Under the pieces are notes generated by a model. It was not told the DNA's origin. It made no database searches and saw nothing but the letters and a program-made list of their open reading frames with translations. Of a stretch of 64,000 bases of DNA, positions 1 to 64,000 are shown in pieces (the stretch's first letter is position 1; every line of letters starts with the position of its first letter). A program made the position numbers and the translations under genes. Source of the stretch: Octopus vulgaris (taxonomy: Eukaryota); contig OX597822.1 of NCBI GenBank assembly GCA_951406725.2, forward strand, positions 57,970,001 through 58,034,000, in the 5' to 3' direction.

Positions 1-162
1 AGAAACACGAACCACACACTGTCTAGGGGACGCAACTCCACCTTTTTTAAATCTCAAAAAAAAATTTACCATCATTTTTTCCATTTTTTGGCTATAACTC
101 TCTAAAAATGCTTTATAGTTATTTCCCTTACAAACCTGAGCAACGCCGGCCGATACTGCTAG
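1..162 (+). mobile_element. Non-autonomous Helitron 3' end
   Basis: Subterminal hairpin CCTGAGCAACGCCGG followed by CTAG|T; same terminus as 35708-36026. Confidence 0.7.
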
Positions 163-349
163 TAAGTCATACAGGCAGTGTCACTCATTTTCAATATTCT
201 GTATAAACATGTCTGACTATGGGGAAATATTGCTTTTCTTGGAAACAAGTGAGGGTGAGTGACAGGAAGGTTATCTAGCCTTAGAAAATCTGCCTCAAGA
301 AACTCAATTCAACACATGCAAGCATGGAAAGTAAACATCAAAGTTATAG

Positions 350-680
350 GATGGCCTGTTGTGCTTGAGGAGACCTATTGAGTCAAGTACATCAATATCA
401 AAATAAAAATCAATGGAAATTGTAGCTGTGATACTTGTTCCAGTGGCACGTAAAAAGTACCAACTGATCACGAACGTTGCCAACCTCCTCTGGCCTCTGT
501 GCCAGTGGCACGTAAAAAACACCCATTACACCCATGGAATGGTTGGTGTTAGGAAGGGCATCCAGCTGTAGAAACACTGCCAGATCAGACTGGAGCCTGG
601 TGCAACCTCCTGGCTTCCCAGACTCCGGTCAAACCCTCCAACCCATGCTAACATATAAAACGGACGTTAAATGATGATTA
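350..680 (+). mobile_element. RTE LINE 3' UTR fragment / RTE-tailed SINE
   Basis: GGTTGGTGTTAGGAAGGGCATCCAGCTGTAGAAAC...CCCATGCTA...GGACGTTAAATGATGA, shared with the 3' end of the RTE at 10131-12460. Confidence 0.8.
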
Positions 681-1689
681 TATATATATATAAGGTTTTG
701 AAATGGTTTCTATCAACAACAAAATTAATTCACAAATCTTTGGTCAGCTTGAAGCTACAGTAAAAGACACTTGCCCAAAGTGGCACTGAATTTGAAATCA
801 GTTTCAAAGCAAACTTCTTAACCATACTGCAATGCCTTTGTGAATATTTTAGTACAACAAATATGATTCACCCCACCTCTTCCTAGTGAGCATAATAACT
901 AATCAATTTTAACAGCAGGATTATGGCTCTGTACAAATTACATCCCACAAAACCTCTATCAATTTCATTTGATGTTTTTCCACAAAGCCATCAGTCTGAT
1001 CTGGATTAAGTAAAAAATTAGTTGTTATATAAGCGATTTGGAACATTGTACCACTGTCAGTTATTGATTGTTTATCGTTCCAAAGAAGATTCAAGACTGT
1101 GCACACTTCTTACACTAGAAAACTTTATATAATATTTCCTATAAAACTAGCATTTTATAAAGTTATCAGAACAATTATGAAAATGCTTATACATGGGTTC
1201 ACTGAAGTCTACTGCTAATGACTTGCTTATATTATTTCTATGTAACAATTGCAGGTTGTAATAATAGTCTTATTAATACTTATTGATTAATATTCCTGTT
1301 GATTGTGAATTGTGGAAGCAAAATTTTATATAGAAAGAAATATCTAAGTTAGAGAGATCTCGAAATTTTTAAATGGGTAGTTTTCTTTGAAATATTACTT
1401 ACAAATTTAATATATTCTTATTGAAATATGTTAAGAAATTATAAGATTTGAAAAATGTATAAACTCTATTGATACAAAAGCATAAAAATATAGTTTGAGA
1501 TGAGGAAACTTTTGTTAAAAATTGACTTATTTTTCACTCAAATATACTCAAACCTAATATGAAAACCTGTGACATTAAAAGCAGCTTGTGATTTCCCCCA
1601 CCTTCTCAATTTTTTTTGATTAACAGATTTATATTTATACATTGAATACTATGGGGGTGTCTTTTATAATCCTGATTATTATTGTAACT

Positions 1690-1900
1690 AAGGCAGTGAG
1701 CTATAAGAATCATTAAAGCATTAGAAGAAAAGGAATGCTTTGCAATGTTTGCTTCAGCTCTCCACATGCTGAGTTCAAATCCCATTGAGGTCACCTTTGC
1801 CCTTAGTCTTTTCAGGATCAATGAAATATAGTACCAGTCAAGTACTGAAGTCATTGTAATCAACAACCACCCACCAAAATACTGGCCTTGTGCCAAAATT
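1690..1900 (+). mobile_element. tRNA-headed Meta-type SINE (CpG-decayed)
   Basis: GGCAGTGAGCT head, GAGTTCAAATCC B box, decayed CTTTGCC..TTTCAGGATCAATGAAAT..GTACCAG central domain. Confidence 0.6.
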
Positions 1901-1984
1901 TGAAATAATTGTAATTATTATTTAGCAAATAGTTTAAAATTGATTGTCTTTCCTACCATATAAAAATGTAACCAAAATCATAGG

Positions 1985-2322
1985 CACAGGCATGGCTATG
2001 CAGTAAGAAGCTTGCTTCCTATCTACATGGTTCCAGGTTCAATCCCACTGCATGGCACCTTGGGCAAGTGTCTTCTGCCATAGTCTTGTGAGTAGGCAAA
2101 CTGAAAGAAGCCTATTATATATATATATGTGTGTATGTAACTTTGTGTCTGTGTTTGTCCCCACAACCACTTGACAACCAGCATTTGGTGTTCACATCCT
2201 TGTAACATAGTTTAGCAAAAAAGGCCAATAGAATAACTACAAGGCTTAAGAGTTAATTTGTTCAACTCTTCAAGGTTGCACCCCAGCATGACTGCAGTCA
2301 AATGACACAAGAGTAAAAGATA
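1985..2322 (+). mobile_element. tRNA-headed CORE-type SINE (octopus OR2-like)
   Basis: A box-like TGGCTATGCAG, B box GGTTCAATCC, GGCACCTTGGGCAAGTGTCTTCT core, CCAGCATGACTGCAGTCAAATGAC tail. Confidence 0.75.
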
Positions 2323-3234
2323 ACATCACTGGCTACTATCTTCTTGTGTCATTAAATTACAACAATCATGTATTCCTTCCTGCTCAACTCTTTTAATTGT
2401 GTTAATAATGTTGTTTCAAATAGCAAAATTTTAAAATCATTATTTTAAAAATAAATTCAGCTAAGGGAAATAACTCAAGTAAGCCAATGGCATGAAATTT
2501 GGTAATTAATTTAAAATGTAAATGTACTAAATAGAATACTCAAAAAAAATTTCTCATTGATTGAAATTTTTAGACAACAGAATAAAATATAATCTAATGG
2601 TATTTGTTAGCAACTCTCAAATAAAAGGGGTGATAATTTCATGAAATTAGGGATTAATCTCACAAAATTTACATGTTTAGAAAAAAGAGTTTCATATTTG
2701 TTTGCAGGCAAGAGACAATTATGGACATGTTCCAGTCCATTAAATCTCATCAGTATTATAGTTTAACAAAGTCTTCATATCATTTGATAGATTTTTTACA
2801 TATAGGTTAACAATTTGGGGTCAATGACATGTTCTTTTGGTACCAACCTGCCCAAGACCACCCCAGGTTCCATGATACAAACCCTGTTTCAAAATTATCT
2901 AAATAACTTCAATCAAAATTTCATTTTAATATGTTCCAAACACCAGCTTAAATTCAAAATTAATTGAAATGAAGACATAACAAAATAGTTAAGTTAATTA
3001 TCTAGATTCATTGACTTGTGTTATTTCCTTTAACTTCTGTAATATTTTCTATGTGTAATAATTCATGTTGGTTTGCAGGTTTGGTTAAACTTCATAATTA
3101 ATGGCTATCCTATGTTTCAGCCAGAACATCGTGTTCTGCAGCACACTAAATTCAGTCTCATACTATAAATTGCTGGTAGAAAAAAAAAATTCAAGGAAAC
3201 AGAGTGGTGATCAAAAACTTTTGATAAGGATGCT

Positions 3235-3380
3235 AAAGACTGATATTTCTTGTAACTCCGCATTAGATTAAGTGGTTGATAATATCTACATGCGAAAAGG
3301 ATGGGTAACTACAATGTTTACAGTGAAACCTGTGACTGATATATATGTTGAGAAAGTACATTTTTGTCATCAGTTTTGAA
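3235..3380 (-). pseudogene. Decayed duplicate of part of the zinc-finger exon (8941-9089)
   Basis: GGTAACTACAATGTTTACAGTGAAACCTGTGACTGATA is identical in both places, and the flanks align with substitutions and indels. Confidence 0.88.
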
Positions 3381-3639
3381 ATTATGGTAAATTTGCTTGT
3401 TATTGGAAGAGGAAAGTACTGATGTTTCAGACCAAATCTTTATCAGAGAAAAATGGCCTTCAGCTCTCAAAATCTGGAAGTAAGACAACCTTTATTTGTC
3501 CACAGCAAACCTACTCCTACCAGTTATTCCAACAAAAGCACCACCACTAACAGCTTCATAACAAAAGGCCACTAGTCCTGAAGATGCACCTTTCGACCAA
3601 CCCCTACCCACCACACTTTTTCCTTTTTTATATATAGAT

Positions 3640-4230
3640 ATATTCTGATCCTTTCAAATATGCTAGTATGTTCATTTCCAAGAAGGGTAATCGTACTGAC
3701 CCTGCCAACTATTGTTCTCTCACACATAGGTAATATCAATAGCCATTAAAAACCCTATCCAGTAGCTTGAATCTTTATCTCTCTAAAATGACAACCAATG
3801 TGGCTTTCATAAGCTGTATCTATGAGAGCCCTAGTATCCTATGTCACTCAGTATTTGGTATAAGTTTTTGTCCTTCATATCAGCAAAACTTTTGACCATA
3901 TGTAACATACAAATCTACTGGCAAAACTGACCCCTAATGGGCTCCATATATCTCTCTTGGATCAGTGACTTCCAATCTGACGACAGAGGTGTGATTTGAC
4001 AGGAAGTACTAACAGAGTACTGTATGATCCACACTAACTTTGGTATGCCCAGGATCAGTTTTGTTCCTCTGCTATATATTAAATTACATAACTTCACTCC
4101 TAGCAATGACCAGTACTACACAGATACCACTTGTCATTCCTTCCATAATCTTCTGCACCAAACGTCAGCAGCAATGAAACCTAACCATCTCATAACAAAC
4201 TCCATGAGCAAAGATCTACCAGTCATGTTC
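3640..4230 (+). mobile_element. Highly degraded CR1/Jockey-type LINE reverse transcriptase fragment
   Basis: Translates to KKGNRTDPANY, followed by QCGFH-like, ISKTFD and frameshifted G.P.GS.L.P-like remnants. Confidence 0.6.
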
Positions 4231-4759
4231 TGAATATGGCAGTTCACCTGACTGGGGAAAAAATAGGTAACAGTTAGTTCTAAAAATCTATATTATATAA
4301 ATAAATAGGGCATATTTGCCACAAATAATCTGTGCATTACTGTTCTACTGAACTCGTGTTTCATAATACCATTACCACTTCTAGTTTCCTATTACATTAA
4401 TCTACACTTGTTGCAAATCAAGGAGTATGTTGTGCCCTTAGATTTTAATGGCTCTAGATAAACTGGTAGTACAATTACAAAGGCTAAAATTAACTAGTCT
4501 TGTTAAAGTCATCTTTTCATGACCATAACACAGTAGGACACAATACTGACTTATAAAATTGTTTAATATACTTTGTAGTATATTATGGTTGCATAATAAA
4601 ATGCTGTGTCCCTACAAGTCGATCCTTATTGTAGGTTGCCTATGAACTAGGCAACCAGCTTCATCTTTACCGTTTGTTGAAATATAAGAGCCTCAAGCAT
4701 AAGACCTCGTTCTCATAATTATTAAATGCTGAATCAACATCTGCAATAACACACTTTAA

Positions 4760-4962
4760 CCCTTTAGCATTTAAACCGTCCATATCAAACCCAAATATTC
4801 TACTGGATTTATGTTCATACTGGCCAGATCCAGCCTCTCACACACACCTAACAATGTCATCTAAAAAATTAACATCTTCAAAATCTCAAAGGTAAAGAAT
4901 AATTCAAAACAATGTGAACAAATAAGCATTACATTTAACAGAGTAATCTGAATGCTAAAGAG
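4760..4962. mobile_element. piggyBac-like MITE
   Basis: TTAA|CCCTTTAGCATT ... AATGCTAAAGAG|TTAA: terminal inverted repeats with a TTAA target duplication. Related copies near 13945, 19716 and 38841. Confidence 0.8.
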
Positions 4963-6029
4963 TTAATGTTTCATTTTCCCATGCCAGTATGGTTTGGACT
5001 GCAATACATCAGCTCATCACTAAAACAAATATTCCATTGAATTTAATAATTTGTGTTTAATATTTCCTTTCCATTGCTTTTGTAAGAGTATTTATTAGTT
5101 GAATGAAATTCTGACTCAGTTTCCATCATAGCAAGCATTTAGAGGCAGCTGACATTTAGGATGGATTTATTGCACAAAGGGTATTTAATTCTAGCCTCTG
5201 GAATTGTACTGCCAGTTTATCCACAACCATTAAAATTGAACAGCATAATACCAAACTCCTTTGGCCTGCAACAAGTGCAAGGACCAAAGTGACAAGCAGT
5301 GACAGACAAAATGTGTCCAACTTGTATTACTGTTGTAACCACCACAAAGAGCTATCATCATGACCGGTACATGGTAGAATGAAACAATGATTTTTTGTAA
5401 CTGAGCAGAGATTGTAGTGGCTAATAATGAAACACTGACTCTCGAATATGACCAATAATCCTAGCTTCAGTTGAATGTATTACCTCTATCCATTCTTGTA
5501 GCTGTGATGATTACAGTCTTGTTTTTGAATTTACAAATTTACCATTGATTTACAACATTAGCTTCCTTTTGCTAATAATTCTTGACAATTCAAATAATTA
5601 AGCTCTTAAAGGAAAATAAATCTAAAGCTTGAACAAGACCATAAAAGCAGAAAACGACAAAGTTTCTTTCTTTTTGAACTACATCATCAACATCCATTGT
5701 ACATTCACTTACCATGCTGGGTCTTGATTTAAGTTATAAGGTTAAGCTTCAAGACATGCATAAATATGGTTGGATCAACTAGCTATCATCAAATCTGGCA
5801 CTGGCAAACTTGATGGTATGTAGAGACACACCAACTTTCAGGGTGGGATGTGGTGACCTGGTAGCATTAGCAGCAGCAACAGTGGCAGTGGTTGGTGCTT
5901 CATGCTGCTGCTGTGCACAGATAGCAACAATACAAAGAGAGAGCTCACAAAATAGATTTTAGTCTGATTGTACACACAGGTTGCTGATGGAAATTGAACA
6001 TCACTGTATAACTCAGTGAAGTGATGCTG

Positions 6030-7028
6030 AGTTTATTTTAATATAATAAACTATGACCGAAACATTCATTATAACAGGAAAAACATAAGCAAAATCCAAT
6101 ATGAAGTAAAAGAAAACAAAACTACCTCTAACATTTAATGTTTTATTTCAAAACTCACCATGGATGGGTTGAGAAATAAAGTTATAATGGTTACATATTT
6201 ACATTATGTTCCTATATTTTGTTTATTAAAAATTATAGATTTGAATGGCTAAAGAAATAGAAATATCTTAAAGCAGAAATTTGAGTTCAGTAAAATATCA
6301 TATCATGAAGTAATATCTTCATGATGTGAAACTTAGAAAACACCTAGAAAATATTAATCCATTAATATTATTGTCTCGATTCATTATTACAACCAATGTT
6401 TAAGACAATATCAAGGATTGGCTGAGGTTTCATCACAGGTGATTTCAAGAGATAGCAGGAAAGAACTTTACTTTCAAAGCAATAGAAGTGACAAGTCAAG
6501 TTGAATATTATCTAATATACGTAACATTTCCCACCAAAATGGCAGGATTTAAAACTGATAAACTAAACTAAAAAGAATGAGTAAGACATGAAATGAAAAG
6601 AGAATGTAACATACAGGTTGAGTTATGCATGTGTATGTGTTGTATGGTTGTGAGTTCTTAGTTATATCATACCGGAATGTCTTTGTGACTTACATTTTAT
6701 ACCAAAATGAAGAGGGAAAAAAAAAAAACTAAATATATACAGCAGTTCATAAACAAAATATATTGTCATGTTTTGAAGTATATATACTGCAAAGGACAAA
6801 ATAATTTGTAGAAATGTTTTGAATAAATCTGTCGGAATTATAAAAGACTAGTAACAGTAAAATGTGGTTTCTTATGAAGTATGTATAATAAATTCAGAAT
6901 AATGATATGTTCATTACCAATAAATTTATGATGCTATCTATGTAATAGTTTATCCTCATAACCAAATATTGGTGTTATACAATAAACCACTTCAAAGAAA
7001 ACATGATGATCATAAGTAGTAATGTCTA
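6030..7028 (-). other. Probable 3' UTR of the zinc-finger gene with candidate poly(A) signals
   Basis: Repeat-free AT-rich sequence after the stop codon. Minus-strand AATAAA (plus-strand TTTATT) near 6222, 6142 and 6032. Confidence 0.5.
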
Positions 7029-9820
7029 TTATGGTTCTTCAAATTTTACCACAACATCACCTAGTCTTCGAGTTATGCTTCCAGAGCGATCCATTTCAAC
7101 TGTCGATTCCATTAAATTATGTTCCAGGTCACCTAGAGCAGCAACATGAATATCATAATCTTCTTTGTTTTTGCTAACCCAATCATTGCAATGAACACAT
7201 TCATAAACTATTCCTCCCTCATGAGCGACATTATGGAAAAGGAACTTCTTATAGTCTAAGTCATTGAAAAGGCAATCTCCATAATCACAGAGATATAATT
7301 GGGAAGGTTTCTGCAAATCAAACGCCACACAATCTCGTACCATCATGCACACATTGGGATGTTGTTCAAAATAATGTAGTTTCATATCTTCAAGTGAAGT
7401 TGCTATGGTATTATTGCATGAGAGACATTTGTAGGCCTGTACATAGCACACTTTCTTGCTACCAGAGACATTCATGTCAGGAATGTTATGATTAAGAATT
7501 TTATGTCTCTCCATTTCACTACTAAATGTACTCATGAAGTAACAGTCAGCCTGTGGACAAAACTGAATAGTACGTAAGCTGCCACCTTTGCAGGTAAATG
7601 CTGTTAAATTGCACTTGGGATGAGCTGTAGTCAAGTGAATCTTAATTGTTTCAACAGAAGCTGTATAGAAATCACATCGGTAGCACCGATAACTGATATC
7701 ATCAGCATTAACAGGAGCCACAGATTCTTCTACGACTGAATCAGCCATATTTGATTCGTGATGACTCAATTCAAGAGCTTTATTTTTCTTTTCTTCAGCC
7801 ATCTTTTTGGCTTCGGCACTATTTGTAGCAACCATCAGCTTCTTCTCTGGAATGCGATGTTCTCGGTCCATATGATTCTTCAGTTTGCTGTAGTCTCTGC
7901 TATACCAAGCACAATATTTACACAAGTAAAGGAACGACATAAGACTGTCAACAGCCTTCAAATCTCGTACAACAAAGCTGTTCTTGGCGTGAGACATATT
8001 CAAATGGTTCTTAACAGAAATTAAAGAATCAGTTTCAAACTTGCAGTAATGACATCCATAATCTTCTTCAACTTTGGACTTTTTACCAGATTTCTTACCA
8101 TCAGATTTATTGGTTTTTTTCAGACACTTTTTAGCAAATTGTACAGTCATCTGTAACCCTGTTGGTTTGCTGGTTTTGGTTAGATTAGGTGCAATCACAG
8201 GTAGTGGTGTGCAACGATCAACATGCTGTGTATATGTAATAGGATCTGTTGACTGGAAAGGACATTTATTTTTGCAGCAAAAAAATATATAGCGCTTAGC
8301 TTTGTTCTTTCGTATTCTTTTATCAATGCAATAGAATTTACCTCCAGGATGAATTCTGAACATATGTTCTCGAACTTTTTGCATTTCTTTGGATTTAAAT
8401 TCACAAGAATTGCATTCATAAATCTCCATCAAATTCTTTGGTGCTTCCTCATCTGAATCAGAACTTGAAGAATCCGAACTGGATGTAGATTTCGATTGTT
8501 TCTTATCAGATTTTTCATTTTTGCGCAGCGATCGTCTAGAGGAAAGACTGACATTATCGTCATCATCGTCATCATTGTCATCATCACTTGAATCAACACT
8601 ATTTCTCTTCTTCCTCTTTCTCTGACTTCTTGAATGTTTAGAATTGTCACTGTCTATGGACTTCTTTTTAGAAGTAGAAGGCTCATCCATGAGCAATGAC
8701 CTTTTGGGACTAGAAGCTGGATGAACAATCAGAGTTTGTCCATTTTCTATCTTATCTCCTGTATTCCTAAGTTTTCTAGTTTTGTTTTTCTCATCATCAT
8801 ATGAAAGAAGATAGCTATCATAATCATTACGAGATTTTTTCATCTGACTTCCTTTCATTGAATGTCTATCCACTGATGAATCATCTGACTGAAAAAGGCA
8901 AACTTGAAGGTAATCAGGCAATAAAGCATAATATTTCAAAGAGACTGATGTTTCTTGGAACTCCACATGGACATTAGATGAGTGGTTGATAACATCTGCC
9001 CGTGAAAAAGACTGGTAACTACAATGTTTACAGTGAAACCTGTGACTGATAATATGTTGGGAAAGTTCATTTTTGTCATCAGTCTTGAACGGACAGAAAT
9101 TACACCAGTAGTAAGTCAAATCAATATTTGATACAAACATTCCACTATGTGAACGAAACAAAACAGGTGCGCCTAGAGCACAGATCACTTCATGTTTCTG
9201 CACCCTTAATACTTTAGTAGCAGCATCCTCTTTTACATCCATTTGCATTAGAGCACTAGGAAAGTGAGTTTTATCTTTTTCTGGAATTGAACAGTTTCGC
9301 GTAGGTGACTTCGGTCTCAGAATTGTACCAGCAATATTGTGGCCTTTGTATTTCAGTTGAGCAATGCTCTTCTTTGTTGCTTTGGTTACCTGAGCAGTAG
9401 CCTCTGAATTAACAGGAAAAGAAACACTGTCCTCAGTCGGAGGGAATGTATTCGCATCTTGGCTATCAGAAGAGGATTTTTTTGATGGTGTTGACTGTTG
9501 TGTAACAGAAGTGGTTTCAGTGGTGTTTACAACATCAGATGTAGCTTTTGAAGCTTCAGTTTTTGCAATCAACTGCTCTAATAATCCTTTCATTTTCTTA
9601 ATTTCCAACAAAGGATCTTGATTTTCGCCAGAATCAACTGCATCTGACTGATTCTCCACAACTGAATCCACCAACTGAGAAGAATTTGACACTTTAGGAG
9701 AGAGATTCTGTTTATCATTTGAAAGACTATCAAAACCAGATTGCGAATCAGATTGATGTGACTGCTGATCACTTGGGGCCAATGATTCAAGATTTGTGAT
9801 GAGTAGATTATCGTTATCAC
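7029..9820 (-). CDS. Terminal coding exon of a multi-C2H2 zinc-finger protein (about 11 spaced, degenerate fingers; ZNF462/ZNF518-like architecture)
   Basis: The 944-aa ORF contains repeated CxxC-x12-H-x3-4-H motifs (YWCNFC..HIISH, FHCKHC..HSSNVH, YECNSC..HMFRIH, YGCHYC..HLNMSH, YLCKYC..HMDREH, YRCYRC..HLTTAH), plus basic NLS-like and acidic/Ser tracts. A poly-T tract and AG acceptor at 9822-9821 (minus strand) indicate that the first 14 ORF residues are intronic. Stop TAA at 7029-7031. Confidence 0.93.
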
Positions 9821-10130
9821 CTAAAACAAAAAAAAAAGATAACATATCAATTATATAATTCATAATTAAGTATTTTCTAATTGCTTACTATCTGATATGA
9901 TCCTGTAAACAGTTTATGCTAACTTGAAAATGCTTTGAAATAACTACTTAGCCAGGTTTCAGATATTAGACCTAGCCACAGTCTTTCCAAGGAAAAGAAC
10001 CCATTAGATTATTATTTTAAACTTTTCCCTTTGAAGTGACTTGAAACAACTCATTACTCAGAATATAAACAGAGGAGAAAAAAAGTTTTCCCACATGATA
10101 GTGAGAGAGAGTGAGTGAGTGTATATGCAC

Positions 10131-12460
10131 ATCATCATCATCATCATTTAGCGTCCGCTTTCCATGCTAGCATGGGTTAGACCGTTCAACTGGGGTCTGT
10201 GAAGCCAGAAGGCTGCATCAGGCCCAGTCTTATCTGGCAGTGTTTCTATGGCTGGATGCCCTTCCTAACGCCAACCACTCCGTGAGTGTAGTGGGTGCTT
10301 TTTATGTGCCACCTGCACAGGTGCCAGACAGAGCTGGCAAACGGCCACGGACGGATGGTGCTTTTTACGTGCCACCGGCTCGGGGGCCAGGCAAGGCTGG
10401 CAACGGCCACGATCGGATGGTGCTTTTTATGTGCCACCGGCACGGGAGCCAGGCGAGGCTGGCAACGGCCACGAACGGATGGTGTTATATGCCACCTGCA
10501 CGGGGGCAGGCGAGGCTGGCAATGGCCACGAACGGATGGTGCTACATGCCACCAGCACGGGGGCCAGGCGAGGCTGGCAACGGCCACAAACGGATGGTGC
10601 TTTTTCCGTGCCACCGACACGGAAAAAGCACGGGGCGGCACTGGCAACGGCCACGATCAGATGGTTCGCTTACTTGTCACCGGCACTGGTATCACAGCTG
10701 TAATTTCCATTGATGTTGATCGACTACGATTTTGGTTCTGCTTTCTGATATCTGATTTGATTTGGTTTGATTTTGATTTTCACTTGCCTCAATGGGTCTT
10801 CACAAGTGGAGTTTTGTGTTCCAAGAAGGAAAGGTATGTATAAGTCGACTGGCTACATACCAGGTAGAGGCCACGGGTTATGGTCTCACTAGTCTTGCCG
10901 GGTCTTCTCACGCACAGCATACTTCCATAGGTCTCGGTCTCTAGTCATTTCCTTGGTGAGACCTAAAGTTCGAAGGTCGTGCTTCACCACCTCGTCCCAG
11001 GTTTTCCTGGGTCTACCTCTTCAACAGGTTCCCTCAACTGCTAGGGTGTGGCACTTTTGCACACAACTATCTTCAGCCATTCTCATCACAAACGTCTCTC
11101 TTGCACACCACAACTGATGCTTCTTAGGTCCAACTTTTCTCTCAAGGTACTTACACTCTGGCGATTATGAACACTGACATTACACATCCATCGGAGCATA
11201 CTGGCTTCATTTTTTGCGAGCTTACGCATATCCTCAGCAGTCACAGCCCATGTTTCACTACCATGTAGCATGGCTGTACGTACACATGCATCATACAGTC
11301 TGCCTTTTACTCTGAGCGAGAGGCCTTTTGTCACCAGCAGGGGTAAGAGCTCTCTAAACTTTGCCCAGGCTATTCTTACTCTAGCAGTTACACTTTCAGC
11401 ACACCCACCCCCGCTACTGACTTGGTCACCTAGGTAACGGAAACTATCAACTATTTCTAGTTTTTCTCCCTGGAACATGGTAGAAGTTGGTCTCTGCACA
11501 TTTTCAGTGTTTATTGCTCCTGAGCATCTGCCACAGACAAAAACTATTTTCCTAGTTAGCCTTCCTTTTACATTGCTGCACCTCTTATGTGTCCATAGCT
11601 TACACTTGGTGCACCTTATAGAGTTTCTACCTACGCCTTTTTTATAGATCGAGCAGGGCCATCTACCTTCCTACTTATTAGGACTTTGGTTTTGGCTAGG
11701 TTGATTCTAAGGCTCTTCGATTCTAATCCTTGCTTCCACACCTGAAACTTCTCCTCCAGTTCTGATAGTGACTCAGCAATTAGAGGAAGGTCATCAGCAT
11801 AGAGGAGCTCCCAGGGGCATCCTGTCTTGAATTCCTCCGTTATTGCCTGGAGGACTATGATAAATAGGAGGGGACTGAGGACTGAACCTTGGTGGACCCC
11901 AACCTCTACCCAGAATTCTTCACTGTACTCGTTGCCAACCCTCACCTTACTAGCAGCGTCCCTGTACATGGCTCGCACAGCTCTCACTAACCATTCATCT
12001 ATCCCTAGTTTCCTCATTGACCACCAGATAAGGGATCGGGGGGACCCTGTCGAAGGCTTTCTCCATGTCAACAAAAGCCAGGTACAGGGGCTTATCTTTG
12101 ACTAGGTATTTCTCCTGCAGCTGTCTTACCTGGAATATAGCATCAGTAGTACTTTTCCCTGGCACGAACCCAAACTGCATCTCATGTAAGCTAACTCTCT
12201 CTCTAATTAGTTGGGCTATAACCCTCTCCATAACCTTCATTACCTGATCCAGCAGCTTGATACCCCTGTAGTTATTTGTATCTAGGGCGTCACCTTTACC
12301 TTTGTAGCAGTTGACTATTATGCTGCTACACCAGTCATTGGGTATGACTCCTTCGTGTATCACCTGATTATCTATACGGGTGACTAGGCTATAGCCGACA
12401 CTACCAGATATTTTGAGCATCTCTGCAGTGATTCCTGATGGGCCTGGGGCTTTCCCTGTT
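10131..12460 (-). mobile_element. 5'-truncated RTE-clade LINE (frameshifted RT ORF, 3' UTR, (TGA)n tail)
   Basis: ORFs 11995-12561, 11631-12074 and 11086-11499 encode RT motifs (GKAPGPSGI, QFGFVPGKSTTDAI, FVDMEKAFDRV, GVHQGSVLSP, LLYADD, FRYLG, HGSETW). (CAT)n tail at 10131-10146. Confidence 0.95.
10285..10690. repeat. GC-rich minisatellite of about 58-60 bp in the RTE 3' UTR (6-7 units)
   Basis: Repeating GGCTGGCAACGGCCACGAACGGATGGTGCTTTTTAYGTGCCACC units. Confidence 0.85.
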
Positions 12461-14088
12461 TTCACATATGCGTATAAATTTGATTTATGGATATATTTTG
12501 TCAAATTTAGCTTGTTTTTATTTTCCTGTAATTTTAATTTAATATGTAAGATGTGTGACAAATTTTGATTAATTTGGATTGTGAATTATGAGTATATGTG
12601 TTTCTGTGTATTTATGTCTGATTGTGAGTTTATCTCATTTAGTTGATGGCATCTATTTCATTTCCTAATTTTCCTCAAAGACAAATTCCAGTATTTTATG
12701 GTAAACCTTTTTCATTCTATTTTACCTTTATTGCATACCTGTCTTATGTGCATTAAATTCAACTGATAGATAATCCAATAATTTGCAAAATTCTTCTCTA
12801 TTAAAGTTTTGTTGTGTACTTAATTTAGTAATAAAAGGGTTAAAAGGTACTGAATGAGATGCTAAGAGGTCCAGAGGCAAACTAAAATTTTTATATTCCA
12901 TTTCTTTTTAAATTCTCAATTCAAACACCATTGGATGAGAGTGGGGTGTTTAAATCCTACCCTTTTGATAAAATAAATAACAATAAGTAATGAAACCTAT
13001 GCAAACAAGTGTACCCCAGCCTGCAAAAATTGTTTATTTTATAACTATATAGCCAGTCAATTTAAAAATAGCAAAATGATGTTCAATTAATGATACATAA
13101 AATGTATATAAAATATTAGTACAAGGATGTAACTAAAAGGCTTGTACAAAACTAAGATGAAGAAAAATAGTACAAGAGAATTTCAAAGATCCATAGGAAG
13201 TACCTTAGAAGTTAATGACAATTTTTCAAACACTAATCTAATTATTCTTAGTGTCCCAAATTACGTTGTGTATAAGATCTTCTGAAAGTTGACAAAAGCT
13301 AGGTATGGTTCTTCAGCAACTTATAGTCTGTTAAATACATCACTGGTATATAAATACATGATTGACATTATCACTCTCATACATTTGTTGATGCCTCAAT
13401 GCATCCCCTTTTTATAATCCGTTTTAATTTCAACTTTTTAATTTATTATGACATAGTGACAAGAAAAGGTATTGATAACCTATCAGCATGGTATTATAGC
13501 TGTAGGTAACAAATCCATAAATTGTGGACCTGTAAGAGAGCAAAATCTGTTAAGGGCACCAAGGGCCAAGTATTGGGGTAAAAGCTATCACCTGAGAATT
13601 GGTACAATCCTATAGAATTTCAGTCAAACCAGTTTTACTTAAAAGCTTAGGGTGATCCAAGGTTTTGGTAGAAGACACCCAGAATAGCATGCAGCACCCA
13701 GAACCATATACTTTCAAAGTGAATCTCTTAACTAGAGCTATACTCAAACCCATAGAAAATATCTACATGTAACTAATTATCATGAAATAAAACCCCTGTA
13801 TACATTTTGGATTCTTGTGATTAACTCTGGTTTTATTTTGCTCTTCTGGCCGCCATGAAGTTTTACCAGCTTCTCTAACTTTCTAACCATTTTTGTTCCT
13901 CTAACTGAAGTCACTGAACCTCACAAATTTTCCTCCCCATTATTAATCCATTGGCATTTAAACTAGCCACATTGGACCCAAATATGCTATTGTTTTATGT
14001 TCAACTCGCCAGATCAGGACTCTCACACCTATACATCATTCTAAAAATAAATTATCACATCATTGAAAGCTCAAAGTTACACAATAAT

Positions 14089-14388
14089 ACATTATTTACA
14101 TTTGACGGATATTTGTCTTCATCTTGTTTGTTAACACGTTTTGGCTCATCAGGTAAATGGGGAAATATCGAACCTGGATTCTCATTCCTAAGATATTTTT
14201 TGATGTTGTTATTGTTATTATTCAGGTCACAGCTTAGAATTGAACTTGGAATCATGGGGTTAATAGCCTGTGTTCTTAACCACTACGCCATACACTGAAA
14301 CATGTTAGCAACAAACAAGATGAGTACAAATATCCGTCAAATGTAAATAATGTACATAATTCTTCATCTCTTAAATATAGAACTGTAA
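14089..14388. mobile_element. Inverted-repeat-flanked retroelement with a tRNA-like module and a hammerhead remnant, inserted in a piggyBac-like MITE
   Basis: 11-bp direct repeat TACACAATAAT at 14078-14088 and 14389-14399; inverted arms of about 52 bp; minus-strand TGGCGTAGTGG (A box) and AGTTCAATTC (B box). Confidence 0.7.
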
Positions 14389-14713
14389 TACACAATAATG
14401 TATGATTAATTCATAATAACGAGAATTAATAAGCAAGTTATTGGAAGTTACTTTTACCACTCAACAGCAAATACATACATGTTCACATCTTAAACAGACA
14501 TATAAATATAGACATTCTCTTTGAAGTACATTCCATCATTTGGATGAGGGGTATCTGCAAATATATCTTTAACAAGTAATCCATTGAAAGGAGTGTTTAT
14601 CTTACATTTAACCTGAGTCAGCCTTATACACAGCCTTGTACTGATTATCTTTCTTTGGTTAAAACACTATTTTTAAATTAAAGAATATAAAAAGCACACT
14701 GTATTTAACTTAC

Positions 14714-14783
14714 CTCCTTTTGGTCCATCATAAACCTCATAACCTTCCAAAAGAAGTTCAGAAGCAGGGTTGTCTTTGGACAT
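14714..14783 (-). CDS. Upstream coding exon of the zinc-finger gene (exon 14714-14790; probable start ATG at 14783)
   Basis: TTTTATTTTAG acceptor at 14792-14791 and AG|GTAAGT donor at 14713. Reads MSKDNPASELLLEGYEVYDGPKG plus one G (phase 1), which joins the phase-1 start GT GAT AAC of exon 9820 to give a protein of about 953 aa. Confidence 0.8.
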
Positions 14784-14834
14784 TATTACACTAAAATAAA
14801 AAAAATGTAAAAGCCATATTAAATCAGTAAGCAT

Positions 14835-15780
14835 CATTATTGTTGTTTAATGTCCACTTTCCATGCTGGCATGGGTTGGACAGTTTGACAGAGCTGGTCA
14901 GCTGGTAGCTGTCCAGACTCCAATTGTCTATTGTGATAGGATTTCTATGGCTGAATACCCATCCTAATGTCAACCACCTATCAGAGTGTGCTGGGTGCTT
15001 TTTACATGTCACCGGCACAGGTGCATTTATGCAGCACCAGCACAGGAGCTTTTATGTGACACTGGCACCTGAAAGGACCAGCCTGTATGTGCAGCAAAAA
15101 AGCAATTTTACTTAGTTTGACTCATCAAGTAAAGCAAATCACCACATCTCCCAGTCCAATGTTATTTCCTCAATGAGGCCCAACATCCAAAGATCCTTTC
15201 TCACCACTTCATCCCATGTCTTCCTGGGTCTACCCTTTCTACAGGAACCCTCCACAATTAGAGTTCAGCACTTCTTTATACAGCTGTCCTCATCCATATG
15301 ATTCATATGACCAAACCAGCACAGTCTTCTCTTTTGCACACATCTGATGCCTCTTATACCCAGTTTTCCTCTTAAACCATTTAGACTATCATACATACGC
15401 ACTGACATTGCCCACCCGGTAGAACATGCTAGCTTCATTTCTTTCAAGCCTTCGTCAGTCCTCTGTAGTAAAAGCCCATGTTTCACTGCCATGTAATATA
15501 GCTGTATATACATAGGTATCATACAATCTGCTTTCAATCTGAGGTAGAGGCCCTTAGTTACCAACAAAGGTAGAAGTTCTATGAACTTTGCCCTAGGTAA
15601 CAAAAGCTATCTACAACTCTGGTCTCCTAGGTAACAGAAGCTATCTACTACTTCTATTGATTCCCACCAAACATGTGAGGGAGTCTATTGTTTGTGCATT
15701 TTTAGTGCTTGTTGTACCTGCACATTTGCCACACACACAAAGATTACATTCTCCATTAACCTTCCTGTGATACTGCTACA
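14835..15780 (-). mobile_element. Degraded RTE LINE 3' portion
   Basis: ORF 15265-15603 (AKFIELLPLLVTKGL, RRLCWFGHM) and RTE 3' terminus near 14845. Confidence 0.85.
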
Positions 15781-16929
15781 TTATTAAATATATATATTCC
15801 TTATAACAAGTTAAAACACATACAAGAGCCTGAATGGGAGAAAACAAAAAATGCCAGACTTCATTAATGAAGTAACCAAATTCCTTCTTTTATATTCCTT
15901 GTCTTTAAAATGGGGTCAACATTTTCAATCTTAAATCATCGTAACAACACGCACCACAACAAGATCAAAATGACTGTGTTACCATTAAGAAACATTTTTT
16001 AATTCCCAACATAAAAATTCTCCTAGAAAAATGAAAGGAATATTAAACTTTCATTGGCTTGTCAGCTATTCGCAATGAGTGGATGACAACAAAACCATAG
16101 TAGAGATGTGCTACCCAAGTGGCTGATTGCAGTTAACACAAAGCATTATAGCCAAAAAATACAAGTTTTACATTCTTTTTGGCAATTCTCTTGACCAAAA
16201 TATAAACAATACAGATGGTCTGAAAAGAGATCCAGTTGAGAAATGGTACTTCTATTCTGTAGTTTAAATATGATAAATATTTTATGGTTTCATACTTTTT
16301 CCTAGTATACTGTCACATATTGTATTTACATACTCAGAATCACATTTTCTTCTACTAAATCAATTTAAAATTTTTAATAAGTGTATAATGAAACATACTA
16401 AATTTTTTTTCTCCCCACAAAATATATTGTAAAATATGACTGTGATTACTGTGATAGTGTGTGTGTCTTATAAGCTAACACATATGATATATGCACAATG
16501 ATGCATTGTGTAATTTTTTTATATATTAGTTTTCAATGAACACTGAATGATTCACTTTGGATATCATCAGGTATATACAATCGGGAAAAAAGCAATCATG
16601 GTCATAACTGTTGGTACATCAGCCACCCTGAGTGGCAAATATGTGACCTAATCTTTCTGAGATTTTCTATATCTATATCTTTTATCATGTACTTATTTCA
16701 GTAATTGGACTGTGGCCATGCTGGAGCACCATCTTTTTAATCTAACAAATTGACCTCAGTACTTATTCATTTCAAACCTGATACTTATTCTATCAGTCAC
16801 TTTTGCTAAACTGCTAAGTTACAGAGATGTAAAAAAATTAATACTGGTCATCAAGCAGTGGTGGGGTTGATAAGACTTTCATCAAAATTTTCTTCCAAAA
16901 TTAACCAATGCTAATAAATGGTTATTTAC

Positions 16930-19517
16930 ACCCTTTCAGGCAGTCCATGAGAAATTGGTCTATCCCTTGAGAAAGAATTATGCAATAGTGGTCATTCCTG
17001 GACAAATGCTTTGCCCCAAGTATAGAGTTTTGGTCATATCAAATGACCAAGAAGAGGAAAACAAACATGATACAGATGAACCTGATAACTTTAGTGTTTG
17101 ATGACGAACAGCTCCAATTAGACTCCACCAGGGAATCTCTAAACAACACCATGAATGATTCTGATCTGTCACCAGTCAAAATTCACTCAGTCAATCCACA
17201 TTCCAAGACTTCCTTTTGCAGTTGCTAGAAATGAGAGCTAAAATTTAACTCGAACAGCCACACAAAAGCACTATTCTCATGAAATATTCAGGATTCACAG
17301 AATGAAGTAGTCTGATAATACCTTATCACGTGATTTCGAAATCTGATCAGTATGATCTTGTTTCTCATTGTTTTGCTCTTGCTTATGTCAGGTTGGTTGC
17401 ATGATGATAAAGGCATTATTGGATGTCCTGATATTGTTCCACAACAGAGAATCAATCAGGAGATTCTTGATGCGGTTGCAACTTACTTTTGTGATGATGA
17501 ATTTTCCAGGAAAAAAGATTTTCTAACTGTGGGAAAGAACATTCATGTTTCCAAATGATTACTCCTTTGTAATCTAAGAGAAGTGTATACTGCATACAAA
17601 TTGAAAAATTCGAACACAAAATTGGGTTCTCCAAGTTTGTAAGTCTCCATCCTAAATGGTGCATTCTTGTAGGACCAGATGGACTTTCATTCAGTGTGTG
17701 TATGCCAATACATCAAAATTTGAAATTAATGCTGAGCCCCATTGGTCTGGAAAATCCTATCACTATTTGAGTGAAATGATGGTGTGTGATAGAGACTCAA
17801 AGGAATACATGATACACCACTGTGAAAATTGCCCAGGAATAGAACCAGTTCAGGAATTTTTGAAGCAACATCTTGAACAAGATGGTGCTGGAGAAGTTGA
17901 GGATGGCAATGCCACAGACAGTGATCAAGTCGCTGATGAGATTCAATTTAAGTAATGAACAACAATGACAGAACTGAACTCGTCACTGTGTCACTGTCCG
18001 TTCAAAAATTTGTTGACCTTCTGACAGAAAAAATTGACAAAATCACCTTGTACTCATTCATTGTTCATGCCCAGGCAACATATTTGAAACACCTCAAAGA
18101 AATGATAGGGCCAAATGAGACCGTAGTTTTGGCAGACTTCACTGAAAATTGTTCATTTGTTGTGCAAGACAAAATCCAGGGATATCACTGGAATAAGACC
18201 CAGTGCTCACTCCATCCTGTGATTGTCTATTTCTGCAATCAATTGTGTTTGACAATTCTTCTATTTGCATCATTTCTGATGCTCTTGATCATGATGGTTT
18301 TGAAGGAGACAGTAGATCACATAAAAGAAAGGCTGAATCCTTCAATTGAAGTCATTCATTATTTTTCAGATGGTTGTGCTGCTCAATATAAGAATTGCAA
18401 GAAGAATATTGAGCAGCATTTCATCAATCTTTGTCATCACCTCACTGCCACCAGCCATGGTAAGTCACTTTGTGATAGAATAGGAGGGTCTGTGAAAAGA
18501 CTGACAGCTAGAGTCAACCTGCAGTGACCAACTGCTTCTCAAATTCTGTCTGCAAAACAAATGTTTGAATTCCATGAAAGTTCAATTCAAAGAATCACAT
18601 TTGTGTACATTCCTTCAGCAGCAATGGACCCCACCCGAAATGAACTAGCTGAAAGATTCGCTTTAACCAAAACTATCACAGGCAGCAAAAGTTATCACCA
18701 GTTTGCTCCAACTTCAAACCACACAATCAAGATAAAACAGGTGTCAGATGATGAGAGCATTGCTCTTGAGTTTGACTTTCAGGGCAAATGCATTCATCAC
18801 AAACTTAATACAAGTGATATCAAACTTTCTCAATACCTTCTCTGCAGATATGATGAATGACATTGGGTTGGCATTGCTGTCCAGATAGATTGGGAGGCAA
18901 ATGCATCCACACCTTCCAAATCGTTCATTCAGCTGGCCAACAAGAGATGATTTATGCTGGGTTCCACTGACACATGTAGTTGCTAGAATTGAAACCCCCT
19001 CAATTGTCATCACTGTCTGCTTGACAGAACCATCTGACAAAAAAGGATACTGAAATGATCAAGGATATACTTTCCATGTGAATGTTTGGTATTTTGTTCA
19101 CGCCCATCCGAGCGTGGCCGTCTGCCAGCCTCGTCTGGCACCTGTGTCGGTGGCACATAAAATCACCCACTACACTCTCGGAGTGGTTGGCGTTAGGAAG
19201 GGCATCCAGCTGTAGAAACACTGCCACATCTGACTGGCCTGGTGCAGCCTTTGGGCTTCCCAGACCCCAGTTGAACCGTCCAACCCATGCTAGCATGGAA
19301 AGCGGACGTTAAACGATGATGATGATGATGATGGTTGAGCCTTCTTTCAATTGAGTTTGAATTGAGATATGGAGCACAATCATTTTATTCTTCAAGTTTG
19401 ACACACTATTTTTCTGCCCATATTCTAGAAAGCAAGACACATGTTCATGACTCACATGAAGGCACACTTTGATGAAATTTTTGACTAAAGGACACATTTC
19501 TATCAAATTTTGCCCTC
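16930..19517 (+). mobile_element. Degraded Sola2-like DDD DNA transposon
   Basis: Broken ORFs 17352-18860 contain LADFTEN..VQD.IQGYHW, IHYFSDGCAAQYKN and ATSHGK..CD.IGG.VKR. Possible CCCTC terminus at 19517. Family assigned from recalled motifs; the left end was not identified. Confidence 0.7.
19100..19333 (+). mobile_element. Young RTE 3' fragment nested in the Sola2-like element
   Basis: RTE 3' terminus with CpGs intact and a (TGA)n tail. Confidence 0.85.
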
Positions 19518-19715
19518 AAAAAGCCAGAAGATTTTGTTTTTCAAAACAGGAAGTTTTCTGAATTCCTTTGCTACTGTATTGTTATCCCACACCTGCACCT
19601 AGGCATACAACCACACTGAACAGATTTAGTCACTGCATTTTAAAGTTCCAGTGCAACATTAATAAATCAGTAGTGACAGACTACAACTATTACAAGTATG
19701 ACTGGAAAATCTTAA

Positions 19716-19930
19716 CCCTTTAGCATTTAAACTATATCCAGCTCAAATATTCTACCTTGTTTTATGTTCAAACTAGCCAGATCCAACCTCTGACACCTAC
19801 CCTCATTGTCATTCTAAAATTAAACAATCACATCATTCAAATCTCAAAGCTACAAGATAATGCAGGATAATTCAAAACAATAAGACTGAATAAGCATTAC
19901 ATTTGACAGAGTAATCTGAATGCTAAAGGA
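19716..19930. mobile_element. piggyBac-like MITE copy
   Basis: TTAA CCCTTTAGCATT ... AATGCTAAAGG; homologous to 4760-4962. Confidence 0.75.
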
Positions 19931-20934
19931 TCTGTGAATTCAAAAATTGTTGACTAACAATAATGCTACACTTACAAGGTAACAAAAAATTCTTACATAA
20001 TTATCAAAACATTGTAAAGATAGTTTTATCCATACCATTCACAAGAAAAGACAGTTAACAGAACATATGAACAATATGGTTTAAAAAAAGAAACAACAAA
20101 ATATCAATTTTGAATTTAGTCAATTCAACATTTTGACTTAACAAGTCTTAAATTGAAACATGGAATCAGATACTGCCAAACATGCAAAGAACAGTCACTT
20201 TTTTCAACAATTACTGAAGATATTTTTTGAGCTAAAGACTTAAATTTAACCCTTTTGATACCAACCCATCTAAAACTGCTCTGGTGTTATATGATACAAA
20301 ATTTGAGCTTTAAAATGATTTAAATTAAAATGTCATGCTAAGTTATGTTCCACATGAGCTTAATAATGACCAAGATATTAAATTCTTCATTATTTTTAAA
20401 GTTTAACTGAAACAAGGGCAGTGTATTTTAATAGAAATATGGTAACATAACGGTTACCATATCTTTTTGAAATCCTTTTAGTTTGTGCTGGGGTACTTTA
20501 TGGAGAACTAATTCTCCATAACGTAAAACTTTGGAAGTCTGAAATCATCATGTGAATGGACATCTCCAACCTTTGCTATATGGTACTTGATGATGGAAGC
20601 TTCCCTACTTAGCCCACATTTGCTACTACCTCTGTGTCCAACGTAAAAAAAAATTTCCAACTGACATATAATTTACATTTTAGACACTTCTGATAAGTCT
20701 TGTCAAGAACATGACACAAAAATGAAATGCACTTGGCACACCCTATAAGATGTGATATAAGGAACAGCATATAACCAAAAGTGACATGTAAGAAGAAGAC
20801 ATGGTAATAATCCATTCAACACATGCTAGCATGGAAACCAGATATTAAATGTTAAGCAATATACAAGTAATCCCCTAAACCCACCCACATCAGGTGAGCA
20901 GTGACCAGTCTGACCCATGGAAGCATGGAAATCA

Positions 20935-21360
20935 TTATCATCATTTAGCATCCATTGTCCATGCTGGCATGGGTTGTACAGTTTGACCAGGGCTGGTAAG
21001 TTGGAAGGCTGCACCAGACTCCAGTCTAATTTGGCATGGTTTCTATGGCTGGATGCCCTTTCTAACTCCAACTGCTCCAAGAATTAAATGGGTGTTTTTA
21101 CGTGCCATTGGCGTGACACCAGTATCTGCCACAACTGCAATTTTACTTAGCTTGATGGGTCTTCTGAAGCATGACATAATGCCAAAGTTTCAGTCATTCG
21201 TCACTGCCTCCAAGAGGCTCACTTTGCCTCTGTGAGATTCAATGCTCCAAAGGTGCTTTTTATGTACCAGTTATGTGACACCAGTATCAGACATGACTAC
21301 AATTTTACTTGGCTTGATAGGTCTTCTCAAGCACAGCATAGGTCTCAGTCACTAGTCAAA
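20935..21360 (-). mobile_element. RTE 3' UTR fragment
   Basis: CATCATTTAGCATCC..CCATGCTGGCATGGGTT..GGCTGGATGCCCTT terminus. Confidence 0.75.
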
Positions 21361-22237
21361 AATAATACAGAATGATGTGCATATGTGTGATGGCACAATC
21401 TGTTAAAATGCCATACAGCATGGCTGTCTGGTTAAGAAGTTTGCTTCCCAGACACATGGGTCTGGGTTCAGTCCCACTGCATGGCACCTTGGAAAAGTGT
21501 CTTCTATTTATAGTCTTGAGTCAACCAAAGAATTAAGAGTGGATTTAATAGATGGAAACTGAAAGAAGTCTGTCTATATATTTATGTGTGAGTGCATGCT
21601 TTTATATTTGATTCCTTGACTTGACATCATAGAAAATCTGCCTCAATAAACTTTCCAACCCATGCAAGTATGGAAAAGTGGATGCTAAAACACACACACA
21701 TTTGTATGTATATTGTATTTGTTTTACATGGGCCATAAATATTTTCTATTCTAAGTCTAAGTCCTTCAGTGAATGAAGATAAGGTTGGACAGCTGTCATG
21801 CCAAAACCACATGTCCACAACTGTCCTCTTATAACCTTTTCCTTAATGACATGTAACTTTGCAAAAAGTGTGGCTTCGTGAGATTATCTCCCCTTCTCAT
21901 GTAATCTTAATTGCCATTTGACAATTATGACATCCTCTAGAGGAAGGGGAAAATTTTAATAAATTAAGAATTTGTCATATGGTATCTGAAATACTTGTAT
22001 TAATTTATGTTGTTTAAATACATGCTACTGACCACATTGAGTTATTTCTCTTAATTCAATTCAGTGAGTGTGTATACATACACACATGCACAATGCATTG
22101 TTTACACTAGTTTCAGTCATAGGATTGTAACAATACTAGGGCAGCACCTTGAAGGGTTTAGTTGATCAGATTGAGCTCAGAGCATATTTTTTTTATAAAT
22201 CTGGTACTTGTTTTTTTCTCTTTTTTTTCTTTTGCCA

Positions 22238-22640
22238 GGCTGTTTGTGAGGTAAGAAGCTTGCTTCTCTACCATATGGTTGTGGGTTCAGTTCCACTGCA
22301 TGGCACATTGAACAAGTGTCTTCCACTATAGCCTCAGGCTGCCTTGTGAGTGGATGTGGTAGACGGAAACTGAAAGAAGCCTATCATGTGTGTGTGTGTG
22401 TGTATATGTATGTATGTATTTATACGTGTGTGTCTTTGTGCCTGTGCCACCACTATCGCTTGACAACTGATGTTGGTGTGTTTACATCCCTGTAACTCAG
22501 CAGTTCAGCAAAAGAGACTGATAGAATAAGTACTAGGCTTACAAAGAATAAGTCATGGGATTGATTTGTTTGACTAAAACCCTTTAAGGTAGAGTTCCAG
22601 CATGGCCGCAATCAAATGACTAAAACAAGTAAAAGAATAA
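22238..22640 (+). mobile_element. CORE-type SINE, near full length, with internal (TG)n
   Basis: Head, core and CCAGCATGGCCGCAATCAAATGACTAAAACAAGTAAAAGA tail, as in 1985-2322. Confidence 0.8.
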
Positions 22641-23767
22641 AAGAGAAGCAGAATAGTGTTGCCGATACAGTAGAGAGGGAAAGGATGAGGGAGTGTATAA
22701 GAAAGAGAGAGGAGCAGGTGTGGAGTGTGGAGGAAGAGACAAATGTATGGTGGTGGAGACTTGATTTGGAGAGTATGAGAGCAGGGTAGACCAATGCAAA
22801 GTGTGAATGGAGAGAACAATATTAAAAATGAAGAGCTTATAGATTAGCAGAATCAAGGAAAAGCTGCAGTTAGACACAAAGGGTGGTAGGGTATCTTGAG
22901 TTGTGCATTACCACCATCATTTTTACACCCACACACACACAATGCTTCCAGAACTTCATTTAAGTTAGGCAGGTTCGCTTAGGAATCACATATTGCCAGT
23001 CATCTCCTCCATAGGGTCCAAGGTCCTGATCCACCTTCACCACTTTGCCCCATGTCTCCTTCTACAAACTCCATCCATATTTAGTAATCAGCACTTCTTT
23101 ACACAACCATCCTTATCTATAAGCATCACATGTCCATATCTGTACAATTGTCTTCCTTGCACTCCACATAATTTCCCTAATACTCAGTCTTTCTCTCAGT
23201 ACATTTGTACTGAATCATTTATGCACACCCAACAGGAGCATGCTCATTTCATTTCTTTCCACTCTTCTAAAAACCTCTGTTTTCTGGGCCCATGTGTAAA
23301 AACTGAATATGTACATCATCATTATTGAAATAAAATTTTTAAGGTCAACACAAGTAATGTTCAACGGTCACATTTAATGAAAAGCAAGCAACGATACCAA
23401 TATTTCTTTGAATGTATTTGAAAGAGGAATTAATGGACGGAAGTCTGTTCTGTAGTAAGCAAGAGCAAAACAATGAGAAACAAGATCATACTGATCAAAT
23501 TTCGAAATCACGTGATAAGGTTTTATCAAACTACTTCATTCTGTGAGTCCCGACTATTTCATGAGAATAGTTCTTTTGTGTGGCTGTTCGAGTTAAATTT
23601 TAGCTCTCATTCTAGCAAACGTAGGTGCTATTTTGCACCCTCATTTATTAATTTTACCTTTTATGGTTTTAATTGCTATAGCCACCTATATTCTAATGTA
23701 TTTAATATATATTAATATATTATAATATCTTATTGTATGTTATTATATATATATATATATATATATA

Positions 23768-24200
23768 CATCATCATCATCGTCGTTTAACAGCCGCTTTC
23801 TATACTAGCATGGGTTGGACGATTTAAGTGAGGTCTGCCGAACCAGATGGCTACACCTGGCTCCAATCTGATCTGGCAGTTTCTACAGCTGGATGCCCTT
23901 CCTAATGCCAACCACTCCGAGAGTGTAGTGGGTGCTTTTACATGCCACCGGCATGAGGGCCAGTCAGGTGGTACTGGCAATGGCCACACTCAGATGGTGT
24001 TTTTTATGTGCCACCTGCACAGGAGCCAGTCCAGAGGCACTGGCAACAACCTCGCTCGAATGTTTTTTCACGTGCTACCAGCACAAGTGCCAGTAAGGCA
24101 ACGCTAGTAACGATCACGTTCGAATGGTGCATTTTATGTGTCACCGACACAAGCCAGTTTGCTGCTCTGGCAACGATCAAGCTCAGATGGTGCTCTTAGC
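23768..24200 (-). mobile_element. RTE 3' UTR fragment
   Basis: (CAT)n tail, RTE terminus and decayed minisatellite units. Confidence 0.8.
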
Positions 24201-24371
24201 GCTCAACATCCCATGTTCAGAACTGAAAACTGGAAGCCTATTTTGGTGGGGGAGCAAAATATGATAGAATGGTAGGAAAGGGTTTAAAAAATTCTCACAT
24301 AAGCCCAGTCCTCCTATAACACATAACTAAAACAAATAATATGAAATAGGTTATTATTACAGAGTAGCTTA

Positions 24372-24570
24372 AGGCAGCAAGCTGGCAGAATCGTTATCAT
24401 GCCAGGCAAAATGCTGAGCAGCATTTCACCCGTCTTTACGTTTTAAATTCAAATTCTGCTGAAGTTGACTGCGCCTTTCATCTTTCAGGGTCAATAAATT
24501 AAGCATCAGTGAAATCTGGAGTCGATGTAATTGACTAATTCTGGGATTTGTGCCTTTAGTAGAAAGGATT
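24372..24570 (+). mobile_element. Meta-type SINE
   Basis: GGCAGCAAGCTGGCAGAATCGTT head; GCCTTTCATCTTTCAGGGTCAATAAATTAAG domain. Confidence 0.7.
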
Positions 24571-24945
24571 ATTATATAGTTTTAATTTCTTAGTACCACA
24601 ATTAAAAACATTTAGCTCAAGAAAGCATTATTGGAAGAATTTCTTATTTTGAATAAATGTTTTAAATAAGTAAAATTTTTTAAAAGTATAATTATTTATT
24701 TGAAAATTTTTAGTACACCTATTTTAGAGCATTTACCTATTAGTTTCAGTAATTCAGGAAAGCCGAGCTAATTTTCACATTTGACCCTTATTGCTGGTTT
24801 CATTTCAAATTGCACCATTTTTCTCAAAGATTAAACTAAAGATAAGTAAGCATGTCTTACACATGAATGTGTATTATATACATATATATATGCACAGTAT
24901 ATCTGTATATGCAGAGTGTGTGTGTATTCGTATGTAAGCCATTTA

Positions 24946-26646
24946 CTGTGTTTCTCCCAAAATAAGACCTGGTTTTATATTAATTTTGCATCCCAAAACT
25001 ACACTATGGCTTATTTTCAGGGGGTGTCATATTTTTAAGGAAAAAATCCAAGAAACACAAAAAAATCTCATGTCCTCATGTAAAAGGAAAAAATTGTAAA
25101 AAGGAAACCCATGTTTTTAGTTATCAAAAGTTTACTTATTTGCTTATTGTTTTTAGTCAAGTACAAACATTTTGTCCTCTTCTGGAATGTCATGAATCAT
25201 CAAACCCCTAACTTCAGACTGAATTTCTTGCAAATCTATTTCCTGTAGAATCATGGACCCCAATCTCTCATGTTTGACAATATAACTTTCCTTAAATGTA
25301 CACTTTTTGTCCAAGTGCCCTACTCGTAGTGCATTGGCAACGCAACTGTCAGTAATTTTATTCCATGAATTCTTCACCCAATTTACAATTTCTTGGAAGT
25401 TGGGTTTGACAAAGTTTCCACACTGATTTCTCTCCATTCTATGTTCGATATATCCATTCACTTCCCTCCGCAAATAATCCTTGAGGGAATTGTTTGTTAC
25501 AAGATCTAATATTTGTAGATATGATGTCATTCCCATGGGAATCGTTATATGGTCAATTCTTCTTTCAGAAAGGAAGGTTTTCATATCTTTTGTGCGATGA
25601 GTACCGGCCGAATCCCAGGCTAAAAGACCTCTTTGAGAACCAAGTGGCATAGTTAAATCAACCCATTTTCTTATAACAGCTTGTGTGCATCAAGTCTTTT
25701 TAATTTCAAGGACATAAATGCCTGAGACTCATTCTATTTTCTCTTTTTTGCCCTTTGTGATGATAAGCGGTGGGACTTTTGTTCCATCAAAACGAGTTGC
25801 TAAAATACAAGTAACTCTTGCACGTTTGTAACCTGTTGAGGCAACGTAGATTGACGAGGCACCTGTCTGTTCAATTGTCATTTTAGATCCTTGGCCTGTA
25901 AATACTGCAGTCTCATCCATAACAATTATACTGGAGAGAATGTATTTAGAAAAGTCAATGACATCAACAAAGGAATTGAATGCAAGTGCACGTTGAATCA
26001 CTTCAGCATCCTCCAGCTTGAACAGTGTTGTCGATCTTAGAGAGTGCTCATATCGCCGAAGGAAGTTATCCAACCAATGAGGTGATGCTTTGAGTATCTC
26101 TGGGGGTATATCCAACTGTAGTGCCATTGCAAGAGCAAATTCTTGACAACCAGCCCTGTGTACAACCAAAGCCTTTGTTCTTCTGTCAGTAATCCATCCT
26201 GACATGATATCTTCAAGCCCTGAAAATAACAGGTGTCAACCTGATCCACACTTAAAGTTCTTAGCACTTCCCTCATCCACCTGTCTGCTGAGATTATCAT
26301 ACTCTGTTCACCATTTTCAAACCATTCGGAGATCCAAACTCTTCTCCTTACAGAAAGCTGTAAGATTCTTGTTATGTGACTCTTCCACGATTCCTTTCTT
26401 GTACTCCACGGAATAACTCTTTCTTTCTGCTTTCATCTTGCCTGAGGGACAAGTGAGTCAACTTCATGCATGCGTGCTTTGCTGCGGTAGTTGGTTTTAT
26501 TTTGCAAACATGACATGGTCTTGCTAACAAGCTGAAGCATTTTTGACTAGGTTTTATTTTCAGGTTAGAGGCTTATATTAAAAACATCTTGAAAAATCAT
26601 GGTAGGGCTTATTTTTGGAGCAGGTCTTATTTTCAGGGAAACACGG
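24946..26646 (-). mobile_element. Full-length but defective pogo-superfamily (Passer-like, DD35D) DNA transposon
   Basis: TA|CTGTGTTTCTCCCAAAATAAGACC ... GGTCTTATTTTCAGGGAAACACGG|TA. Frameshifted transposase at 25153-26436: MKAERKSYSVEYK, CENP-B HTH (ASPHWLDNFLRRY), MDET, and WD-x35-D. Confidence 0.9.
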
Positions 26647-27402
26647 TATTTAAAAATGCTTGTACCACAATTCAATTTTAATGCATGTCTTCTACTATAA
26701 CATGAGGCTAATTAAATCCTTGTGAGTAGGATTTGGTAAGAGAAAACTAAAAGAAGCCTCTGGGCGGAGGCATGAGGAGAGGAGCTATAGTCCAGTAAAT
26801 CATGTAGGGTGTGGGTATGCTTGAATGAAAAGTGAGGTAGGTTAGAGAAGATATGGAAAGTAACAAGATCACCCAGGAGGAAGCAGAAAGTGTGTAAGAA
26901 CTTAGAGCAGAGAGGGAGAGTCAAGGGGTAGTGAATAAGGATGTGGTTGAAAGCAAGATAAGTGCAGGGGAAGAAGGCAGAAGTGCAGTCAACAAATCAA
27001 CCCTTAAGTAGGAGACTATTCACATAGAGGAATTGGGAATGAGGGATACTTGTTTAGTGTGAGCATGAAAGAAGAAAAGTCAAGGTAGGAGTAGAGATTA
27101 GCAAATGTATGTTCCTGCTCCTACCTTATGACAGAAAGTGGCTGTGGTAAGAAAGTGGTTGGTGGAGACTGATGTCTAGAGAAGTGGAAAGTTCTAAGAT
27201 AACAGTGGTGATGGATATTAACAAACAAAATGGAAGTTTTGAGTTGTTCACAGGAAAGATGACACTGATACAATCATCTGTATGATGATTGTATGGGTGT
27301 GTGATGCTGTGAGAAGTTTTGGGTCATGACCCTAACCCAGTTAATAGATTGGCATCCTTCAATGTGTTAGAGTGTATACATGTGTGTGTGTGTGTGTGTG
27401 TG

Positions 27403-27435
<33 letters not shown>

Positions 27436-27614
27436 CTCTACATAGGTGTAGGTATGGCAGTGTAGTTACAAAGTCTGCTTTCCAACTATATGGTTTGGGA
27501 TTAAATCCTGAAACCACATAATTGGTCAAGTACCTGCTACAAAAGATTATAGTTGACCTAGACCTTGTGATTAGATTTTGACATGTGTGTGCATTTTCCA
27601 GATTTTTTTTTGTT

Positions 27615-27765
27615 ATCATCCTGTTGTTTATGCATTGTCATTCTCTTGCACAGTGATAATCCAATTTGCCCAATATAGTTTTCCAAACATCTACTGCATG
27701 TAATGACAGAAATCAAATTTTGGGAGCTGCAAACGAAATTTTGCTTTAAAGATATAGTCATCCTT
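27615..27765 (-). mobile_element. Penelope-like element GIY-YIG endonuclease fragment
   Basis: FVCSSQNLISVITCSRCLENYIGQIGLSLCKRMTMHKQQ matches the PLE CCHH GIY-YIG pattern. Confidence 0.8.
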
Positions 27766-28049
27766 AAATCAAAAGCCTTCAGTTAGAATATAGACACATA
27801 TCACTGATCTTCCAAATTTGCAGCTAAATGTAGGAAATCAAACTGATGTACAATATAAAGAACGCTTTCATAAAATGATGGGCATTTCAGATACACTATA
27901 TGTACATGAATGTTCAAACACTGTTATATAAACAATACATTATTAACCTATGTATACATGGATGGATGTGTGACTATACACTCTTGTAAATAGAAAGTGT
28001 GTGTGTGTCTTTGTATGATTATTAAACCTTTCTATTTATTTGCATAAAT

Positions 28050-29078
28050 ATATAAAGCCCCCAGCCCATCAAGAATCACCGCAGAGATGCTCAAAATATT
28101 TGGTGGTGTCGGCTATAGCCTAGTCATCTGTATAGTGAACCAGGTGATACACGAAGAAGTCATACCTTGGAGTCATAATGATTGGTGTAGCAACACCATA
28201 GTCAACTGCTACAAAGGTAAAGGTGATGCTTTAGATACAAATAATAATTACAGAGGTATCAAGTTATTGGATCAGGTAATGATGGTCATAGCCCAACTAA
28301 TTAGGGAGAGAGTTCGTACAGTCCATAACTGCTGAGGACATGCGTAAGCTTGCAAGGAATGAAGCCAGTATGATCTGCTGGATGTATAATGTCAGTGTGC
28401 ATACACGACAGAGTGTAAGCTCCCTGAGAGAAAAGTTAGATTTAAGAAGCATTAGATATGGTGTGCAAGAGAGACGACTGCGCTGGTATGGTCATGTGTT
28501 GCGAATGAATGATGATAGCTGTGTCAAAAAGTGTCACACCCTAGCAGTTGAGGGAATTTGTGGAAGAGGTAGACCCAGGAAAACCCGGGATGAGGTGGTG
28601 AAGCACAACCGTCGAACATTGGGCCTTACTGAGGCAATGACTAGTGACCGAGACCTTTGGAGATATGCTATGCTTGAGAAGACTTGACAAGCCAAGTGAG
28701 ACCATGGCCTGTGCCAGTGGGTGTAGCCAGCCCAATTTATGAATACCCCTCATTCATTGGACAATAAACTTTGCTTGCGAAGACCTATTGACACAAATAA
28801 AATAAAAATTGCCGATGTGGCCGATGACAGTACTGCCTGATTGGCACTCGTGCCAGTGGAACGTGAAAAGTGCATCAGAGTGTGATTGTTGCTAGGACCA
28901 CGGATTGGTTCCTGTGCTGGTGGCATGTGAAAAGCACCATGTGAAAAACAACATTCGAGTGTGGTCGTTGCCAATGCCACCAGACTAGCTCTCATGCAAG
29001 TAGCAGATAAAAAAACACCTGTCCAACCCATGCCAGCATGGAAAGTGTATGTTAAACGATGATAATGATAATGATGAT
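28050..29078 (+). mobile_element. Internally deleted RTE LINE
   Basis: ORF 28087-28335 (N-terminal RT) is joined directly to the C-terminal ORF 28340-28687, followed by the 3' UTR and tail. Confidence 0.9.
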
Positions 29079-30180
29079 ATAACACACGCACACCAAATCC
29101 ATTTACAACACTTTGATCAGTGCAGCACTATAGTAGAAGACACTTGCCCCAGGTAATATGCAGTGAGTCTGAACCCAAGACACCTGGTTAGGAAGTGTGG
29201 TTATCAACCACACCTGTGCTTGTGTATGTGTATACATACACACACACACACATGGTATGAAGTTCACAAAGTAGTAGAGCATTACATCAGTTAAGTGAAG
29301 ATATTTTAATAAGAACCATACGAAAAAAATCTTGTGAAAATCAATTATTCAGGTTTCCTGACCAGAATATTAAATTTATTTCCCAATCTATAAGCTGGTA
29401 ATATCAATAAATAAATTTATTAACCACACTTGAGGTTAGCAAGGTTTAAATGAGCACTTTGGACAACTGTCTACTACTAGTGCCTGAGACTGACCAATGT
29501 CTGGTAAATGAATTTGGTAGATGAAAGCTGTGTGGAAGCCTGTTGTGTGATTGTTTATATATGAGAGAGAGAGGGGGGAGAGAGAGAAAGAGAAGGTTTA
29601 AAATATTCCCCATGAGTCAAGAGATGTGGAAAAATTAGAAAATGCGTTTTTCCTTTTACATTGCAATAAATTAATTCTAAAGCATATTATTATAACTAGA
29701 AAACTAGTTCGCTAAGAAGATCTCTATTAGAGATGGAAGCAGTATTTATGCTAAGAAGAAATGTTTATTACCACTTGGACGTGGGTGTTCTGTAAGAACA
29801 GACAATTCTGCTATTTTACTCATGATGGATGCTTCCTCCAACTAGCCAGTCAGTGTGCTTTGCACTCGATATATATTGCAAACAGAGATCACCAGATCAT
29901 GTGATTTTGATCTTGTTAGATCATATTCAGTGATGGATACTCATCTGATAGACAGAGCAGTAATCTAACCCAGCTTGCAATATATAGAAAAAACAGTATC
30001 ACACAGTGACTGGTTTTGCAACAAGCAAACTTGTCTGTTAAGAAAATCTCTATTAGAGATTTATACTAAAAAGTAATGTTCATTGCCACTTAAACATAAT
30101 TGGTCAAGTACCTGCTACAAAAGATTATAGTTGACCTAGACCTTGTGAGTAGATTTTGACGTGTGTGCATTTTCCAGATT

Positions 30181-31370
30181 TAGTAACGTACAGGGATCTT
30201 TTCCTTTTGATGGACGGAATTCAACACAATTTCTAGTTAACTAAACAATTTGAAACTTTGTATACTGGTAGAATGTGTCAAAATAAACATTATTTTCACT
30301 TGGCTTTTTTGAGAAAATTGTAATTTATAAGTTTAACGTAGTTTAATTCTTTGAATTTTAACCAATGAATTGCCAGCATTTGAGCTCAAATCATTTGCTG
30401 CGTCTAAAAACTCAGACAACATCCTGTTGCAACGTAAACAGCACATACACACACACACGTGTTATACATCCTTCTCTCTTCTGTCTGTCTCGCTCATCGA
30501 TATTGATAAACAAAGGAGGCATGTGCTAGAAATAACAGCCATATCTCTTAAATCGATGAATTTCGTTGCCCAATAAAAATATTGACGATATTTTTTTAAT
30601 ATTTTCTTTATTTTTTTTTACCGAAAAGGCTTCTCCCATGGTTTTGAAGGGCCAAAAACAACAAAAACAAAATAATAATATGCCTAAATCAGTCTAGAGT
30701 GGGATATGAGGGTGCGCGTGGAGTGTGGGTCGTATTGTAAAAATTTGCGAAATATTTTTTCATAAAAGGATGCCCCAGCTTGTCGGAGGCTGTGATATAA
30801 ATTGGGAAAAAAATCCTTAATACCAGTGCGTAATTGGTACTTAATTTATCGACCCTGAAACGATGAAACATTGATCCAATTCTACCGACACCAGTGTGAA
30901 CTCACGAACATGTATGTGTGCTTGTGTGCGTATGTGTGTGTATGTATATCTCCGTTTGTATGTGTGTACGCTTATATATTAATTACTATGTGCTTGTGCA
31001 AAATGTATATGCATGTGTGGGAGAGAGAGAGAGAGAGTGACAGAGAGTGTGTGTGTGTGTGTGCAAGTGTACGTGTGTATGTATCTGAATATATGTGTGT
31101 GTGTGTATGCGGCATGTGTCTCCTCGTTTGTTTATCAATATCGATAACGCAGCAAATGATTTGAGCTCAAATGCTGGCAATTCATTGGTTAAAATTCGAA
31201 GAATTAAACTACGTTAAACTTACAAATTACAATTTTCTCAAAAAAGCCAAATGCAAATACTGTTTTCTTTTGACACATTCTACCAGTATACAAAGTTTCA
31301 AATTGTTTAGTTAACTAGAAATTGTGTTGAATTCCGTCCATCAAAAGGAAAAGATCCCTGTACATTACTA
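30181..31370. mobile_element. Non-autonomous DNA transposon with long (about 220 bp) terminal inverted repeats
   Basis: TAGTAACGTACAGGGATCTTTTCC...TGAGCTCAAATCATTTGCTGCG (30181-30402) is mirrored at 31148-31370; no coding capacity. Confidence 0.88.
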
Positions 31371-33771
31371 CAATCAATTTTTTTTTAAAGATGACAGTTT
31401 CCAATGTACATTCAAATAATTTCTAAATATCTTATTAAACTTTTATAATTTCGAACCGGTTTCACTTCTTACACAAGATATTCATTGCAATATATATAAT
31501 GCCTTGCTACTAGCCTTCTTCTACTATTTAGTGTGTCTAAGGCTAGTAGCAAGCTACCACCAGATGTTGCAATGAACATCTTCAAGAAGAGCTGTAAGAC
31601 ACTTGCCTGAGGCAATGGGCAGTATGACTGAAGCCAAAACTACACTGTTACGAAGCAAACTTCTTAAGCACACAACTTGCCTATAAATTATGTATGCATG
31701 TATGTACAGATAGATAAAAACATAAGTATGTATATGCAACTATATATTCATACCCATGGCATCATGGAAAGCAGATGTGTGTGTGTGTGTGTATCAATAT
31801 ATGCACACACATTTGTATGTAAACATATACACACACACACACACGATTATCTCACTTGTAACAGCTGCAACTTTGAGGGGAATGTGTGTGTTTGAAAAAC
31901 TCCTAGCTATGATTTCATGAAAATGCATTTTTACAATTTAAACTGTTGAAGATGATTGACTGATATGTTTTTATGAAGAGACACTTGTTCCACTTCACAT
32001 GAGAGGGATTACCACTAAGAAATAATAGCTTCAAAGGAATGTCTACATTTCAAAGAATCTATTGGAAAACAGCCTGTAAAGCTGTTTGTAGCTAACACTG
32101 AAATTAATGGCTACTATAAAATTTTTACAAGATAGAATTCCCTGGAAACCGTTATTACTTTGTATGTAAACACTAAAAGCTTTCTATTCTTTCGGTTTCT
32201 ATTTCACATATTGTAAGAAGAAAAATAAAACATTCAATGTAATTCCTCTAGACTGTAATTATTTCAACCATTTGTGAAATGTCTCACTTCATAAAATATT
32301 CCATTAATAAGTCACAGGTTATGTCATATTGAGAATTTCTGAAGAATGAAATAGTCCAGTACATGATTACTAATGATTAAAAATTTTTTAAACTTTGTAT
32401 TAAATAAACATAAGAAATTAAATATCTGAATTCTATGTACCTTTTCTTTATTATTCCTTAATTACAATTTCAAATCATAATCCTGCTTCCTATAGTAGCA
32501 AAATCATTATCTCCCTTCTAATAGTTGTAACTGTTAGGGGTTGCGTACATACATATATCATAAGTATATAGATTTACATATACACTTGGAAATACAAATA
32601 TATGCATATATATACACATATGTTTATAGGTAGTGATGGTATGGTCTCTACATTATAAGTTTTTTTTTTATATTATTAAGTGATGGTTTCCATTAATTTA
32701 TTAGCATAATTTCATATATCTATTGTAAAGATGCATCATACAAATGTAGCTAATGGATCTTTATGCTTATGCTATTCAGTATGCCATCATATTTAGGTTT
32801 CTTATCACAATATGTTTTAATGTACTTCCATTCTCCCTGATATACTCCTGGCAGTCTCCCCAATAATATGCAGTTGTTGTACCATCCCAAACAAAAGTAA
32901 CACAGCTGGATGATATACACACCAATCAAACAGACAAAAGCACTAATGAAAAAAATAAAGATATAAAGAAATGTTTTACCATCCACACTTTTCACAAATT
33001 CCACACCAATGCACACATGCACATACGTCTAACAAATTTATTCACAGAATGAAACTATGCCATTCAAATGCACATCAGCACATGCTCATATATCCACACC
33101 CTCTCACATCCATACAACTACATAAATACAGAACCTAAAAACTAAAAGATAGACAACCCTGAAGCTGACCTGGAGTAGAGAGATCACGTTACTAATGAAA
33201 TTGCAAATGCCAGTGAAAAGAATTTGGCAAACATAACTAAATAATTAATCAAAGAACTGATTAGTTAATTAGCTAAACAGTTAATCAATTGACAAATAAT
33301 AAAGAAATGAAATAGATCTCAGTGTGTGTGTTTATTATAGCATAATGACCCTCCCAAGGAACATCTGTTTCAACTCACAAGTTCGCATCAAGAAACTTGA
33401 AAACAAGTACATAGACAATATATCATCCTCATTTAACATCTGCTTTCCATGCTGGCATGTGTTGGACAGTTTAACAGGAGCTGGCCAGGCATAAGACTGC
33501 ACCGGGTTTCAGTGTCCTTTTTGGCATGGTTTTTACAGCCGGATGTCCTTCCTAACAGAGTGGACTGAATGCTTTCTACATGGCACCAGCACAAGCAAGG
33601 TCAGTTTTGGAATGGTTTTTACAGCTGGATACCCTTCCAAATGCCAACCACTTTACAATGTAGACTGGATGTGTTTTACACACACATATATACTTATATA
33701 CATATATTTACACACAGACACATTTATACATGCTCACTCATATATACACATATACATACCAATATAAAGTA

Positions 33772-35003
33772 CTAGCAGTATTGCCCGGCTTTGCCGAACA
33801 TTCTGCAGTCCGAGACTGCCCTTCGCTCCCAGAAATTGACTGTTTTAATTTTCTTGTTTTCTGGAGCTGATGACGAGTCAGATGTAACATAGGTCGACGT
33901 TTTTTTGGCATTAGTATGATAAGCAGAACAGCGAATATGAATGGAACTATTCCATAAAAAAGATTGAAAAAGGGTTTTAGTTTACTTACAAAAAATAGTC
34001 GATAGTTTAGTCAATTAAAATTACATTTTTGTAAAATAAAATGGAAGCAAAAATTTGTTACAACTCACAAGTAACTGATCTCGCTGAACTCGTAGCACAC
34101 TACGTCATACGTAAGCAAAGCAATGCAAATGATTTTTGCACGTGTGACTATTAATCTGAGGAAAATCAATTAATCTGCGAGTGTAAAATCAATACTTTCT
34201 TGCACAATGTACATACGTGTGCTCGTGCGTTCTATGCACACGCGAATTAAGCTAAACTTGGATGAAGTTCAATCAAAATTCAATTATTTTGGTTTTAAAA
34301 TCAAGCATTTAATGCCCTCTATTTTTGCGCTTATGTGTTCCATTTCCTCAATAGGAAAGTACGTAGAAGCGTTTCATAAATTTTTGTTGATCAAATAATT
34401 GCATTGTTGAATTATTCTTTTAGATCAGTATTTCTCAACGGGGATTTCAGGGGAGAGTTTCAGAGAGTAGCTGGCGATGTAATGTGATGATCAAAAATCT
34501 GGCCTGCTAAAATTTGGTTAAAGTGATTCAAACTGCAGACTCAACACAAAATGGTCAAATTTAATTCAAAGCATTAAAAATGTTATGAAAACAATTGGTA
34601 TGTGTTCACTAAGTCCAAACGATTAACACGAAAAAACCCTCCAGGCTACATCCTGAAAATTCATTTCTTTGCTGAATTTCTACAATGTTTACGGCGATTC
34701 ATTTTTATTTTTCATGCAATTTACGCATGCTTGCACGCGTGGTGAACACAGTTCACGTCAAACAGCTGACTGAGTAAAGTTCACTATTCAATGCATGGGA
34801 TAAGGCCTAAACAAACACATTATCGATTTTTGCACTTGCGAGATGAATTTCGTAACAGAAATAGCACAGTTCAATTTTCATTCGCCTAAACTTTAAGTGA
34901 CCCATTTTTGGTGGTTCTACGATTTGTTGTCTAGGAGAAGATGTGCCGGGAAGTTAAACACACAGACACACAAGTTGAGTTTTATATATATATATATATA
35001 TAT
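33772..35003 (-). mobile_element. Non-autonomous Helitron (CpG-rich, young)
   Basis: Minus strand starts TATATATAAAACTCAACTTG and ends CGGCAAAGCCGGGCAATACTGCTAG|T. Confidence 0.75.
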
Positions 35004-35707
35004 AAAGATACACTAAATGCCCTGAACCTGTCACTCTACTATCAATTTGTATTCTTAGTATCTTGTATTTCTATCTTCATACCTGTCAGATGAGATTGCA
35101 TTGTATCAGTCCAGGGGTTAGCATCTCTTATGATAAAAGGCAGATTTTTCTCTGCCTCTGACTACGTTTGTTTTTAATACAATTGTACAATATAGAATTT
35201 CTTCAATTGGAATTTACCTATGATTTTTCGAAGTAGATTCCATTGGGTCATGGCATATACATTTTTTCAATTTCACCCCCAATTAAGCAAAAATTCGAGA
35301 AAACTCAACATTTTACAATTTGCCTCTCATTTCAAATGCTTTACTCCTGCTATTACCACACTTTCTCCTACTTTCTCTTTGCAAGTGTATACCACTATTA
35401 TATCCTCTTTCTGCAACTCTTATTCAACATCACACATTCTGCTACTTCCTCTTACTAATGCTTAAACCAATCCTCAAAAAAAAAAAAAACAGATCTGTCG
35501 CTAACTTTTGGTAGTATTCATTGGCGAGCGTACTTCAGTTGTCAATTGTTGAAAGAAAGAAATTGTAAGCTAAGAAGGTGTGTGTGTGTGTGTAGGAAGT
35601 GAAGGATAAAAATATGGTAAGAAGTGGACAGATGTACATATATACATACATCCATACGTGTGCGTGTGTGTGTGTGAGTATGTATGTGTATTAATGTGTG
35701 TGTGTTA

Positions 35708-36026
35708 TCTCTCTCTATATAAAGCTGAAGTTGTCTGTCTGCGGCAGGTTTGGTAGCCTTCAACTAACACTATCTCCTCCAAGACCATGCAGCGCAAGTT
35801 GACCAAAATTGAGAGTATGATAGAAGAAGGGTTGCTTTTTTTCTATGAAAATCCCTATTTTTTACCATTTTTTCACTGCTGTGTCGCCACTTTTCGGTGT
35901 ATTTCAACCAGAAAAATGTTCACTTGAAGCGAATAACAAGCTACATAATGCAAAATTTCTACTTTTCAAAAATTCCAATTCCAGCAGGTTGAAACAAACC
36001 TGAGCAACGCCGGGCGATACTGCTAG
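35708..36026 (+). mobile_element. Non-autonomous Helitron
   Basis: A|TC..TATATAAAGCTGAAG start; hairpin and CTAG|T end. Confidence 0.75.
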
Positions 36027-36947
36027 TATTAACTAAAAATTTCTTTTTAGCTAACCATCATTTTCTTTCCTTCCAATACTTCCTACTGTATCACTCACTG
36101 ACATCCTTCTTCTCTAATACTCCCTGCCCTATCATTCATTTTGATATCCACCACTCTCTTCAAATTTACTACCTTAGCATGTACTCTTTTCCCATTACTC
36201 CACACATGCCATTTCCAATCTCATTACCCCACAACCATCAAACATGCAGTTCCCTTGTTTTAGTCCCCCCCACCACTCTTTCTTAAACCTATCAGGGATG
36301 AGAATATTCTATTACTGGTAAACAAACAGAGACAATAAATGATAAAGAGGACACTATTTTTGTGAGGTAAGAGGCTTATCAACTCATGTTTGTTCAGCAA
36401 TAACATGCAAGTAGTATACTCCTCTAAAGCTGCTGGTAATAGGAAGGGCATTCAACTGTAGAAAACATTAAAAATGAGACAGAGAAGCAAGACATGGTCC
36501 TCAATAATCAATCTATTTTGTCAGTACCTCTGCTCATTCAGCTATACAATATATGCCAGCATGAAAAAACTAACATGGACAATTATATATATTATATATA
36601 TCTATAAATGCCGGTGGCACGTAAAAAGCACCCACTACACTCATGGGGTGGTTGGCATTAGGAAGGGCTTCCAGCCGTAGAAACATTGCCAGATCAGACT
36701 GGGCCTGATGCAGCCTTCTGGCTTCCCTGACCCCAGTTGCACCGTCCAACCCATGCCAGCATGGAAAACGGACGCTAAACGATGATGATGATACATATAA
36801 ATTTGACATGGGCGATTCTTTCTTTTCTTGGGATTCACGGTCAAATGGCAGAGTAGAATTGTGCGAAAAATTACACGGATGTGTAGAATGATCCGTTGGT
36901 GATGCTGGGCTTTGTATTTTTTCATAGCTCCCATGGTTCCAAGATAA

Positions 36948-37367
36948 TCTACTATAATAATACTCGTGTTTATGAATGAGAAAAAAAGGGGTGATAGATG
37001 ACTAAGGAAGGAAGGGGTGATGTCATACTTGGTAGTGGGATGCTGAAAATTGTACGCTGATAATAATAAATCAAACAGCATTTCAACTGTGTGAATATAT
37101 GTGTATGTAAAGGGGGTGTATGTGAATATGCGTGTGTATGCATACACAATGGAAATGGGATGGTTCATCTTTGGGTTTATTTTTTGATTTGGTTGAATCA
37201 TGATTGTATTTTTTTTGTTGGTCAGTTATTTTTAGCGTTTTGACAGAAAAAAGTAATTCTAAAATTGCTTTTTAACATAAGCATGTCCAAACAAGTCGAA
37301 TGCTTACACAGAGCAGGTTTTACAACCACATCCAAACTGACCAGGTGAAACTGGGCTTAGCTGCTAC
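36948..37367 (+). mobile_element. Non-autonomous Helitron whose 3' end seeds the adjacent tandem array
   Basis: A|TCTACTATAATAATA start; CCAGGTGAAACTGG hairpin followed by CTAC (CTAG in array copies 2, 5 and 6). Confidence 0.65.
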
Positions 37368-38629
37368 TATATATATAACATTTTTTCAAATATACTTGGT
37401 GCAGTCACAATATTTAAAGAAAGATTTTTTAAACGTTAAGTATTTAGCCTGTGGAGGCGCGGGGCTTAGTGGTTAGGGTGTCAGCATCATGATCATAAGA
37501 TTGTGGTTTAAACAAGTCGAATGCTTACACAGAGCAGGTTTTACAACCACATCATCCAAACTGACCAGGTGAAACTGGGCTTAGCTGCTAGTATATATAT
37601 AACATTTTTGCAAATATACTTGATGCAGTCACAATATTTAAAGAAAGATTTTTTAAACGTTAAGTATTTAGCCTGTGGAGGCGCGGGGCTTAGTGGTTAG
37701 GGTGTCAGCATCATGATCGTAAGATTGTGGTTTAAACAAGTCGAATGCTTACACAGAGCAGGTTTTACAACCACATCATCCAAACTGACCAGGTGAAACT
37801 GGGCTTAGCTGCTACTATATATATAACATTTTTGCAAATATACTTGATGCAGTCACAATATTTAAAGAAAGATTTTTTAAACGTTAAGTATTTAGCCTGT
37901 GGAGGCTCGTGGCTTAGTGGTTAGGGTGTCAGCATCATGATCGTAAGATTGTGGTTTAAACAAGTCGAATGCTTACACAGAGCAGGTTTTACAACCACAT
38001 CATCCAAACTGACCAGGTGAAACTGGGCTTAGCTGCTACTATATATATAACATTTTTGCAAATATACTTGATGCAGTCACAATATTTAAAGAAAGATTTT
38101 TTAAATGTTAAGTATTTAGCCTGTGGAGGCGCGGGGCTTAGTGGTTAGGGTGTCAGCATCATGATCGTAAGATTGTGGTTTAAACAAGTCGAATGCTTAT
38201 ACAGAGCAGGTTTTACAACCACATCATCCAGACTGACCAGGTGAAACTGGGCTTAGCTGCTAGTATATATATAACATTTTTGCAAATATACTTGATGCAG
38301 TCACAATATTTAAAGAAAGATTTTTTAAACGTTAAGTATTTAGCCTGTGGAGGCTCGTGGCTTAGTGGTTAGGGTGTCAGCATCATGATTGTAAGATTGT
38401 GGTTTAAACAAGTCGAATGCTTATACAGAGCAGGTTTTACAACCACATCATCCAAACTGACCAGGTGAAACTAGGCTTAGCTGCTAGTATATATATAACA
38501 TTTTTGCAAATATACTTGATGCAGTCACAATATTTAAAGAAAGATTTTTTAAACGTTAAGTATTTAGCCTGTGGAGGCGCGTGGCTTAGTGGTTAGGGTG
38601 TCAGCATCATGATCGTAAGATTGTGGTTT
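37289..38629 (+). repeat. Tandem array, 6 x 224 bp (first unit 221 bp)
   Basis: Units start AAACAAGTCGAATGC at 37289, 37510, 37734, 37958, 38182 and 38406, and are nearly identical. Confidence 0.97.
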
Positions 38630-38830
38630 CGATTCCTAGACTGGGCAACACGTTGTGTTCTTGAGCAAAACACTTCATTTCACGTTGCTCCAGTCCACTC
38701 AGCTGGCAAAAATGAGTAACGCTGCGATAGACTGGCATCCTGTCCAGCTGCGGAATACATACACCACTGAAACTGGGAAACCGGGCCCATGAGCCTGGCT
38801 AGGCTTTAAAAGGACGCATTTATTTATTTA
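38573..38830 (+). mobile_element. tRNA-derived SINE, complete copy at the array end
   Basis: A box TGGCTTAGTGG, B box GGTTTCGATTCC, CORE-like TTGTGTTCTTGAGCAAAACACTT, (TTTA)n tail. Confidence 0.8.
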
Positions 38831-39532
38831 TAAGTATTTAACCCTTTAGCATTTATACTGGTCATATCCAGCCCAAATATTCTACCTGTTTTATGGTCAG
38901 ATCGGCCAGATCTGGCCTCTCAAATCTACCCAACAATATCATTCTAAAAATAAGAAATCAGATCATCAAAAAATCAAAACTTCAGGATAATGCAAGATTA
39001 TCTTTGTTTTTCTGTAGCTACTTCTCAACATCATTGTTGAAAATACAGTCAAAGCATTACAGTTAACAGAATAATCTGAATGCCTAAGGACTCAAAAAAT
39101 ATTTGAAAAATAGACTGACACAAATCTTTAGGAAAGAAGTTTTTGTATTGTCAGCAAGCTCTTTCATTGTTCAACAAAAACATTTATGCTCAATATGAAA
39201 AGATGTTTCCAGTTCATGCCACAGAGTCTTTCAAAAAATGTTTAAATAACTTTTAAGAAAATCTTTTACATAAACGCATATCAATTTACATATTTTTGAA
39301 AGGATTTAATGGGTGATTTTTAGCATGGTTTCTATGAATAGATACTCTTCTTAAAAGCAACTCCTTTAGAATGCACTGGATGCAATTTTTTGTGGCACCA
39401 GCACTCTAGAGATTGCCTTACCCTCAGCAACACTAAAGTGCACTATCAAGCTCTACATTGTTGCCTCTTCATGTATATATACATGTGTGTGTGTGTGTGT
39501 GTGCAAGCATGTGTGTGCAGATGAACATGTCT

Positions 39533-39920
39533 AGGGTATTCTTTGAACGGCAGTTTTTAACATAATTTCTAGGTAACTAAAAAATTTTAAACTTCGTATA
39601 CTGGTAGAATGTGTTTATAAAACATCTTTTTCTCTTGGCTTTATTGAGAAAATTCTATAGTTTGTAAGATATTTGTTGTTTATTTTTCTTCAATTTCTGC
39701 AATTTCAACCAATTACGTCTATTGAGTTAAAAACATTATGTGCCGTATGAATATGTCCCTTGTTTAAGAAACAGATTGGGTTTATTTACATTTGTGAAGA
39801 AAAAAAAAATACCCTTCGCCCCACCCCTAACTAACCCTAACCCTAAAACAGATTGAAATGCAATAGATCGATTTCATATGACACCGCTAGAAAAAACTGC
39901 CGTTCAAACCGAAAAGATCC
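39533..39920. mobile_element. MITE related to 30181-31370, with internal (CCCTAA)-like repeats
   Basis: TTTGAACGGCAGTTTTT / AAAAACTGCCGTTCAAA inverted ends; shares TATACTGGTAGAATGTGT with the 30181 element; CCCTAACTAACCCTAACCCTAA at 39825-39846. Confidence 0.75.
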
Positions 39921-40170
39921 AAGATAGTAATGGAACGGACAACTCCATTCATAAATTTCTCTTCTGAAAACTTTCAAATATGTATTTTGTTTACTTTTCG
40001 AAATGAAATGGTGTTGAGAAATAGCTACAAGAAAACAAAGTGGGTTTTTTTTTAATGTTTGCCCCACCCCCACCCTTTATGGTCCCCAATATCGCAGGTT
40101 TATACCTACACCGCTTTCCTGAAATTATTACGTGTACACTTGCTTACTATTTCTCATGTGGATATTTTTT

Positions 40171-40204
<34 letters not shown>

Positions 40205-41413
40205 ATTACAAAAATTGAACATTAACCAAAGAAAGGATTCATCGCAAGTGTATACAGTCAAATATCTGTAATAGTTTTTGTCTTCGAAGTTTCGCCAGCA
40301 GTTGGCTTCGTTAGCCCGACGAAGCCAAATGCCAGCGAAACTTCTAAGTCAATATGTATGTGCGCACGCGCGCGTGTATAAAACTACAAATACCGTTCAT
40401 TTTAAAACAGGGAAAAAACTCCCGAGTACCTACTAATATAGACCCAGCTTTAAATAATATTCCATTTAATTTTAGCTAACAGCTTTGATTACATTTTCGT
40501 GGTGTGAGAAACCTCCATCAACTGCAATATACACATGCTCGTAAATACATACACATTCACATGTCATTGATCTCATTTGTTCTATGTACACAAAGCACTA
40601 AAAATCCCATACAACCCAAAAATAACGGTAATGTTCCGCTTCGTTGGCAAGAAACCGACTTGGTCAAAACTAAAGGGAATTTACGCTGAGTGTGTCAGGC
40701 CGAGCTGTCGGTAATTCTCTGAAGGGAAACAAATAAAAAGAGGCCGTGCCCTAAGTATCACCTACCTATATTTTCTTATCGCACCACAAAACCACACCGT
40801 CTAATTTTTAAACTTCAGCTCTGGTAAAAACAGACTTTCCAGTCGCGACCATCCCGTTTTTAAGTGTATCTGTGATTACAATAGTCAATCTAGTGCGATT
40901 TGATCGAGATTTTGCTACTATTTCTAGCTTAAATGTTTCCTTGTTGTCTCGTGTGCGTGTGTGATTTGACTAAAAACTTATATTAACAATTCTCGTTTGT
41001 AAATTCAGTTGTCTATATATGACTGAGTATGCTCGCATAATAAAGAAGATGCGTATCGAATAAATATGTTTTGATTATTAAGTTTCAAAATCTTTTCAGC
41101 CCTAAAAATACGCATCAAAGTCTCATTTTTTTTTCTTTAATATGGGAGATTTTCCTATCATCCCACCCCTACTTTTGTTTCAAACGACATATTAAAACGT
41201 TGAAGGCTGGATGGCATGAACCGAAATTTCTTCTATAATAAATTTCTTGACATTTTTGAAGGGGAAGTCTCCGAAACATCTAAGAAAATATAAAATAAAA
41301 AATTAATGTTTGAGTCGTGCACAATACACTTACGAGTCAGTTTTGATATCAGAAATTAGTATAACTTCTTGAGTCATCCCATAATTTAGTTTTATATATA
41401 CACACACACACAC

Positions 41414-41444
<31 letters not shown>

Positions 41445-42374
41445 CATACACACATATATATACATACATACATACGATATATATATATATAGACAATCAT
41501 ATATATATATACGCACACATATATGTAGAGAGAGAGAGATACATATTTAAATCCATACCATGGTTTCATGTAGGTATCAAGGTGGATAACAGACAACTGT
41601 TCAGTAGTTTCTTAATTATTACACATAAAATAATAAACAAGCATGTATACCCGCGCTATGTGTGTGTTGTACCAACAAATTTACAAAACATTTAGATATC
41701 TTGCAATTTTCATTCAAATCATGTATGTGTGTAAAAAGATACACATACACTCATATCTACAACAAAAGAAGTCATTGATATAAGTACTAGAATCCGAAAA
41801 GGTAATATATACACATATATATATAGTGAAGATAAAACACTTTTGAGTGACCTACCGTACACTAAACTACAATCACTAGTTCTACTGTATCTCAAACCTT
41901 AAAAAAAATTTTCCATAAAATAATTTATCTCCCTATCTAACACACATATATATATATATGTGCATGCACACAGAGTCAAGCACGTTTTGAGTTAAAATAG
42001 TCAGCGGCTTAATAAGCCTTGGTACACACGTGTGTATTTTCGGGGAGACAAATGAGGTTACAACTTGACGGCTTTCTTTGCATGATGAAGGCAAAGAAAT
42101 TACAGGGAGACGAAAATAAAAATTGCAATTTCTGGCGTTTTAGCTCTAAACCGATTCCTCAGTCTGTATGAAGCAGTTAATAAAACTTAGTCACATAGGC
42201 GGAATGCAATGTGTACGTGTGTTCGGCAGAATGAGAGTAAATGAAGAGAGGCAAGCAAACAAAATCAGGAGTGACAGAGGATTAAAAACGATACGGAGAA
42301 AAAGAAAAGTAGATATCAAAATATATCAAGTAGTTTTAGAATAAATATGAAGATTCTATAAACAGCATACTTAC

Positions 42375-43200
42375 CGCTTTATAAATTTAGCACGCTTTAT
42401 AGATTTTAGCCCGCTTTAGATTCAGCCAATATTATGAAAGAGAGAAAAATATATGTGGGGAAAGGAACAAAAATAAAGTAAACTAAAGTGTTGTTCAGCG
42501 AGTGGAATATTCAGCACTTGGTGTGATCGTTCTTTTTGCTTTTACATGCTATTTTCTTTTGTTTTGGTAATCATATATGATTAATGTTAGTCCGTTATTT
42601 GTTTCAATATATTGTTACGATCTTTTAGGTAGGGTTTTTTTTCATTAAAAATAAATGAAAAGAGAAAGAAAAGACAGTCAAGCAGCTAATGCACGTAGGT
42701 CTCAGATGCTATTTTCGCGCGCTGCGTTGCGACGACGTATCTACAAAGAAACGGAGATGACAAGAGAACATAACTCTTTGGAGTGGCGTAACCCTAAAGT
42801 ATAAACAAAAAGAAGAAAATAAACACTGTCCGAAATTAATAATAAGTTAGGGGATAACAAATTAGTAACAAGCAAGTAAAATAAACCAAATAAAATTTGT
42901 AAAAATTACGTTGATTCCAGCTCAGTTTACTTTCTTCTCGTAAATGAAAAACTGCTCGTTAGTTCTTCTTTCTTTCGGTGAAACTGATGATATACCACAT
43001 ACAAAGTGCAACTTCAACAAACTAACAAATATTCATAAAAATTACACACAAATGATTAAGATGTGTTTTGATTAAAATGTGACTATTTCTGAAGCTCTTC
43101 AATAACGATTATCATCATAACTGTTTTGTGTTCTGCTTTGTCGAAGAAAGACAGGATGGCGGAACTAATTTCAGCTAAGGGCACATAACTCTTTGAATGC
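42375..43200 (-). promoter_or_regulatory. Candidate non-coding first exon and promoter of the zinc-finger gene
   Basis: Consensus donor GCG|GTAAGTAT at 42374 (minus strand) in repeat-poor, CpG-retaining DNA (e.g. TTCGCGCGCTGCGTTGCGACGACG near 42715). YY1-like GATGGCGG near 43155. The upstream boundary is a guess. Confidence 0.45.
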
Positions 43201-45867
43201 TCAGCACTGATGATTAACTACGCCATAAATATCACGTTTATATTATATTTATTCACCTTTCTTGTTTTTTTTTCCATGTTCAAATTTATATTTTTTCCGT
43301 TTTCCATTCCTCTAATAAATACTAAATCTGGTTTATTGTTTTGTTTTGTTTTTTTAATAATTTCTTAGTTTAGCGACATAAGACAAATGCAATATGCCAA
43401 TATCTTGAAACACATGTCAGTAATTGATTTACTGCACACGTATCATTTATTTATAATTACCAATTTGATGATTTTTGTTCTAAAACAAAACCAAGCTCAA
43501 TACCTAACTTTATGCTAACTTAATATTTTGATAGAATAGTGTTAAGTTATTGATTTTTAATTCAGATTTCTTGGCATTGTTGCAATTTGGAACTTCTCAA
43601 TGAATTAACAGCAAATTAGTTATTTTATGTTGTATATAAGTCAAGTTTAAATTAATTAATGAAAGCATTTTAATTAAATTTATGAATGCTTATCAATAAA
43701 TTTAAAAAATATTAATAATAAGCATGATGATGATGTTTTATATGGGTTAAGTTCAAACCTAATTATGAAGGTCGGAGAGTATATGATTGACTTAATGAAG
43801 CATACTCTTATTTTAATACATATTCATTTGCTTCAAGGAATTAAAATATTAATGTTGGTTTCCTGCTATATACACTGTTGATCTCTGATTTTTAAGAGCA
43901 TTTTTTTTTTTCGCCACTGAAAAGAGTCAAGACTTTTCAGATCCATCCAGACTGATGAGGTCGTGCAACTAATACTCAGTTTCAAAACCACTCCACTCAA
44001 CTTTAGTTTTTATTATTTTTAGTTAAGTTATATATATAAGAAAAAAGCAAGAAAATAATCTCATCAATATGATTAGTGTCACCTCATCTCTCCTTCCCAA
44101 AAAACGAAGTGAATTTTGATCCCAGTTGTCTTTCGAAACGAACAATAAACAGGAACCATGCTATAACCTTCTCGCTGGAACGAGCTTATCGACTGGCGAC
44201 ATGAAACTACAACATGGCTGCGAATTACAGTCGGGACCGTTTCATATCGCTTCGCTAATGCACTTGTGAATAAATATAAGCACCATAGCTTTTCGTTTCC
44301 CTGAAACTTTGCGGCCTAAGCAGAAAATCAATATTAGTATTACGAAAGAGTGAGAGAAGAAAAGAATATGAGAAATTTGTACCTAAAATAAACGAAAGTT
44401 TATGTTCTAAATAATTTTTAGTTTTGATTTTGCTTCTTTTTTATTCTTTTACAAAAGCATAAATAATCACCTATTAGCTGGCTAAATATTTTTATTTAAT
44501 AAAATCTCTGCATGTTTAAACGTAAGCCCCGAATGAAAAATAAACAAAACGCTGCTGCTTCTACTTAAACAGAACAACACATTTGAAACAGCAGCAACCT
44601 ACGCGTATAAATCTATATGAAACAGCAGTAGAGTAGCCAGTAAAACGGTTTCATTTGAATGCACCTCTACTACCCCCAAGTTTTGTGGGAATTTTACAAA
44701 TTCCATTTATTGTTCTTTATTTGTTGCACTCGAATGAAGCTACCTTTACGCCTTGTGCCTGAACGAGTAAAATATTTTTACCGTTATAATTTCAGTGAAT
44801 GAATACTACATATTTCACCGACTGAGCTCGACTTCTCGTCTTTTATACAACTTACATACGTGCACTATTTATAATTAATTATTTTCTATATTATGAAGCA
44901 TTTTCTCCCTTTTTGTGTGCGTTGCTGTCGTATTGGTGTTCCAGTAATAAAAATACATATATTTTTTGTGGTTTGTAAATAAAGCAGAAAACAGACAAGA
45001 ATTACGTGTGTCATCACACTACACGTAATTTTCAAGCAAGCGAAATGTGGGATGGCGGTTTCGATTTGTGATAGAAGCGAAATTTTTTTTTTTTTTTTTT
45101 TTTGTATACTTAGATATAGCACTAGATGTGAGAGAGACTACGTAGATATTCGACCTGCTAGAAATAGCAGGGAAATCTCGCTTAAAATACAATATCGTCT
45201 TAAAAAAAAGATGTAAAGTGTCACGACTCGAATGCCTTTGACATTAAGTCTGCTCAATTAAAAACTAACTTGTTACAAAGAGCAGCTACTGAATGTAATA
45301 TGCACAATGCATTATACTGAGGAAAGCGAGAAATAAAGGGCAGTAATCCTCAATTATACTTTTATTCTGATCATATTTGTCAATGAAACCTCTTTCAAAT
45401 ATTTATTGTCTCTTAACATAGCTTTATAATTATTAATTATTCAGTGTAAAGATTCTATAGTGCTCTATACTTGTTTAGCCCTAGGTCAACTTGATCGAGC
45501 TGAACAATAATGAAAATCTTTCCACCTGTTAAACCTCGTCTTTTTGTATATTTAGACTTTGTCCTATGTGTCCTCTGTTAATGACGTTTGGGAGATTTAG
45601 TTGCTGTTTCTAGCAAGACGAGATGCAGCATAGACTTGTATTTTTTTATGTGCTTTACATTCTAAGTCCTAGTTATTCTTTTTAACACGTGATCAACTCT
45701 GATCAAGCGAATCCCTGTTCAAAAGTATTCCATCTATGACCATCCTGTCTTTTTCTTTGTACCTGGAATTCAGGAACCTGTCATCCAACATGTCTCTTTT
45801 TAATCTTTAATTTCTCAAGTCTCCAAATTGGGAGACTTGAGAAATTTTGTAAATATTTGATATAGAC

Positions 45868-45914
<47 letters not shown>

Positions 45915-46045
45915 GTAAATTTATCGACACCGGAAGGATAAAAAGCAAAGTCGACCTCGGCGGAATTTGAACTCAGAACGTAAAGACCCGGTAGAAATAA
46001 CGTTAAACATTTGGTCCTACGCAATAACGATTCTGTCAGCTCACC
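45915..46045 (-). mobile_element. Meta-type SINE with CpGs intact, next to (TAA)n
   Basis: Minus strand reads GAGTTCAAATTCCGCCGAGGTCGACTTTGCTTTTTATCCTTCCGGTGTCGATAAA. Confidence 0.8.
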
Positions 46046-46742
46046 GTTTTCAATAAGCGTGTGAATCATCTAAATTGTATACATATTCAATAGATTACAT
46101 GGCATCCTGTTTAAGTGTAGTATTAGCACAGACGTATACAAGTTGATCAGACTACACGGGTCCAAGTGCACTAAAATCTAATAAGATCTAAGTTGATCGA
46201 AATGGCGATAATTCTGTCGTCACACACTCTTTCTGTCCCTCTTACCTTCCTGTCAGTCTCTAGAGGTTTTAATCTAAAAAGAAATTAGAACAGAACTAAA
46301 TATATCATGATAAATGATTTTCTTACGAACAATTACAATATATAATTTACTGACTGGTGATATTCATGAAACTAGGCCGATTAAGAGATAGATTAAGATA
46401 TTTGGCATGCAGGTATTTTCGAAAGTATTTAACCGAGTTGGTGAACCAAATGTGGCTTAAAGACACAGTTCTTCCCTTATCATGAGATTCATACTTACGT
46501 TATGATACTTGAGTATTTGCACCGTGTGGTGTGTAGATATTCTCTATATAGCCATTTATAAATTTTTTAACAGATTCGTCACTGAGACAGTATGTTATGC
46601 AACAGATGATGCAAATGAAGTTGGGTGGGTTGTAACAACGTGCAGATGTAAACAAATACAAACTTTATTCTATAAACGAAGACGCGAATTTGCATTTCAG
46701 TATACTTGCATGTAGTCTCATATACGCACACACACTTTTATT

Positions 46743-47730
<988 letters not shown>

Positions 47731-47989
47731 CTCTATTTACTCCTATAAAGTCACGCTTTTTTAACGTAACTTATCGAAATACAGGGGTGCGACTTATACC
47801 GGAATGCAACTTATACATTTATAATTACAGTGTGTGTGTATGTGCGCACGCGTATGTTTGCATGTGTGTGCGTGTTTGATGAGTGCCGCACACGAAACTC
47901 AGGGCGCTCAAGACATTTTTATAAATTACTGTTGATTTAAAAATTATAAACAGTTGTACATTGACTTCTATTCATCCCCACCATCCTAA

Positions 47990-48305
47990 TAAAGCTATGG
48001 CTGTGCGGGAAGTAGTTTGCTCCCCAATCACATGAATTCTGAGGTTCAGTCCCACTGCATGACACCTTGGGCAGGTGTCTTCTACTATAGTTCTGGGATG
48101 ACCGAAGTCTTGTGAGTAGATTTGGTAGACGAAAACTGAAAGAAACCCGTTGTATGTATGTATGTGTGGTGCTGGTGTATTTGCGTCCTCGTAAGCTAGC
48201 AGTTCGGTACAATAGGCCAATAGATAAAGTACTGGGGTCCATTCGGTCGACTAAAATTTCTTCGAATTTGTGTCCCAGCATGGCCGCTATCTAATGACTG
48301 AAACG
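47990..48305 (+). mobile_element. CORE-type SINE
   Basis: TGGCTGTGCGG head, GGTTCAGTCCC, CACCTTGGGCAGGTGTCTTCT, CCAGCATGGCCGC tail. Confidence 0.8.
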
Positions 48306-48336
48306 AAATATGTATACCCACAGAGAGATATATATG

Positions 48337-48394
<58 letters not shown>

Positions 48395-49347
48395 AATAAG
48401 ATGTTTTTTACAGTTAAAATATTTTAACATAGCCTCATAAAGCGCATAGTTTATTAATGGCGACGGACTGTCCATGTGTGGATGAGCCGGTCATGTGCTG
48501 TAAGCATTAAGTGGTAGGCTCACAATGAAAAACAGAGCAGGGTGTTGTAAACGACGTTTGTTTCATATATTCCGCTAATATCATTTCGAAAATACATTCA
48601 TGTCACACGCTCACACATATGAAATCTATGTGTTGATGTTCGTTATTATTTGTTTAGTGACTCAGACATTAGTTCAATGAACCTATGCAAACGATGGAAC
48701 ACACACATACACACTCCTTACTGTAATAAGTCTAAATGAAAGGCAAATTATTCTGCCTCTTCGATACGATATTATATGTTTCGAAGTTCAACTCGCATTA
48801 ACGTTGTTTGCCATTGACTCATAAACAATACGCATATTAAGATGATTATACCAGTTCAACATCAAAATATTAGCTAGTCAGTGTATTATACATTAAAATT
48901 TAAACATGTTTATTATAAAAATATGGAAATAACGGTTTATATTTAATAATTTTAATTTTTATCCTTAGTAGGTTTGGCGTATTTTCCTTATCCAGACCGT
49001 ACCGCTCTGCCAAGTGTGTGTGCGTGTGCATGTCTTTGTGCTTATCCCCACCATCGCTTGACAACTGGTGCTGGTTTGTTAACGTCCCTGTAATTAGAGG
49101 TTCGGCATAAGACACCAACAGTCAGTACACCTGAATTTAGAAATTAAAGTACTGGAATCGATTTGTTCTACTAAACATTTGATGGTGATGCTCCAGCATG
49201 GCGACCACCGAATGACTGAAACATATATACGTATATATATATCACGTGACACGTGACCGACCAGACCATCAGATGTTGTTACACATCGCTGGTCACAATG
49301 CGTTCGCATTGTTTTAGCCTTTGAATGACGCTGGCTAAGCGAGCAGG

Positions 49348-49389
<42 letters not shown>

Positions 49390-50489
49390 TCCGTAGTCTA
49401 TGAACTTTTTAAATATATATTTTTTCTTTCAAATTACATAAACGTGACACATTAAATAAAAAACAGAAACGAAGTATTTATTATTTATATCAAGAATATA
49501 ATTGCTTACAAAATTGCTTTTTTATACGAAATAAAAAACCAAATCGTGCACCACGTGTGCTGGATAACTAATAGATAGTTGGTCATAAGGTAAATGCACT
49601 AAGAAGGAATGAACAAAACACTTTAAAAATACAGAAACAAAAAAGAAACCTTATGCATTTTCAAATAAAAGAAAATAATTTTAATATTAAACAAAAATTT
49701 AGTTGACGTTCACTTCAGAAATGCCGCCGTCGAATTGCAAACTAGTGTAATATTGACGGTTTTCAACTGAACAATTTTTAAAGGGCGATTAATTTGTATG
49801 CCGTCATTTCGATGTATACAGCCGTCAGTAACAATCGAAAATCGAGTATGGCTTTGTATCATTGGTGGTGGTTAATACGTGTATATATACATATATGTAT
49901 TTACACACATCAGCAGGCACTATGCCTTTCATTCATGTTTTCTCGGTACCTACGTAGAAGAAAGTAAATACAGAAACATTACCATATATACACACACCCA
50001 CTCTCGCAATTGACTTATTGGAACGTCCAAGGAGTCACAGATGAAAAGAGAGAGAGTGAGTGAAAGTTGTATGTCAGCAACTGACAAGTGCTTTATTTAC
50101 TTATTTTTTTCGGCGCCAGGAAGATAAACAATAAAGTTGACCATCGCAAACTTTGAATCAGAACACTTACCACAAGGCATAAACGTAATAATAAACTAAA
50201 GGAAACGTTAATATATTTACAAACACACACACTATGTATGTATGTATGTATGTATGTCAAACGACGGAAGAGCTCAGGAACAGTCAATGGCCATCAAACA
50301 ATATATGTACAAGTGTAAGTATGCATGTATGTAGGCGCGGGGACGTGGAAATACCTGCGTAGGTGTCCAGGCATGCGGTTGGCCCACTGGTAGTGGGAGG
50401 CCCTTCTATTGTCAAAACATCTCCCTTGGTGAGGGAAACTCTGAGAAACCAGTGATACTGAAAATATTCGATGATGTAGATTAAATTCC

Positions 50490-51560
50490 ATCACACTCCA
50501 GGGGAAGAAACTAGAAGTAGTTGGTAGTTTCCGCTACCTAGGTGACCAAGTTAGTAGTGGAGGTAGATGCTCAGAGATTGTCACCACTAGAATACGAATA
50601 GCCTGGGCAAAGTTTAGAAAGCTCCTACCCCTATGGGTGACAAAGGGTCTCTCAGTTAGAGTGAAAGGTAGATTGTATGATGCATGCGTGCGAACCGCCA
50701 TGCTTCACGGTAGTGAAACATGGGCTGTGACTGCAGAGGACATGCGTAGACTTGAAAGAAATGAAGCTAGCATGATCCGCTGGATGTGTAATGTCAGTGT
50801 GCACACACAACAGAGTGTAAGCGCCCTGAGAGAAATGCTGGACATAAGAAGCATCAGATGTGGTGTGCAAGAGAGATGTTCGCGCTGGTATGGTCATGTA
50901 CTGCGGATGGATGAGGAGAGATGTGTGAAGAAGTGCCACTCCCAATCAGTTGAAGGTATCAGGGGGAGAGGTAGACCCAGGAAGACATAGGATGAGGTAG
51001 TCAAGCATGACCTTTGAACATTGGCCTCACAGAGGCAATGACGAAAGACTGAGATCTCTGGAGATATGCTGTGACTGCAAAGACCCGGGCTGCTTCCTGC
51101 ACCAGTTTTGCATAGCCCCAGCCCATCCAAAGTTCCTTGGATTGCAGATCGACCTACTGTGCTTACCTTGGATCGTAGGGAGACCTGCTGTGCTTGAGGA
51201 GACCTATTGAGTTAAGTACATCAATATCAAAATAAATATCAATGGAAATTGTAGTTACGATACCTGTGTCGACGGCACGTAAAAAGCACCATCTGAACGT
51301 GGCCGATGCCAGCACCGCCTTGACTGGCTTCTGTGATGGTAGCACGTAAAAGGCACCAACCGATCGTGGCCACTGCCAGCCTCCTCTGGCACCCACTACA
51401 CTCATGGAGTGGTTGGCGTTAAGAAGGGCATCCAGCTGTAGAAACACTGCCAGATCAGACTGGAGCCTGGTGCAGCCTCTTGGCTTCCCAGACCCTGGTC
51501 GAACCGTTCAACCTGTGCTAGCACGGAAAATGGACGTTAAACAATGATGATGATGATGAT
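50490..51560 (+). mobile_element. 5'-truncated RTE LINE
   Basis: FRYLG and HGSETW..RGRGRPRKT (ORF 50637-50990), 3' UTR, (TGA)n tail. Confidence 0.92.
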
Positions 51561-51966
51561 GTTGTCCATGTTCAGAGAGTGCAAGTCCTTTCCTCACAAT
51601 AAAAATAATCATCATGCACAGGCATCACTTGACAAACGGCAAGACCTATTATTAAAATGGCTAGTCATAGCCTTTGCAATTGTGGGACTTTCGATCAGGT
51701 GATGGCAATACTCAAACACGAGTTTGCAGCCATCATATATGTATGTATGCATGCATCTCTATCTCTCACTGTGTGTGTGTATACACACATATATTACATA
51801 TATATGAATACATACATATATATTGAAAGATACAGATAAGGAAATAATTTTATTCTCAACTACCCGAATTACAAATTCTTCTGCAAATTTAGTATATATA
51901 ACATATGATAGTGTCTTATAAAGCTAGATTTATATATCCTAAATTTGCAAAAGAATTTGTCATTTG

Positions 51967-52041
51967 GGCAGTTTAGCTTAATGGTAAAGCACTTGATGCA
52001 TAATCACAGGGATGTGAGTTTGAGTCTCTTGGTTGGCTGCC
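51967..52041 (+). pseudogene. tRNA-like sequence within an inverted-repeat element
   Basis: GGCAGTT/GGCTGCC acceptor stem, GCTT-AATGGTA-AAGC D arm, TGA-TGCATAA-TCA anticodon arm, GAG-TTTGAGT-CTC T arm. Imperfect spacing argues against a functional tRNA. Confidence 0.65.
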
Positions 52042-52476
52042 GAAAGATTTTTCTGCAAAATATGGATAGTTGATCCTGCTCATGCTATATTATTAGCATT
52101 ATCCTGTGTTTGAGAATAGAATTATTTCCTTATCTGTATCTTTTGATACATCTCAACGCTTCTAAAGCAAACTTTGTTTGTTGACTTTCAATATATATAT
52201 ATATTATATATATATATATATAAATATAGATAAATGGATATATATATATATAATATATATATATATACAAAATAAGAAAATGGAGAAACACATCTTAATC
52301 AATGATCAACTACCAGATAATACCCAATCACATAATTTATTAAACCACGACATATGAACATTAAGGTCAAACATAATAATATAGAACAAAACAATGTACA
52401 TGAAAGAGTAATATGATACAATAAGTACAGTATGTATAAGTGAATATAAATAAATACAAATATAAATATAAACTAC

Positions 52477-52603
52477 ATCTTACAGCTGTTTTGGCCATGC
52501 AGATATGGGTGTCTCATTATGCTCATATTAGCCATGTGTGATAGGTCAATATGTAGTTATAAATGAGACACTTACAAAAATATCCCAAGGCCTCTTCAGA
52601 GAT
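52477..52603 (-). ncRNA. Decayed type I hammerhead ribozyme (G12 mutated)
   Basis: Minus strand: ATCT CTGAAGA GGCC..GGCC AAAAC AGCT GTA AGAT. Confidence 0.75.
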
Positions 52604-53167
52604 TATGAAATACAAACTAAATTAAATATGAATATCAGATGAGGTACACCCATACAAGAGTGGGTACATACCCATAATATATAATATACACATACATATG
52701 AGTGCATATACCCATACTCCTATACATATATATATACATATACATAATAATATAAATCAATCTACATACATATGTTCTATATTCAATGTTACAGTTGGTC
52801 AACATAATATTATGATATTACAATGTAGAAAATATACACATATTCATATTCAAATGCAGATATACAAAGTCAAGAGTACATTATATTAAGTTACAAAATG
52901 TCATTAATATTAACAACATTACTATTATCATTACCACTATTACTACTAATATCATTATTATTATTATTAATAACATTAATACCAGCAAAACAATATATGC
53001 ATCACACGGTTAGCAACATAATAGCAAGAACAACAACAACAATAATACTACAGTACTATGCAAAGCATTAAAGATCAGCATATACATATAAAATGAAAAA
53101 TAAAAACATTGGTTTACATGATATTAAGTTCCACAAGTGTATAAATGTACATGCGAGTGCAGGCCAT

Positions 53168-53577
53168 AAGAAAAGAAAATGGAGGTAAGGAAGTTAAAAA
53201 TTATTTATTATTAACAAATTGGTCATCTTGTCTTCTTACAGCCGTTTCAATTAATACTCAAAAATTCAATTACAAATTTGTACATTAAATTTACATTTAT
53301 GTACCATTAGTGTAATTTCATTAGAGAAAGAAAAAGATGTACCTGTGGATGTTATATGTGGGCCTTTCAATTCATCTCACCAGGCTCTGATAGGCCCACG
53401 TATATAATTCCAAAGGTACTGCTTTGTTTTTTCTCTGAAGAAATTGTACTCTTGTCATGTAAATATAAATTTAATGTACAAATTTGTAATTAAATTATTG
53501 AGTATTAATTGAAATGGCTGCAAGAAGTGAAGATGACCAATTTGTTAATTCTTAATTTCCTTATTTCCATTTTCTTT
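53168..53577. mobile_element. Fold-back element with a hammerhead motif in each arm (53233-53328 minus, 53431-53526 plus)
   Basis: Imperfect inverted arms of about 190 bp. Arms read TTCT CTAATGA AATT..AATT GAAAC GGCT GTA AGAA and TTCT CTGAAGA AATT..AATT GAAAT GGCT GCA AGAA. Confidence 0.8.
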
Positions 53578-53599
53578 TTTTTTAAATGGATATCTAAAC

Positions 53600-53968
53600 T
53601 GAGTGGCTGTGTGGTAAGAAGCTTACTTCCCAACCACATGGTTCCAAGTTCAGTCCTACTGCGTGGTACCTTGGGCAAGTGTCTTCTGCTATAGCCTTGA
53701 GCTGAGCAAAGCATTGTGAGTGGATTTGGTAGATGGAAACTGAAAGAAGCCCGTCGTATATATATCTATATGTATATATATGTCTGTGTTTGTTTCCCCA
53801 CCATCGCTTGACAACCAATGCTGGTGTGTCTCCGTTCCTGTCACTTAGTGGTTCGGCAAAAAGAACTGATAGAAAAAATACTAGGCTTACAAAGTCCTGG
53901 GGTCGATTTTATTTGACTAAAGGTGGTGCTCCAGCATGACCACAGTCAAATGACTGAAACAAGTAAGA
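53600..53968 (+). mobile_element. CORE-type SINE, near full length
   Basis: GAGTGGCTGTGTGGTAAGAAGCTT head through to the CAAATGACTGAAACAAGTAAG tail. Confidence 0.85.
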
Positions 53969-53978
53969 GGGTATATAC

Positions 53979-54472
53979 CTATCATTGTAGAAATTTGGCA
54001 AAGAAATGAATTTTCAGGATGTAGCCTGGAGGATTTTTTCGTATTAATCGTTTGGACTTTGTGAACACATACCAATTGTTTTCATAACATTTTTAACGCT
54101 TTGAATTAAATGTGACCATTTTGCGTTGAGTCTGCAGTTTGAATCACTTTAACCAAATTTTAGCAGGCCAGATTTTTGATCATCATGATACATCGCCAGC
54201 GACTCCCTGAAACTCTCCCCTGAAATCCCCGTTGAGAAATACTGATCTAAAAGAATAATTCAACAATGCAATTATTTGATCGATACAAATTTATGAAATG
54301 CTTCTACATACTTCCTATTGAGGAAATGGAACACATAAGCGCAAAAATAGAGGGCATTAAATGCTTGATTTTAAAACCAAAATAATTGAATTTTGATTGA
54401 ACTTCATCCAAGTTTAGCTTAATTCGCACATGCATAGAACGCACGAGCGCACAAGCTGGGCAATACTGCTAG
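53979..54472 (+). mobile_element. Deleted Helitron copy, same family as 33772-35003, opposite orientation
   Basis: 53985-54448 is the reverse complement of about 34221-34687; ends GGGCAATACTGCTAG|T. Confidence 0.85.
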
Positions 54473-54665
54473 TATATATATATATATATGTATATAAATA
54501 CATATCATCATCATCCTCATCAGCATTTAACATCCTTCTTCCATGCTAGCATGAGCTGGACAGTTCGACAGGAGCTGGCCAGGCAGAAGCCTACATCATA
54601 CTTCTGTCTGTTTTGGCATGGTTTTTACAGCTGCATGCCTTTCCTAACAACAACCACACCATAGA

Positions 54666-54704
<39 letters not shown>

Positions 54705-55357
54705 TGTGTCTGTAACAAATAGCTTCCTAGATTCTAAGCCAAGAAGTGAAACCAATTCAACATTTTTTTTTACCAGTTCCTTTCCTATTGTTCTTGGCCT
54801 TTGCACTTAGAAATTTATGAGAGTCAACTGTCACATTTAGTTTGGTTCTATTGTTTAAGTTAACATTCTTAGATTAAATAGGGTCCAGGTAGATAAGAGA
54901 CAGAAAATCCTTTGTCTAGCCTGACCTAATTTAGTTAGAAAAAAATATAAATACAGAACTCAGAATCAGTTCTATTTCTTTTGTCACTTGGCACCAAACA
55001 AAAGAGCATCTATTTTTCACTTATGGATTGTCATCACACAACAATACAACTTTCACCCTATCAACTTGTCAGCTCAGAGAGGTAGATATTTCTTACTTTT
55101 TCCACCAGTCTTCTAGCAGTCAACAAAATATAAATTAGACTACCTACAGGATGGATATCAGTACTGTGAATAATCAATGTACTATAATTTGAAGAAATGA
55201 TATTTTAGATTGTAATGATGAAAATAAGGGACCATTTCAACCAATTAATATTTTTCTTCCTCTCATTATCCTTTTATGTATATATATATATATATATATA
55301 CACACACATGTGTGTTTGTGTATGTATATATATACACACGTTTACATACATATACAG

Positions 55358-56880
55358 CATCATCATCATTTAACGTCTGTTGTCCCATGCTGGCATAGGT
55401 TGGACAGTTTGACCAGGGCTGGTAAACTGAGGAGCTGTACCAGATTCCAATCTGATTTGGCATGGTTTCTAAAGCTGGATGCCCTTTCTGATGCCAACCA
55501 CTCCAAGACTGTATTGGGTGCTTTTTTGTGCCACTGGCACAGGTGCTGGTTGCGTCACAACAATATCTGTCACAGCCATGATTTCACTTGGCTTGATGGG
55601 TCTTCTTCTCAAGCAGGGCATATTGCCTAAGCTTTCAATCATTTGTCATTTCTTCCATTAGGCCCAAGGCTCAAAAAGTGATTTTACATTCCACGAGCAG
55701 AGGTGCCAGGTATGCAACACTGGCATTGGCCACAACTACGATTTCACTTAGCTTGACAAGTGTTCTCAAGCATGGCAAATTGCCAAAGGTCTTGGTCACT
55801 AGTCATTGCCTCCATGAGGCCCAACGTTCGAAGGTCATGCTTCCCCATCTTGCCCTGTGTCTTCCTGGGTCTACCTCTTCCATAGGTTCTCTCCACAGTT
55901 AGAGATAGGCACTTCTTTACACAGCTGTCCTCATCCATATGCATCACATGACCATACCAGCGCAGCTGTCTCTCTTGCACACCATATCTGATGCCTCTTA
56001 TGCCCAGTTTTTCTCTCAAGATGCTTACACTCTGTTGTACATGCACACTGACTTTGCACATCCAGTGAAGCATGCTAGCTTCATTTCTTTCAAGCTTTGA
56101 AGCTTATGCATGTCCTTGGTGGCCACAGCCCATGTTTCACTGCCGTGTAGCACAGCTGTTTGTACACAGGTATCATGCAGTCTGCTTTTCACTCTGAGGT
56201 AGGAGCTCTCTAAACTTTGCCCAGCCTATTCTTATTCTTGCAGTTATGCCCTTAGAGCATCCACCTCTGCTATTGACTTGGTCATCTAGATAACAGAAAC
56301 TATCAACTACCTCTAGTTTACCCCACTGGCATTTGATGGAGTTTATTTTTCGGTACACTTTTAGTATTTATGGAACTTTTATACCTTCAACACACAAATC
56401 TATTTTCCCAATTAACCTTCCTCTGATATTGCTGCACCTCTTATCTGTCTATAGCTTACACTGGGTACAGCTTATGGAATTTCTGCCTACGCCCTTCCTA
56501 CAGATTGATCAGGGTCATCTGCCTGAAGAGATTTATGATTTGTCTTCCTTCCTACTTACTAACACTTTGGTTTTTGCTAGGTTAACTCTAAGGCCCTTCG
56601 ATTCTAGATCTTGTTTCCACACCTGAAACTTCTTCTGTAGTTCTGGTAGTGATTCAGCTATGACAACAATGCCATCAGCTCCCAGGAACAGCCCAACTTA
56701 AATTCCTCTGTTATTGTCTGGAGGACTATGATGAACAAGAGGAGGCTGAGGGCTGATACTTGGTGAACCCCTACTTGTACTCTGAATTCATCACTATACT
56801 TGTTGCCAACCCTCACCTTACTGACAGTATTGCTGTACATGGCTTGTATGGCTCTCACCAACCTCTTGTCTATCCCTATG
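55358..56880 (-). mobile_element. Degraded RTE LINE
   Basis: ORFs 56658-56861, 56173-56358 and 55744-56073 are RT and C-terminal pieces; (CAT)n tail near 55358. Confidence 0.92.
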
Positions 56881-57248
56881 GAACACTGAGGAATTCCTGA
56901 GGTAGATCAAGTGACAATTGTGTAAATATCATAGTTGATGTCAGGTACCCATAGGCAGTGAACATGCTTCACTGGCTAACTACTAGGTATATGTATAATA
57001 AGTACTAGGTACTTATTACACACACACACACACACACACACTTTTAATGCACAATATATGCATTTATCTATTCTGGTGATATTCACAAAAAATTTCCTTT
57101 AATGGACCAGGCTACAAACCATATAGTAAACTAATACTTAGGAGTATAATGTAGTGTCTTATGCAGTTGAAATCCTTTAGCTCCGATCAGTGATGATTAT
57201 TTCATGAGAAGTTTATAGAATACAAAGAAAGTTCGGAGATATGAGATA

Positions 57249-57743
57249 ATATCCATAGGTTGATGGCCATTTCTCAGCCAACATCATGCAAAAATAATTT
57301 ATTTTATTGTATAATAAATCATTGTACATATCTGCACTCGTGTGTATGTTATAAATTGCATAGCACTATTGTAAATTTTACAAATGAATGCAGATACAGA
57401 AGGCTAGCTCATCTGATCAATAGAATATCATAGTTTACATTATTAATTATATATTTCTAAACACTCTAAAGATTAGTTTAACTGATTAGTTTTCCTTCTG
57501 ATAAATTTTCTTTGCATTTTATGTACTTTATATAGATTGGTACTCTGAACTACCATACTAATTCTATTGTTCTTACTCAATATTCTTCTCTTTCATTCTA
57601 GTTTAACTTTCATTTTGTTTCTCTTTTTGTTCATACTACTCTCTATATCTCATAAACACAATATTTAAAAACTTCTCTCTAATTCCTTTATACTTTTACT
57701 TTCTTTTCTTTCTCTCCCTTATTAATGCCTCTAATTTATTAAT

Positions 57744-57826
<83 letters not shown>

Positions 57827-58186
57827 AGTATACATCAATTTCACATTCATCACCACTACCCATTGTTTCCTTTTTAATATCTTGCTAAATCTTCTTGCCT
57901 CCCCTTTATAGCAATTTTATTGTGAATTATTGTCTTCCATACATTAACATTTTGAAGGTAATTTGTTTTTGCATGTGTATACTGCAGTTGAAAAATTGAT
58001 GTAACCACAATATTCTATTGATCTGAAGAGCTAGCCTTCTGTATCTGCATTCATTTGTAAAATTTACAATAGTACTATGCAATTTATAGCATACACACTA
58101 GTGTAGATATGTAAAATGATTTATTATGCATTAAAATTATTTTTGCATGATATTGGCTGTGAAATGGCCATCATCCTATGGATATC
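57249..58186. mobile_element. Inverted-repeat element (arms of about 180 bp around (CT)n) with a hammerhead motif in each arm
   Basis: 57249-57428 mirrors 58010-58186. Plus arm reads GAT CTGAAGA GCTAGCC..GGCTGT GAAAT GGCC ATC ATC. Confidence 0.75.
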
Positions 58187-59469
58187 AATTGGTGAAATAA
58201 ATACATTCATCTCAAACCATCTGATTTTCTTTATATGCACACACACATACGTGTGTGTGTGCACACACATATACATACCTAAATATATTTATACACACAC
58301 ACAATTACTCCTGCACCACCATACATCTCTCACTATTGCCATCTCATCTTTCTCTTGACCTTTATCAGTATCACTATTCTCCATCTCGTCACTCCCATGC
58401 ATCATGGGACTCCCACCTCACCTAATCTACCATTTTTAATACTTGTTATTCATGCATTATATTCACACATATCCTTAGCCATTCCCATCTCTTTCTCTTT
58501 CCCTACCGTACACTCTTGCAACCTCTATCCGCCTTCATTCTCTCTTCACTCGCTTTTACTCACCTAATACTTTGAGGATTCACCCAGACACCTCACCCTT
58601 GCTATTATTATCTCAATGATACCCACTCTCCCTTCAAAAATGTGAATGACCATGTAGCTCCTGCAGAGCAAGAAACCTGTTCTACCCTGGCCTTTTCTCA
58701 CATACTTTAACCTTCATTTCCTAGCATAAAGTTGCCTCCCTTGGGAATCATAGACCTGCAAATTGTATGGTGACCTCACTAGTGCTGGTTTTATGAAAAA
58801 GTACCTAGTACATGCTGTAAAGTGATTGGCATTAGTAAGGGCATCCAGCTGTAAAAAACGATACCAAAGTAGAAAATGGAACACAATGCAGTCCAATCCA
58901 TGCTAGCATGATACATAGGAACTAAACAATGATGATGGTGGTGATGGTTATGATGATGATGATGATACACTCACACACACCTCCCTTCCTGGCTCCCATC
59001 TGCTCACCACCACTGTTTGTAGGTGCTTATCCATGAAATCTTTTGGGAATGAAGGAAATTTTAATTCATGAAGTTGCAAATACATGGACTCACTTCAGCT
59101 TGGCAGGTACTCACAAAAATCGTATTCCCAGATGATGAATACAGTCTCCAAACTACACACTCACTCTTCCCAATTCCACATGATCAATGTCGACACAATG
59201 CCAGAGTGGGGGTATGTAGATGAGTGCAAGAAGTAGGATGGAGGGGAACCTCAGTTAAACTGCTCATGAGCAGGTAACAGAGATGCAATTTTACTCGATG
59301 GGCAGCAGTGATGAGGTGGGTAGTGTATGTATAGTTTTGGCTGAGAAATGGGTTGATAATTGATTGAAGAAGTCAATGTGTATGATTGGATTGTTAAGAT
59401 AAGACTAGTCTGGATAATATCAGAGTGGCAATAATCTCTGCATATGCTCCACATGCAGTTTCAGTGAGT

Positions 59470-59700
59470 CCCTTTTGCAGTTTACCTCAATGATGGAAAA
59501 CAATGACCTTATTTTGGGGGCTGATAACTTCAGCAGACATGTCGGACAGTGTTCCAATGGATTTCATAGCAGTTATAGCTTTGGTGCTAGAAATGAGGAG
59601 GAAACAAGACTGCTAGAATTCTGTCATCCAATGATTGTTGAACAGCAACATAACCGCCAGGAAACCAACAAGTCACTTAATCACCTAACAGTCTGGTAGG
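59470..59700 (+). mobile_element. RTE AP-endonuclease fragment
   Basis: LILGADNFSRHVG..SFGARNEE..RLLEFC. Confidence 0.7.
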
Positions 59701-59899
59701 CACTTATTTTCCCATCTGCTCTTCCACACTTCCTCTTAACACTTCTCATATCTATTATCATTCACCGCACCCTCTCACATCCGCAACTACACCAACTTGT
59801 TATAGCTACCCTTATACAAATATATTACATTGTTTTGAAATTCCCAACTATGTTTTGGATAAGTAGTGTTGTATGAAATGTTAAGAACAGAATAGTAAA

Positions 59900-60430
59900 T
59901 TTAAGGCTTTCTAAATCACAGAGATATGATATACCATTATTAGAAATACATTTTTGAAGTCAATATTATTTTCTTTGGATCAATTTGTATTCCAGCATTT
60001 CAATATTGCATTACTCATCAAAGATCTTCTATTTCCTCGCCAACTAATGGAGAGGATATTTTCATTCAAACCTCTCATTGAATATTGTGAAGAGTCCTAT
60101 TGATTAATAACGATCTTATGAAACAATCACCTAATGTATTACAACATAATAGAAATATAATTTCATCCGTAGATGCTTTGAATTTGTTATTGATTTTGTT
60201 CTTGATATAAATATTTCCTTTGGCCTTTTCTTTCTTCCAGTATAGACCAGTTTCATCAGTATTAGATATTTTTTCTAATGATTAGGACACTTTCTTGATT
60301 GTTTCAGTTAATGGTGACAAATCCTCCAACAGTTTTTGCATAACTTGAACTACTTTTGCCAAGCAGTTCGATATTTTGAAGAAATATTATAATAAATTAG
60401 ATTCTTGGTTTTCACATTGTAACCTTTTAA
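59900..60430 (-). mobile_element. Ancient Tigger/pogo transposase remnant
   Basis: Minus strand near 60235-60270 translates to ISNTDETGLYWKK. Confidence 0.55.
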
Positions 60431-60438
60431 TAAGTTTA

Positions 60439-60471
<33 letters not shown>

Positions 60472-60677
60472 GTTTTATGTTCAGTTACAATAAAGACAAT
60501 TTTACATTAATGTGATGGGGTACTCTATACTTTTGTAGAGTACAAATTTATTATTCTTTCACAAGAATGTTGTTGACAGTGACTTTGAAGTTTTGGCCAG
60601 CTAAGTCATTGTCAGATTGCAAAATGACTTTGCTGGTCGAAACTTCAAAGTCACAATCAACAACATTCTTGAATAAG

Positions 60678-60711
<34 letters not shown>

Positions 60712-60712
<1 letters not shown>

Positions 60713-61812
60713 TATAGGAAAGAATGGAGTTGAACGAAGATTTAACAAGATTCCTTTATTTTATTTTCGACATATGTTTCGAAGTCTGCAAAATTCCTAA
60801 TTCCGAATGAATAAGGAGTCCATTATGCAGCTTTCTCATCAGGAAAATCCGGGAACTTCTTTCGGCAACAAAATGCACAAGTTTTTAGATGACTGCTCTC
60901 GAGGAGCCCATAGTGATAATGAAAAATAGTGTCTATTTATAGGGGGTGACGTCAGATTGGTTGAATGTAGGAGAAACTGGCAGTTACTAGAGTTCAAGGG
61001 TTCAATCGAGGTTGGAGGAGGAAGGTAAAAGAATATTAAGGTGAGGGAATGTATTCCGTTTGACTGGTGTTTATATTTGATTTATTTTATGAATGAGTGC
61101 TCGTATATGTGTGAGTGTGTATAATTGTCTTAATGTGTGTGTCTGTGAATGCGTGATTGTGTGTGTAGAAGGCTGACAGAAAATTAACAGTCAGGAGGTG
61201 AAAGGACTGTGTCTGTGTGTTCGAATGTGTCAACTTAAGAAGGAGTGGGCAGAGAAAGCCCACAATAGTAGTGACAAGAGACCAGGGGACAACTGGAATT
61301 GGTAGCAGCTCTTAGAAATTATGAGAAAATCTTATAAACTAAAGGGATGAGATATCACAAATTAATTTTGTAGGAAATCCAGGGGTTACCTATATTAGAC
61401 TTCATTGGTATGAGTGAAAGGTGTGCTTTTTCCAGTGTAAACATCTGAAAGATCTCTCGACAATCGAATTTATTACGTGGCCTCGGGCAAACAGAATATG
61501 AAAAAGTTCGGAATTACAGAGGGCACAGATTTTTCTGCCCTTATCAAACGGTAAGGACACAGCCAATATTGACCATTCCAGCGTAAAAGTTGAATTTGTG
61601 TTCTTCAAACGCCAGACTAATTTGCTTAGCCCTGTGGTGTGCTGTTTACTCTTATCTCTGAACGTGGAAAAATGGTTGGAGACCCTTGTGGCTAATTTAG
61701 AAGAGGTTGCGCCAAGGTATCGGTTATCTTTCGGTTATCTACCCAGGTATCGGTTATCTACCCAGGTAACGGTTATCTTTCGAATTATCCGTAATAAGAT
61801 AATTTGTTTATC
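60712..61812 (-). mobile_element. 5'-truncated Penelope-like element (endonuclease C-terminus and pseudo-LTR) inserted in (TA)n
   Basis: ORF 61402-61608 (FTLEWSILA..PF..GRKICALCNSELFHILF) resembles the PLE GIY-YIG C-terminus; hammerhead downstream; (TA)n on both sides. Confidence 0.82.
60763..60848 (-). ncRNA. Type I hammerhead ribozyme with an intact core
   Basis: Minus strand: ATTTTC CTGATGA GAAAGCTGCA..TGCAGACTTC GAAAC ATAT GTC GAAAAT. Stem I has 6 bp, stem II starts G-C, stem III is the palindrome CATATG, and the triplet is GUC. Confidence 0.88.
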
Positions 61813-61814
61813 TA

Positions 61815-61865
<51 letters not shown>

Positions 61866-62172
61866 ATACTGGAAGAAAGGAAAAGAAACGAAACGAAACG
61901 ACGCGAGGGCGCTCAGTCATACAATAATGTAATAAATAAAATATATGCATACATACATACATATATGTACGTACCTACATCTACATGTATATATACATGC
62001 ATATATAAATATATATATGTGAGTACAGGACACCACAAATAGACGTAGAACTCAACGAGAAACGAAAACATAAAAACAAGGGAACGGACTTTTTTTAACA
62101 ACAAAAAAACAGAACACAGGACAAACAACACATATATATATGTATATGTATATATATATGTATATGTATATA

Positions 62173-62244
<72 letters not shown>

Positions 62245-62267
62245 TATATATATACATACATATATAT

Positions 62268-62299
<32 letters not shown>

Positions 62300-62301
62300 T
62301 C

Positions 62302-62675
62302 ATTTATTTGTTTCAGTCATTTGACTGTAGCCATGCTGGAGCACCACTTTGAAGGATTTTAGTCAAACAAATTAAACCCAGGAGTTATTTTTTAAGCCTA
62401 ATATTTATTCTATCAATCTCTTTTGCTGAACTGCTAAGTTACAGGGACATAAACACACCAACACCAGTTGTCAAGTGGTGATGAGTGGACTAATATAGAC
62501 ACATAGACATAGATATATATACATATATGACAAGCTTCTTTCAGTTTCCATCTACTAAATCCACTCACAAGGCTTTGGTTGGCCCAAGGCTATAGTAGAA
62601 GATGCTTGCCCAAGGAGCCATGCAGTGGGACTGAACCCAGAACCTTGTAGTTGGGAAGCAAGTTTCTTGCCACTT
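62302..62675 (-). mobile_element. CORE-type SINE
   Basis: Reverse complement of the family at 53600-53968. Confidence 0.8.
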
Positions 62676-62684
62676 AGCCAAGCT

Positions 62685-62852
62685 TGTGCCAGGTGAAATA
62701 CTTAGCGGTATTTCGTCTGTCTTTACGTTGTGAGTTAAAATTCTGCTACGGTCGACTTTGCCTTTCATCCTTTCGGGGTCAATAAATTAAGTACCAGTTA
62801 CGTTCTGGGGTCGATCTAATCAAAATTTTTCAATGTGCCTAGAGTAGAAAAG
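62685..62852 (+). mobile_element. Meta-type SINE
   Basis: GTCGACTTTGCCTTTCATCCTTTCGGGGTCAATAAATTAAGTACCAG. Confidence 0.8.
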
Positions 62853-63904
62853 TATATATATATATATACATTAGAGTGGCCCTTATTTTTCAACCTTCTA
62901 AAAGTTTAGTTCCCACTTCTCTATCTTACTCCAATTAACAAAAAAAAAAAAAAAAAAAGAAATCTATGCAAAATTTTAGCTCAATTGAACAACTACAAAG
63001 CAACTCTCATCAACCATGAAATTTTGAAGTTTTTGCCCAGAAAGTCATTTTTACAGATAAAGATTTTTTTCTCATATAAATTTCTTTTAAGTTAAAAACT
63101 TGGTCAGACTTATTCTTGTTTATAGAAGGATAAGTGACAATAAATATAATGGGGAAGGCAACTTGCAAAGCTGGGGACAGAGCGCAGGTATAGGGCAAAC
63201 ACAGGTCAGCGGCCAACCATGAACAAGTGATGTTGTGAGTTGCGTTTGTCCATTGAAAGAATTGTACTGCACCTAATGGTAGTGTAGAGAAATAAAATAT
63301 TAAGAAATATACGTTAGTGATAAACGGCAAATGGATCTTTTCCTTTATAGTTATGCTGGAGGTAGACACAGGTGAAGAAGAGGAAGAAGAAAAAATCAAC
63401 TGAAGAGGTACATTCTGCACCAAAATGACTTTTCTTCCTTTACAAACAACAAGTTCTTTGTGTTGTAGTTGGCATTAGGAAGGACATTCAACCATAGAAA
63501 CCATGCCACAACAGAGAATTGGAGTCTGGACAGCACCCAACTAGCCAACTTCATGTTAAACTGTTCAACCCATTCCAGTATGGAAAGCCGATGTTAAATG
63601 ATGATGATGATGACATTTTGACATCTGGCTGTGTAGGAAATATGTTATTTTACAAAAGCTCTCTATAAGTATCAAAATCCTTCCTCATTGTGTGTAGATT
63701 AGGTATGATCTACATTGGCTTAAGTATTTTGACTTCAGAACTCTGAAAGTAGTTTTCTAGTTTTCCTAAATTCTTCAATTCACTCAACTTAAAAATTTAC
63801 TATGTTGAAACTATAGCTTTTAACTGGAATGGCTGATGTATTTATTTTTATATATTATCTTATTTCCAACACTGAGTTCAGTTTTAAATATTAATCTCAT
63901 CCTA

Positions 63905-64000
63905 AAGGTGACAAGCTGGCAGAATTGTTAGCACACTGGCAAAATGCTTAGCAGCATTTCATCTGTCTGTGTGTTCTAAGTTTGAATTCTGCTGGGGTTG
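63905..64000 (+). mobile_element. Meta-type SINE head, cut by the window end
   Basis: AAGGTGACAAGCTGGCAGAATTGTTAGCAC head, as at 24372. Confidence 0.7.

Follow-up and report, generated by a model that had tools for sequence, protein, structure and literature searches.

The 64,000-nucleotide stretch of Octopus vulgaris DNA analysed here (the window) contains six type I hammerhead motifs, which we read, at a probability of about 0.85, as 3'-terminal (pseudo-LTR) folds of several Hydra-type Penelope-like element (PLE) families, present as 5'-truncated and mostly mutated copies. The motifs come from four insertion events, because those of families B and C each form one inverted pair. An earlier note on this DNA had reported six hammerheads from four families of dissimilar sequence; all six lie where it placed them, and families A, B, C and D have no alignable sequence in common beyond ~10 nt. 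Each motif is a predicted self-cutting RNA with an unusually long arm, the six stem II regions measuring 55-135 nt (coordinates span C3 to H17):

52481..52599, minus strand: hammerhead A; stem II region 100 nt; stem III ACAGCTGT; core change G12A, predicted dead
53237..53324, minus strand: hammerhead B, copy 1; stem II region 69 nt; core change G5A, predicted dead
53435..53522, plus strand: hammerhead B, copy 2; stem II region 69 nt; core change U16.1C, predicted impaired
57262..57415, minus strand: hammerhead C, copy 1; stem II region 135 nt; core change U4A and broken stem I
58023..58172, plus strand: hammerhead C, copy 2; stem II region 131 nt, branched; intact core; stem III ATGGCCAT
60769..60842, minus strand: hammerhead D; stem II region 55 nt; intact core; stem III ACATATGT

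The window copies are mostly dead remnants without sign of a host function, and the full core is kept in two of the six (C at 58023 and D). At the family level, the majority cores of A-D and of their subfamilies are intact (CUGANGA, GAAA, UH, type I order), the core is invariant across subfamilies, and intact cores were counted in 20 (A), 22 (B), 14 (C) and 28 (D) of the 30 best copies per family. The intact consensus cores that the earlier note wished to see are thus present, and the long stem II, palindromic stem III and majority cores of the common design it described hold, whereas the full core does not extend to all window copies. Furthermore, its inventory of A-D overlooked a fifth, short-stem family, E (60473-60681). 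In the window, a strict descriptor yielded one match against none in each of 20 local dinucleotide shuffles, while a descriptor allowing one core mismatch yielded four against a shuffle mean of 1.15, so that degenerate single copies by themselves prove little. Over 332 fetched loci (1.30 Mb) the strict descriptor gave 139 matches against none in each of four shuffles. The comparison with shuffled sequence that had been proposed therefore favours the motifs under the strict descriptor and says little under the relaxed one. An Rfam search of the window (E<=10) returned microsatellite noise and no hammerhead, and a published core search used a spacer of 7-17 nt, outside which the window motifs fall. 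Since the motifs escape both, hammerhead catalogues probably undercount those with a long stem II.

The elements around the motifs are listed below; the extent of family A was set by BLAST against genomic copies.

52268..53169, minus strand: family A element, remnant of a Hydra-clade PLE that lacks the 5' portion; it contains some of the ~2 kb 3' UTR, the hammerhead and the short 3' end, and is followed by (TA)n
53168..53597, unstranded: family B element, head-to-head inverted pair of 5'-truncated 3' ends, adjoining the 5' break of A
57040..57435, minus strand: family C left arm, bearing the long 3' end (tail)
57436..58236, plus strand: family C right arm, with AT-rich upstream sequence, hammerhead and short 3' end
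60473..60681, unstranded: family E, two PLE 3' ends folded back on each other as an inverted pair, with a 14-nt stem II hammerhead, both copies mutated
60681-60708: (TA)n between E and D
60709..61715, minus strand: family D element, 5'-truncated Hydra-like PLE (endonuclease fragment, 3' UTR, hammerhead, short 3' end)
61402..61734, minus strand: D endonuclease fragment, C-terminal GIY-YIG-type, with YLGAT and CxxC..E..N..CxH
61716..61818, plus strand: inverted short piece of D, bearing the long 3' end (tail), then (TA)n

The D endonuclease (EN) fragment lies 560 nt upstream of hammerhead D and is 93% identical to the EN of a copy that bears a reverse transcriptase (RT), L151. RT together with a C-terminal GIY-YIG was found upstream of D copies and of A copies, which with the window fragment bears out the tie to PLEs that the earlier note had drawn; longer A copies continue into ~2 kb of UTR, then endonuclease and RT. 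Judged by motifs, families A and D are the 3' end of full-length PLEs with RT and C-terminal GIY-YIG. Their full-length relatives are laid out as pLTR(hammerhead)-ORF-UTR-pLTR(hammerhead), the 5' pLTR hammerheads being present, with open ORFs of 891-960 aa (RT, C-terminal GIY-YIG). Between the cut site and the start codon lie 263 nt in the D group and ~513 nt in the A group. Some full-length relatives stand in head-to-tail arrays with periods of 3624-3683 and 5573-5579 nt. For family B the chain runs across overlapping loci, as EN-B4-B35-B3 in L321 and B35-B3-B2-hammerhead in L324, and the same EN family lies upstream in L384 and L385; among the fetched loci, none singly contains both the EN and the hammerhead of B, and no B RT was recovered. 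The last B walk gave mostly microsatellite matches; three of its true matches were extended, and of these two contained the EN. Upstream of family C no ORF was found in one walk, in which copies shared sequence for ~250 nt past the query, and in five extended loci; C likely derives from a coding PLE as well. ESM Atlas neighbours of the proteins belong to GIY-YIG, RVT_1 and HTH_animal families. Neither Pfam, run on seven proteins, nor a PDB sequence search gave an RT or GIY-YIG match, and because Pfam was blank, domain identity is based on motifs and the Atlas. Three families (A, B and D) trace to a coding element, B through overlapping loci.

The closest known elements are the Hydra clade of C-terminal EN+ PLEs, including Hydra-1_Obim of Octopus bimaculoides (Craig et al. 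2021, PMC8557442). Family A contains every Hydra-clade motif tested. The RT carries HSDKT and IRWR in the A group and QSDKT and IRWL in the D group, DKT replacing DKG beside an RWK-like motif, and the D RT is 49% identical to that of A. By eye, the EN ends of A, B and D have no CCHH, and CxxC and CxH flank conserved E and N. The CxCX5C linker is present in A (CNCRNRNQC) and B (CDCKVKTNC) and missing from every listed ORF of the D group, unlike the Hydra clade as described in PMC8557442; D is for this reason called Hydra-like. A and D copies sit in (TA)n, seen in the 3' flanks of copies with the short end, and the target is less clean in the older B and C. Features common to the octopus families and the Hydra clade of PMC8557442 are the DKT, the C-terminal GIY-YIG, the CxxC and CxH round conserved E and N, the CxCX5C linker (A and B only), (TA)n targets, a hammerhead close to the 3' end, 5'-truncated copies in inverted arrangement and a one-sided tail. 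On these motifs, A, B and D are assigned to Hydra-type PLE families. The octopus families differ from that description in several lengths: 55-135 nt separate the core halves in A-D versus ~11-26 nt in the listed Hydra hammerheads (~22 in Hydra-1_Obim), the elements measure 3.6-5.6 kb with UTRs of up to 2-2.5 kb versus 'generally <3 kb', and the tails ~130-190 bp versus 30-40 bp.

The 5' ends of the copies are ragged, and their 3' ends fall at two fixed points. Among inverted pairs, 58 of 65 join a short 3' end to a long one, a pattern seen in all five families (A 9/9, B 14/17, C 11/12, D 13/14, E 11/13). This asymmetry matches the PLE 'tail' described in PMC8557442 and agrees with the two RT start sites reported for Poseidon PAc of Anolis (PMC11167929), and it suggests that the two DNA strands are primed from separate RNA start sites. 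As reported there, Poseidon PAc parallels our reading of the octopus families in that the two internal RT start sites give rise to the tail, the RNA template is uncut and the targets are AT-rich; its ORF starts inside the hammerhead and its tail is short, whereas the octopus start codons lie well past the cut site. Every octopus copy retains 60-210 nt or more past the cut site, from which we infer a template uncut at the hammerhead. We propose that the element's protein would nick AT-rich DNA on both strands and that reverse transcription would be primed at two internal RNA sites ~130-190 nt apart, on RNA still uncut at its own hammerhead. The hammerhead would be weak as a monomer and is predicted to cut once two copies in a tandem transcript pair via the palindromic stem III, which would release unit-length RNA. 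The long stem II would be a selected rod, its base held and its apical length free, and the local cluster would reflect repeated insertion beside earlier PLE ends and TA tracts.

The folds speak partly for and partly against this reading. Stem III is palindromic across subfamilies (CATATG, CATGTG, CACGTG), and its self-duplex reaches -7 to -11 kcal/mol in five of six copies, whereas the hairpin of the monomer comes to +2.4 to +4.7. Four motifs were tested for the active monomer fold, which lies 2-10 kcal/mol above the minimum. Stem I is just 2-3 bp in the A group and C. Paired cells amount to 88% in the D group and 91% in the A group, with 8 of 29 and 4 of 41 pairs compensatory, as counted in 10 and 9 related rows from which the structures were themselves drawn; the pair-count measure was no higher than in shuffles (37/500, 70/500). 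The inner helix of the A group has 93% of its cells paired and two compensatory pairs, B stem II folds weakly (z -1.0), and RNAalifold on the decayed C copies gave no usable structure. It is a tentative possibility that the long stem II, rather than being a tolerated expansion, is a functional module that the hammerheads have gained, which would either be bound by the PLE protein or delay folding, so that the template stays uncut until it is reverse-transcribed. Pairing retained along the rod across subfamilies, including that inner helix, points in this direction, as do long stems in 7 of 15 unbaited clusters besides the four unrelated families, and a PLE hammerhead has been reported to require its own protein (PMC11167929). 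However, stem II length varies within groups (50, 85, 86 and 100 in A; 47-57 in D), though the shortest are single copies, the lengths grade continuously from 14 to 135 nt, and the loops have no sequence common to the families.

Very unlikely, in our view, are non-autonomous retrozyme-like elements, that is, small non-coding ribozyme units with circular RNAs that use the PLE RT in trans, as the earlier note had proposed. Most copies are indeed short and non-coding, C is not linked to an ORF, and retrozymes have been reported as PLE pLTR-derived (bioRxiv 10.64898/2026.07.22.740005, as far as compared). Animal non-LTR retrozymes as described by Cervera and de la Pena (2020, PMC7229834) are likewise type I, AT-rich and PLE-associated, but they form non-coding head-to-tail repeats of 150-450 bp, whereas the octopus copies are 3' ends of coding elements, scattered and with ragged borders. 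At none of 150 loci did a second copy lie on the same strand within 1.5 kb, so that the short tandem repeats typical of retrozymes were not found there. The contigs of four runs, whose RNA origin is a guess, had no legible ends or circular joints. For A, B and D we rejected the retrozyme-like class on ORF linkage and the lack of short tandem repeats at these 150 loci; C alone may be non-autonomous. The six motifs are leftover 3' ends (pseudo-LTRs) of PLEs, coding ones in the case of A, B and D and likely so for C, not a separate small-ribozyme system. Nor is their clustering a functional unit, as had been suggested, but adjacent insertions at shared TA/AT-rich targets. MITEs or chance AT-rich hairpins mimicking a hammerhead are extremely improbable and were rejected on RT/EN linkage and the shuffles, since the inverted-repeat look of B and C and the roughly one chance match per window of the relaxed descriptor are outweighed by unequal arms, variable inner breakpoints, many partnerless copies, the strict-descriptor counts, the invariant core and the RT and EN upstream.

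The PLE pseudo-LTR hammerheads of Cervera and de la Pena (2014, PMC4209133) are, in the portions compared, also of type I with a short stem I, a helix III that is palindromic and predicted to require dimerisation, numerous sequence families within one genome, and opposite-strand dual motifs 100-700 bp apart from truncated PLEs; their helix II has 6-8 bp, in contrast to the long interrupted rod or branched domain of the octopus families. A precedent for a long stem II is PLE-X1_sMoe of spike moss (Craig 2021 File S2), whose stem II region of ~53 nt belongs to a hammerhead flagged there as deviating from the canonical structure. Unlike the octopus families it is, by that description, a single EN-less, 28S rDNA-targeted plant family, with a stem II region shorter than in A, B and C.

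What the hammerhead does in PLE transposition is unsettled according to PMC8557442 and PMC11167929. The octopus families add a natural stem II length series from 14 to 135 nt, young open-ORF copies in tandem arrays, and tails that are long and easily scored. Lunse et al. are said to deal with small PLE hammerheads that cleave as dimers, and Arkhipova 2017 reportedly with Terminons. New relative to the compared descriptions are the long stem II with compensatory changes, the ~130-190 bp tails and the 2-2.5 kb 3' UTRs, although these two works or their supplements may hold long stem II variants. A wider interpretation, which we consider doubtful, is that Hydra-type PLEs have undergone a large radiation in this genome, still young, in which their hammerheads repeatedly gained a 40-135 nt stem II as a functional module (protein-binding or folding switch) that keeps the ribozyme off until the element's protein reverse-transcribes or dimerises the RNA. 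If this were true, Rfam models and short-spacer descriptors would miss hammerheads with a 40-135 nt stem II, PLE hammerheads would be undercounted in animals, some 'half-core' PLEs might conceal long-stem ribozymes, and the families would offer a direct test of the hammerhead's role in PLE transposition.

Two of the stem III palindromes or near-palindromes listed by the earlier note appear to be secondary: TGGCCA of C looks like a CpG-decay form, since the majority in the C column is CGGCCG, and CGGCTG of B is probably another.

The six long-stem-II hammerheads described in an earlier note were all found in the window as type I motifs (stem II regions of 55-135 nt), although the core is substituted in four of them and a fifth family, E, had been overlooked. 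Families B and C are each present as the two arms, (-) and (+), of one inverted pair.

52599-52481, minus strand: hammerhead A, stem II region 100 nt, core G12A
53324-53237, minus strand: hammerhead B(-), stem II region 69 nt, core G5A
53435-53522, plus strand: hammerhead B(+), stem II region 69 nt, core U16.1C
57415-57262, minus strand: hammerhead C(-), stem II region 135 nt, core U4A
58023-58172, plus strand: hammerhead C(+), stem II region 131 nt
60842-60769, minus strand: hammerhead D, stem II region 55 nt
60473-60681, inverted pair: family E, a fold-back with a 14-nt stem II

Against shuffled sequence, the motif stood out with a strict descriptor (one match in the window, none in each of 20 shuffles) and less so with one mismatch allowed (four matches versus a shuffle mean of 1.15), where the one match outside the cluster is probably due to chance. 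An Rfam search of the window returned no hammerheads.

All five units are dispersed repeats. A first look gave 1026 candidates for A, 682 for B, 359 for C, 2165 for D and 387 for E, figures that are not copy numbers. No alignment was found between families A-E. Among the 30 best loci of each family, a sample biased to the window's own copy, cores proved intact in 20 (A), 22 (B), 14 (C) and 28 (D), with a mean divergence from the majority of 1.5, 5.3, 10.7 and 1.0%, respectively; for E (8.8%) the figure is 2 of 30, because most copies break off inside the motif or carry U4C. The majority stem III of C is CGGCCG, and thus TGGCCA, noted earlier for this family, is likely CpG decay. When a strict descriptor was run over 332 fetched loci (1.30 Mb), which overlap and are enriched for sites of Penelope-like elements (PLEs), it gave 139 matches, 91 of them distinct, in 19 clusters, against none in 4 shuffles; family C was not caught by this descriptor. 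Stem II regions measured 40-81 nt in 7 and 14-29 nt in 8 of the 15 unbaited clusters. Seven hammerhead clusters beyond families A-E (L006, L258, L310, L123, L220, L188 and L299) have a stem II region of 40-81 nt and a palindromic stem III.

The proposed association with PLEs held for three of the four noted families, as reverse transcriptase (RT) and endonuclease (EN) were reached for D and A, and EN through overlapping loci for B. An ORF fragment at 61402-61734 (minus strand), ending 560 nt upstream of hammerhead D, reads as a GIY-YIG endonuclease, to which D copy L151 adds RT. The D-group protein search yielded 150 places, many with open frames of 800-930 aa, and several of 20 extended places carry hammerheads on both sides of the ORF. 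Their periods are 3624-3683 nt, and a head-to-tail array is among them. A D-group head-to-tail array with an 899 aa ORF and a period of ~3625 nt lies on contig C1 119511500-119528900 (L303, L304); this element is young, with many near-identical copies elsewhere, and likely recently active. Some 9.5 kb right of the window, a D-group copy stands beside an E copy (L153:9306-9608), the same adjacency as in the window. The upstream walk from A reached EN in 5 of 30 loci, on the far side of a ~2 kb UTR rich in AT and microsatellites, with a CxCX5C linker and RT beyond the EN, and sister subfamilies have ORFs of up to 960 aa (IRWR, DKT, CxCX5C, VYIG, CxxC..E..N..CxH) and a tandem period of ~5.57 kb. 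The A-group EN query gave 19,232 first-look candidates. A very abundant young Hydra family of this sister group (L334, L335, L345) has 955-960 aa ORFs, an 85-nt stem II and 5.57 kb units. For B, four upstream walks built a chain of overlapping loci: L321 holds EN and segments B4, B35 and B3, L324 holds B35, B3, B2 and the hammerhead, and L384 and L385 place the EN family of L321 upstream of B4. The UTR is ~2.3-2.5 kb, and none of the fetched loci spans both the EN and the hammerhead end. No ORF was found for C in the upstream walk or extended loci. Pfam returned no RT or GIY-YIG match for the element proteins; in the ESM Atlas the clusters around the A-group protein carry GIY-YIG, RVT_1 and HTH_animal families. 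The element motifs agree with the definition of the Hydra clade given by Craig et al. 2021 (PMC8557442); the D-group lacks the CxCX5C linker and is therefore labelled Hydra-like. Another Hydra family with CxCX5C (L075, EN then 3' end; L382, RT) has the core U4C (CCGAAGA) and a stem II of ~30 nt. In family E (L130, L144), a short-stem hammerhead, commonly with U4C, and a ~60 bp tail follow a frame ending in HPITKGLNT, a motif that may point to a Neptune-type PLE endonuclease.

Copies have ragged 5' ends and two classes of 3' end. The distance between the classes is approximately 175 bp in A, 130 bp in B, 180 bp in C, 165 bp in D and 60 bp in E. The 3' extension of full-length D-group copies is the sequence from the end of the pseudo-LTR (pLTR) to the start codon, and the extension of families A-E represents the PLE tail, which is known as a 30-40 bp sequence at one end only (Craig et al. 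2021, PMC8557442) and has been attributed to two internal RT start sites (PMC11167929). A CTCCATT-like word just before the short 3' end in A, B and D (window ~52280, 53180/53570, 60725) is a possible common RT start signal. Six loci repeated an insertion that had been entered through its other arm and were dropped. Of the 144 that remained, 65 could be scored for an inverted partner no more than 1.5 kb away: 58 pairs joined a long and a short end, 5 had two short ends and 2 had two long ends. The suggestion of retrozyme-like units is rejected for A, B and D and unlikely for C: none of 150 loci has another copy on the same strand within that distance, whereas retrozymes are defined as head-to-tail repeats of 150-450 bp (PMC7229834), and A and D lead to RT and EN, B to EN. 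In the window, the 5' break of A adjoins B and one (TA)n tract is common to D and E; the cluster therefore represents five insertions at three sites. PLEs tend to insert beside earlier copies (reviewed in PMC6765202).

Folding z-scores of the stem II majorities were -3.8 for A, -1.0 for B, -4.4 for C and -2.9 for D. In the D-group (10 rows), two-sided changes affect 8 of 29 pairs, five in the stem II base and one in stem III; counted by cells, these changes are more frequent than in any of 500 shuffles, but counted by pairs they are not (37/500). The A-group (9 rows) has them in 4 of 41 pairs (cells 4/500, pairs 70/500). Since the structures derive from these same, related rows, this covariation supports the predicted fold but does not prove it; B and C offered decayed copies only. 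Within groups, stem II ranges from 50 to 100 nt (A) and from 47 to 57 nt (D). Self-pairing of the stem III octamer is computed at -4.1 kcal/mol for B(+) and at -7 to -11 kcal/mol for the other five copies, and the monomer hairpin is unfavourable, which in this calculation agrees with the dimer model put forward by Cervera and de la Pena (PMC4209133).

Taken together, the results show ends of coding PLEs (A, B and D), units in tandem, 3' ends of two kinds, inverted pairs with unequal ends, and conservation of the core and the palindrome. We propose that tandem transcripts would be cut to unit length by dimer-dependent cleavage of the predicted ribozyme, in which the base of stem II may count more than its length, that both strands would be nicked at AT-rich DNA, and that priming would occur at two internal sites of an RNA whose 3' hammerhead has not been cleaved.

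Hammerheads in PLE pLTRs, palindromic stem III and opposite-strand pairs are in print (PMC4209133), as are Hydra elements in octopus, including a member with a short stem II (supplement of Craig et al. 2021, PMC8557442). Published Hydra hammerheads have ~11-26 nt between the core halves (PMC8557442), whereas stem II of A-D is 55-135 nt; a spike-moss PLE hammerhead comes close with ~53 nt (PMC8557442 supplement). Within the limited coverage of a full-text literature search, we found no account of PLE hammerheads with a 55-135 nt stem II or of cephalopod families of long-stem-II PLE hammerheads, and the main text of an octopus repeat-annotation paper (PMC13282606) contains neither 'hammerhead' nor 'ribozyme'.

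Among other repeats in the window, six 224-bp tandem units (37322-38741) are 96-97% alike, without descriptor hammerhead matches, and many SINE copies are spread across it. LINE fragments lie at 50475-50990 (plus) and 55744-56906 (minus), which we take from their translations to be RTE-like. A near-perfect ~45-bp hairpin (47371-47486) and an inverted repeat pair of 94-98% (30181-31370) are possibly MITEs.
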